From Eledone cirrhosa (lineage: Eukaryota): 64,000 nucleotides of DNA. Location of the stretch: positions 1,798,001 through 1,862,000 of the forward strand of contig OZ024753.1 of NCBI GenBank assembly GCA_964016885.1, in the 5' to 3' direction. Every line of letters begins with the position of its first letter. The first letter of the stretch is position 1. The notes beneath the pieces are model-generated. The model did not search any database. It saw only the letters and a list, made by a program, of their open reading frames with translations, and was not told the origin of the DNA. Below are positions 1 to 64,000 of this stretch, one piece after another. The position numbers and the translations under genes are program-made.

Positions 1-1971
1 TTAAATACAACCTTAGAATAAGAATTCTTATACTTTATCTTATGTGTATGTGAGTATAGGTATTTTATTTTTTTTATAGTTTTGTTTGTTTGTCAACATA
101 ACTGAAGCAAGACATAATTTCTGATCAAATCCCCTGCCAAAATGGAAAAAAAAAATAACATATAAAGATGATATGTGAAATAACATGGAAAATAAACAGC
201 CAAAGAGAGATTTAGTAAGAAAAACACAGCAGAACTTCCAACTGAAGTCTCATGTAACAGCACCATACGTTTATATAAAATCTTAAAGATTGTGAAACAG
301 TTTTAAAAATAACACAGTTTTGTAAGTTTTTGTCCCTTTCTCAACATTTTGGTTGGGTTGTTAGCCACAACAACCTCAGTATGATTTGAACAGGACTTTA
401 TAACCTTTATTTGTGTTTATCAATTTGTAGTCAGCTTCACTGATGCCTAAAAACTTGTATCTAACACCTTATTTTTATGGATTAACTATGTTGTGGTAAG
501 GATAATTGGTCCTTTACTCACAGCAAAGAAGAACAAAACCTCACAACAATACTTTATATTTAAAGAATTTGATCCAAGATCTGTAACCATTCCCTAAATT
601 ACCAGACAAATAGATACCCAAATAGTAGGACCTGACTGACTGCATCTCTTTCATGCCGGACATCGTTCAAACCTCCAGTCTCCTCAGTTGCCAGAATGCC
701 ATTTTTTCCAGGAAGAGTGCATCCTACCTAAAAAAGGAATCCCATAATGTGGAAGGACTGATTTAGTGGGTTTTGCTGGCTGTTCTTCACAGCAATGCTT
801 TCGCCATTTTGTCTGATGGGTGTGGGTGGGGATCACACACAAGATATACCACCTAGCAAAGGGTGTAGCGACTGCTCCTCCATTCCCTTTCTCCTTTTTA
901 CCATTATTTCTTTTTTCTCCCTTCCTGTTTATCATGTGAAATGTTTGTAAATAAAATCCCTTCTATCGTTTCACCAAAACTATATCCATCTGCTACAAAA
1001 CCACTAAAGCACGAACAATGAAAGGGTCTAACTTGAGAATACAATACAGTCAGTGTCAGTGACAGAAATTTAAATCCAAAATCTTTGAGAGGGTATGTGG
1101 AAACTCCATTTAGTCACTATGTGTTTTAAGCAAATAACTTACTGTTTGGGGATATCTTGTTTCTCTTTTTGAGAATAATATATAGACATATGTGTAAATA
1201 ATTGTTTCTACTATTGGCACAAGCCAGCAATTACTCAGTACATTACTGGTACTTTATTTTACCGACCCCGTAAGGATGAAAGGCAAAGTTAACCTCGGCG
1301 GAATTTGAACTGGCAACGGCCATAACTCAATGCGTCAAAGCATGGCGTCCGACCCTCTACCAATACTGCCAAGTCACCGACATATGTGTAAATAATGGTA
1401 AAAAGATGCATCTGTATACAATAAGAGAAAGATACATATGTAAAGATTATAGCCAGAAATGAAAGTGTGGACTGAGTATAGTCCATTTGTTGTGCAATAT
1501 CAACTGAAGATAAAACCTGAGTATTAAGTCCAGTTGATATAGCGACTGGTCATAAAAATAATTGTTTTCAGGACACAAGTAGTCCTCTACTATGTATATT
1601 GTGATACCTTCGAGAAAGATTTGTAAAGAAGTGGCAAAATTTGAGCTCAGATAAAATTACATTGATTTAAGATTTATAGGGAGTTGCTATCTTGCAAGAC
1701 TTATCAGAAACAATGCAGGAAAAGGAAATATTATATAGTTCTTATATTTATTATTATAACAAAAAAAGCTCACTGTTATTTTCTAAAAATATCAGCTTCA
1801 GCTTTAGGTGTGAAAACTGGTAACATAGGAATACCTGTTTATATTATCTAATCTTTGAATCAATGCTGGCATTATGGCTGTATACCTAACAAAACCCCTT
1901 CCCTAATCAATAAACACTGCTTTACACAACTTTTTGTTATCCATAACGTATATAGTTTTTCTTTATTTCTA

Positions 1972-1972
<1 letters not shown>

Positions 1973-2060
<88 letters not shown>
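1973..2060. repeat. (CA)n microsatellite
   Basis: Perfect CA run directly 5' of a SINE. Confidence 0.98.
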
Positions 2061-2065
<5 letters not shown>

Positions 2066-2404
2066 GGAGGCCCATGGCTTAGAGGTTAGAGCATTGGCCT
2101 TGCAATCGAAAGGTTGTGAGTTCAATTCTCAGACTGGGTGATGTGTTGTTTCCTTGAGCAAGACACTTTATTTCACATTGCTCCAGTTTACTCAGCTGTA
2201 GAAATGAGATGGTAGGACTGGGGTCCCTATCATTCCACTGTAAAGTGGACGTATAGGCGCCACGGAAAAAGCACCCACTACTCACTGTAAATGAGGTTGG
2301 TGTTAGGAAGGGCATCCAGCTGTAGAAATCAAGCCAGAATCAGTTCCCGTCCCACCCTTGCAAGCAGTGAAAAGCGGACGTACGATGATGATGATGATGA
2401 TGAT
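2066..2404 (+). mobile_element. tRNA-derived SINE with (GAT)n tail
   Basis: A box (TGGCTTAGAGG) and B box (GAGTTCAATTC), CCTTGAGCAAGACACTTTA core; near-identical copies at ~15897-16209(-) and ~45420-45741(-). Confidence 0.9.
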
Positions 2405-3573
2405 ATATACAAAAAAAAAAAAAAAAAAAGTAGTTTAGATGAGTTGATAATACAACCATGTAAGGCAAAGAATAACTCAAAGCTCAAATGTGATTTTATG
2501 GTCCACACAAAGATTATATATATTTTTTTTTTCTGAAAAGAAAAGTGGCAATGACTTCAAAGTTTCAGTTATTGCTTCTCTTATTATATCTGGAAACGAG
2601 ATGACGCAATATATATATATATGAGTGTATGTATAAGTATATATATAATGTACCTGAAATACATTGTATACCACTGATATAAAGTACACAAAATACAATT
2701 TAAAAACCACCAAAATATAGCACATACCCAGTGTACATAGAACTGCATTCAGTCACACAGTGAAAGATTAAAATAACAATAAAACTATTGAAGAAATAAT
2801 GATTCCTTATCTAGGCATGAGGACAGCAGTTTCAGAGGAGGGGAAAATCGATTATATCAACTCCTAGTATTTTACTGGAACTTTATTTTGTCAATCACAG
2901 AAATATTGAAGGCAAAGTTGACCTCAGTGGAATTTGAAGTCAGAATGTAAAGAGCCAGAATAAGTACTGCTAAACATTTGTCTTTTGTCTGACGCTCTAA
3001 CGATTCTGCCAATCCACCACCTTACTGAAGAAATATTAATAGCAAAGGGTTCTTATAAAAAAAGGAAATTGAAAAATGTATGGCAATTGAGCCATTCCAG
3101 AAGATATTAGCAATGCAAAGGAATGCTGTTCCACTTTGGAACACAAAACCGGGTCACACATTTGATTTACTGAAAAAATATACCACCATACCAAAACATA
3201 AAACACCACCACTTCCACAATAACAATACCTCCAATAAAAGGAGATTACATTAAAAAAAACTATGAACTTATAGATTATGTTGAAAAGGTGTTGGTATAA
3301 ATTTTAAGAGAGAAACGTAAAACTTACCTGATAAACAAAACAAAAAAGAAAGTTTAATTTTGACTGTCTGATTTATCTTTGGCTAATCCATATCTAGCTT
3401 AGTTTAACTTATAAATTATTTTGAAAAGATGTATAAGGATATAATTTTAAAAAAGTAGTTTAATTTGAATAATGCATATCTGGCTTACTTTAGTAGTTGA
3501 AGTAACTATAACAGCTGCCATGTTTTTATCTGTGTTGTGGATGCTTGAATTAGAAAGTTAGGTTAAGAACATA

Positions 3574-3780
3574 TCAAAGAGGATTTAATACAGGAGGTTT
3601 GGACTGAGCAATGGCTAATGCCCACTGGATGGACCAGATAGCTAATGGTCTCATATAGCCAAGAGAACGATAGACATTGTCCAGTGTGTAAGCTTCAGGT
3701 GTCTGGAATGAGAGTCCAAGGGCTTCCCAACACATGTGATAGGCTCCCCATGCAGTCTGGAATCCTTCTTTAAACATTCC
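3574..3780 (-). CDS. GBA2: GBA2 exon 17 (terminal, stop TGA)
   Basis: [12 protein letters not shown]...[10 protein letters not shown]...[19 protein letters not shown]...*; the 17 exons sum to 2592 nt (863 aa + stop) in one frame. Confidence 0.97.
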
Positions 3781-4596
3781 CTGTAAAGAAGAAAAATATA
3801 ATGAAAATAAATATGATTAAAAATGCTTTCTAATTTTGGGAGAAAACCAACATTTTTTTTATGGGAAAGGTAAAGCTGATTATATCAACTCTGGTACTTG
3901 ACTGGTACATTATTTTATCGACCTTGGACAGATGAAAAGCTTAGTTGACAGTGCTAGGATTTGAACTCAGAATGTAGAGAGTCGGAAAAAATGCTGCAAC
4001 TGTTTTAACAACTTTGCCAATCCACTGCCCTAAAATGTGATGAATAATAAAAATAACAGTTTCTAATTCAAAAACAAGGCCAGCAATTTGTGGGTAGGGG
4101 AAAGCTGGTTATATTGAGCCCCAGGATGAAAGCCAAAATTGACTACAACAGGATTTGCAGTCAGAACATAGGGAGCTGGAACAAATATCACAGTGCATTA
4201 AATCTGATGCTTTAATGAATTTGCAAATTCCCAACCTTAATAACAATAATAATAATCTTGCCACTGATGCTGACAACAACAACAATTGTTTCAAACATAG
4301 GAACAAGGCTAGAAATGGGGAATGATTTGTCGATTAAATCAACCCCAGTTTTGACTTGAGTGCTTCTGGGTTTGGTATTACTGAAGATGAACAGTTGCAT
4401 TTGAGCTCCTATTGGTCGAAAAAGTTGCTCCATAAGGTATGTTCAACTTCATCCTCTCTGTCAAACAAACGCCCTTCCACATATCATTGTTGCAGCACAG
4501 GCATCATTAAATATGGCAAAAGTAGATCTTCCTGAGGGAAGATCTACCAGTAGCAGTTAAGAAGTCCAACAGAAACATAACATACAAACAGCTTAC

Positions 4597-4788
4597 CTCT
4601 TGTATCATAGTAGCAGCCAATGAATAGATAATTCCGACCCAAAACTCTTCAGCCTGACAATTACTGGTATCTTTCATGCAATCCAGCCTGCCACCATTGA
4701 TGGCGCCACTGTTACCATTATTTAGTTTCATTACATTGTGTTCATAAATTACATTCAGTACACTTCTGACCTTGAGTGATGGAAATAC
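4597..4788 (-). CDS. GBA2: GBA2 exon 16
   Basis: VFPSLKVRSVLNVIYEHNVM...GAING...QAEEFWVGIIYSLAATMIQE; AG/GTAAG flanked. Confidence 0.96.
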
Positions 4789-5218
4789 CTGCAATACACA
4801 ATGGAACATAATAACTAAATACCTGCAGAATACAATGGAAAATTCCAAAACATTATTACTAAATACCAACAGAATACAATGGAAAATTCCAAAACATTAT
4901 GACTAAATACCAGCAGAATACAATGGAAAATTCCAGAACATTATGACTAAATAGCTGCAGAGTATGGAAAATTCCAAAACATTATGACTAAATACCTGTA
5001 GAGTACAATGGAAAATTCCAGAACATTATAACTAAATAGCAGCAGAATACAATGGAAATTCCAGAAAATTATGACTAAAACAAAGGAATATAATGGAAAA
5101 TTCCAAAACATTATGACTAAATACCTGCAGAATTCAATGGAAAAATCCAGAACATTATAACTAAATACCTGCAGAGTACAATGGAAAATTCCAGAACATT
5201 CACTAAAACAAAGGAATA
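4783..5218. repeat. ~40-bp minisatellite overlapping the acceptor of GBA2 exon 16
   Basis: Unit AAATACCTGCAGAATACAATGGAAAATTCCAAAACATTATGACT, about 10 diverged copies. Confidence 0.9.
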
Positions 5219-5792
5219 TAATTAAACTTCCTGGAGAAGGATTGGTTCTTTCAGATTTAAAATGTTCAAATGGCACCCCTACAACTTCATCAGTGGTTAT
5301 AGGTCCACACATACATATTAAACATATTAACATTTAAACTTTAGAAATTTGAAAATATAGTCACAAAAATGCAGATAACAATAATAATAGTTGAATAGAT
5401 AATATTTAAATAAATCAGGTAATCCACCCCTGGAAATAGAAGATAGTAAATAGAGACACCAGCAGGTAATCGAACCACACATTTCTCAAATGCTAGGTGA
5501 GCATGTTTAGCAAATAATGGTTACTTAAAATGATATATTCAACTATTATGTATAAGTTATCAATTGAAATGGACCTCAATCAGTTGCAATGATGATTGTT
5601 TCAGTTATTTAATCAATGTAGCAGCCTGCTCATAAAAAGAGGGTAGCAAATGTGAAAGATTTCTCCACAGAAATACTACATCACAGTTGAGTAGTGAATG
5701 GAAGATGGTTTCTGCAAAGTCTCAGAGATCCTTTTGATAAGGGACCAAAGCAGGTAGTTCATTACAATGAGATGAAAGACTGCTATACTTAC

Positions 5793-5902
5793 TGAATCAT
5801 CCTGAATACCCGAAGCTCTAATGAACCATCGACCAATTAGTTGAGCTGCCATGATGCTGTCATGATAAGGTTTATCACTGCAATCATAGTTATAGTATAA
5901 AC
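5793..5902 (-). CDS. GBA2: GBA2 exon 15
   Basis: GLYYNYDCSDKPYHDSIMAAQLIGRWFIRASGIQDDS; AG/GTAAGT flanked. Confidence 0.95.
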
Positions 5903-6480
5903 CTGAAATGATGAACAGTAAAGTTGGTAAGATTCCTTTTTAAGAGAAAGCAACAATTAGAAGTTAGGTAATAATTAGCAAGGTCAATATAAGAATGGTG
6001 TGGATACATAAAGGTTAATATCAAGTAGACAAATCTTTACTCATTAACAGTCTCTGACCTTCAAGTTGATTTGCAGATACCCTACCAGTATTACAATAGT
6101 TGATAATTCAGAGGATTTCTTCATTATATATATATATATACTTGAATATAAGCAAACCCTATTTTATGTCACCCATTTCACCATCAATTTTTTTGTTTGT
6201 CACATAATTCTCGACTTATATACAAATAAATATGGTATATATATGGTATATCTATATACCCCGTTGGGGTCCTGAATCTTTTCATATTACCCATTCTACT
6301 TCCCCAAGTATCGAATAATCTAGTGCATTATGGTCCACCTGGTAACTTACCACACCCTCTTTGATATATATATATATATATATATGTGTGTGTATATATA
6401 TATATAAGTCACTCATCCTTCTAAACTTACTTGTACCTGTCTCACTCTTCTTCCCATCGATAATTACTATATCTATATAT

Positions 6481-6750
6481 CATCATCATCATCACCGTTT
6501 TACGTCCGTTCTTCCATGCTAGCATGGGTTAGACGGTTTGTCCTGTTGTGGGCAGTGTCTGGTCGGCTGACCGTGCCTTGCTCATACAGGAACTGATCTG
6601 GCTTGATTTCTACAGCTGGATGCCCTTCCTAACACCAACCTCATTTACAGTGAGTGCTGGGTGCTTTTTTCTGTGGCACCTACACGTCCACTTTACAGTG
6701 TGGGCTGGGTGCTTTTTTGCTGTGGCACCTCTACGACCACTTTGCAGTGG
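6481..6750 (-). mobile_element. SINE 3' body with (GAT)n tail; inverted near-identical copy at 10876-11090
   Basis: CATCATC...TTCCATGCTAGCATGGGTT...GGATGCCCTTCCTAACACCAACC; relatives at 56240-56550 and 63398-63540. Confidence 0.85.
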
Positions 6751-6862
6751 GAGGGTGTGGGGGCATATATATATATATACCCTAATCATTCTTCATGTCT
6801 GCTTTGCAACAACATCAAAAGGCAACAACAGTATTAACAGAAATACGAAGATGTTATAGTAC

Positions 6863-7005
6863 CATTCCACAGCTTTTTGTCAAATGATTCCTTTCCTCGG
6901 TGCAGGACCTCAGTGAATTTCATTTCAGTGTCTTTGTCTTCAAGAATTTTAGCCATTTCTACAGTGAGACGGAGGGCAGCCAACCAAATTCCTCCACAGT
7001 AAGCA
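6863..7005 (-). CDS. GBA2: GBA2 exon 14
   Basis: (S)AYCGGIWLAALRLTVEMAKIL...FDKKLWN(G). Confidence 0.97.
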
Positions 7006-7127
7006 CTGCAGCATGGATAAAATATGAAAATAACAAAATATGTTGTAAGAAACTACAAAGTAATTTTCTTCAATATTTAAGTTTTAAAATCTCAAAGGAT
7101 TCATCAATAACAATTCCAGTCAGTTAA

Positions 7128-7445
7128 CCCTTTAGTATTTAAATTGACCGTATCTGGCCAGAACCCTATCAACTCTTTCTGTTCAAACTGGCTGTAACTG
7201 GCTGCTCATACCTGCATTAAGGTATTGTTCTCAAAATAAATAACATAAAAATCTCATAGATTTGATATTATGTTAAATAAAGCCTTTATCTGACATAATT
7301 ACAATAGTAAATATGGAATAGTAAATATAGAATAGTAAATATAGAATAGTAAATATGGAATAGTAAATATAGAATAGTAAATATAGAATAGTAAATATAG
7401 AATAGTAAATATAGAATAGTAAATATAGAATAATGTAAATGCTAG
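7128..7445. mobile_element. piggyBac-like MITE containing an expanded ~14-bp tandem repeat (AATAGTAAATATAG)n
   Basis: Same interior as 17220; right TIR damaged; array at about 7302-7432. Confidence 0.8.
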
Positions 7446-8337
7446 TTAAGTCAGTTGAGTTTAGTTTGTATTCATCTTGAGTACTGGCATTATGTATAGT
7501 GTCTATGTCCAAGATTCCTACTTCTCTGAGTCTTAATCTACCTAGTTGTAGTAGGAAGATACAGCTCCAAACACTAAGGATCAAAAGCACTGTATAATTA
7601 ATTGATCCATTAGATTGAAAAACTGAGTTCAATTCTTCCCTGTCTTCGATCTATAGTGAATCCATAGCTAAGACACGTATCTCTGAAATGACCAAGTTTA
7701 TAACAAAGTTGTCAGGAGAACCCTTCAGCTGTCAAAGACATGACCACCTCCAGTCTTGATGATCTAAACAAATTTACCCAGTACATTCTGTAAAGTGGTT
7801 GGTGATAAGAAGGGCATCCAGCTGTAGAAAACCTTCCAAACAAAGGGTGAGGAGGACTCTTCAGTTGTGCCAGACATGACAATCTCCCTGGTGTTGGTGA
7901 TTTACATGATAAACACACCCAATACATTCTGTAAGTGGTTAGTGATAGGAAGGTCACTCAGCCATAAAAATCCTGCTAAACAAAGGATCAGGAAAACTCT
8001 TTAACAGTGCCAAAGGCTTGTCAATCTCCTTAGTGCTGATAAAATGCACTTGTTAGAGTGTATGAACATGTGTAAGCGAGATGTAGATCCCCAACATGTC
8101 TGAGCACTTGGTACAGTGCAGGCCTTCAGTCAATCTGAGTGGTCAGCAGCTCCACTTGAGTACTGACCAGTCTGTGATGACCAGTGCAACCCTTGATAGT
8201 AGAGAAAATAAATATTAAGAGATGATGATGATGATGATAATGACTATATAGTTAACAAAACTTTGATAAGTTTATTGTGCTGAATTACACATTCAACAAT
8301 ATAAAGTGGTAAAAAAGAGAGAATTGGTAAGTTTTAC

Positions 8338-8444
8338 CTAGCACCTGTAGCAGTCCAAGCATCAAATGTCTGGTCTGCAAAACCTCCATTTTCAATCAGG
8401 CCATCACCATCTTTATCCCAATGGAGAGCTTCTGTCATGATACC
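8338..8444 (-). CDS. GBA2: GBA2 exon 13 (DxDxDG Ca-binding loop and catalytic acid/base region)
   Basis: [35 protein letters not shown](S). Confidence 0.97.
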
Positions 8445-9170
8445 CTATAAAATGAAAACAGACATGTTTATTATTAAGTCCACCCTGTTGTGGTAGTGTT
8501 GCTGCCAAAACAAAAAGCACCAAGTCCACTCTATAAGGTGGTAGCATCAGAGTCATGGTAAAATGCTCCCAGTACATGCTGTAAAGTGGTTGGCATTATG
8601 AAGGGATTCAAGCCATAGAAACCAAACTAAAAAGGGAGCATATGAGCAGGACTTAGTCATCTGATCTGTCTAGCCACAGTATATAACAACTCATCTAACT
8701 TATGCAAGCCTGGGGAATAGATATTAAACAGTGATATGTAATGAGGTAACACAGAGAGCAGAAATTGATGGCTACTTATAACCTCCATGTGTGTTGTTGA
8801 ATTCAATTTAATAATGGCAGAAATGAGGACTAACCCACCAAATAATTCCTCACTTCTTCTCAATACAAGAACAACAAGAAGCATTTTAAGGTCATCTTCC
8901 CTCCATATCATAAGAGGTGACTAAAAGAGTTGGTGCCAGGAAGCATATTTGGCCACATGTCAATAAGTATTTATATAGTCAACCAAAATACAGGATGGGG
9001 TCACACCCAATGATAGTAAGAGTGTCAGTGATACACACCTTTTTCAATCTGCTATGCTGAAAAAGACCCAGCTAACCCAAGTGAGCATGGAACAATGGAC
9101 ATAAAATGATGGTGATAATTTTTATTTTTATTTTTGGCAAATCTGACATAGTAAGTATAACATGATATAC

Positions 9171-9322
9171 CTTAACTTTAGGATACATATCCTTCAAATA
9201 ATGGAGATCATTTAGGGCAGAATAGTCCCTAAATACTTGCAAGATAAACTTCAAGTTGAGGTCTTTCCAGTCATGAGTTGGGTGCAAATTGTAGGTATTT
9301 ACACGAATCCAAGGTTCATCTT
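9171..9322 (-). CDS. GBA2: GBA2 exon 12
   Basis: [34 protein letters not shown]...MYPKVK. Confidence 0.97.
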
Positions 9323-9471
9323 CTACAAAGTAAGACAAACAGGAGTCATTAACACAAACTGAGAATAACAGAATAGGAGGAAAAGAAAGATAGGCAACAG
9401 TTTCAAGAATTTCAAAAATAAAGCAAAACAACAAATCTAAAGAAAATGAAGAAAATAATTCTTTCACAAAC

Positions 9472-9579
9472 CTGGATCTCCTAAATCATGGGGAATAGAT
9501 TTTGGTGATTTATTTGGACCTTTGCTGCCACACATTAGATACTCAACAATAGTGGCATCTTCTTGGTCAATAGCTTTGG
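9472..9579 (-). CDS. GBA2: GBA2 exon 11
   Basis: [18 protein letters not shown]...IPHDLGDP; conserved PHDxG motif. Confidence 0.96.
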
Positions 9580-9889
9580 CTGAAAGACATAGCAACAAAT
9601 ATGTAGATTATATATTTATATCAGACAGCAATAATGTTTGGTGTGTCAATGTGCCGGACTAATCTCTAACAATTATACTTCATTAATATATCATTCTGTA
9701 CACCAAAAAAATGTATACCTATATATACATATGCATACACATACAAATGCACACACACACACACACACACTGTTCTGCTCTTTTCAAAAATGACTTGCTA
9801 AATAATGTGGTTTCATGTGGTACAGGATGTTATGAATTAATGGTTCTCTAGAGAGAATTATTGTTTCAAGATTAAAAGGGATATCTTAC

Positions 9890-9994
9890 CTATATCATAT
9901 TGAAGACACAACTGTAGTTTGGGCCATAAGGTCAGAAGAGCAAATGAAGCATAAAAATGAACATCATACGTATTGTACATTCGATATTCATGAC
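9890..9994 (-). CDS. GBA2: GBA2 exon 10
   Basis: [35 protein letters not shown]; GH116 signature. Confidence 0.97.
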
Positions 9995-10388
9995 CTTTAA
10001 AGGAATATAAAGAAACCTTATGAATTACTGAAGTGCTGAGAATGTTTGAAATCTGAAAATATGAAAGACCAAAATGCAGAAAATAAACCATAGTGAAGGC
10101 AACCCATGTGGGAGAGCAGTCACTCTGAATAAAAAATGATACAGGGTTGAGAGGGCACTTAAGTCTTGCCAGACAACCTGTTTAGAGCTGTTGCTATGAT
10201 AAAATGCACCTAGCCCATACTGTAAAGTGGTTGGTGATAGGAGGGGCATCCAGCCAGAAAACTTAGTAACAAACCAGGAGTATTATCATCATTATTATAA
10301 GTTCAACCCATGCAAGCATGGAAAATAGATGTAAGAAATCAGAAATATGGTAATGAAAGGGTTAGAAAGACTGACTTTGTTTTGTTAC

Positions 10389-10549
10389 CTTCAAGATAAG
10401 CAAACTTGCCATATTCTTTTATCACAGCTGGTATTTCTTCTTGAGAAGCAGAGTCAGAGTTTGGAACATGATCCAACCATACAGTGCCACCATCACTTAC
10501 ATAATAGAGTTCATTGAATAAAGCTGACTTGTACCAAGCAGGAAGATCT
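10389..10549 (-). CDS. GBA2: GBA2 exon 9 (contains the catalytic nucleophile Glu in FAYLE-G)
   Basis: [24 protein letters not shown]...EYGKFAYLE; AG/GT flanked. Confidence 0.97.
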
Positions 10550-10834
10550 CTAAGACAACAGGAAGGAAAGTATTAACAGCAATTTTATTAACCATAAACT
10601 ATAGAATATTTTGTTAACCCTTTTCTTACCGCATTTCGAATGAAATACAGTGGAACCTAGGTTCATGTACTTAATTTGTTCCTAAAGGCTGTTCGTGACC
10701 TGAAATGTTCATAAACCAACACCCTTAGCACTAGGCCAAGCACCTCCACAATTGTTTCCATTGCTGGGACATTTTATCTAATTTTCTAACTTATTATTTA
10801 TAGGAATCATCAGCTAATTTTTGCATTTCGTATA

Positions 10835-10875
<41 letters not shown>

Positions 10876-10876
<1 letters not shown>

Positions 10877-11090
10877 AAGTGGACGTGTAGGCGCCACGGA
10901 AAAAAAGCCCCCAGCACTCACTGTAAATGAGGTTGGTGTTAGGAATGGCATCCAGCTGTAGAAATCAAGCCAAAATCAGTTCCTGTATGAGCAAGGCATG
11001 GTCAGCCGACCAGACACTGCCCACAACAGGACAACCCGTCTAACCCATGCTAGCATGGAAGAACAGACGTAAAACGGTGATGATGATGAT
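10876..11090 (+). mobile_element. SINE 3' body with (GAT)n tail
   Basis: Reverse complement of 6481-6690. Confidence 0.85.
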
Positions 11091-11349
11091 ATATGTGAGT
11101 GAAATTGGGTAGACAGAAACTGTGTGGAAGTCTGTCAGATGGACTGTATCTATTACTGAAAAGTCAAGCCTAGTTACATTATGTCATGTCAATTCCACTT
11201 GAGAGTTACATTTAGGGTCTATGTGTGTGGAATACTCAGCCATATATATGCTAATTCAATGAGTAGGTGGCTCAGTTAATTAAACAACTGGTCACTCGTA
11301 TGTTGTTCTTGATGAGACAGTTCATCATACATAAAATATATATACCTAC

Positions 11350-11475
11350 TTGTTCTGTAGGACAGTATTCTGCCATTCTTCAATCTTCTGTTCCCATGTT
11401 TTATAGTTATTTAGGGCATAACTACAGATCTGAGGTGCAGCTTGGGCTTTGTGGCCAAACCAGCGAGTGTAACGT
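11350..11475 (-). CDS. GBA2: GBA2 exon 8
   Basis: RYTRWFGHKAQAAPQICSYALNNYKTWEQKIEEWQNTVLQN; AG/GT flanked. Confidence 0.95.
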
Positions 11476-11709
11476 CTTCAAAGTAAAGGTAAAAAAACAA
11501 AAATTAATACTTTGTGTTGTCAAAGAAGATATGTAGCCAATCTCTTGGATTTTAATTGTTGAGAATATAAAGAATAATGTGCTCATGCACATAGATGCTA
11601 TAGAATAGCTTATAAAATAGGGCAGAGATCCTTAAAAGACAGAAAAAGAAGTTGCCAGCAGCCAAAGGCAACTTTGTTTTCCATCTTTTTAGGATCTCTG
11701 CCCTATTTT

Positions 11710-12082
11710 ATAAGTGATTATATAGCATCCCTGTGTATGAGTACATCACTATAAGCTATTCTAGAGCATCTCTATACATGACTACATCACTATAAGTTAT
11801 TCTATAGCTTATAGTGATGTACATGAGTACATCATTAAAGGCTATTTTATAGCATCTCTATACATGACTACATCATTATAAGTTATACTGTGACATCTCT
11901 GTGCATGAATACATCATTATAAGCTATACTATAGCATCTCTGTGCATGAATACATCATTATAAGCTATACTATAGCATCTCTGTGCATGAATACATCATT
12001 ATAAGCTATACTATAGCATCTCTGTGCATGAATACATCATTATAAGCTATACTATAGCATCTCTGTGCATGAATACATCATT
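11710..12082. repeat. 41-bp minisatellite grown from one arm of an inverted repeat
   Basis: Unit ATAAGCTATACTATAGCATCTCTGTGCATGAATACATCATT; last copies identical. Confidence 0.92.
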
Positions 12083-12178
12083 CTTTATATTAACTTTGTG
12101 TTGTATTTCTATATAAATATTTTTCCAAAATGGAAAGCATGTTTTTGATACTTCCATAGAAAGTAGTGTGTTATTTAC

Positions 12179-12350
12179 CTTCGATAATTCTGTTCCTTTG
12201 ATTTGAAATGAATATTTGGCATGTCCCAGCAAAGCGAGAATTCCATTTGCTTAGAAGTAGAACCCGCTGCAACTGTACACTTGCAGCATACAGCTACTGC
12301 ACATTCAGTGTTTTTTCTGGTTGGTTGACTTTTACTTTCAAGGTCAGCTT
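12179..12350 (-). CDS. GBA2: GBA2 exon 7
   Basis: EADLESKSQPT...AVAVC...MEFSLCWDMPNIHF...YRR; AG/GT flanked, frame consistent. Confidence 0.93.
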
Positions 12351-12759
12351 CTGCAAGATAATAAATAAAACTTCAATAGTCAAAGTCCTGCTGCAGAGAA
12401 AACAAATATAACACTGCCTATAATTTTGAAAATATTTAAGAATTTTGATAAATTTAGTAATATAACAAATTTTGACATTGTTCATATGCCACTCCCCCCC
12501 CCCCCAACTCTTCACTGCCTTTCTCTTCTATTACATCCTACATTTTTTCTCTCCTCTGTCACCCCTCAACCACCATTCTTATCTATTTTCTATCATTGCT
12601 CTTTCTTCTATTCCCACTGTCACTGATGCACACTAACACTGCACAACTCATGGAACAATATCATCAATCAGGCTAGGCTCATTAATTAAATGAATAGCAA
12701 TAAGATAAAGTGTAAACATCACTAAAAATGAAAAAAAGTAGTATATACTTTGTATTTAC

Positions 12760-12859
12760 CACTTTTGGTGAGGAAACCGTCTTCATGGAGATCTTTCCAA
12801 ATGTCTTCTCCAGAACCACAGGGATCAAAATATACACAATGGCTGGCTAAGAGATCAGG
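12760..12859 (-). CDS. GBA2: GBA2 exon 6
   Basis: PDLLASHCVYFDPCGSGEDIWKDLHEDGFLTKS; FDP..G..W.DL..DG motif; AG/GT flanked. Confidence 0.93.
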
Positions 12860-13647
12860 CTGAAAAGAGTAAAGATAATGAAGTGAAGAATGAGGGCAGA
12901 AAGTAAGAAAAAACAAGACAAAGAAATGCAGTAAAATATTGAAATAACCAAAAATGATGATTTCACAGATATGTGTGATAAAAGAACTCGGAGAAACTAT
13001 ATTTATATTTTTAACTGTTGGTCAATCAATGATAAACATTGATTACCAGCTAAATTATTTATAGAAATATAAAGATATACTGACGCAAAAATGAAACCAA
13101 ACAGTAAGTGTATTTTACTATATTTTTCTGGCAATATTAGAACATGACTCTCCCCAAATATAACATAAAAATATTTTTTTTCTTTTAACTCTTACACTAA
13201 ATGTATCCCAGTTTTTAGAATAGGTACATTGTATCTCTGTGTTGTAGGAGGTGACTAAAGCGGTTGGCACCAGGAAGGGAATGTGGCTGTAAAATATTAT
13301 TTCAAATCATCCTGTCCAAACACATGCCAGCATCGAAAAAATGGTCTGAATGTCCTGTACCACATGAAACTGCATTAATAAGACATTCTTGAAAAGTACA
13401 ATCTAACAGCATCAAGTATTCTACCCAGAACATATCATTCATGAAACAGTAATAATAAGGGAACACAACTGGCACACATACTCAGCAATCTGGGTTCAAT
13501 TTCTGGTCAACATTTAGAAACCCCACCCCACCCACCCACCCACAATAAAAAGGGAAACAAAAATGAGAATGAAAGAAAAAAAGAGGAGAAAATGGAAGAA
13601 AGAAGAAAAGAAAGACAATAAAAATTTAGAAAAGGAAAAGTGCTTAC

Positions 13648-13893
13648 CTTATGTTTGACAGCTACACCATAGACACATGGCATACTCTCAAAGGACTGGT
13701 GAATCTGAACACCAGATACAGGTTCTGCAGGTGAATCATTGGATATATGGAAATACTCATTCCAGCAGCCACCTGCTCTATCTTCCTTCACACCACGACC
13801 ATTTTTAAAGGTAAACATAATGCTAATGTCCAGATCTTCATCCCCAAGATTCTCAGCTGTCCATATAAACACTGCACAGGGAAGACTAGTATC
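13648..13893 (-). CDS. GBA2: GBA2 exon 5
   Basis: DTSLPCAVFIWTAEN...ISIMFTFKNG...WNEYF...AVKHK; AG/GT flanked. Confidence 0.95.
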
Positions 13894-14777
13894 CTACATG
13901 TGTAGAAGTCAAGTGAATTGTGTTACCATAATTAAAATGAAAGACATTGACTATGACTTTTGAATAATTAAAAAAAATAATCAAGAATTTAGTAGTATAA
14001 CTAACATTCTGATTATTAAGCAGCAAGAAAGACCAGGATAGAGGTGGTGAGAGCTGATCTCAAATTGCTGAGACTCACAGAGGAGACGATGAAGAAATGT
14101 GGTGAGTGGAGAGATGCTGTGCTGAAAAGGACCCATCCAACCTATGCAAGTGTGGAAAAACGGATGTAAAAATGATGATGATGATGATGATGAAGGTCTT
14201 CAGTTCTCTGCACTTAAAGGAAACAAAATAATATGATGTTGGCTGAAATGCTTTTGATCATAGACCAAGTTAATGAAGGCCGGTCTGAGTCTAAACAACA
14301 ACAATAACAATACAAAATCTTTAGATAGTGCATCATTGGCTCAATGGGTTACAGTAAACAGGCTAATATAAACGATATTATAAAGACCTTGCCAAATTGA
14401 AATAAGAGTTTTGTAATATGATTTACAATAAAAAGACTTGCAAGTTCAATCTGAACATTAGATGATACTATAAAATAGCCTTAGATACACTGCCTGTAAA
14501 AGCAAAAAATGAAGGAAAGGCCACAAGTCTATTGATTAAGGTTGCCCTTGGGTTAAAATACTTCATTTCATGTTGCTGCAGTATACTCAGCTGAAAATGA
14601 GTACCAGTAATACTTAGTGTTAACTCTGCGTTGGACTGGCGTCATATCCATAGTTGAGTCTTGTACTCTGAATTACTCCTTGCCACAAAACCGGGATAAA
14701 TACTGGCCTAATGAACCTTCTGGCTTGATACAGACTTTAGACTTTTGGGTTAAATAACAACAGTAACTACAACTTAC

Positions 14778-15002
14778 TTGATATTCATGGGGATAGATTG
14801 GTGAAACTTGGCGGCATGTCAGCCGAACATTATGTTCAGGAATATTATATACTGTCCAAGAGTGAGGATAAAGGGCATGGTATGTTGCATGGTCTGCATC
14901 CAGGTTCCATTTCCAGGAATTTAAACTTTTATTTTCAGGTTTCTTCACAGACATTACTTGTTGAAATACAGTCTTATTTTTCTTTTGAATGCAGACAACG
15001 AA
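14778..15002 (-). CDS. GBA2: GBA2 exon 4
   Basis: FVVCIQK...YHALYPHSWTVY...LTCRQVSPIYPHEYQ; AG/GT flanked, phase 0. Confidence 0.96.
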
Positions 15003-15142
15003 CTGTAACATAAGGAATAAAGAAATGGAAGTTGCAATGGTGTGTGTATGTGTGTGTGTACAGAGTCGTGAAGGTAGATCAGAAGATCCCATAATAGGGT
15101 GTAAGCAGAAATTATTTGCTTAAACTTTAATCAGTACTACTA

Positions 15143-15196
<54 letters not shown>

Positions 15197-15201
15197 TTTT
15201 T

Positions 15202-15242
<41 letters not shown>

Positions 15243-15833
15243 TATATCCAAAATTTAAATTAAATTAAGGGTGTCATATCAGAGAGACATTCGCCATTCC
15301 CACTGTAAAATATGCTCCAAGATTCCAATGAATAGATCCGAGCATTTTATATCAACTAGAAATTGATTGACATATATATATATCTAAAATAAACATATGA
15401 AACAATCACAGGGGATAATCTGTAAAAGTGTGTAAGCACACACAGCTATGTGGGTAACTAATTAAAGTTTAACTAGAACTTCAAAAATAGATACCTTATA
15501 AATTGATTAATCTTCTTTGTATATATTTCATTAAAGAAATATATTTCACCAATTAATCGATTGGTAAACAACAGTAGCCAAATCCTGGATTTTCAACAAG
15601 GAAGAAGACTTAACTATCTGTGTTTACACATCAAATTCAAATCTGTGACTAACTATTATCACGTGTTGGCTACTGTCGTTTGTCAATCAATTTCTAGTTG
15701 ATATAAAATGCTCGGATCTATTCATTGGAATATTCAGTGGATATGGCGCATGTCTCTCTGACATGACACCCTTAATTTAATTTAAATTTTGGATATATAT
15801 ATATATATGTATATATATGTAAAAATATATGTG

Positions 15834-15896
<63 letters not shown>

Positions 15897-16209
15897 CATC
15901 ATTTTACGTCCATTTTTCCCTGCTTGCAAGGGTGGAACGGCAACTGATTCTGGCTTGATTTCTACAGTTGGATGCCCTTCCTAACACCAACCTCATTTAC
16001 AGTGAGTGCTGGGTGCTTTTTTTCCGTGGCACCTCCACGACCACTTTGCAGTGGAATGATAGGACTCCAGTCCTATCATCTCATTTCTACAGCTGAGTAA
16101 ACTGGAGCAATGTGAAATAAAGTGTCTTGCTCAAGGAAACAACACATCACCCAGTCTGAGAATTGAACTCACAACCTTTCGATTGCAAGGCCAATGCTCT
16201 AACCACTAA
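15897..16209 (-). mobile_element. tRNA-derived SINE (same family as 2066-2404)
   Basis: Reverse-complement match to 2066-2404. Confidence 0.9.
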
Positions 16210-16211
16210 TA

Positions 16212-16245
<34 letters not shown>

Positions 16246-17219
16246 GTAATAATAATAAATTTGAAGACTAAAATCCAAAGAGGGCTCGATAATTCTTTGC
16301 TTAAACTCCATTGTGCCTGATATTGTGGCAGGTGCTGTGAATTATAGATAAAATAAACAGCTTCAGGATTGTTAGCCAACTAATTACCACCTGATATTAT
16401 TAACAAATAATTCACGTCATGCATGAAATCTGGCAGCTTGTATATTCAGTGAGTGTTTTAATTTTTTTTGGAGGGGAAAGGGGGTTAGTTTATTTAAACA
16501 TTTTAGATATTTTATTATGATCTTGTCGTTGGTGTTTTTTGTTATGTAATGCAATTTTAGACTGAGTGGTTTCATAAATTTTAATTAGCTGTATTTTGTT
16601 TTACTCTAGCTTTTAAAATCAGTTAAGGTGTGATAATTATTTTTTAAAGCCAGAATATTATTTTAAAATGTAGCAAATTAGCAAAGCAGTGGGTGAAATA
16701 CATTGCAATATTTGATCTGGTTGTTTGCATTCAGAATTCAAATTAGAGATTCATAAACATAATACCAGTCCATGATGATGATGATGATGATGATGATGGA
16801 ATAATGAAATAGTAGAGCATTAGACAAGACATTGTGGTGTTTGTTCCAGCTCTGTGGTATTCTGAGTTCAAATCCTGCCTCTAGTCACCAGATAAACAGT
16901 GACATGGTAAAACTGAGGCATGTAGCATGAAAATATACAAGAAACCTATGAAATACAACCTCATGAGACCAGTTAAACCTATGATGGAATTGACCTCCTT
17001 TGGATTTTATGAGTGTTCTAGTTATTCAATTAATAGAAAAACTTGTGCATGAAATTAACATACAAGTGGCTGAGCATTCCACAAACATGTGGAGGTATCA
17101 GTGTTTGGGACACTGTGAAAAATTAGCTATGATATACAAATAATTGACTATTCAACTAATAGGCTAGCCCAAGTCAGGCACAATTTCAAGTTAAAGGACT
17201 CAAACACAACATTAATTAA

Positions 17220-17415
17220 CCCTTTAGCATTTAAACCAGCCATATCCGCCCAGATTTCTCTCACCTCCTTCTGTTCAAACCAGCCATAACCGGCTGTTCA
17301 TACTTATGATAAGGTAAATAAATAATATCAAAATCTCATAGATTCAATATTATGTGAGATAGTGTTTACCATGGAAATACAATAGTAAATATAGAGTAAT
17401 GTAAATGCTAAAGGG
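17220..17415. mobile_element. piggyBac-like MITE
   Basis: TTAA-CCCTTTAGCATTTA...TAAATGCTAAAGGG-TTAA. Confidence 0.85.
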
Positions 17416-17932
17416 TTAATCTGCTTTATCTAAGTGGAAAGAGAAAAAATATACATGCATATAGATAGTTAAAAAATTAAAATTATTCAATGATTAGCAG
17501 ATAACAGACACAAAATAATAATAGAAGAAAAGAATTAAAATAAAATAAAATGTATTTTATTTAAACAATCTTTCAAAGTCTATTACAGTATTATAAAAAC
17601 AAAAGAAGACTGAAGAGTGGTAGGGATTAACTTATATGTTAACTAGCAACTGTATTTAACCTTGTCTGGGTTTATTGATATCTCAAATGAAATTAGGTGT
17701 AGATGAATGGTGTGAGGTAGCTGTACAAGCTATGTACAATAGTGCTGCTATTAGTAAAGTTAGGGTTGGTAATTAGGTCAGTAAGGAATTTAATCGATAA
17801 ATAACTGCATGGGCATGTGCAAGAGGTGTGGTAATGAAAGCTGAGCATTAAATACTAAAGATTTATGGACCAGAAGAGAAATGAAGTGAACAGTGTATGT
17901 TGAATATGTAAAGTTAATATGCATGAAATGTG

Positions 17933-18270
17933 CATGGCTTAGTGGTTAGAGTGTTGGGCTTACAATCATCAGGTTCTGAGTTTGATTCCCGGACCGAGCG
18001 GTCTGTTGTGTCCTTGAGTAAGACACTTTATTTCACATTACTCCAGTTCACTCAGCTGTAGAAATGAGTTGCGACATCATAGGTGTCGAGCTGTATCAGT
18101 CATTGTCTTTCACTTGCACAACATTGCTAGTATATAATGGGGAGACTGACATGCCCAAACTTTCTGCCTTGCAAGGAAAACTTTTGGTACAAAACCCATG
18201 GTTTTTCATGACCGAAGGGGATTCTAACATGCATGAATGGCAAAGGATAAAGGCTGAGCAGTGTGTATAA
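17933..18270 (+). mobile_element. tRNA-derived SINE (same head, different 3' body)
   Basis: TGGCTTAGTGGTTAGA...GAGTTTGATTCC...GTCCTTGAGTAAGACACTTTATTTCAC. Confidence 0.8.
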
Positions 18271-18402
18271 GAAACAACTGCAGTGATATGGACATGCAGG
18301 GTATCCAGTTGAGAATAGGTGCACCGTATTTACCCCTATTCTAAGAAGTGACTAAAAAGGTTAGTGTCAGGAATGGCATCTGTCTGTAAAACATTGTCTT
18401 AA

Positions 18403-18608
18403 CCCTTTAGTATTTACATTACTCTATATTTACTATTATATTTTTACGGTAAAGGCTTTACCTCACATAATATTGAATTTATGAGATTTGATATTATTTA
18501 TTTTGAGAACAATACTTAACATCAATATAAGAGGCTGGTTACAGCCGGTTTCAACAGAAAAAGGTAAGATAATTCTGGCCAGATATGGCTGGTTTAAATG
18601 CTAAAGGG
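18403..18608. mobile_element. piggyBac-like MITE, same family, opposite orientation
   Basis: TTAA TSD, CCCTTTAG/CTAAAGGG TIRs; interior is the reverse complement of 17220-17415. Confidence 0.85.
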
Positions 18609-18897
18609 TTAAAAGATGATAATGATGAATGCAATGAGTGTTCAGTGAAAGTGCCATGTATTATATAGGTGTAAAATAACCATAGAAGCAGATGGTATGA
18701 GATTGTGACACAGAAAAGAACATGAAAGTTCAAATTAAGTGGTGATATGTAGCCTGGTAGAGCCATTTTACCTATGGTAACATGAAAAAATGAACTATAG
18801 AAATCAACAAAATACTTGTAGTCTTCAGGATCAAATATATGTGATGTGTGGAAGTAAAAGAATGAAACAAGCAATGTGTAATTATTGTAATAAATAC

Positions 18898-19013
18898 CTG
18901 ATCAGCAAATACTGTTGTGTGATCATAACATCCTGGTACAAGCTGAAATCGGCAGAACTCTCCTTGGTAGCCCCTACCTATTGTGCCACAACCAATACCA
19001 CCAATAGGAGCAC
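18898..19013 (-). CDS. GBA2: GBA2 exon 3
   Basis: [39 protein letters not shown], the GH116 N-terminal PxGGIG motif; AG/GT flanked. Confidence 0.97.
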
Positions 19014-19034
19014 CTGAAATGTAAAAAGCACAGT

Positions 19035-20130
19035 AAAGGGTTTTTTGAAAGAACTATTTCAATAAACATGGGAGTACTGCCAAGAGGTGTATTCTTGCTT
19101 TTTAGACCTTGAAAAAGCATACAACTGCATTCCACAGGACATGCAGTGGCAGGTTCTGTAGGAGTATGGGATTGATGGACAGCTTCATGTTACCTTGATG
19201 TCTCTATACAAATAGTATTTGTGTTCAGATAAATAATGCTAAATCAAAACCATTCAATGTGGGTGTCAGACTCCGCCAAGGGTTTGTGTGTACTCTCACC
19301 TCTCTTGTTCATAATCTGCATGAACTGGAGTGACATGCACAATTTGCAGGTGTAAGATCTGTCAGCTGGAATTTGCTGATGACATGATATTACTCCGACA
19401 TGCACTTGATAGGTTTGATGTTGAGTGTTACACAGCTGGAATGAACATCAGTGCTGTGAAGTCTGAGATGCTCGTCCTCCCAAGGAAGCCTATGCAGTGC
19501 ACTTTACATGTGAGTGGAGTTCAAGTGAAGCAGGTGAAGAAATTCAAGTATCTCAGGGCTGTGTTCACAACTGATGGAAGGCAGGAGGCTGAATTAAGTG
19601 CATGAATTGCAGGAGCTGGTGCAATAATGTGCCAGCTTCAGCAATAGGTAATCAGAAGGGAGGTAGGTGTAAAAACCAAATTTGCTATCTTCAATTTGGT
19701 ATTCGTGCCAACCCTTACCTAAGGTCATAAATCTTGAGTAATAACCAAAACAATATGATCGCAAATACAAGCAACTGAAGGGTCTTTGGAGTAACGTTAC
19801 TCGATAGAGTGCATAGCACAAAGATCAGAGAGTCGCTCAAGGTAGAAAAGCTACTTCTCTGAACTGAGAGAACACAGCTCCGATACTATGGGCATTTGGT
19901 GAAAATGTCTCAAGAAAGAATTACTGGACAGATTTTATGGACAAAACCAACTGGCAGGAGACCCAGGGGTAGACCACAAGTAAGATGGTTGTATAACATC
20001 CATGAGCTTGCTGGCCTCACTTAGGGATCCAGCTGGATTAGATGGAAACAGCTACTTCTGACAGGACCCGCTGGAAGCAGTGTTTAACCCTCTCAGGAAT
20101 AAGTTGGCAAGGAAGAAGAGGAAAAGAACC
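19035..20130 (+). mobile_element. 5'-truncated, degraded RTE-clade LINE in GBA2 intron 2 (antisense to the gene)
   Basis: RT motifs FLDLEKAY, GLRQG-like, FADDM and KFKYL, plus a C-terminal RPRGRP motif; many stops. Confidence 0.88.
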
Positions 20131-20726
20131 ATTTCAATAAATAGAATTAATGTGCCAAGTAGGTAAGGGAAGTAACTTCAAGATTTTCTGGATAATAGCC
20201 TTTGTCAATGGAAATACAATATATGCCATTGTTTAATTGGTACTGTGACAAATAGTCTACTACATTCATAAAAATACTAAATATTCATAAAAACAAACAT
20301 TCAGTAAAAACAAACATGAGATTAATTGATAATCATAAAAAGGCACTGAACTTAGTTGATATTGGCATCAGTTCATACTTGAGAAAGAAACAATGATGAT
20401 TATGATGAAGATATTAAGGCTTAAGATGAAGATGATGAGGATGGTGATGATGAAGATGATGTTGATGATTAATAAAGAGTCATATAGTATAAAATGCAGC
20501 TTTCAACAGATATTACAAAAAAGGCTGACTCTTTTGATATGAAATCACCTGACACTGCTCCAGAATTTTTATACATCTGGACAGATCGATGTGAACATTT
20601 ACAGTAAACTAAAGACTAGTTTCTAATATGACACTGTCCTAGAGCCATTTTGTACAAGATGTTATGAGTTAATATATCAATATCTTTCAAACATCAGTTT
20701 TTATAGCAACTTGCTAGAATGCTTAA

Positions 20727-20876
20727 CCCTTTAGCATTCAAACTAATGTTAAACTCATACTAATGTTAAGGTATTGTTCTCAAAATAAATAATATCAACA
20801 TGAGATAATTATATAAGATAAAGCCTTTACCACAAAAATTCAATACTAAATATATAGTAATGCAAATGCTAAAGGG
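20727..20876. mobile_element. piggyBac-like MITE, internally deleted
   Basis: TTAA TSD and the same TIRs. Confidence 0.82.
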
Positions 20877-20946
20877 TTAATACTAGCTTTCTTCTCTCAT
20901 TAACAAAACTCACAGTAAAACAGAAGAACAAAAATAGCAAACTCAC

Positions 20947-21035
20947 CATATATTGGTTGGTAAGTGAGAGCATTCATATGGTCTATGAATGGTCTTTTAC
21001 CTTCTTTGTGCTTTCTCATCCACAGTTTGCAATAT
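20947..21035 (-). CDS. GBA2: GBA2 exon 2
   Basis: AG/GT flanked; (R)YCKLWMRKHKEGKRPFIDHMNALTYQPIY(G), similar to human RYLQWWYRK...PFIDM...QIYG. Confidence 0.93.
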
Positions 21036-21532
21036 CTATATGAAAAATAAAATTTAAAAAAACACTAGATTTTTTTTAATTATTCTTTTTTTGTTGTTGT
21101 CCCAATAGTTTTTTTGGGTGGCAACTCATACATATATATATATATATATAGGAACGAGTAGGACCCCGACGGCTAATTCTGGACTAAAATTTTAGTCCAG
21201 AATTAGCCGTCGAAACGGCTTGAGCTCAGCCGTCGGGGTCCTACTCGTTCCTATTACCCACTCTACTACCCTAAGTATTGAGTACTTTGGTGTGTTATGG
21301 TCCACCTGGTTCCTTACCACATTTCCTTCGTTATATATATATATATATACATACACACACACACACATATATATATATTTACATACATATATATTTACAT
21401 ACTTATATATATACATACATATATATATACATACATATATATATATATATATACACATATATATATATATACATACATATATATATATATACACACATAT
21501 ATATATATACATACATATATATATATATACAT

Positions 21533-22180
21533 GGTGGCTGCCAACTCGTTTTCGAGTACGGCCACTACTTTATATCCATGTAGGAGAACCCCTACCGATG
21601 CGCTGAACGACTGTGACTTTTTAGTCCAGCCAGCGACTTGAAAACTCTGGTACAAACACTACACTTGTGACAATTATTGACACATAGTGCTGGGCCCATG
21701 GTACCATGTGACGATAAGTGCAGAGAGATCTCCAGATATAAAGCAATGCCTGTGCTGTGAAGCTTTTATAGTGAGCAAAGGCACTGCACAAAGCCAGTCC
21801 CACTCTCTTAACCAAGATGATATTTACCAAAAAGAAGAACAAGTCAACATCATTGGATACCATCAGAGTTGCAGGTGTTATATCAGAGTTTTCCTTCTCC
21901 TAGAATTCTGCCTTGACAAAGGCTAAGGGGTCATCTCTCCCGGTGATTTTGGATGGCCATTGACTCTTAAGAGCTCCTTTGCCCTTTGACAGGTTTTGTT
22001 TTTAGTCCTGCAGGATGTCCAAAGTCACCCTCCTCACCAAGAAACCTTGGTGGGGTTGCCAGTTTAGTCGCCAACGACCCGACCATGAGACAGGTTGTAC
22101 TGGAATACATGTTACCAGTAGCACCAACTGGTGACCTGACATATACATATACACACATATATACATGATTACGTATATAT

Positions 22181-22243
<63 letters not shown>

Positions 22244-22264
22244 TAGATATATATACATGATAAC

Positions 22265-22313
<49 letters not shown>

Positions 22314-22549
22314 CATATATGGTGGCTGCCAACTCGTTTTCGAGTACGGCCACTACTTTATATCCATATAGGAGAACCCCTACCGATGCGCCGAACGGGT
22401 GTGACTTTTTAGTCCAGCCAGCGACTTGAAAACTCTGGAACAAACACTACACCTGTGACAATTATTGACACATAGTGCTGGGCCCATGGTACCATGTGAC
22501 GACAAGTGCAGAGAGATCTGCAGATATAAAGCAATGCCTGTGCCGTGAA
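21533..22549. repeat. Two near-identical ~230-bp direct repeats (21533-21761, 22321-22549), probably retroelement-derived
   Basis: GGTGGCTGCCAACTCGTTTTCGAGTACGG... occurs twice; the second abuts a minus-strand RT fragment IQERFLEKNKPLYLGFVDL. Confidence 0.8.
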
Positions 22550-22620
22550 GCTAGGTCAACAAAGCCTAAGTATAGTGGCTTATTTTTCTCTAAGAACCTC
22601 TCTTGTATACGTACATATAA

Positions 22621-22661
<41 letters not shown>

Positions 22662-23105
22662 TATATATATACACACACATACATACACACATATATACAC
22701 ACACAGACATACACACACATATATATATGTACACACACACAATGTGATCTATGATACGGTGGCGATTGAAAATACATACATATATAGATCGAACCCACAC
22801 CCTTTATTTATACAATAATTATGCTAGACCGATTACACCAACACTATCCTGAAAATAAGAGGTGTGGCTTCGATTTTTTGTTCCGTTGTGGGGTTCATAT
22901 GCCCTAATATTAGACTATATTTTCTATATCTATTTTTAATATATATATATATATATGAAAATGTTTAACCCCGACGGCAGAGCTCAAGCCGTTTCGACGG
23001 CTCTGCCGTCGGGGTTAAACATTTTCCTATTACCCACTCTACTACCCTAAGTATTGAGTACTCTCGTGTGTTATGGTCCATCTGGTTCCTTACCACACCT
23101 CCTTC

Positions 23106-23164
<59 letters not shown>

Positions 23165-23299
23165 CAAGTAAGTATGTTTTGAAACAGTGAGCAAGTTTGA
23201 AATTAGAAATAGAAGCTTTCACCGTATTTTTGACTAAAGAAATTTTAGCCTGACAGTAGGGTTTAGAACCCTCAGAGAAATGGAAAAAGGTGAGTATTG

Positions 23300-24560
23300 A
23301 CGTACATGGGAGTCGAACCCACATCTTTGGTTATCCAACAGTGTGTGTTAGTTTGTGCGAGCAGCACAGGATAGTTTTTACTAGCGAGAACTTCCGTGTT
23401 ACGTTGACGTTAGAACTCGAAATAAGGAAACAAAAATAATTTGTCGGCTTCGGTCTCTTTCCTCGGCATGTGTAAATAAATACACGAACAAAGCTTCCGA
23501 AATTAAACCGGTGAATGCGACGAGATTATATTCAGTGTTTGATATTACTCGGAATTTCACTAGACCTGATCGTTTTAAACTGCGGTAAATCGATACAGCA
23601 ATAAATAAGTAAATAAATAATAAATAAATAAATAAAACGGGTGAATTTCTTACCTAATTCCTAATCCAATGTAACTAGGTATTTGTTTGATGCGGGGAGT
23701 AAAGAAGGCTTTACATTTCATCTGACAGGTATAACTGAGAGGTACCCTCCACCCGAAATCTGGTACTCCTGGAATCTGTTCAGTAGGTATTGTAAATCCA
23801 GGTGCTAGCATGTCTTTTGATGATTTCGAATTAAGACAAACAAATGCATTATTTGATGAATTAGCTGTTGGTTTAACATCGGCCATTTCGTTAAATTTAC
23901 ACTGAACTTGGCAATTTCTTTAGTTGTTACTATATATATATATATATATAGTTAGGTAAGTACTATTTTTCTCCCATCACTTCCATAACTACCATTGGGA
24001 GAATCATCGTTCAAAGAGAAGTGAAAGGAAAACAATACTTTAAGATAAAAAAAATAGTCATTTAGAGTTACTTCCCTTAACAATTAGCTCTCTTCATATA
24101 TTTCTTGTTTAGTGAAATGTATGTTATCACCTGTTGTTTCTTATTTATACTAGCAAACATACGAATGACGGTGAATTCGGACAAGCTATTTATTATTATA
24201 AATAGGTAGGCTCAGGAAAATCGATCTTGTGATATAGTTTCGACATTTGGTCTAATCCCACTGTGCGACACCTTGCGCAAATATATTCTACCATTTACTG
24301 TTGACGACTCAAGTCTTGTGAACGATATAAGACGCAAGATGTTTACTTTGTCATTTTCTTTTTCTTTTTTTCAGAGCAGATTTATGATTTATTTGTTTAT
24401 TGCAAACGAAAAAGAAAAAGAGGGAAAAGAAAAAAAAAATTAAGTAACGAAAGAAAGAGAATGGAACGACAGACTCTTTACTCCAGTCTGAGTGGTATGG
24501 TTCAGCCGCACACCGCGGACAAAATAGCGAAAGCATTGCCGCAGAGACTGGTCAGCGATA
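23300..24560. promoter_or_regulatory. Probable GBA2 promoter/first-exon region
   Basis: Visibly more CpG than the surrounding sequence on both sides of the start codon exon; TSS not determinable. Confidence 0.45.
23654..23886 (-). CDS. GBA2: GBA2 coding exon 1 (start codon)
   Basis: MADVKP...VPDFGWRVPLSYTC...PSYIGLGIR matches the GBA2 N-terminal block; GTAA donor at 23653; phase 2 joins exon 2. Confidence 0.9.
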
Positions 24561-24619
24561 CCCGCTGCAACAGCCACTCAATATCACTGGGCTTCTTCCC
24601 CAGGTGGCGTCTTTCCTTT

Positions 24620-26290
24620 CTACGTACTAGGCCTTTAATCTTTGCCAAGTTGGCATTAAGACCGTTGATTCTAAGCCATGCTTCCAGGTTGTGAATTTCA
24701 GCTATAAGGGTTAGGTCATCTGCATACAGAGTTCTCATGGGCAACCAGTCTTAGACTCCTCCGTTATAGCCTGCAGGATAATAATAAACAGGAGTCCTGG
24801 TGGACACCAACCTGCACACTAAATTCTTCACTATAGTCATTGTTAATTTTGACCTTGCTGACATTCATACATGGCTTGTACTGTCCTCACAAGCCACTTG
24901 TCTTCTCTTTGTTTTCTAAGAGCCTACCAGATAATGGAACGGGGGACTCTGTCAAAAGCTTTCTCCAGGTCCACAAAAGCCAAGTAAAGGCATTTACCTT
25001 TAGCTAGGTACTTCTTTTTATAAGGAAGATGGCAATTTGTACCAAGTACAAATTTAAACCGAATCTCATGTAGGTTAACTCATTCTCTAATCAGCAGTGC
25101 TATAACTCTTTCTGTGACCTTCATAATCTGGTCAACCAACTTAATGCCTCTATTATTTTCTGTCTAGAGCATTACTTTTACTCTTGTAGCAGTTGACAAT
25201 GATGATGCTATGCCAGTTATTGAGTATGACATAATTTTGTATTACTTAGTTCACAATGCAGGAGTCTATGGTATTCTCATTCAGTAATCTTTCATAGTGG
25301 CACTTCCATGCTATCTTCTTTTCAGCATCAGTGAGAGCAAGTTCGCCATAGTCATTTCAAACACACTTCTCTCCACTAACATCACAGTTTTCCCTGACAC
25401 ACTGTCTTGTGATCCTGAACACTCCATGCTTTTGATCCTCTTTGATCCTCACGCTGCAAAACATGCTTAAATTGTTTGTTTTCTGCTTCCTTTCTTGCAA
25501 GATATACTTGTCACCTATCTTCTCTCCTAGAATTCTGGTAGACTTCTCAACTACCCCCGTTTGGCCATTCCTTCCAAGCCTGTCCTTTGGCCTTAATTAC
25601 CTCATCTACCTTACTATTCCACCACCAAGTCACTCTCCATATCCCTAGAGACTTACTCCAATCACAGATTTCATTTGTTGCCTTCAGTTGGTTATCTTGC
25701 AGTAACTCCCACCGCTTCTCTATATTGTATGTCTCTATTTGCTTTTCCTTACTGTCAAAGGCGTTAATCAACTTCTAAATTTGTTACTGGTTGATGGGTC
25801 TTTTAACTTCCATATTCTTCTCTTCCAGGTTGTCCCCTGTTATCAGATTCTTTTAACCCTGACTATAAGGTCGCTAACTTACTAAGTTATGTTGGCAGGT
25901 GAGGGACTGTGTGTTCACAACAGTCACTCTGTAATCTTGGTCTCTCTGATCTATGGTTGCCTCATTTTTTGAAGTTCATGTTACATATATACGACAGAAT
26001 TCCAGGAGTCTGAAACCGTCCTTGTTTCTAGCACCGAACTCGTAACTCCCATGGATCCCATCAAAACCTTTGCAGTGTTATTCAACAAACCCATTAAAGT
26101 CACCTGCAACGAATATCAGGTCACTGTTGTTTATTTGGGTGGTATTGAGCTTTAGGGACTCATAGAAGCTGTCTTTTAGTACTTCTGGCAGTCCTGGTTG
26201 AGGTGCATATGCAGATATAATTGTCATGGTTGCTCTAATTCATACAAATCTAAGTGTAATCATTCTGTCATTTACTCTATTTACAGCATT
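24620..26290 (-). mobile_element. Degraded RTE-clade LINE (AP endonuclease + RT) just upstream of GBA2
   Basis: ISAYAPQPGL and LIFVAGDFNG (endonuclease); TWWWNSKVDEVI; LAFVDLEKAFDRVP; LYADDL. Confidence 0.9.
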
Positions 26291-28070
26291 ATATATATAT
26301 ATATATATATATAAAATTTAATATAGAAATGGCTTCTACAGGTCTAGAACTTTCATTCGAAGGAAATCATCAGGAAAGCCCAGATGTATATCTGGAGGAC
26401 CCTGAACTCATGATGGTTTTGTAGAGCTGCTATCATGACATACAGTGTCTTGGGCATTTAAATCTGGTGCAGTCCATTCACCCCCAAGTCTAAACACATC
26501 TGACTCTTTCCTGGGAAATAATAGAAGGAAAGAAGAATAGAAGAATTGACCTCAGTACTGGACTGGACTTTATTTTATCAACCTTGAAATGATGAAAGAC
26601 AAAATTAACTTCAATGGCTTTAGAACTCAGAGTGCAGAGAACCTCATCATCAAATATCTCAAAATACTTTATCCTATGTTCTAATGACCATCAATCCATC
26701 ATATATGTGTGTGTGTGTGTACATTCATGTATGTATGTAAGGAGGTATGTATGTACATTCTAGTATGGCTTTTGTTTATTCAGTTCCTATATATTTATAT
26801 CATTCAGTTTTGTTTTGTTTTTAAACATACATTATAGCTTTATTATGTTGTATAATTATAATTGCTATGGAATGTTTGGCTTAAAGAAGTTTTGCATGGT
26901 CATGAATGCAAATTTTGTCAATATATATTGTTTTAGCTTTTTCAAATGGGGTTTGTTTAAGCAAGCATAGCTAAAAATGTTGTTGCAATTATAAAACATA
27001 ATGAATGTATGTATTATACATACATTCATTATGTATGTATGTAACCATAACTCTTAGTGAAGTCACAGCGGCACCTGTTAACATTTCTCTCTACCACCTC
27101 TAGAACAAAAGGATGACAATAGTCATCTAAACCACATAGTTCTATGAGGCTGTTTGCTTGCAAACAAATCAAATATAATTATTATTCGATATAAAACTCA
27201 CAATTGCAATATTAAAGTTGTTTGGTGCTTATGCTAGAAATAATTTATCCTAATCGTTATGCTGGAGCTTCTTACTACATTATATTCAGCAGTAATTATA
27301 CAAGGTTCATAGGCTGACCAAGATACTCTCATGGAATGACCAAATGAGGTTTATTTTTCAACATAATCCCTGGAAAGAAACATTACAGTTATTAATAAGG
27401 AGATTTCACAGCTCTGACATCACTCCTTCACAGTCAGCCAATGAATTTTTAGCCAACCCTTGTAATTGACTTCAGTTTCAAAAAGAGTATATTGCAAAGT
27501 GTAATGACCACATAAATCACACCAGAATAAAAAGAATAAAATTATAATAAAGCAATTTTATTTTGTTTTCATTTTATTTATTTTTTTCAAACATTTTATG
27601 TTATAAATAACATTTTTTTTACAAAACTACAAAATGAAAATTTTGGAAATCGATCATTTAATGAATAAATTGATAAATACATGGTTGAACTACAACATAT
27701 ACAACTCCTGGCTCTAATCCAAATACTTATTGCATCGCATATTTAACATTATAATGAATGATAATAATAAAAACAATGTTACCAATGTTTAGTGCTTTCC
27801 TAGTTACTGTCACACCACACACACCCTCCTATATGCCACGCACATACACATACAGAGACACATACAAACATACACAGACATATATATACATACAAAGCTG
27901 GCCATAAAATTGCTCAGTATACAAATTAGGCTAATCAGCCAATGTATAACTTTGAGGATACTATGTATTCTCAACAGCTCCAGTGGGTAGCAGTGATGAG
28001 AGAATTTACAATTTTGATAAAGAATAATAATTCTGAAACAATTGTCGACTGTTTTCTCTCTGTATGTATA

Positions 28071-28131
<61 letters not shown>

Positions 28132-28659
28132 TCCTTCAAGTATATATTGCTCCATCTGCCACTCCACCCAGTACTTTCTAGTAGTTGGCAATCCTTTTAT
28201 GATTTGTCTTACTTGTGACATTAGGCCTGCCGGCATGGAGGCCATTGAGACGCCAGGGTGGGATTTGAACTCAGAGTGCAGAAAGATTGAATATATATAA
28301 TGAAAGGCAATCTATTATACATACATACATGACTACTTTGTAGATGTCGAAATTCCAATGAAACAACTTTGCTTCTTTGTTGGAAAGCAACCCATTCTCT
28401 ATTACTTTACATACATTGATAGTTACAAATATACTAATTGTGATAGAGTTGAAAACATGAAAACTAGTTAGAAGAAAAGTTGATTCATCAATGACAAGGA
28501 CAAATCTTGATAACAGGAAATTCTTGTAAAAGATGATTTCATAAATTTTTTTTCTTTACCAAAACTGTGTGATGGTTAATATGAATATTTTTCTATTATT
28601 TATAGTGTTTTTGTGAACTGAATCTAAATTATCTCTACTGCATTAGTAGTACTCAATAT

Positions 28660-28709
<50 letters not shown>

Positions 28710-29129
28710 TTCTAAGGACATGACTAACTAATAAATTATTCATTTTATTATTTCAAAAATGCTTTAGGTGGTGCGCTCTAATTCACTTATAGATTGTCTT
28801 TGAGCAGATAGTAACAGAATTGCATGTATATCAGACATTCATGCCTTAATAGTTGCTTATTCATGCACACACAAACACAGACATAATATACATATATATG
28901 TGTGTGTGTGTGTGAATACATTTACACATGCATACACACAGACAAAATGGTTGACTGAATACACACGTGTGTTTCTTCCTTTTTTCACTCTTTAACTTTC
29001 TATTTCTAATTCTCTCTTCTGATGAAGGTTAAGCATCTGAAATGTTAAGATTCTTTTCCTACTGTATCAAGCATTAAACTAATATTCTCTGTACTGTACA
29101 GCTTGCTTTGTTATTTTCTGTTTATAAAG

Positions 29130-29248
29130 ACATGTATGTGTGTGTGTATATATATATACATATGTATATGTGTGTTTATATATATATATACATATGTATA
29201 TGTGTGTATATATATATACATATGTATATGTGTTTATATATATACACA

Positions 29249-29280
<32 letters not shown>

Positions 29281-29413
29281 CATATGTATACGTGTATATA
29301 TATATATATATATACATATGTATATGAGTATATATATATATTTATATACATGTGTATATATATATATATACACATATGTATGTTTATATATATATATATA
29401 TATACACGTATAT

Positions 29414-29457
<44 letters not shown>

Positions 29458-29633
29458 GTATAAATATAAATATATATATATTATATATACTTATATATAA
29501 ATATATATATATATATATTATATATACTTATATATAAATATATATATATATACATATGTATATATGTGTGTATATATATATATATATATAATACATATGT
29601 ATGTGTGTGTATATATATATATATACATATGTA

Positions 29634-29673
<40 letters not shown>

Positions 29674-29815
29674 CTATATATATATTTATATATATATGTA
29701 TATATACAATATGTATATCTATATATAACATACATATATACATACACATGTATATATACATACATATATGTATGTGTGTGTATGTCTACATATAGTATAT
29801 ATCTGTATGTTATAT
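29130..29815. repeat. Compound (TA)n/(TG)n microsatellite
   Basis: Alternating purine-pyrimidine tract. Confidence 0.95.
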
Positions 29816-29967
29816 ATTGCCACAAATAAATTTCAAGCGAACCAAAATAAGGAAATGACAAACAATAAAAAAAAAACTGCACCATTTCATCATGCAATGC
29901 ACATTAGAAACTCTGAAAGTGTTATTACACCTGCTACTGGGCATCAATGTCATTTGTTCAATTATTA

Positions 29968-30014
<47 letters not shown>

Positions 30015-30018
<4 letters not shown>

Positions 30019-30465
30019 AAAGTCATATTTATATTGTTGGGATACAACAAGCAAATATTTTTATAACTGATATAAAGCACTCAACAAATATTTGGAGTAA
30101 AAATACGATATTAACAAATGGAAACTATATTTATAAAACCATATTTATTTCATTATACATATTTCAAGGACACCAAGTTAAATTATGGTGTGCTTTCATC
30201 AGATAAAATATAATATAGATCAGTTTTATAAATAAATATTGACATACCCTTAAAGAATGCAACCATTGCTGTTGGAAGCTATCTGGGAGCTTCCAACAGC
30301 AATGGTTGCATTCTTTAAGGATATGTCAATATTTATTTATAAAACTGATCTATATTATATTTTATCTGATGAAAGCACACCATAATTTAACTTGGTGTCC
30401 TTGGAATATGTATAAATAATGAAATAAATATGGTTTTATAAATATAATTTCCATTTGTTAATATC

Positions 30466-30469
<4 letters not shown>
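30015..30469. mobile_element. Palindromic Penelope-like remnant with hammerhead motifs
   Basis: ~180-bp inverted arms 30103-30469 with a 7-nt spacer; (TA)n flanks; homologous to 31298-31686 in opposite orientation. Confidence 0.7.
30147..30209 (-). ncRNA. Minimal type I hammerhead motif
   Basis: ATTTTAT-CTGATGA-AAGCACACCA..TGGTGTCCTT-GAAA-TATGTA-TA-ATGAAAT; the + arm copy has GAAA changed to GGAA. Confidence 0.65.
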
Positions 30470-30511
<42 letters not shown>

Positions 30512-30627
30512 ACTTGCATTATATAGATATATATATACACATACTTATATATTTTTATATCTATGTATATACGTGTGTGTGTTTATGTATATGTGTGTAT
30601 GTATATAAATATATGTGTGTGTGTATG

Positions 30628-30659
<32 letters not shown>

Positions 30660-30850
30660 ATGCATTTTGTTTCTACCTTAGGTCATGTTTTCCTTATTAA
30701 AGAGCCGAGGTCTTTATAAAATTTAACACATTAGCTTTTAATCTTTCAGGCCTTGACCTTTAAATTTGTACATACATTCATTTTTACATATGCATACATA
30801 CACACACAGACACACATATATATATATATATATATACATACATTAATATT

Positions 30851-30889
<39 letters not shown>

Positions 30890-31011
30890 CCCGGGTTCAA
30901 TCGGGGGGAACCACAGTAAGTAAGGTACTCAATACAAAGCCGAGTATAAATATTTAATATAGAAATGACTTCTACAGGACTAGAACTGTTTCATTCGGGA
31001 GAAATCATCAG

Positions 31012-31062
31012 GGCTTCCTGATGATTTCACCCGAATGAAACAGTTCTAGTCCTGTAGAAGCC
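31012..31062 (+). ncRNA. Type I hammerhead ribozyme motif
   Basis: GGCTTC-CTGATGA-TTTCACCCGAAT-GAAA-CAG..CTG-TA-GAAGCC: stem I perfect, stem III 3 bp, weak stem II, GUA cleavage triplet. Confidence 0.75.
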
Positions 31063-31263
31063 TTTTCTATATTAAATATATATATACATACATTGATATG
31101 TAACTATATATGTGTATATAGTGGTAGAACACTGGGAGATTATATCTGTAGTAAGTAGCGCACAACGTATTAGCAAACCATCTTCGAGTTGAAAATCCGT
31201 TAGATGAAACATGTTTCCTCAAAGATGGTTTGTTGTTATCTTATGGAACAAACTTTATATATT

Positions 31264-31294
<31 letters not shown>

Positions 31295-31340
31295 GTACAA
31301 TATATTAATAAATGGAAACTATATTTATAAAACCATAATT

Positions 31341-31403
31341 ATTTTATTATATATATTTCAAGGACAACCAAGGCATTCTTGGTGCGCTTTCATCAGATAA
31401 AAT
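31341..31403 (-). ncRNA. Minimal type I hammerhead motif (inverted copy of 31488-31550)
   Basis: Exact reverse complement of the + copy. Confidence 0.72.
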
Positions 31404-31487
31404 ACAAGATTTGTTTAATAAATATTGACATAACTGTTAAGGTTGTTTTTTCCACAGTTATGTCAATATTTATAAAACAAATCTTGT

Positions 31488-31550
31488 ATTTTATCTGATG
31501 AAAGCGCACCAAGAATGCCTTGGTTGTCCTTGAAATATATATAATAAAAT
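31488..31550 (+). ncRNA. Minimal type I hammerhead motif with palindromic stem III
   Basis: ATTTTAT-CTGATGA-AAG...CTT-GAAA-TATATA-TA-ATAAAAT. Confidence 0.72.
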
Positions 31551-32207
31551 AATGATGGTTTTATAAATATAGTTTCCATTTATTAATATATTGAATATTT
31601 ACTCCTGTAAACTGTTGAGTGCTTTATATCAGTTATAAACTTTTAAGCTTGTTGGAATCACAACAAATTAAATATAACTTCTGCATCTATATATATATAT
31701 ATATGTATATGTATATATATGTATATATATATATATATATATTTGTGTGTTTTTCTGTGTATTTGTGTGTGTGTGCATGAATTCTGCATATATATTTATC
31801 AGATTTTCTGAAACATTCAGTAAAGCCTATTGTTTAGTTATATGCAACAGCTGATTGAAACTGTTAACAGGTGGACCTTTCAAACTACACATGACATAGA
31901 TGCTAATTTCCATTCCAGAAACACTTTTGTCATCATTCAACTGAATTGTATAATTGCTAAATAGATTGATAGAAAAACCATGTGGATATGTAATCAGGTT
32001 TACCATACAAATATTAAACATATATCATTATATGTTAATGTACGCCGAGGTTAACTTTGCCTTTCATCCTTACGGGGTCGATAAAATAAAGTACCAGTAA
32101 TGTACTGGGATAATTGGTGGCCTTGTGCCAATAGTAGAAACAATTATATGTTAATGTACATTTATGTGTGTGTTTGTATGTATATGTATGTGTGTGTATT
32201 GTATTTA

Positions 32208-32295
<88 letters not shown>

Positions 32296-33926
32296 TATAT
32301 AAATGTATATATGTATGTGTGTGTGTCTATTATATACATACAAATGTATGTATATATATATATATATTATATATATATATATATACATCTATATACATAC
32401 ACACACACAAATCCATATATATATGTGTGTGCTTGTATGTATATAGTTATATAGATATGTGTGTGTGTGCTTGTGTAGCATCAAAGGTTTTCATAGACTG
32501 CATGAATGAAAACAAGGGCTTTATGTTTTCTACATTGCTGAAATATTATTCATGTTACTCAACATAGTTGCTTGCTACCAAAGGTTTCAAAGCTTGCCCT
32601 TTTATTGGTTATAAAGTTATTTTATGGTCCTGATGGGGATTTCTTTCTCCTCAGCTATGAAATGACGTCAACAAACTTATTTCTTGCCTGCCTGAAGAGA
32701 AGTAAATTCTCAAGGAGACCATAAGATAACTTTATAGCCAATACAAGGGCAAGCTTTGAAACCATAGGGAGGAAGTGACTTTGTTAAGTAACATTAATTA
32801 TATTTACCTCTCTCTCTATTTATATATATATATGTTTATTACATTTGTATCTGAATGTGTGTGTTTGTGAATGTATCTGTTAGTGTGTGTGTGAGAGAGA
32901 GAAAGAGAGAGACAGAAAGAGAGAATAATATCAATGTGTTGCGATACACTGATTTAAGTTTTAATAGTACTCAGTGCAGACGTAAGAGTGTGTGGGAATC
33001 ATTCATGTTCTGAGAGTATAAAACTAGTATTGAAATATTCAATCTCGTTGAGCCACTTCCTCAAGCGTGGATTGTTAATGACCCTGAAATATAGATATTT
33101 ATCATTAGTAAAGCATGGTGCAGTTGATATTAGCAACAAACACAACTTAGCAACATATATTAATGGTAACATGCATAGTTTTTTTAATTGCGGGAAATGG
33201 AATAAAAATCATTTTTTTTTCGTTTCTTTGAAGCAGCAGCTGTAACACTAATAAGAAGCAATAACTAACATCTATGAAAGACTTACCTACCTTATAAAAA
33301 CATTGACAAAAGAAATTTTCATATTTTTTTTGTCAACATGTGGAGATAAATAGGACACGAATGAGTATTTATCACAAAACCTAATGTAGCCCACATGATA
33401 TGTCCACTTGCATTGCTTTAAAAAACACAAATGCATTATTCTACACATCAGCATCGAGTGGTATATATTTTTACATATTTAGATATCCATACGCATGATA
33501 TGCTGACCAAACTCAGCATCAACATTTCCATAAAGAATATCCTCATTCCACCATGGAAATAGTATATATATATATATATATCAGGATAAAATCAGTATTA
33601 AACTTGTTAGATCATTATTCAACAGATTACTCAATACTTGGGCTAGTAGTGTTTGACTATATTAGAAAGAGTTGGGGCCTGATGGCTGAGCTCTTGCAAT
33701 TTCAACAGCTAGTTTCAGTAACAAAACAAGGGGCGTTGTAGCAATGCTGGATTTATTGGGGTGTGTATGTATGTGTGTGTTTGCATGGCATTCACCATTT
33801 TTGTGGTCAGAAGACTTGGATGGTTTAATTGCAGACATGCAGCCAGCTGTTGATGCCACCCAAAATCTCTTAACACTCCCAACTTTTGTCTGTCAACAAA
33901 AGAACTTATATATATATATATATACA

Positions 33927-34026
33927 CAGGGTGTCCCAAAAATTGTATACACACTTCAACAGCATTCTAATAAATAGTGCCTGTACAGGTAATCAAAGTG
34001 TGTATACATTTTTGGAGGACACCTTG
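33927..34026. mobile_element. ~100-bp Tc1/mariner-like MITE
   Basis: TIR CAGGGTGTCCCAAAAATTGTATAC; sits in (TA)n; reverse copy at 50409-50506. Confidence 0.8.
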
Positions 34027-35137
34027 TATATATATATATATATTGTGTGTGTATAGGTAGGTAAAAAGCATGTCATTTAGCGGTTAGGGTGCTGGGCTCA
34101 CAACTGAAAAGTTGTGAGTTTGATTCTTGGCCTGAGCAGTGTATTGTGTTCTTGAGCAAGGAAACTTTATTTCACACTGACTCAGCAGGCAAAATGATGT
34201 GTACCAATAGTTCAAGGAGGAAGCCTTGTTACTGTCACACATTATGACACACTGAATCTCTCTGAGAACTATATCAATGTTACATCTGTCTGTAGCAGAC
34301 ATTTCCATTGATTGAGTCCACTGGAGCACTTGTCATCAGAAACAAAAGGCGTAGAACATGTACACATACATACACACTCACACATATATATATATATAAA
34401 ATATATATATATATAATGTATATATATATATATATATATGATGTATCCATTACAGTGGGATGTCAGCAGCTGTGAACTAGGGAAATATATGCTCTCCACT
34501 GACATCAATAATTTCAGATAAAATACTTAAGTAACAGCACCAGCAGCAGCAGTAGTAGATTATCCAGCGAATTAAGAGCTCCTATCATTTATTCATGCTA
34601 TTACAATTTACAGGAATCAGGTGGAAACAATAATATTAAAATATAAGCAAACAAACAAAAAAGGAAAATAGGAAGAATTCTTAAGAGACTAAAATATTAC
34701 AACAACAACCAAAACAATAACAATAATAAAATAGCAATATTAACAATGGGAGTAATATTTGAAAGAGAATATTAATAGAATAGCATGAATAAATTTAGAA
34801 TGAAAACATAAAAAAATAATTAGAAAATTAGTAATTAAATAAATAAATAAATGAAGAAACAATGAAAGGAGAAAGAATGCTAAAACTAGAAAGCAACAAA
34901 CTTGTAAAAAAAAAAAAGGCAAGGGAAATATAATTATTTTAAAGTAAATTGGATGTGAGGTTAATGTACTGTACTTCTGACAACATAGTCATCAGTTTAA
35001 ATCTGAGTGCAGCTATATACATATATGTATGTTTGTGTGTGTATGTGTGTTTACTAATTTTATATTTCACATATATATATATGTATATATGTATATATAT
35101 ATATTAGATAGATAGAGAGATGTGAGGATATGTAGTG

Positions 35138-35173
<36 letters not shown>

Positions 35174-36053
35174 CCACCATGCAACTCCTCATGCATTGAA
35201 TACTCCCATGATTTGTTGTCTCCTTGGTTTCACCACCACAGACTCTCTCTTTTTCTCCCCTTGATATATATATATCATCCTCATAAGCATCATTTTTGTT
35301 CATTTTTCCATACTTGCATGGGTTGGAGAAGTCTTTTCCAGCACAGTTTACCTCTACTAGTTGTGCTCCTTCATCATCACTTCTATAAGGATCAGTGTTT
35401 AGAGATTCTCTCTCCCTACTGCTACCTAGTTCTTCTTTCCATTGACAACATGTGACACTTCTACAGCCAACAATCACCCTCTGTATGTATCACATGTCCA
35501 TACCAGTTCAATCTTCTCTCCTGTACACTCCATTTGATTCCTCTTATACCCAGTTTTTCTCTAAACTCATCCATGCTTTGCCAGCTATGTACATTAACAT
35601 CACATATTTATTGAAGCATGCTCACATCATTTCTTTGCATATGTTACACTTGCATGCAAACACCATGCAGCTGGCCTTTTATTCATAGAGAGAAAACTTT
35701 TGTTGTCAAAAGAGTTTGCACATCTTTGAACTTTTTCTCTCTGTCTGTCTCTGTCTGTCTGTCTGTGTGTGTGTGTGTGTGCATGTGTGCACATATTTAT
35801 CTGTGTATGAGTGTTTGTATGTGTGCCTGTGTATGTATGCATGTGTATGTGTGTTTGTGTCTGCATGTGTGTGTGTAAATCTCTTTCCTCACCAGAATGG
35901 TCGAGTTAAAATAATTCTGATGAAAGGTAAGGAAGACAAAGATAAACCCTGTTACTTATGTTTTGCTGAGAACTTTAGAATATGTTGCGAAGATTTCATT
36001 TTATAGCAAGACTTTATATGTCTATATATATAGATATATTTTGCTATACTGAA

Positions 36054-36246
36054 ATTTTAGTTTCTGGGGTCTGTTTGCTCTAAACAATATATTTCACCAA
36101 CATTTTAGTTTCTGGGGTCTGCCTGTTCTAAATATATTTCTCCTGTATTTTAGTTTCTGGGGTTATCTGTTCTAAACCATATATTTCTCCAAATATTTTA
36201 TTTTCTGGGGTCTGTCTGCTCTAAACAATATATTTCTCCTATATTT
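36054..36246. repeat. ~48-bp tandem repeat, 4 copies
   Basis: ATTTTAGTTTCTGGGGTCTG...CTAAACAATATATTTC recurs. Confidence 0.88.
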
Positions 36247-36590
36247 TTCCATACTAGTTCTTTTGAGTCATCATCATGCAAGATTTTAATAATTATTTCT
36301 TTATTTTTATTTTATTCTAAAGAAAAAAGGCCCTTTTGTATATGTTTGTTTGTTTTTGGTGATCCTTTGTATGGTTATAGAACCAACAATTTCATCCTTT
36401 TCATTTGTCATGTGAGAATCATGGGGTTTATCCTCTTCATGAAGATGGAGTGACTTAGAAAATGTATAATACATAATACACACTACCTATACTGTTCATA
36501 ACAATAGCTATATTCACCAATACTCCCACTTGTCAATGGTATTATTACCAAACAACTGATTATTATTCTATTTGTTCTGTTTACTAAAAC

Positions 36591-36660
<70 letters not shown>

Positions 36661-37161
36661 AAGTCGGAACAAATACTGTTAAACATATATCTAACATTCT
36701 AACAACTCTCACAATCCCCTGCCCTCAATAATAATAATAATTATTATTTCTAATTTAGGCACATGGCCAACAATTGGAGTAAAGGGGTTAGTTGACTATA
36801 TCGATGCCAGTACTTGAAAGGTACATTATTTTATTGAGACAGGGAGGAAGAAAAGTAAAGATGACCTCAGTGGGATTTGAACACAGAGTAGTGAAAAGTG
36901 TCAGAACAAATAAAGCAAAGGATTTTGTCCAACGTTCTAATGATTCTACCAACTCATCACTCTAATAATAATATTAATAACAATAATATTAATAATTTGA
37001 AAAATGAGGTTTGGTGCACACGTAGGTTTTGGTAAATTTCATTTTTATTCAACCTTGATTTATGAATAATGCAGTAACGTCTTGAAATATCAGCAGATAC
37101 AAATTGTGACATGGTTAGATTCATTGCTAAAATGAATGAAGACACTCGATAATTGTATATA

Positions 37162-38765
37162 CAGTGCCCCACAAAAGTTTACAACACATTAGGAAAAATG
37201 CGGTTTTAGGTATTTTTAATAAAGTTAGGGTAATGAAAATTTAACTACTGATAGAATATATAATGAGGCATTTAATGATACAATTATATTTTTTTTTAAA
37301 TAACAAGGAAATAACTCATGAAGAAAAATCAATATTTTTATAACGCAAAAGTTTACAACACATTTATTAAATCATCTCTTAATATTTTGTAGCGTAACCT
37401 TTGTTGCTAATTACAGCCTGTAGGCATTTGAAGTAGCCTCCTACAAACTTCTTGGCTAATATTTTTCCATTCTTCACAACAAATTTTCTTTAGTTCAGGG
37501 ATATTTTTGGGTTTCCTTTTTTGAATTCTGAGTTTCAGTTTTCTCCACAAATTTTTGATCGAGTTAAGATCTGGAGACTGACATGGCCATTTTAGAACAT
37601 TTGTTCCATTCGTACTTAACCAAGATTGTGTTAGCTTTGCAGTATGCTTTGGATCGTTGTCTTGTTGAAAAAAACCAAACTGGCTTTAAGCTGAGAGAAT
37701 GTGCACTTTGATGTAAATTCCTTTGCAAAATACCTCTATAATAAGCGCCATCCATTCTTCCTTCTATTATTTCAATATTTCCTACACCTGTGGCACTAAA
37801 GCAACCCCAGACCATGACTGATCCACCTCCAAATTTTACAGTTGGAATAGTATTCTTCAGTGAATATTCAGCACCTTTCTTTCTCCAGACTTTTGCCACA
37901 GCATTTCGACCAAAAAGTTCAATTTTTGTTTCGTCCGACCAAAATACATCTTCCCAAAATGACGCAGGTTTGATGAGATGCTCATTTGCAAAGTTTAATC
38001 GACGAAGAACTTGTTTCCTCGTAAGATGTGGTGTTTTCCCTGGAGACCTCGAGAAGATATATCGATGTAGTGAACAACTAATTGTATCTGTGCTCACTTT
38101 TACTCCACTTTCTTCTAGGTCATCCTAAACATTTTAATGAGTACACCGGGGTTCGTTGCCAACCTTTCTCGTCGATAACCGAGCTGCACGTTCCGTTATC
38201 TTTCTAGGACAACCATAACTAATTAGAGGACAGATGGAATGATGAGATTTCAAGTGATGAATTATAGTCCCAACTGAACTTAATGGCACATTTAACTGAC
38301 AAGATATCTTTCTATAACCAACACCATTTGTATGAAGGTCTACAATGCGTTTACGGAGGTCTTGATCAATCAGTTTATTTTTCCCCATATTGTCAATGTT
38401 TACAGGACGGTTGTCAATGCTTACAGGATGGTTGTCAGACAAATAATGACGTAATGTTTTTAATTGTCCTTAGAAGTTACCTTAAACCTAATCTAGAACA
38501 TTCTACTGAATTTTAAATCTGAAAATTTAAGAATTTTCTTGAAAAAAAAGCGATAAATATAAAATGTATTGTAAACTTTTGCGTTATAAAAATATTGATT
38601 TTTCTTCATGAGTTATTTCCTTGTTATTTTTTTTAAAATATGATTGTATCATTAAATGGCTCACTATAGGTTCTATCAGTAGTGAAATTTTCATTACCCT
38701 AACTTTATTAAAAATACCTAAAACCGCATTTTTCCTAATGTGTTGTAAACTTTTGCGGGGCACTG
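37162..38765 (-). mobile_element. Full-length but dead Tc1-family DNA transposon with ~204-bp IR/DR terminal inverted repeats
   Basis: Ends CAGTGCCCC...GGGGCACTG; TA on the left, CA on the right (probable mutated TSD); TIRs 37162-37365 and 38562-38765 each carry two CAAAAGTTTACAA(C/T)ACATT direct repeats. Confidence 0.96.
37379..38388 (-). pseudogene. Tc1 (DD34E-type) transposase pseudogene
   Basis: MGKNKLIDQDLRKRIV (paired-like HTH), WSDETK, TVKFGGGSVMVWGCF, FQQDNDPKH, SPDLNSIKNLW (third catalytic E replaced by K); ORF broken by stops and frameshifts. Confidence 0.93.
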
Positions 38766-38766
38766 C

Positions 38767-44967
<6,201 letters not shown>

Positions 44968-45419
44968 TTGATATGGTTCAGCCAGTACTGGCCCAGGCCA
45001 TGCCTAATTTAGTAACATATACATGAATATATATATATAAACAAAGACATGCATATTATATGTATATACACACATACAAACATACATACACACATAGATA
45101 CATACATATACATTAGATATAAAATTGTTAACCTTGTTTTTTTTTTTTCATTTTGAATATATATATATATGTGAATTAGACTGGTCATTTGTTATCTTCT
45201 AATCTCCACTTAACATATATAGTGAAGCTATAAAGATCCATTTATATACAAACTATAAGTCAAGTACATAGGGAGTATTGCCATATCTGTTTACACTACT
45301 GCTTTCTCAGCAAGGCTTCTAATATAAAAACAACTGCAGCTATGTGTATAATAAATTTATCTCAAATCTTTATGTATGTATGTATGCATATGTGTGTGAT
45401 TCATTTCATTTCATTTCAT

Positions 45420-45741
45420 TTTACGTCCGCTTTTCCCTGCTTGCAAGGGTGGGACGGGAACTGATTCTGGCTTGATTTCTACAGTTGGATGCCCTTCCTA
45501 ACACCAACCTCATTTACAGTGAGTGCTGGGTGCTTTTTTGCCGTGGCACCTCCACGACCACTTTGCAGTGGAATGATAGGGACCCCAGTCTCTATCATCT
45601 CATTTCTACAGCTGAGTAAACTGGGGCAATGTGAAATAAAGTGTCTTGCTCAAGGAAACAACACATCACCCGGTCTGAGAATTGAACTCACAACCTTTCG
45701 ATTGCAAGGCCAATGCTCTAACCACTAAGCCATGTGCCTCC
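45420..45741 (-). mobile_element. tRNA-derived SINE (same family as 2066-2404)
   Basis: Reverse-complement match including A and B boxes. Confidence 0.9.
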
Positions 45742-45858
45742 ATTGATTATTTTTGTTAAATTGTCTATACTGTTTATCTCGAGTTGATTTGTTCTTACAT
45801 TTATTTGTGAATTATCTCCTGTGTATTGTTTAATAGATTTCTATATCTCTGCTCTTGA

Positions 45859-45893
<35 letters not shown>

Positions 45894-46305
45894 TATGTAT
45901 ATGTATTTATATGTATGTATATGTACGCATATATCAAAACATATACATTATATGAAGACTACTCAAACAAACATACAAATACATTTTCACACACACGGAT
46001 ACACATATATATTTACATTTATATACAATGCATTATTTACACACATTATATCATCATCATTTAACTCCATTTTCCACACTAATATATATATGTATATATA
46101 AATATACATGTATATATAAATACATTTATACATATGCATATATCCAATTACATTTATGTATATACATATGCATATATACATACATGTATGTGTGTGTGTG
46201 TGTGTGTATATATTTATATATACACATACATATATACATTTCTCTCTCAATCTCTCCAATATAAATAAATATTTATATACATATTCATAATATCTATATA
46301 TATAC

Positions 46306-46338
<33 letters not shown>

Positions 46339-49300
46339 AATATATAGATATAACTATATATATATGCTAACAAATTAGCTTTTAAATCTGTCAATGAGAT
46401 CAATGGGTGTGAAATAAAAATTGAAAAATATATAGAAAATACAATGAAATAAATAAATATATAAAATTGAAAATGTGTCAATAACAACAAAAACAATAAA
46501 ATATTGCAAGAAATCTCTGATAATAATAATAATCCTCAAACAAACAAAATATTTTAAATATATCAAAATTAAACATTCCAAAATAGAGTGTTAAAAGGAA
46601 TGAATAAAATAAACATGTAGTTAATATGTTAAATAATTATAAATTTATCACACTACACATAACAGAGGCCAGTGGAGTCATGTGTCTTGTCTAAGATTGA
46701 AAGATTGTGCAAAACAGTGCCTTTCCTTTCATTGGCAACATGCTCTGTATTTCGACAAGACAAATTTAATTGGTTCGTTCTACTGAGCTGTAAATTGGTT
46801 CAAGCAGAAGTCATGTATGATAAACATAGGTTTCTGTTTTAGCCATCATGGGACACCCTCTCCCACTCTTTATGGGGAAAAAACTCCACTGAAGCCTTGT
46901 TTAGGCAATTCTAACATTTACATTGCAAAATTGGACACGAGTTGAATGAATTATGCATTTGTCTGCAATGTAAAACAAAATATACGATAAAAGTGTTTGG
47001 TAATCCTACATTTAAAACCCAATCAGTTGACTCAGTCTCTCCCTCACATACACACTATCATCTACAGTAACAGCACTCACTAAACAATGAAGTAAACCCT
47101 AGTATTTTTACATACTCATAACATCTAAATCTTTCTCAATAAATTCTCTGCTGGAAGCATTTCACTACTAACCAACTTGTGACTGCTTTTATTTCTTTTA
47201 AACAAAACCTGTTTTGAAGTGTGCATATTCAAATTAAAATCTTTCATTGATATTTTATATAAGAAGATTTTCTTAAGTTCTGTTCCAAACAGCAGCTTTA
47301 TAATAAAAAGAGAAGTCATTTTAAAACATTCTATCAACTTTTCCACTATTTTCAAAATGTGTTTAAAATGACAGGCAATTTGAGAATATGAGAGTCACAA
47401 ACGCATAAAATAACTATAACAACAGTCAATCACTATAAATATTTTAGGTTAATTCACTCAATTTTCTCATCTATTATCTATAGTGAACAGCTATTAATAC
47501 AATTATTTTCAGCATTTGAGACTCTCACATTTCCTGTTTGAAATTTTTACATCTTGGAACCAACAAATCTCTACAATGAAAACATTTGTGACCTTATGGG
47601 TACAACATTATTTAACAGCTCTTTTATTGCTTATTTCCAAGCTGAAGTAGAACTGACCAAGCTGAAGTAGAACTGACCAAGCTACTCAACAATAACTGTG
47701 AAACAAGAAGATAATCTTTTAGATTTTTCTATATATACCTCTCATTACAAAGGACCAATTGAATTGATTCAGAAACTTTATGAAGAAAACCAATAACTTT
47801 AATCATATTGGAGGTGAAGTTTAATGAATTTAATCACATCCCTGTGTTTCACCGATACATATTTTATCAGCCACAGGAGAATGGCCAGCAACATGTGTCA
47901 CAGAGAAAGGTAGGTGGCAGAGAGAACTGTAAATTAATGTTTTCTAATCTAGGCACAAGAACTGCAATTTAGGAGGAGGGGAAAGCCATTTAAATCGACC
48001 TCAGTGAGCGACTAGTACTTTATTTTATCAATTTGTAAGGATGAAAGGCAAAGCTAACCTCCGTGAGATTTGAACTCAGAACATAAAGGGCTGTTATTCT
48101 ATGCCTGCGAAGCATGTTGTCCGATGTTCTACTGATACTGTCAATCCAATGTTTTCTAATCTAGGCACAAGAACTGCAATTTTATTGACTTCACTGATAC
48201 TTTATTTTATCAACCATGGAAGGATGAAAGGCAAAGTTGACCTCAGCAGGATTTGAACTTAGAAAGTAAAGAGCAGGAACAAATGCTATAAAGCAGTTTA
48301 TCCAATGCTCTAACAATTCTGTCAATCCACCACCTTTTATTAATCACTGTTTCACTGACATTCAATGGCTGAGATTAACGTCCCTATGTTTGTTGTCTTT
48401 ACAACAGCTCTTCCTATTTGTTTGGACAATGTTTGTGGAACAGGGAAGAGATATTGCAGTAACAACAAAAACAACACCGGTACATTACCCAGTAGCATAA
48501 AAGACTAATAACAGAGACAGATACAACTGCCATATGTAGTAGAATAATTAGACAGCTCAAGGTATTCCAGGCAAATCAGCTAGCAATAAGGAGAAATATC
48601 ACATGGATTTCAAGCAGTTAGGTCACAACCTGTCACCAAACAATGTCAACAGAGATATCAAGAATGTTAGAATGACAGTCTATATCCATTACAAACTAAA
48701 AGTAAGTTTTAGGATAACAACACCTAGCCAACCCACATGTTGCTTGGTTGTTATTTTTAGGGTTGTAGTTTGATATTTTAGACTACTTTACCATCTGTTT
48801 TAACCTTTCTGATACCAACCCACCTGAAACCGCCCCTGGTTCAATACTAGAATAGAGGATGGTGAAGGAAACATGCTGTTCTACAGTTCTCCCATATACC
48901 CTTGTCTTTGATGGCTAAAACAAAGCTAAGGAATAAAGAATAAGATAGATTGCAGTAACCCACTAGGGTATAATTTATCTCTACCTGGATTGATACTCCT
49001 TTATCACAGGTAATGCAATAAATTTAGCACTGAAAACCAATGAATTATTCATTAATTTTAATGTGAAGTTTTATTTATAATGGTTGTAAATATAAACATA
49101 GGCATATAAACACACACACACAACACACACACACACATACATAGATATACACATGGAGCTTTCACAGTTTTTGCCTTCCAAATTTCTCTCGCAAGGTATA
49201 GGTCAACCTGAAGCTATAATAGAAGAGACTTGCCCAAGAAACCATATAGTGAAAGTGAACTTAAACCCACATGATTGCAAAGCAAACCTTTCAATCACAC

Positions 49301-49730
49301 AGCCATGCTTGGAGCTAAAAGTAGTGACAATTTAAGACGGAGAATTAAAAATCTATCGTCTACACTACAACTATTTTTTTCGCCACTTTAAATAAAATAA
49401 AATGAATGTAAAAAAAACATGCTGATAAACTTTAGTACTTGCTCAGTAGAAGACATACAAAATCCTGACATATGAAATCAAAGTTTACAGAAATACTATA
49501 TATATATAAATATATATATAATATAATATAATATAATATAAAAGTAATGAAGATTGCTGATATTAAGTCAACGTTCTCCAGCCAACGTCAAACTTACTCA
49601 ATGAATCTGCTGAATTGCAGTAATGCAGTTGCAATCAGCTGTTCAGAGTGCACACATTTAGTTAATAGCAGATACGGTGACTGTGTTTTGGTAGAGATAA
49701 AGGTAAAAATCTCAACTCCCGGACAATATC

Positions 49731-49775
<45 letters not shown>

Positions 49776-50143
49776 AACAAACGTGTTAAGAAAATAAATT
49801 TATTAGAGTTAGGAAGCTCAGCCACAGAAAATAACTGCAATTACTGTCAGTTGCTCTAAAATAACTTCTAAGACCCTTCGAGACAAAAAAAATGTTGCCT
49901 GTGTCCACTAAGAAGAATCAAACTGTATTTCCCAGAAGCTGGTTAGGAGCTCTCACCATTGAACTAGGGGTGAGGACACCTAGCTGGTTACTGGGAGATA
50001 TGGAGTTCAATCCTTCATAGCTGCTGCTGGCAACATTTTTCTGTCTCTAAGTGTCTTTACTTGATTTTCATAAGCAACTTTATAGTAACTGACTGTAATT
50101 GCTGTTATTTTCTGTGTCTGAGCATCCTACATTTTCTTTTATA

Positions 50144-50196
<53 letters not shown>

Positions 50197-50408
50197 ATAT
50201 GTGTATGTGTGTGAATAAAGAAATTAAGTATAACATTCGTTTATTATGTAATGGCCATTTCAATACCCATCCCCCTCTTAGTTGAATTACATCATGCATG
50301 ATTTCTACAATGTTAATTGCAAAATGTATTCTGTTGGACTGAAGAGATGGAACATCAGACTAGTAAACTGAATGAAATTCACTAGTGATATACATACATA
50401 CATACATA

Positions 50409-50506
50409 CAGAATGTGTCCAAAAAGTGTATACACACCGATTACCTGTACAGGCAATATTTAATAGAATGCTGTTGCAGAAGGTATACAATTTTTGGGAC
50501 ACCCTG
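50409..50506. mobile_element. ~100-bp Tc1/mariner-like MITE (reverse copy)
   Basis: TA-flanked; reverse complement of 33927-34026. Confidence 0.8.
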
Positions 50507-50508
50507 TA

Positions 50509-50555
<47 letters not shown>

Positions 50556-50605
50556 CTTATGTAGATAAAATGGATAAAACAGTTTGAGGCATAGATATAT
50601 TAGCA

Positions 50606-50653
<48 letters not shown>

Positions 50654-52699
50654 TACTGGGGTATATATTTCTGCAAACTAGCCAACTTCATGTATATATA
50701 TTTATTTTTTTGTGTGAAGGTACATGGCTTTGTGGTTAGGGTATTTGGATCAAAGTCATGCGTTTGATACCCAGCAGTACATTGTGTTCCTGAACAAAAT
50801 ACTATATTTCAGGTTGCTACAGTCTTCAAAGAAGCAGCCTTATCACACACTATGTTATGCTGAAACTCCCTGAGAACTATGTTAAGGATGTACGTGCCAG
50901 TGAAATACTCAACCATAAGTACATTAATTTCCTAAGCAGGTTATTGATCAAACAACTGGAACACTTGTTAGTGGGACTGATCGAGGTCCAACAACAACAT
51001 TTATTTTTATATATCTATACCTCAAACCTTTTTGGTTCACTTTATGTACATAATATAAAGCTCTAAACATTAGTTTATTGAGCACTCTTATAGACTGCAT
51101 TCGAATGCATTTCTTGATGTACTTTAAAATAGTGCAAATGGACCAGCATTCAAATAAAGGTCAATGCAAGATGTGTGAATCACTTGAAGCATAAACACAT
51201 CAGCGCTCAATATATATATAAATATATACCATACCTCTTTATTAATAGAATGAAAACTGTATGTATGTATATATACATACATACATACATACATACAGAG
51301 TGAGAAAAGAACCAAAATAAAACCATATTCAAGAGGTATCTGAAAAATAGCATAGAAGGATGCAATGCAAAGTTGACTTTGCCAGGACTTGAACTCGGAA
51401 CATAAACAACTGGACTAAATACAGCAAAACCTTTTATTCGATGTTCTAAATATTCTGCCAATCTAATAGGCATAAAGCCATACATTTGAGGTGAGGGGTT
51501 AGTCAATTAAATCCATCATAGTAGTTGATAGCTACTTTATTTTATTAACTCCAGGATAATGAAAAGCAAAGTTAATCTCAGTAGGATTTGGACTCAAAAT
51601 GTAAAGAGCCACAAAAAATACCACAAGGCATTTTATCCAACACTATCTTTACCAGTTCCATAATAATTCATTAGCCAAAAGACAAAAAATAAAGTGTAAG
51701 TAAAGTTTCTTTTGTCTGGATGCAAGGTCCATTTTTATAGGTTTAAACAACAATATCAAATATTGACTTCAAAAGAAAACTAAGTCACCCATGGCAGGAT
51801 ATTTACTCAGCAGTTTGAGGCTGATATTTTACAGAATAAACCCATAGATTTGAGATGCCACTCTGTATAAATTAATTTAAATTAACTAATTACACTGTAT
51901 GTATGTATGTATGTATGGACCTGTAAGTCCTGATGGACTCGTAGGGGTGCCTTAGTGATATATAGTATCTCTTGGGCATTTTAAATATGGCAGAGCCCAT
52001 CTCCTTTTCAGGTCTGAACACACACCCTTTCTCTGAAAGAAATTGGCTAATTGAGAGGAAGTGAGAAAAAGATATAGAGAAAGAATTGATCCCAGTACTA
52101 GACTGGTACTTTTTTATCAACCCTGAGAGGATGAAAAGCAAAGTTGATCTTGGCGTTTTTTTTAACTCAGAGTGCAAAAAGCAGGAACAAATACTGCAAA
52201 GTATTCTATTCGACATTCTGACTAGAAAATGACTGTCTTTGTTAACACACCAGTCATTTATTTTATGAGACATTTGAAGCTACATAATATAGATTTTATA
52301 AAAATGTCCAATCTTAATCAGAGCCATCGTTAATACTTTAATAATCATCATTATCACCTTGATAATGACGATCATCATGTCTTACATTGTTATAAGACAA
52401 AATTAATAAATTTATTAAACACAGAGTGCAGAGAGCCAAAACAAGGTATTTTGTTTTATGCTTTAATGACTCTGCAAATTCATCTTTATGACTGGATGGT
52501 CATCCTATCACCACCAGTACAGATTATAATAGATGTGTGTCAGTACATTTCTGAAATCTAATACAAGCCCTCATTTAAAAAAAATAACTATTAATGTGAG
52601 AGTTGGAACAAACACCACAAGGCATTTTGATCTATGATCTAATGACTGCCAAATAATGTTTGTTTGGTGGGAATTTACCACAACAGCACAGTATCCACT

Positions 52700-52925
52700 C
52701 ATAATAATAATAAAAATGATTTTTACTATAGGCACAAGGCCAGTAATTTTGGTGGAGGGGAAAGTCAATTAAATCAACTCCAGTGTATTACTGGTACTTT
52801 AGTTTATCGACGCCCATAAGGATGAAAGGCAAAGCTAACCTCGGCAGGATTTGAACTCAGAACATAATGGTCCGTAACTGAATCCTGCAAAGCATTGTAT
52901 CCAATGCTCTACTGATTTTGCCAAA
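52700..52925 (-). mobile_element. Representative copy of a second abundant SINE family (further copies at about 1205, 2800, 3825, 26540, 32040, 36740, 47940-48330, 51350-51650, 52090, 53495-53900, 55960, 58070-58460, 60560, 61100, 62140)
   Basis: Recurrent GGCACAAGGCCAGCAATT...CTGGTACTTTATTTTATCGAC...GGATGAAAGGCAAAGTTGACCTCGGCAGGATTTGAACTCAG; B box on the opposite strand, (TTA)n tail. Confidence 0.85.
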
Positions 52926-52934
52926 TAATAATAA

Positions 52935-53476
52935 AGGTGTCACGATAAAGTGTGCTTACATCTCTATTGGTCTTTATGCAAGAAATATGGATTTGCAACC
53001 ACTTAGAAATGGTATCAGCACAAACCAGAGAAGGTCTTAGAAAATCAGACTGAAACTCATGGGCTTTGTAATCCAGACAGATAGAGTTCTTGAAAATACA
53101 AGGCCAGATATAACTTAGGTGGAAAAGGGTAGTGAAAGAAGGTGTTTGTTGATTGATGTAGCTTGCCCAGGAGATCATTACACCAATGAAAAAGAACAAG
53201 AGAAAATTGTAAAGTATACAGACTTGTGAATAGATGTTGAGAAAATGTGGAATATGAAAGCAAAAGTGGTACCAATTGTGACTGGAGCACTTGGGTCAGT
53301 GACAGAAAATCTCCAAAAAACCTTGATAGAACTGGAATCAATCCCAGTATTACAACATTGCAAAAAATAACACTTCTAGGAACAGCAAATATCCTGCAGA
53401 AAGTACTGTCTATCTGAGGTTACATAACTTGATAGGGAGTCAATTAAATGATCCCGTGTTAATAAGATCATCACTG
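52935..53476 (+). mobile_element. 3' fragment of an R4/Dong-like non-LTR retrotransposon (restriction-like endonuclease)
   Basis: HDKVCLHLYWSLCK...WYQHKPEKVLEN...IQTDRVLENTRPDI...LIDVACP...EKIVKY...PIVTGALG...LQKITLLGTANILQKVLSI*; flanked by (AAT)n. Confidence 0.85.
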
Positions 53477-53989
53477 AATAATAATGATAATAATGGTTTC
53501 TGATTTAGGCACAAGGCCAGCAATTTTTGGGGGGAGGGGAAAGACGATTAAGTCAATCCCAATGCATTACCAATGCTTTATTTTATTGACCCCATAAGGA
53601 TGAAAGGCAAAGTTGATTTCGGAGGGATTTGAATTCTGAATGTAAAGAGTTGGAATAAATATTGATTATCCTTTGTCCGACTAACAATTCTGCCAACCCA
53701 CCGCCATAATAATAATAATAATAATAATAATTTAGGCAAGATGCCAGAAATTTGTCAGATGGGGCAAGTCAATTATACCAGCCCAAGTAAGGATGAAAGA
53801 CAAAGTTGACTTAGGCAGGATTTGAACTCAGAACATAAAGTGCCATAACTAAATACCTCAAAGCATTTTATGTCCAATGTTCTAACAATTCAGCCAAGCC
53901 ACTACCCTGCACTATTATTATTATTATTAAATGTTATCTTCCTCATTGCACAATGTTGATATTTACTACCAATATTTTTCTTCTTACCA

Positions 53990-54605
53990 TCAGGCTTCAT
54001 CTACCATACTCTGAACGCCTTGCTTCCCTGGGCATGGATTCATTGAAGCTCCGACGTCTGGCAATGGACTTGGTGAATACCCACAAAGTTTTTAACCATC
54101 TCGCCAACTGCAACCCTGAGCGCCTCTTTGATCTCCATGTGTCTAACACACGTGGACATGCCTACAAGATAAGAAAACAGCACAGCTCCCATGACTTTCG
54201 CAGACATTTTTTCACGCTCAGAGTTGCTGAAGCATGGAACAAACTGCCTGCGTCAATTGTTAGCTGCCGAGACACTGCATCCTTTAAGACACTCATGCTT
54301 CCCGAAATACGCCAAAACTACACCTGATGTACCCCTTCCATACACATGCACACATGTGTGTATCATGACTCGTGCACTGTTCATTTTACTGATGTTTGTG
54401 CATTGCCCTATGTACTGTACATGCACTTTTTTGATGAGTTGTGGTGCATCTGGGCACTGTACACAATATTTCATTATTGTTATTGTATCATGACTCATAC
54501 ACTTCATTTTCCTGACATTTGTACATTATTCTATGTACTATACATGCACCTTTGATGAGTTGTAGTGCACCCGAGCACTGTACACAATTTCATTATTATT
54601 ATTAT
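53990..54605 (+). mobile_element. 3' end of a CR1-group LINE with duplicated 3' UTR and (TTA)n tail
   Basis: PYSERLASLGMDSLKLRRLAMDL...TRGHAYKI...FFTLRVAEAWNKLP...FK; ~115-bp UTR segment repeated at about 54362-54483 and 54487-54605. Confidence 0.88.
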
Positions 54606-56235
54606 TATCTCAGAGCTTATATGATAAGATTTGCTTTTTACTCTTCTAAGTGGTATCCATCACTTTTCTAATTAGTCTGGCAAATTATTATTATTATTAT
54701 TATTACAATAATAATAATGGGGATAATGGCTTCTTTGGTGCAAAGTTAATTGTTTATTTCATTGAGCCCAGAAGAGAAGTAAAGTTTACCCAGGTGAGAT
54801 TTATCTTCAGAATGTAGATGGATGTACTTAAATACTGCAAAGCAGTTTGTCCATTGCTTTACCAATTCTGCCAATTTACCACCCTTAAAATAAAAGTGAT
54901 GATAATGATGAGAATGATAATGAGGATGATGATGACAATGATAATTTCTTTGATTTTCACACGGCCACCCTTTTACAGGGTATAGGTATAATCAGTTGAA
55001 AACTGTATATCTATCAATTCAGTGACCCCTTCGAAGCACCCTGCTTGACATGAGCTCAGAACCATAAGACAATGAGGCCCTTTGTCAAAAATGACAATTC
55101 TTTATTAATTATAGAGAATTATAGAGAATGCCACATTGAAGCCATTGATAAATTTCTGAACTAATGACTTCACACTTTGTATTTAACTCTTAATATCCTG
55201 TACCACAACCACATGAAACCACATTCACAAAAAGAATTCTTGAAAAGTCCAAAACAGCATTATCATTGCATCATATTGAAATATGAGTGTTCCAGTTGTT
55301 GTTTGATCAACAAAATAACCTGCTCATGAAATTAACTGGCTGACCATTCCACAGACATGTGTACTCTTAACATAATACTCATGGTGATTCAGCATAACAC
55401 AGTGTGTGTGGCAAGGCATATCACTTACCTTCCTGCATTCTGCAGAGTGCATCCTGTGCATTTTATTGTGACACCAGCACTAGGGAAGCGGTCATATATT
55501 TGACACAACCAAAGAGTCCTCTTGACTCTTTGTTTGGCAAGTTGTCTGTGGTTGGATTTCCTTCGAATCACCAACTACTATACAAAGTGTACTGGGTGTG
55601 TTTATCATATCACTAACACTATTGAGGTTATGTCCTGGACACAACAGAAGAGCTCTTCCAACCTTTTTGGCATAGTTTGTACAGTTGGATATGCTTTCTA
55701 TCTCCATTTACCTAACAGCCTGTACGGGGTGCATTTTTCAGGGCATCAGCCCTCAACTGAAGAGCCACCTCTACTCTAAGGGGGGAGGGGTAAGAAGAAA
55801 CATAAGTACAGTGTCATGAGTGTATGGCAGGTAGAAAAGGTGAGAGAATATGTCATGGGTGAGATTTGACTGGGTGATTGTATACACATTTTATCTGGCA
55901 CTCCATCACTTCTACCACTCCACCCAACCATCTATTTTTATTTCTATCTTTAGAAATAATGATTTCTAATTTAGGCACAAGGCCAGCAATTTTGTGGGGG
56001 AGGGGAAAGTTGATTAAATTGATCCCTGTATTTGATTGGTACTTTATTTTATCAACTTTAGAAGGATGAAAGACAAATTTGAACTCAGAGTGTAAAGAGA
56101 TATAACTGAAAGATGTAAAGTATTCTGTCTGATGCTCTAATGACTGCCAATTCACCATCTCTCACTTTAGAATTAATAAAATCTTGCAGAATCCATGGAA
56201 ATTCCACGTTTTATAATTTTTCCTATTTCTACTTC

Positions 56236-56395
56236 CCAGCCCACGCTGTAAAGTGGTCGTGTAGGCATCACGACAAAAAGCACCCAGCACACACTGTAAA
56301 GTGGTCGTGTAGGTGTCACGACAAAAAGCACCCAGCATACACTGTAAAGTGGTCGTGTAGGTGTCACGACAAAAAGCACCCAGCACACACTGTAA
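56236..56395. repeat. 48-bp tandem repeat internal to a SINE
   Basis: CACCCAGCACACACTGTAAAGTGGTCGTGTAGGTGTCACGACAAAAAG, about 3.3 copies. Confidence 0.9.
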
Positions 56396-56779
56396 ATGTG
56401 GGTAGGCATTAGGAAGGGCATCCAGTCATAGATACCAAACCAGAAACAGTTCTGTATGAGCTCGACATGATCACCTGACCTGACTTTCCTCAAATGGGTC
56501 TAACTCATGCTAGCATGGAAAATAGATGTTAAACGATGATGATGATGATGTATATATTTAAAACATTTTTTATGTTAAATCTTCATTTTCTTTTCAATAT
56601 TTAAGATTATATATTTTCTTTCTTTCCGCCTCTTTGACCATGGTCATCTCTCCCACAAACACTTATCTCTCCCCCATCCTCCTCCTTTGCTGCCTTACTA
56701 TCTACCTATCTGATTACATCAAATGACAACAACAACAATAACAACAACAATGATAATAATAATAAAAATAATAAACAAA

Positions 56780-56950
56780 TAGGGATTGCAATACAGATGG
56801 AACACTTACAAAAAACAGCATTGCTTGGAACAGCTTGAATACTCTAGAGGGTACTCGAAAAATAAGGGGTGTAACCTCAGTTCACTGGTAGGGAACTGCT
56901 AACACTATAATACATCTCCAGCATTTGACACTGAATGAAAAAAAACACTA
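56780..56950 (+). mobile_element. Short 3' remnant of an R4/Dong-like element
   Basis: EHLQKTALLGTA*IL*RVLEK* between (AAT)n tracts. Confidence 0.7.
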
Positions 56951-56984
56951 ATAATAATGAAAATATTCTTCCAAATCAAAGAAT

Positions 56985-57340
56985 CATTTCCAATACTTGA
57001 TAATATATCTCTATTCGAAACTGAAAAAGTATCCAGATATAAAGATCTGGAAATAAAGACAATCAGAATGCGGGCGATTGAAAACGGAAGCAATCCCTAA
57101 AATTATATATGTCTTGGGAATGATTAAAAATTGCAGATAATTACATAAGCCAAAATCCCAAGACTTACAAATATGTGCAATATACAGAAAATAGTGCTAC
57201 TAGGCACTGCACACACACATTACATAGAGTATTATCAAAAACAGTAGAAAATACAAGACCAACAAAAAACATTTCACATACCCAAGGCACACAGAGTTGT
57301 GCTTGGCAGTTCAATAAAAAGACAAAATTAAAACTAAAAA
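56985..57340 (+). mobile_element. 3' remnant of an R4/Dong-like element
   Basis: ETEKVSRYKDLEIK...NIQKIVLLGTAH.LHRVLS, with frameshifts. Confidence 0.72.
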
Positions 57341-58202
57341 GAAAAGTGTCTATCCCAAGCCTGGTGGCTTATATTTGGCAGAGTTCAAGACTTCCCTCTG
57401 GACAGAATTCTAGTCTATCGCAAGGTTAAACCCCAGCTATTGCTGGTACTCATTTTCAGCTGAGTGGACTGGAATAATAATAATAATGATAATAATAATA
57501 ATAATGAAAATAATAAATTTTAAACATTGGCAATAGGCCACATATTTTGGGGTAGGAGAAGGTCAAGTCGATTTAACCCTTTAAACCCTGTTCACAAGAT
57601 TATCTTGTGACAAATGAAAGCGCAAAGTGAATGTTTTAGAGTTTATAAACTTGTCTGGTTCTCACTTCATCAAGCACATTATGATGAAAAGCAAGATTGA
57701 ATTGAGTAGGAATTACATTTAGAAAACAAAGGGACTTAACTTGATACTTCAAAGTATTTAAGTCAGCAGTGAAATGTTTCTGCCGGATACATTTCTGAAA
57801 TTATCCCACAGCAACCAATTTGTAAAGAGGGAGGAATAGTTGAATTCCTTAACCCCAATATATGACAAGATACATATTTTAATGATGTCAGGGGTTGGGA
57901 GTAACAAGGATAACGAGCTAAATCGACTTTGGCCATATTTGATGTGACTGAATGTGTTTAACAAAGTAAATTGGTGTCTGGAGCTCTGCAATTTCTGCTC
58001 CATTCTTCACCCTAGCACCTCATTTAATAATTCAATAACAACAATAACAACAACAATGTTATTAATAATGATTTCTAATTTAAGCACAAGACCAGCAATT
58101 TGTGAGGAAGTGAAAGTCGATAACAATTTCAGTACATTACTGGTTGTTTATTCTATTGGTCCTTAAAGGAAGGAAGACAAAGTTGACTTTGGCAGGATTT
58201 AA

Positions 58203-58310
58203 CCTTTAAACCGCTATCGTCAACAAATTGCGACAATAGAGTGATCTCCCCTACATACATAATGCAGTGTCAAGGGAAGCAATTCATTAAAAAATTCAGT
58301 GTGCTGAAGG
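58203..58310. mobile_element. Short TTAA-flanked MITE-like insertion inside a SINE
   Basis: SINE motif GGATTT(G)AACTCAG is split as GGATTTAA-CCTT...AAGG-TTAA-ACTCAG. Confidence 0.65.
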
Positions 58311-58800
58311 TTAAACTCAGAATTGGCTCAAAGTCTGTCAAGGTTAACTTTGCTTTTCATCCTCCTGGGGGTCGATAAAATAAAGTACTAGTAAAATACT
58401 GTGGTTGATATAATCAACTTAACCTTCCCCTAAATTGCTGGGTATGTACCTAAATTAGAAATCAACAATAAAAGTAATAACAACAACAAAAGCAGCAGCA
58501 ACAGCAGCAACAACAACAATAGTGTTCACTGCTGTGAATATACCAATGAGATTGCATGCATTAGAGCATTGGGGGGAGGTTGGATTAGATTTGTTTCAGT
58601 TTCTCAGAGGCAATGGTAATGGTGGTGGTGGTGATGATGATGGTGGTGGTGATGGTTTGTGGAGGGGGTAGTGGCGGTGGTAATAGTGATATTGGCAGTG
58701 GTGTCGGTGATGGTGGCAGCAGTGGTGAATGGTGGTGGTGGTGGTGGTGGTGATTGGTGATCATGGAATAATGCTATGATATATATATATATATCTATGT

Positions 58801-59013
58801 CTACTGAATAGAACATGGAGGTGAACCGAGTGCTGCATCGTGCTGGTGGAGGGCATGGCGGGAGGGCATATGGCTGACAACGTGGGTGGTGGTGGTGGCA
58901 CTACTGCTGCCGGATTGTCCTGAAGTGCCGGCATTTGCCGAGCTCCCAGCAGCGGCCCCGGCAGCTGTTCCGCTGCCACTACCACCCCCTCCAGCCGCCC
59001 TATCCAAGTCTAG
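58801..59013 (-). CDS. Putative stop-codon readthrough extension of Kv-beta (70 codons + TAG), ending in CaaX motif CSIQ
   Basis: In frame directly after TGA-CTAG: LDLDRAAGGGGSGSGTAAGAAAGSSANAGTSGQSGSSSATTTTHVVSHMPSRHALHQHDAALGSPPCSIQ*; GC-rich, with (TA)n starting just after the TAG. Confidence 0.65.
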   Translation of the reverse strand, partial: LDLDRAAGGGGSGSGTAAGAAAGSSANAGTSGQSGSSSATTTTHVVSHMPSRHALHQHDAALGSPPCSIQ

Positions 59014-59106
59014 TCACCTGGGTGGATGCTCCTTTCGTGACAGGGGTTTGTTGCCAAGCAACTTGTCCAATTCATTCATCAATGGTGGTGTCAACTTTGG
59101 CACATA
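59014..59106 (-). CDS. KCNAB: Kv-beta terminal coding exon (canonical stop TGA at 59016-59014)
   Basis: YVPKLTPPLMNELDKLLGNKPLSRKEHPPR*, matching the KCNAB C-terminus (PKL...EID.ILGNKP.SKKD). Confidence 0.95.
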   Translation of the reverse strand, partial: YVPKLTPPLMNELDKLLGNKPLSRKEHPPR

Positions 59107-60093
59107 CTGTAATACAAAAGCAGAGAATGGTGGTGAAATAATATTACTGGCAAAATTTAATTATAGGTATATGTTGTTATAAGTTTATATAATAAATTCA
59201 TACATATACAGTTTGAGTAGTGCAATATAACACACACACACACATACATACATACACACACACATATATATATATATTTGTTATATATAACATATATATA
59301 AATGTATTAGTAAAAAACTATTATTAACAATGACAAACAATATCTGAACTATTAACTTTAACCCTTTTAAAATCACATTATCTTTCATATGATTTTAAAA
59401 GGGTTAAAGTTAATAGTTCACATTATCTTTAATATGGTTCTGTAACCATCACATATTTCTCTCACAAAAATATATAATATCTCTGTCAATCATTGCCGTA
59501 TTTAAACTGTTTCTTTGGAGCTTAACTTTTGCACTTTGTACCATGATGTTATGAATGATTTTTATATATTAAGTGTTCTTAATGTTATTCTGTGTGGAAT
59601 ATTATTCGGAAGCATTTTAATAAACTCTGAAGACACCTATGCTGAATTACTAATCATGAGTTACTAATCATGAGTTACTAAATATAACTCTCTGTGTGTC
59701 ATTCAATACAGGTAAAAACAGATTAGTTTACAAATGCTTTAACTCTTTGGTGTTATTTAAACTATTAATGTATATATATATAGAGAGAGAGAGATAGATG
59801 CAAATTTACAGTACAAAACAAAATGAAATTAGATATTTCAAATTTGTAGTTTTATACAGAAATAGGTAGGCTAGTTGAAATAATCACGGTTAAGTAATTT
59901 GTGTTTAGACTGATCAGTTTCAGCTATGGGTAACTTTTCAAAATATAATTTTCAAGGCTACATTTGAGGTGGTGTTGTTTAGTTTTTAACACAGATCATT
60001 ATAGTTCTCTGGCCCCTTTAGCATCACACCGCAATGACCTATTCAACCCATGCTAGCATAGAAAATAGATGTAAAATGATGATGTATAAATAC

Positions 60094-60182
60094 CTGTAGA
60101 GCCTGGAGGTTTTCATAAAGTTGATCCACTGATGTAGCTCCGAGTAAGACACAATGAATGGCTTCCTGTCTAATACACCAAG
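60094..60182 (-). CDS. KCNAB: Kv-beta exon
   Basis: AWCIRQEAIHCVLLGATSVDQLYENLQALQ. Confidence 0.96.
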
Positions 60183-60889
60183 CTAAAATATAAAGATAAA
60201 TTTCAATATTTGGTGAGCAGAAGATATCTAAAGAAATGGGTTTGTTAACTCAAATATTTATGTTTTTACTTTACTAGAGGAGAGATCATTGTGAAAATTT
60301 ACAGTTTTAGGTTAAGGACTTTCATTTTTAATTTCCTGCAATCATAGCGCTGTTTTGTACTTTCCAAGCATGCTTTGCTAATGCTGTTTCATGTGAAACA
60401 AAATGTTAAGAATTTAAGGTGATACAGTTTTGTTGCAGAAGATTACTATTATGAGTGAGATAGGGTACCGTATAAAGGGGATGTTTCAACTTATACTGGT
60501 CATTAGTTCAACATTTTAAACCTTACAATGTTTGTCCATCATTGGGAAATGATATATCAGGCAGTAAATTGGCAGAGTTATTAGAACGTAAGATAAAAAG
60601 CATTGATATTCTTTCTGGCTTTCTTTGCAATCCGAGTTAAAATCTTGCCACAGTCAACTTAGCCTTTCAACCTTTCAAGGCCAATAAAAAAAAATGTACC
60701 AGTCTAGTAGTGGGGTTTATTCTTCCTCTATATCTCTTTCTCACTTCCTGGAAGAAATCTTCATATGCCAACCTGAAGAAAGGATAGGCCCCACCAGTTT
60801 TAAAGTGCCCATACGTCATGATGATGCACCTATGATTCCATTAGAAGTTACAGGTTCATACATACATGGGTAAATGAAATGTATCTTAC

Positions 60890-61010
60890 CTATTGCCAGT
60901 TGAGCCAATGAACAACCTAATTTATCAGCAACAACTGCCACTTCTCTAAGTCGTGCTTGCTGTTTGCGGCCCTCTTCACTGAGAATTTTATCTTTCAGCC
61001 ATCCGTAATT
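60890..61010 (-). CDS. KCNAB: Kv-beta exon
   Basis: NYGWLKDKILSEEGRKQQARLREVAVVADKLGCSLAQLAI. Confidence 0.96.
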
Positions 61011-61636
61011 CTGCAGAAAAATATTTAATATTTAATGCATGATACATTAATGGTAATCAATATATTTCATAGAAGCAGCAAATTGATAGTGTTGTTAAAA
61101 CATAAGAATGAATGCTTTGCGGTATTCATTCCAGCTCTTTATGTTCTGAGTTAAAATCATGTCATGGTCAACTTTTTTTTTCATTCCTTTGAGATCAGTA
61201 TAAAAAGTACCAATTCAGTACTAGGGTTGATTCTTCCTCTATACCTCTTTCTCATTGCCTCTCAATAACTCTCTCTCCTTCTCTGGAAGAAATTAGTCAT
61301 GTTCAGACCTAGAGAAGGATGGGCTATGACATGTTTAAAATGTCAACAACAAAAAATGAACCTAATACATGTTATAAAATAGTTAGCATTAGGAAGGACA
61401 TTCAGCAGTAGAAACCAGCAAAGAGGAAAGCTCATCCAAACAATTATCATGAAGATATTGGACAGGTATCTTATCAACCCTGAAAGGATGAAAGGTAAAT
61501 TTGACTCTGGCAGGATTGAACTCAGAGTGAGTCAGAACAAATATCAAGGTATTTTTAATCTGGCAATCTAATGACTCTTCAGTTTGAAGTTATAAATAGT
61601 ATAGATGTTAGCTGTAATCATGTCAGAAGTACGTAC

Positions 61637-61731
61637 CTTTAGGGCAGCACGAGAATAGATCGGAACTCCATCATCATACTTCCCTGAAAGAATTCCTGAT
61701 GCTAATGGGGACCAGCAAACTGTACCAACAC
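61637..61731 (-). CDS. KCNAB: Kv-beta exon
   Basis: [32 protein letters not shown]; AKR WSPL motif. Confidence 0.96.
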
Positions 61732-62665
61732 CTGCAAATGAAAAGAAATATTTGATTCCACATCTAGACTTAATAGTATTGAGTTTTATTACACATTACA
61801 CAACACAATATACAAATTATTACAAAGAGGCGATGGGCACTGCCAAGTTTTTTTATGTAGAATGATGATGGAAACTTTTTAGAAATATATAAATACCATG
61901 GAACCAGGGGTTGCTTCAGGTAGTCTGGTATCAAAATGATTAAAATCTATCACAATTCATACATCACATCATTTTTGGAAGGTGTCCTCTTATGATGAAA
62001 CAATCACATGACTAAGATTAAAGAATGATTCTAATGAGATTCAAAATCACAATCATCCAGTTGCAGATCACATGATCACTTTTATTTTAACTTGTTTTGT
62101 TTCAAAAATATGTAGACTGTATATGGATGTTACAGGCAATGAATTGGCAGATTCATTAGAATGCCAGTTATGTTTTGCAGTATTTGTTCCTGCTCTCTGA
62201 ACTTTCACAGCTCAAATCTCATAGATCTCAACTTTGCCTTTCAACTTTTCAAGGTCGATAAAAAGAACACCAGTTAAGTATTGTAGTCAATTCTTCCTCT
62301 ACATCTCTTTCTCCCTTCCATTCTCTTGCACTCTATCTTTCTCTTGAAGAAATAGGTTATGTTCAAACCTGGGGCGGGGAATGGCCTCTGCCAGGTTTAA
62401 AATGACTAAGATACATTGTAGGTCACAATGACATGCGTACAGTTCCTGTTCCATCTTTTATTTCTCATTCTATCTTCTGATGAAGGACTAGTATCTGAAA
62501 TGTTAAGACTCTTTTCCTATTATTTCAAGCGTTAAACTAATATATTTTTCATTGTACTGGTCATTTGCCTTTTTATTTCTGTTTACTTTTCATACACACA
62601 CACAATATATATATATATATAGATAGATATAACAGACAGTGCTGTAATGATATGGTGGAATTTAC

Positions 62666-62786
62666 CAATTTTTGTGTAGATCTCATGCATGTGAAGCTCA
62701 ACCTTGTCTCGATGAAACATGTTATATTCAGCTTGTTCAGCAGTTGGTGGGATCAGGTTAAATTGGCGGGCTACAGCATAACTTTC
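62666..62786 (-). CDS. KCNAB: Voltage-gated K+ channel beta subunit (KCNAB/Hyperkinetic-like), internal exon; upstream exons lie beyond the window
   Basis: [40 protein letters not shown](G), similar to KCNAB2 [32 protein letters not shown]/GT flanked. Confidence 0.95.
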
Positions 62787-64000
62787 CTATACAATGTCAA
62801 AAGATAATAGAAACAAAAATAGTAAAACCAAAAATTGAAGAAAACATTATTTAAAAAAAAAAAATCATATTGAGAAATATTGATCACATATTTAAGAAAT
62901 AAAAAACATAGGCGTGAATATTTCCTATGTTTTTAATATCAGAAATAATATAGTTTGGTTAAATGAGCATGGTAGACAACTCAGTAATATTTGCACCTTG
63001 CAATGATTTGTCAGCAAAAGAACACACACTCACACACGCGTATAGAGAAATTCGTTTACAAATTTAAAAACTGGAAGGATATAGATGAAAAAGTTATATC
63101 GGCTCCAAATACGATATTTATTACAATAAACTGTACATAAGGCTACATACAATTAAAAAATATATATATATATGAATTCCTAATATGCAAGTTGATCCAC
63201 ATGTAGAGCAAATTTTACATTAAAATATATTACCAAACAATTATATCATAATTTGATTTACATGTTTCATCCGAATAGGACTCGGATTTCACATTGGCAC
63301 TCAAATGAATAATTATACATTAAAAGAGTATTGTATAAGTAAAGTTTCTTTTTTGCAAAGATACTAAGTTCATCTACCATATATATATATATATAATCAT
63401 CATCATCATCATCATCGTTTAATGTCTATTTTCCACACTAGCATGGGTTAGACAGCAGTTGTCCCACCTGAGGCAAGATTGGTCGGGTGACCGTGTCTCG
63501 CTCGTATAGGACTGTCTGCCCTTCCTATTCCTAACACCACACACACACACATATATATACACGCGCGCGCGCGTGCGCGTGTTAAGACATAAGATAGTAA
63601 ATTTAGTTAGAGTTAACTCCCTTGAACTGGGCTGTTAAATTACCAGATCAGAGAAATCAACCTACTCATTTCCACTAAACGAAACCCTCATAATTCGCGG
63701 TATAAATGAAATGGGAAGTTGTGCTATTAATATATTTACATAATCATTGACAACAGATGCAAATCGTTTAAAGTAAATGGCGCCATGGAATATTTGAATG
63801 CTCAAAATTAAGGATATAGGTCCAGTGTAGTCTTTGATGGTAATCCAGTTGCTTAATCCAAGGATTTGGTAATGGTAGTGTCAATAGGAGTAATTGCCTG
63901 CACATGTTTAATATAGTGAACAAGAGAACAAGAAAACACAAATATCAACAAGATAGAATAGGGTGTATATATACACAAACACATATGTACATATATCATC

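Follow-up and report, generated by a model that had tools for sequence, protein, structure and literature searches.

The Kv-beta (KCNAB) gene of Eledone cirrhosa closes at a TGA within the motif TGA-CTAG, and the same reading frame continues behind it into a conserved extension that ends in a putative farnesylation signal. Comparative sequence evidence makes it very probable that this stop is read through, or bypassed in an equivalent manner. The TGA also forms part of an alternative splice donor, so the 3' end of the gene would specify three different C-termini. The analysis concerns a 64,000-nucleotide stretch, hereafter the window (positions 1,798,001 to 1,862,000 of the forward strand of contig OZ024753.1), and the features discussed are listed in Table 1.

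Five exons in the window match a KCNAB2-like protein of O. bimaculoides (P0001) at 95-100% identity in tblastn comparisons. Eight further Kv-beta exon matches (81-100% identity, in L005-L008) lie upstream of the window, and the catalytic N-terminal half of the protein is intact in them. Kv-beta is a single locus: all nine matches of the genome search, a count to be read as a lower bound, fall here. P0001, a near-identical orthologue, scores 539 bits against the Kv_beta model TIGR01293 (cut-off 365) and matches chains of the solved Kv-beta2 structure with an E value of 1e-157. Because the exons match P0001 both within and upstream of the window, the locus is single and P0001 passes the Kv_beta model, we assign the gene to Kv-beta. 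A search of the ESM Atlas returned aldo-keto reductase clusters only. The long Kv-beta intron contains a ~6.3-kb TA/CA microsatellite array (~38700-45000) with stop-free frames of more than 2000 codons and, at 37567-38469 on the minus strand, broken transposase frames that we take from their motifs to be Tc1/mariner-like. A frame at 53839-54324 on the plus strand presumably represents the 3'-terminal part of a LINE reverse transcriptase, and exon-like frames downstream of Kv-beta (~9075-15119, minus strand) presumably belong to a second gene, resembling the non-lysosomal glucosylceramidase GBA2.

Table 1. Features of the Kv-beta locus in the window (all on the minus strand; position 1 is the first letter of the window).
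Feature	Position	Strand	Evidence or detail
Kv-beta coding exon, first within the window	62666..62786	-	tblastn, 100% to P0001 residues 166-206; AG/GT ends
Kv-beta coding exon	61637..61731	-	tblastn match to P0001; exon-end check
Kv-beta coding exon	60890..61010	-	tblastn match to P0001; exon-end check
Kv-beta coding exon	60094..60182	-	tblastn match; 3' end joined to 59106 in X19 and X11 contigs
Last shared Kv-beta coding exon, 30 codons, ends HPPR	59017..59106	-	
Alternative 5' splice donor CAG/GTGACT, overlapping last Arg codon and first stop	59012..59020	-	
First stop with leaky context TGA-CTAG	59010..59016	-	TGACTAGAC, 9-mer identical to human MDH1
68-nt block, no listed difference from organism D	58967..59034	-	~16 synonymous sites; P ~0.005, post hoc
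Predicted readthrough extension, 70 codons	58804..59013	-	Gly/Ser/Ala/Thr-rich linker (63%), then His-rich segment
Predicted long stem-loop, candidate 3' readthrough stimulator	58871..58999	-	folding versus shuffles
C-terminal CaaX box CSIQ	58804..58815	-	C-x-[IL]-Q also in L002-L004, P0030, P0031
Second stop TAG	58801..58803	-	
First AATAAA beyond the TAG, a weak candidate for a proximal poly(A) signal	58146..58151	-	
Distal alternative last exon	32999..33083	-	adds 27 residues (VINNP...SEHE), ends TGA-T, without CaaX box

The minus strand reads ...CCA CCC AGG TGA CTA GAC..., placing the TGA (59016-59014) directly behind HPPR, and the frame then stays open from 59013 to 58804 before the TAG. 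The first-pass annotation, which had proposed programmed readthrough from these features, was also correct that the extension is richer in GC than its surroundings (0.63 versus 0.31 for the window) and that a (TA)n tract follows shortly 3' of the second stop (58798-58779). The extension is more than low-complexity sequence: a conserved CaaX box stands at its end. The open frame alone is weak evidence, because 12.6% of composition-matched shuffles remain open over 70 codons and 170 of the 6869 stops in the window have at least 70 open codons behind them. What exceeds chance is conservation and not the length of the frame. An O. bimaculoides gene model (P0024, A0A0L8G026) shares 62 of 65 extension residues, counted by eye; its N-terminus differs from that of other Kv-beta proteins, and the model bypasses the stop. 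A degenerate repeat rich in (CAC)n/(CAT)n occupies 58614-58761, just past the second stop.

We compared 4 of 24 sequencing runs, none of them recorded as RNA. Two were informative; X18 yielded no contig, and X23 nothing but pieces of TA repeat. The contig from X19 (Eledone cirrhosa) is spliced upstream at 59106, continues through the TGA and the extension identical to the window and ungapped, and ends inside the (CAC)n/(CAT)n-rich repeat. The contig from X11 (organism D, another octopod) is spliced at the same position and likewise crosses the TGA and the extension, with 25 differing letters, of which 21 were located; it has a 12-nt gap just past the second stop, and its alignment ceases at 58767, ~35 nt after that stop. 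An mRNA that skips the donor and keeps an intact TGA exists; such contigs are evidence of presence and not of level, and rare variants are dropped from them. Within the extension, X11 and the window differ at 16 sites, 12 of them third positions (P 8e-4), with no indel. Changed codons in the extension frame are 11 synonymous to 4 non-synonymous, compared with 1 to 13 and 0 to 15 in the other two sense frames, and dN/dS is ~0.10 (Fisher 3e-5). Synonymous divergence is similar in extension and exon (pS 0.22 versus 0.24), while pN in the extension is 0.026. The frame preservation and synonymous bias that the first-pass annotation had proposed to look for are thus borne out in this octopod pair by pairwise counts, which are not PhyloCSF scores, and the organism D extension contains neither a frameshift nor an in-frame stop. 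The extension evolves like protein-coding sequence under purifying selection.

The earlier proposal requires a correction for splicing. The first-pass annotation overlooked that the TGA doubles as a splice donor, although readthrough is still supported. Use of the donor is seen as spliced isoforms in protein records P0001, P0002 and P0004-P0010. The peptide of the distal exon is identical to O. bimaculoides at 28/28 residues and to the Logan protein P0002 at 27/28, and the exon is preceded by an intron of 25,934 nt with a branch-point-like TACTAAT and an AG acceptor. The HPPR-VINNP... tail occurs in 8/8 members of one octopod cluster and in 7/13 of a second cluster, one with a cuttlefish record among its members; proteins ending at HPPR make up the other 6/13 of the latter and 3/4 of a third cluster. 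The junction to the distal exon is absent from the contigs compared, and the isoform rests on the protein records. Because the TGA sits inside the donor, the only mRNA that could be read through is the unspliced form with a composite terminal exon, and conservation of GTGA in cephalopods is partly due to splicing. Transcript-derived records of one cluster (P0002, P0012-P0022) vary from K to E or G and from R to G at 3 places, the distal-exon tail included, in a pattern that looks like A-to-I recoding.

Beyond the octopods, a HMMER search of representative sequences with the read-through peptide gave five matches, two of which are Kv-beta last exons (P0027 and P0030) in which R-W-L-D is followed by a Gly/Ser/Thr linker and then by C-x-[IL]-Q-W; a profile search added P0031. 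P0026, also matched, was set aside as a repetitive unrelated protein, and P0028 and P0029 are presumed to be low-complexity matches. A word-indexed protein search at near length yielded 168 candidates and 0 matches. A pattern scan then located three loci (L002-L004), all of which read TGA-CTAGAC with TGACTAGAC identical to the window and remain open for 77-78 codons, ending TPGC-[NA]-LQ-stop. Both W residues in P0027 represent TGA, as L004, the contig of P0027, shows; in P0030 and P0031, seen as protein, W presumably represents TGA. The queries for these loci contained W-L-D or TGA-YTN-GA, so that lineages without the feature could not appear, and the pattern left freedom at +4 C and +6 A alone. 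The context TGACTAG, whose conservation the first-pass annotation had suggested checking, is accordingly present in the window, the X11 contig and L002-L004, with +4 and +6 alone unfixed by the search.

The exons of L002-L004 share 45-54% identity with that of the octopus, and the three loci are probably from non-cephalopod molluscs or other lophotrochozoans. L002 and L004, the closest pair and close relatives of each other, give a dN/dS of 0.15 (Fisher 6e-6). Against L003 their synonymous sites are saturated (pS 0.86-0.89, pN 0.28-0.34), and despite this saturation TGACTAGAC and the terminal TPGC-x-LQ persist. L003 reads AGA-TGA and has no GT donor while keeping TGA-CTAG, which argues that the context is selected apart from splicing. 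The first stop of L002 and L004 also reads GAG/GTGACT, a possible donor over the stop, which L003 is without. Within the flanks examined of L002-L004 there were no upstream Kv-beta exons, and among the sequences found none showed the extension in a decapodiform.

A C-x-[IL]-Q motif ends all six extensions seen in sequence (window, L002, L003, L004, P0030 and P0031), as CNLQ, CALQ, CTLQ or CVIQ outside the window; of the 5072 stop-terminated frames in the window, 3 close on it. CSIQ is predicted to be prenylated by 4/4 predictors. In Berger 2022 (PMC9231725), CSIQ, CNLQ, CTLQ and CVIQ belong to the positive set derived from yeast Ras61/Ydj1 screens, and CALQ is predicted positive by 4/4 methods. 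From these matches we infer that the cysteine of CSIQ would be farnesylated, positives in a yeast screen not being proof for octopus.

The extension is also predicted to fold. The region from +8 to +150 is more stable than shuffles (z -3.2 in the window, -3.8 with the letters of organism D), with core pairs at p 0.8-1.0, one compensatory change from a G-C to an A-U pair and one 3-nt register shift. The stem-loop, whose 5' arm falls within the invariant 68-nt block, begins ~15-25 nt downstream of the stop. A role in promoting readthrough or in controlling the donor is possible, on slight evidence from two sequences. Shorter folds around the stop (-25..+75 and -20..+30) were no better than shuffles in 5/5 sequences, and L002-L004 have no evident stem in common with the octopods. 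In the predicted stem of both octopods the A at 58980 (minus strand), in a U-A-G context, faces the C at 58894. An A facing C in this context is the geometry that ADAR prefers; editing there would change a Ser of the extension to Gly, and the two contigs carry no G at this site.

Several other explanations were weighed. Readthrough may be real with the terminal cysteine unfarnesylated or the lipid without a role, C-x-I-Q being kept because it signals protein binding or degradation, or readthrough serving to tune Kv-beta dosage. The last 30 residues hold no second membrane signal (1 Arg, several His and no second Cys), and we found no text on prenylated Kv-beta in the open-access literature. 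Stable anchoring at the plasma membrane usually involves a polybasic patch or a palmitoylated Cys as well, and the anchor here would therefore be weak or depend on channel binding; binding to the channel together with the avidity of the tetramer could substitute for the second signal. Against this explanation, a Cys at -4, an aliphatic a2, Gln at X and a free a1 (S, N, A, T, V, L) fit the preference of farnesyltransferase, and the last four residues are conserved though the linker varies from 37 to 78 residues. We regard it as unlikely, if the most serious of the alternatives. A-to-I editing could instead convert UGA to UGI, which is read as Trp, and so remove the stop, much as happens in hepatitis delta antigen. 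Coleoids edit their RNA heavily; edit-like variants occur elsewhere in the Kv-beta contigs, and a long stem adjoins the stop. Nevertheless, both informative spliced contigs have A at the stop, in assemblies that drop rare variants, and the conserved CUAG at +4..+7 is a readthrough motif. The 5' neighbour of the A is G, described in PMC10459925 as least favoured for ADAR, and the stop-loss edits handled in a coleoid study were UAG to UGG. Editing is quite improbable as the source of the extension, though contigs of this kind would not reveal it at a low level.

The O. bimaculoides model A0A0L8G026 suggests a further route, in which an 18-nt GT-AG micro-intron (59017-59000) removes the stop: P0024 joins HPPR straight to AAGGGG and runs on to CSIQ, and the 18-mer in the window does start with GT and finish with AG. 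The corresponding deletion is absent from both spliced contigs, L003 is without GT at the site, and the Leu-Asp codons that would be lost are conserved in all loci. An intron of 18 nt is, moreover, far below known metazoan sizes. Judged against the DNA of the window, this very improbable intron is probably the predictor's way round an in-frame stop; models of this kind may point to further unrecognized cases of readthrough in annotated cephalopod genomes. Alternatively, the region might be conserved non-coding sequence serving donor regulation, an RNA stem or an antisense frame. The stop does lie within a real donor, a stable stem crosses the region, the third positions are shared with an antisense frame (58808-59182) that stays open over 124 codons, and GC-rich DNA stays open by chance as often as the shuffles indicate. 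Synonymous sites, however, diverge at the rate of the exon and non-synonymous sites do not, and the peptide motifs persist where synonymous sites are saturated. In the antisense frame no Met precedes codon 122 and 8 changes are non-synonymous; in L002-L004 each of the three antisense frames is interrupted by stops. We consider a non-coding role improbable to nearly the same degree as the micro-intron, and only marginally less so. Selenocysteine would account for the conserved codon being UGA; yet none of 21 Rfam matches (E<=5, L001-L004, ~1.5 kb of 3' flank), all of them sub-threshold and repeat-driven, is to a SECIS family, none of the homologues seen bears Cys at the stop position, and the second stop in L002-L004 is also TGA, leaving this reading with almost no probability. 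Readthrough is favored because the frame is kept with synonymous bias, L003 retains TGA-CTAG, contigs with an intact TGA exist and dipteran orthologues are listed as readthrough candidates.

We therefore propose a model, which as a whole we think likely, in which UGA-CUAG readthrough yields a farnesylated Kv-beta on a flexible tether beside two other C-termini. Splicing of the donor at the Arg-stop junction to the distal exon would give the 27-residue tail. Where the donor is unused, the mRNA would keep TGA-CTAG, and the majority of ribosomes would terminate at HPPR. A few would place a near-cognate amino acid at the UGA, aided by CUAG and possibly by the stem-loop, and would translate 70 more codons into a 71-residue tail, a disordered Gly/Ser/Ala/Thr tether with CSIQ at its end. 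The cysteine would then be modified by farnesyltransferase, leaving a few Kv-beta subunits lipid-anchored. Kv-beta sits beneath the T1 domain and at a distance from the membrane, so a tether of 40-80 residues with a farnesyl-cysteine is sensible, and it could span the distance from the cytoplasmic T1/beta position to the membrane. Anchoring could affect how the subunit is targeted to membranes, how the channel is trafficked, or how readily carbonyl substrates derived from the membrane are reached. Readthrough of UGA-CUAG in human reporters and genes is given as 1.3-17% (PMC5868278) and that of the MDH1 context, the same 9-mer TGACTAGAC, as 2.9% (PMC4359377). Rates of 1.3-17% would by our calculation leave 5-53% of tetramers with at least one extended subunit.

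The closest known counterpart is Hyperkinetic. Fly Hk and Anopheles AGAP010067 appear among stop-orthologous "ancient" TGA-C readthrough candidates (Jungreis 2016, PMC5100048); Hk is ranked tier 1 in a Ribo-seq and comparative 2026 preprint (PMC13278127); and a supplementary table lists the last four residues of its extension, CLIQ, as MOD_CAAXbox (Pancsa 2016, PMC4999894). The genes are orthologous and share an Arg-TGA-C first stop, an extension of tens of codons and a terminal CaaX box. They differ in context (TGA-CAATCA in the fly, TGA-CTAG in the octopus), in length (48 versus 70 residues) and in the overlap of the octopus stop with an alternative donor. Vertebrate AQP4, OPRK1, OPRL1, MAPK10, VDR, LDHB and MDH1 have the same UGA-CUAG context, and the cryptic PTS1 of LDHB and MDH1 is likewise a terminal targeting signal exposed solely via readthrough, whereas the octopus signal is a prenylation box on a long extension in an invertebrate lineage. 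In Drosophila, the readthrough extension of Syx17 closes on a signal predicted for farnesyltransferase (Dunn 2013, PMC3840789), a single prediction in another gene, for which the part seen gives no conservation beyond flies. Hepatitis delta large antigen, too, gains its farnesylated CXXX cysteine on a C-terminal extension that is added when a stop is bypassed, but that case (PMC10459925) is viral and its UAG is removed by ADAR1 editing and not by a leaky UGA-CUAG.

The first-pass annotation knew of no report in cephalopods. That holds for molluscs as far as the open-access literature seen goes, where we found no paper on mollusc or cephalopod readthrough, KCNAB readthrough or Kv-beta prenylation (supplements could hold such a claim); it does not hold for Kv-beta, whose readthrough is catalogued in Diptera. 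Readthrough is thus new for the lineage and not for the gene family. The supplement of PMC8382921 has no Kv-beta rows, the passages seen of PMC13170385 do not mention Hyperkinetic, and the consulted main texts on Hk readthrough, PMC4999894 included, gave 0 matches to CAAX or prenyl. We could not find a description of a conserved readthrough-dependent CaaX box on a channel subunit, in octopus and fly, with an overlapping donor. We lean narrowly towards the view that Kv-beta readthrough exposing a farnesylation signal is ancestral to protostomes, a translational switch retained from insects to cephalopods that lipid-anchors a small, regulated share of Shaker beta subunits and with which the donor competes in coleoids. 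Common ancestry with the fly case is what we infer; convergence is possible, because the CaaX box alone is clearly shared and the fly extension was compared in parts only.

Abundant readthrough is considered pancrustacean, a restriction that one mollusc gene does not contradict. If the model is correct, the Kv-beta locus would be a conserved mollusc case of readthrough with an insect counterpart, and readthrough would gain a deeply conserved use in exposing cryptic prenylation signals, beside cryptic peroxisomal ones. Kv-beta/Hyperkinetic is a redox-sensing channel subunit, important for excitability and for sleep control in flies. Current annotations would, on this model, overlook a membrane-tethered isoform of it.

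Follow-up and report, generated by a model that had tools for sequence, protein, structure and literature searches.

Does the octopod gene for the potassium channel subunit Kv-beta conceal, behind its stop codon, a second C-terminus that carries a lipid signal? The initial annotation of a 64-kb stretch of the Eledone cirrhosa genome (hereafter the window) proposed such a tail, reached by stop-codon readthrough and closed by a farnesylation box. The feature is real and under selection. The analysis presented here suggests that in octopods, and apparently in far more distant invertebrates, a leaky stop hides a tail with a lipid signal, by which a fraction of the soluble Kv-beta could be lipid-tagged.

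The Kv-beta gene in the window

The minus strand of the window, part of a genome of 3.0 billion bases, carries the 3' half of a Kv-beta gene. The host protein is Kv-beta2 (KCNAB2; PDB 2A79, 3LUT, 7EJ1; TIGR01293), a Kv1 subunit with an aldo-keto reductase fold, to which the octopod protein aligns over its whole length, up to the final residues preceding the stop. Exons with approximate ends are found at 62664..62786, 61637..61730, 60892..61010 and 60094..60186, followed by the last common exon, YVPK...EHPPR (terminating in RKEHPPR), at 59106-59017 (all minus strand); the last of these is spliced to its upstream neighbour in two assembled data sets, X13 and X19, whose contigs have loose ends at 59109. 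Over their true extent, the exons in the window match Octopus bimaculoides Kv-beta2 (P0001) at 94-100%. Further exons lie upstream, outside the window on the same contig, and one of these (L009) has the catalytic DTAEVY motif, which is kept in alignment with Kv-beta2. Scored as whole proteins against TIGR01293, the O. bimaculoides proteins P0003 (535 bits) and P0138 (475 bits) both exceed the cut-off of 365.4, while the exons of the window's own genome, scored singly, fall below it. A Kv-beta tetramer docked on the T1 domain of Kv1 is assumed here from homology to solved complexes. Vertebrate Kv-beta models end in KKDYRS without a tail, and in this they differ from the octopod extension.

The long Kv-beta intron also houses open reading frames that by eye resemble pieces of a Tc1/mariner-type transposase (37564-38442) and an AT-rich simple repeat of about 6.4 kb with a GC content of 8-9% (38600-45000). 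Two short, protein-like open reading frames at 13507-15092 (minus) probably represent exons of an adjacent gene that lies further downstream in the same orientation.

An in-frame extension ending in a CaaX box

The last common exon runs into a TGA stop (59016-59014, minus), which together with the following CTAG forms the readthrough context UGA-CUAG (59016-59010). Joined to the exon across this single TGA, the same reading frame continues for 70 codons (59013-58804, minus), comprising Leu-Asp, a Gly/Ser/Ala/Thr linker, a His-rich distal part and the box C-S-I-Q (TGT TCT ATT CAG, 58815-58804); the second stop, TAG at 58803-58801, makes the box terminal, and an in-frame backup TAG follows two codons past it (58797-58795). 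The first AATAAA, a candidate poly(A) signal for the unspliced isoform, is found 649 bases past the second stop (58152-58147, minus). The extension has a GC content of 63% against about 35% in its surroundings, and consists mostly of Ala, Ser, Gly and Thr. The initial annotation had read the last codons as CSIQ-stop, and 58818-58801 (minus) does read CCA TGT TCT ATT CAG TAG, or P-C-S-I-Q-stop; the span it gave takes in one Pro codon, and what it called 'four codons' also includes the stop. Its remark that the extension has only one Cys also holds for all 70 codons. UAG is the triplet preferred by ADAR, and editing of the second stop in the region 58803-58795 (minus) would add two residues and silence the box.

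How readily might such an ending arise by chance? Stop-to-stop segments of 10 or more residues, counted over the whole window minus the repeat block 38400-45200, number 3403; nine end in the broad CaaX pattern C-x-[ILV]-[QSMAC] and two, the present CSIQ being one, in the strict pattern C-x-[ILV]-Q. From composition, the chance is 1.3-1.8e-3 for the broad and 1.5-2.6e-4 for the strict pattern. An open length of 70 codons at 63% GC is not significant alone (P=0.14). A lone CSIQ ending in a single genome might be luck, given that several terminal motifs would each have drawn notice; its conservation in relatives raises it above chance.

The tail has no predicted secondary structure: in a structural model of P0138, the O. 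bimaculoides protein that contains it, residues 413-473 have a pLDDT under 50. The mean pLDDT of that model is 58.6, its N-terminus is junk and the alignment over the tail is shallow, so that the case for flexibility rests mostly on composition. The 70 residues include two Arg, no Lys, five His and no second Cys, and within them neither form of Ras-type second membrane signal, a polybasic patch or an upstream palmitoylatable Cys, was found.

Conservation among close relatives

Close relatives were represented by 4 of 23 listed runs, presumed to be RNA, from four other organisms (X6, X13, X19 and X20). In three of the four (X13, X19 and X20) one contig covers the exon, the TGA and the extension in one piece. 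The loose end of X13 and X19 at 59109 corresponds to the upstream exon, which implies spliced molecules that retain the stop. The X6 contig covers the exon only, its ends falling on the splice sites at 59017 and 59109; its gap over the extension is uninformative. In all three spanning contigs, which drop minor forms, no joint, deletion, change at the stop or A-to-G difference at the stop is listed. The UGA-CUAG context thus appears conserved: the window has it, and the three other organisms show no listed difference from it.

The extension has 17 listed variable sites, 12 of them synonymous and 12 at codon position 3, corresponding to a pN/pS of 0.15 (p=1.6e-4 against site counts); these come from few, related species, so that the sites are not independent events, and the test is not a PhyloCSF run. 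Read in the other five frames, the same sites yield 0-9 synonymous changes: the other two sense frames score 4 and 0, and the frame that scores 9 of 17 is the antisense frame with common third positions. The sole indel, an insertion of three bases, is in frame. These patterns support the view that the extension evolves as protein. Differences near contig ends go unlisted (one in X20, six in X19 and eight in X13), as can be gathered from the absence of a known Pro/Ser difference from the listing, and the CaaX codons are not shown letter by letter in these contigs; for X20, the last 67 bases leave room for one change at most. Conservation of the box itself is seen in the O. bimaculoides model P0138, which agrees with the window in 62 of 65 tail residues and has the identical CSIQ at its end.

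A second layer of constraint is apparent at the ends of the extension. In organism F the first 15 and last 18 codons have no listed change, synonymous sites included; 0 of 68 bases differ at 59034-58967 and at most 1 of 67 at 58857-58791, against 13 of 109 in between. Near-invariance that extends to synonymous sites implies that a constraint at the RNA level exists, and no conserved base pairing that would account for the two blocks was found.

A splice donor overlapping the stop

The stop is embedded in a 5' splice donor, CAG|GTGACT (59020-59012, minus; intron start 59017), which the contig end of X6 at 59017 marks. About 26 kb beyond it lies an alternative terminal exon (33083-32999, minus) encoding a 27-residue tail without a CaaX box (VINN...SEHE), whose residues are identical in 28 of 28 positions to P0001 and in 27 of 28 to P0002. 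Isoform X3 of O. bimaculoides (P0001) and the assembly protein P0002 read on as PPR-VINN..., whereas isoform X2 (P0003) ends at PPR; a cluster of decapod-type assemblies containing Sepia pharaonis is similarly divided, with 6 of its 13 members ending at PPR and 7 having the spliced tail. The 27-residue tail looks amphipathic; Octopus species and Argonauta share it without change, and decapod-type assemblies differ from it only slightly. One 7-base element would thus be the source of three Kv-beta C-termini. The initial annotation overlooked that the TGA-CTAG lies inside a used splice donor to the exon at 33083-32999. Because of this overlap, the CaaX tail can be made solely from unspliced mRNA.

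Both mRNA forms occur, and splicing may account for some of the conservation of TGA-CT. The consensus base at donor position +5 is G. A Leu codon after the stop requires C or T there, so that splicing alone fails to explain the context and readthrough would explain it better. Among 73 short-ended invertebrate Kv-beta models, many of them redundant isoforms, 50 end in Arg, the outcome of a stop inside an AG|GTRA donor, and the overlap may therefore be old. At this exon many spiralian Kv-beta models either terminate in Arg or continue by splicing into varied tails, which suggests that the stop-in-donor arrangement is widespread.

A genuine donor that is in use also permits the tail to be reached without readthrough, if a short intron running from it to an in-frame acceptor were to remove the stop (18 bases, or 144 bases to 58874). 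In-frame AG sites lie at 18, 39, 45, 75, 111, 114, 117 and 144 bases, and P0138 was modelled in this manner; the initial annotation had missed that this model already reaches CSIQ via an 18-base 'intron'. The GT-AG stretch in question (59017-59000, minus) is kept in all three spanning contigs, and they contain neither a joint nor a deletion, though contigs drop rare forms. No metazoan spliceosomal intron is known to be as short as 18 bases. The synonymous bias described above extends to the codons that would be lost with a 144-base intron, and the Leu-Asp that follows the stop is kept in two distant sequences, P0122 and P0123. A short intron is accordingly improbable, and the 18-base 'intron' of P0138 is probably a gene predictor's device for avoiding a stop within a coding-like stretch.

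Distant relatives

A search of 1.84 billion representative sequences, with the exon and extension as query, returned four matches. P0121 and P0124 were dropped as repeats. The other two, P0122 and P0123, are single sequences that start in an intron-like stretch and continue into the last Kv-beta exon, for which the nearest named exons are those of annelids, bivalves and gastropods. Their last exon is identical to that of the window in 15 of 30 (P0122) and 17 of 26 (P0123) positions, as compared with 27 of 30 or more among coleoids. P0122 then reads R-W-LD-linker-CNLQ-W over 77 residues and P0123 R-W-LD-linker-CVIQ-W over 37; both have Gly/Ser/Thr linkers, one Cys in each extension, a W where octopods have the stop and the box at the matching place. 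In P0123, W occurs only at 88 and 126, the two stop places. The simplest reading, drawn from protein letters only, is that both W in each sequence are stops, a TGA having been called Trp on genomic contigs; W-L-D would fit UGA-CUAG without proving the bases.

The search did not choose the CVIQ of P0123, since the match ends at residue 119 and the Cys is at 122, whereas the CNLQ of P0122 lies within the matched stretch and was partly selected by it. By composition, the probability of a C-x-[IL]-Q ending is about 2e-4 (strict) or 2e-3 (broad) for each sequence. The initial annotation had suggested asking whether the box is kept while the linker diverges: CSIQ is present in P0138 and C-x-[IL]-Q, behind altered linkers, in both informative distant matches. 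A stretch T-H-V-[VI]...H...M-P in the distal linker is common to the window (58893-58860, minus) and P0122, and could be a second conserved motif.

Annotated proteins rarely contain the tail. A Cys at position -4 occurs in 1 of 256 Kv-beta-family proteins longer than 150 residues (P0138 only) and in none of the best 120 of 1168 matches, and beyond P0138 those 256 proteins include no lineage that encodes a CaaX tail outright. Many gastropod models, and all vertebrate ones, end otherwise. With the extension alone as query, none of 25 candidates among proteins of 38-123 residues was retained, and a metagenome scan with the exon alignment gave three loci from 316 stretches, which were distant, of non-animal type, with different ends and no CaaX, and were uninformative. 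Fragments with dissimilar tails score lower and go unseen, so the search does not set the spread of the trait. Three hemichordate Kv-beta models (P0035, P0242 and P0243) have an encoded, linker-like Gly/Ser/Thr-rich tail that ends in GTSSH and lacks a CaaX box.

If the extension were never translated, its conservation would have to arise from other sources: splicing would preserve the stop context as a donor, a regulatory role at the RNA level would preserve the GC-rich stretch, and the CaaX box would be a coincidence. The near-invariant blocks at the extension ends in organism F and the 50 of 73 models with the Arg expected of a stop in AG|GTRA both suit such an account. It does not predict a synonymous bias specific to one frame or an in-frame indel, nor that two distant fragments should each reach C-x-[IL]-Q just before their next stop, at some 2e-4 each by composition, and it is very improbable. 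Translation of the extension, judged from these sequence patterns, is very likely.

Probable passage beyond the stop

Coleoids edit mRNA heavily, and a 5' G is a disfavoured neighbour for ADAR. Editing of UGA to UGI, which would be read as Trp, could open the frame instead of readthrough; hepatitis delta virus obtains its CRPQ tail by this route, and the bases 3' of the stop allow a long, GC-rich stem. The stop's A, however, has a 5' G before it, the stem lacks conservation, a CUAG context speaks for decoding, and the tail seems to be present in non-coleoids. Nor is a variant listed at 59014 in X13, X19 or X20, in contigs that miss minor forms. Editing as the route to the tail is thus barely credible.

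The stem begins 12 bases past the stop (fold z -1.97), and five of the six pairs hit by variants are broken, so that no conserved 3' stimulatory structure was found. Selenocysteine insertion at the UGA was considered and rejected: no SECIS family appears in 55000-59300, where three weak Rfam matches are repeat-driven, and homologues lack a Cys at this place.

For UGA-CUAG, efficient readthrough has been reported in four mammalian genes, at up to about 31%, compared with 1.5% for UGA-CUA alone (PMC4132726). Readthrough in this context is probably the means by which the octopod extension would be made.

The CaaX box as a predicted prenylation substrate

Rap2A (CNIQ) and prelamin A (CSIM) are farnesyltransferase substrates. 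A lone farnesyl is a weak membrane anchor. The set of 489 prenylation positives from yeast Ras61/Ydj1 screens includes CSIQ, CNLQ and CVIQ, and the last two also belong to the 140 sequences that scored highest with Ras61. For each of the three, PrePS and the authors' model predict prenylation, with cleavage predicted too; this class makes up 15% of 8000 Cxxx, and CNIQ is predicted positive as well (PMC9231725). These data concern tetrapeptides in reporter contexts in yeast. The initial annotation's view of X=Q as a farnesyltransferase-type motif agrees with the place of CSIQ in this positive set, and the PrePS prediction that it recommended is positive in the published tables, as are SVM, FlexPepBind and Freq (H-Ras/reporter context). 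A companion screen found broad reactivity over most CXXX (bioRxiv 2023.02.06.527295), which makes being a substrate a low bar.

The predicted protein has a Cys at -4, an aliphatic a2 residue, a permissive X and a true C-terminus, and upstream of the box a segment that is modelled as flexible and accessible. The conservation of I/L and of Q suggests that all three processing steps would follow. By every testable feature of its sequence the element would belong to both the UGA-CUAG and the CaaX classes; the Ras-type second anchor is lacking. Farnesylation of the tail, if the tail is made, is highly probable.

The outcome is less certain. The tail may be translated and farnesylated, with the lipid acting not as a plasma-membrane tether but as a handle for a protein partner, for turnover or for ER retention; this shares with the tether account the choice among three C-termini, readthrough included, and only its outcome differs. 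The tail has no second membrane signal, Kv1 already brings Kv-beta to the membrane (PDB 2A79, 3LUT family), and farnesylation alters the conformation and partner-dependent functions of the hepatitis delta large antigen (PMC3185554). On the other hand, the motifs belong to the canonical cleaved class and were found by a membrane-recruitment (Ras61) screen, and a long flexible linker is retained in all three lineages. As a complete explanation, a role of this kind is somewhat unlikely. For the farnesylated chain itself, the lack of a polybasic patch or second Cys makes stable tethering doubtful and a trafficking or partner role equally plausible; the chance that the lipid, once attached, serves as a membrane tether is about even.

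Proposed mechanism

In the proposed mechanism, the CAG|GTGACTAG element would choose among three Kv-beta C-termini. Used as a splice donor, it would join the distant exon and give the 27-residue tail without a CaaX box; on unspliced mRNA most ribosomes would halt at the UGA and produce the canonical short subunit. Gene models and assembled transcripts show both of these outcomes. A few ribosomes on the unspliced mRNA may instead, as conservation suggests, place a near-cognate residue at UGA-CUAG and run on for 70 codons to CSIQ-stop. Farnesyltransferase would then modify the Cys, and Rce1 and ICMT would probably trim and methylate the end, to judge from the yeast tetrapeptide reporters. Extended and short chains would co-assemble in the Kv-beta tetramer, and because Kv-beta is a tetramer a small share of readthrough would mark many complexes: by arithmetic, readthrough of 5, 10 or 20% would leave at least one farnesyl on 19, 34 or 59% of tetramers. 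From the T1-docked position, the unstructured linker could let the lipid contact the membrane or a prenyl-binding partner. In the weakest step, Kv1/Kv-beta complexes might be biased in their site of assembly, travel and dwell.

Taken as a whole, readthrough to a farnesylated minority isoform is the favoured explanation and is reasonably likely. More tentatively, and at somewhat less than even chances, the element may be an old spiralian switch in which the donor is also the leaky stop: splicing choice and readthrough rate would together set the share of farnesylated tetramers and so direct Kv1 complexes towards membranes or axonal domains, an arrangement that octopods would share with non-cephalopod spiralians.

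If this is correct, prenylation would be added to the few functions shown to be gated by stop-codon readthrough in cellular genes, for which otherwise only single-species predictions were found. Kv-beta, held to be soluble, would gain a lipidated isoform in animals of classical potassium channel physiology (the squid axon; Aplysia is not counted here). It would also be a case of deeply conserved readthrough outside Pancrustacea, the group to which abundant readthrough was confined among the species surveyed in a study that names no mollusc in its main text (PMC5100048). The two annotation artefacts met here, an 18-base intron and gene calls that read TGA as Trp, could be mined for further such tails.

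Comparison with known systems

No report of Kv-beta readthrough or prenylation, and no published lipid anchor for any Kv-beta, was found in a literature search whose coverage is incomplete for subscription journals and for the Drosophila and Anopheles supplementary gene lists. Hyperkinetic does not appear in the main text of PMC13170385, and the text available for PMC11639194 holds nothing relevant.

The closest parallels in decoding are LDHB, with its hidden PTS1 (PMC4359377), and OPRL1, OPRK1, AQP4 and MAPK10 (PMC4132726), all of which have the same stop context. In LDHB, as proposed for Kv-beta, a minor isoform acquires a signal that can act only from the extreme C-terminus; the LDHB study also screened for prenylation sites before pursuing the PTS1 (PMC4359377). 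The signal in LDHB is peroxisomal, whereas that of Kv-beta is a prenylation box, and the Kv-beta host is a channel subunit whose stop overlaps a used donor. The large antigen of hepatitis delta virus is the nearest likeness in product, since bypass of a stop adds a farnesylated C-x-x-Q tail (PMC3185554). There, in a virus, ADAR converts UAG to UIG and the tail of 19 residues ends in CRPQ, all experimentally established; the Kv-beta proposal comes from sequence. Similarly, readthrough has been measured in the LDHB/UGA-CUAG class and is deduced for Kv-beta.

Syx17 is already a membrane protein. Its readthrough extension in Drosophila has a predicted prenylation motif (PMC3840789, Table 2), and in Arabidopsis a prenylation signal is predicted in the readthrough tail of MT1C (bioRxiv 2021.11.09.467898); both resemble the Kv-beta extension, and each is a single-lineage prediction. 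Kv-beta differs from both in that widely separated animals retain the motif behind linkers that have changed.
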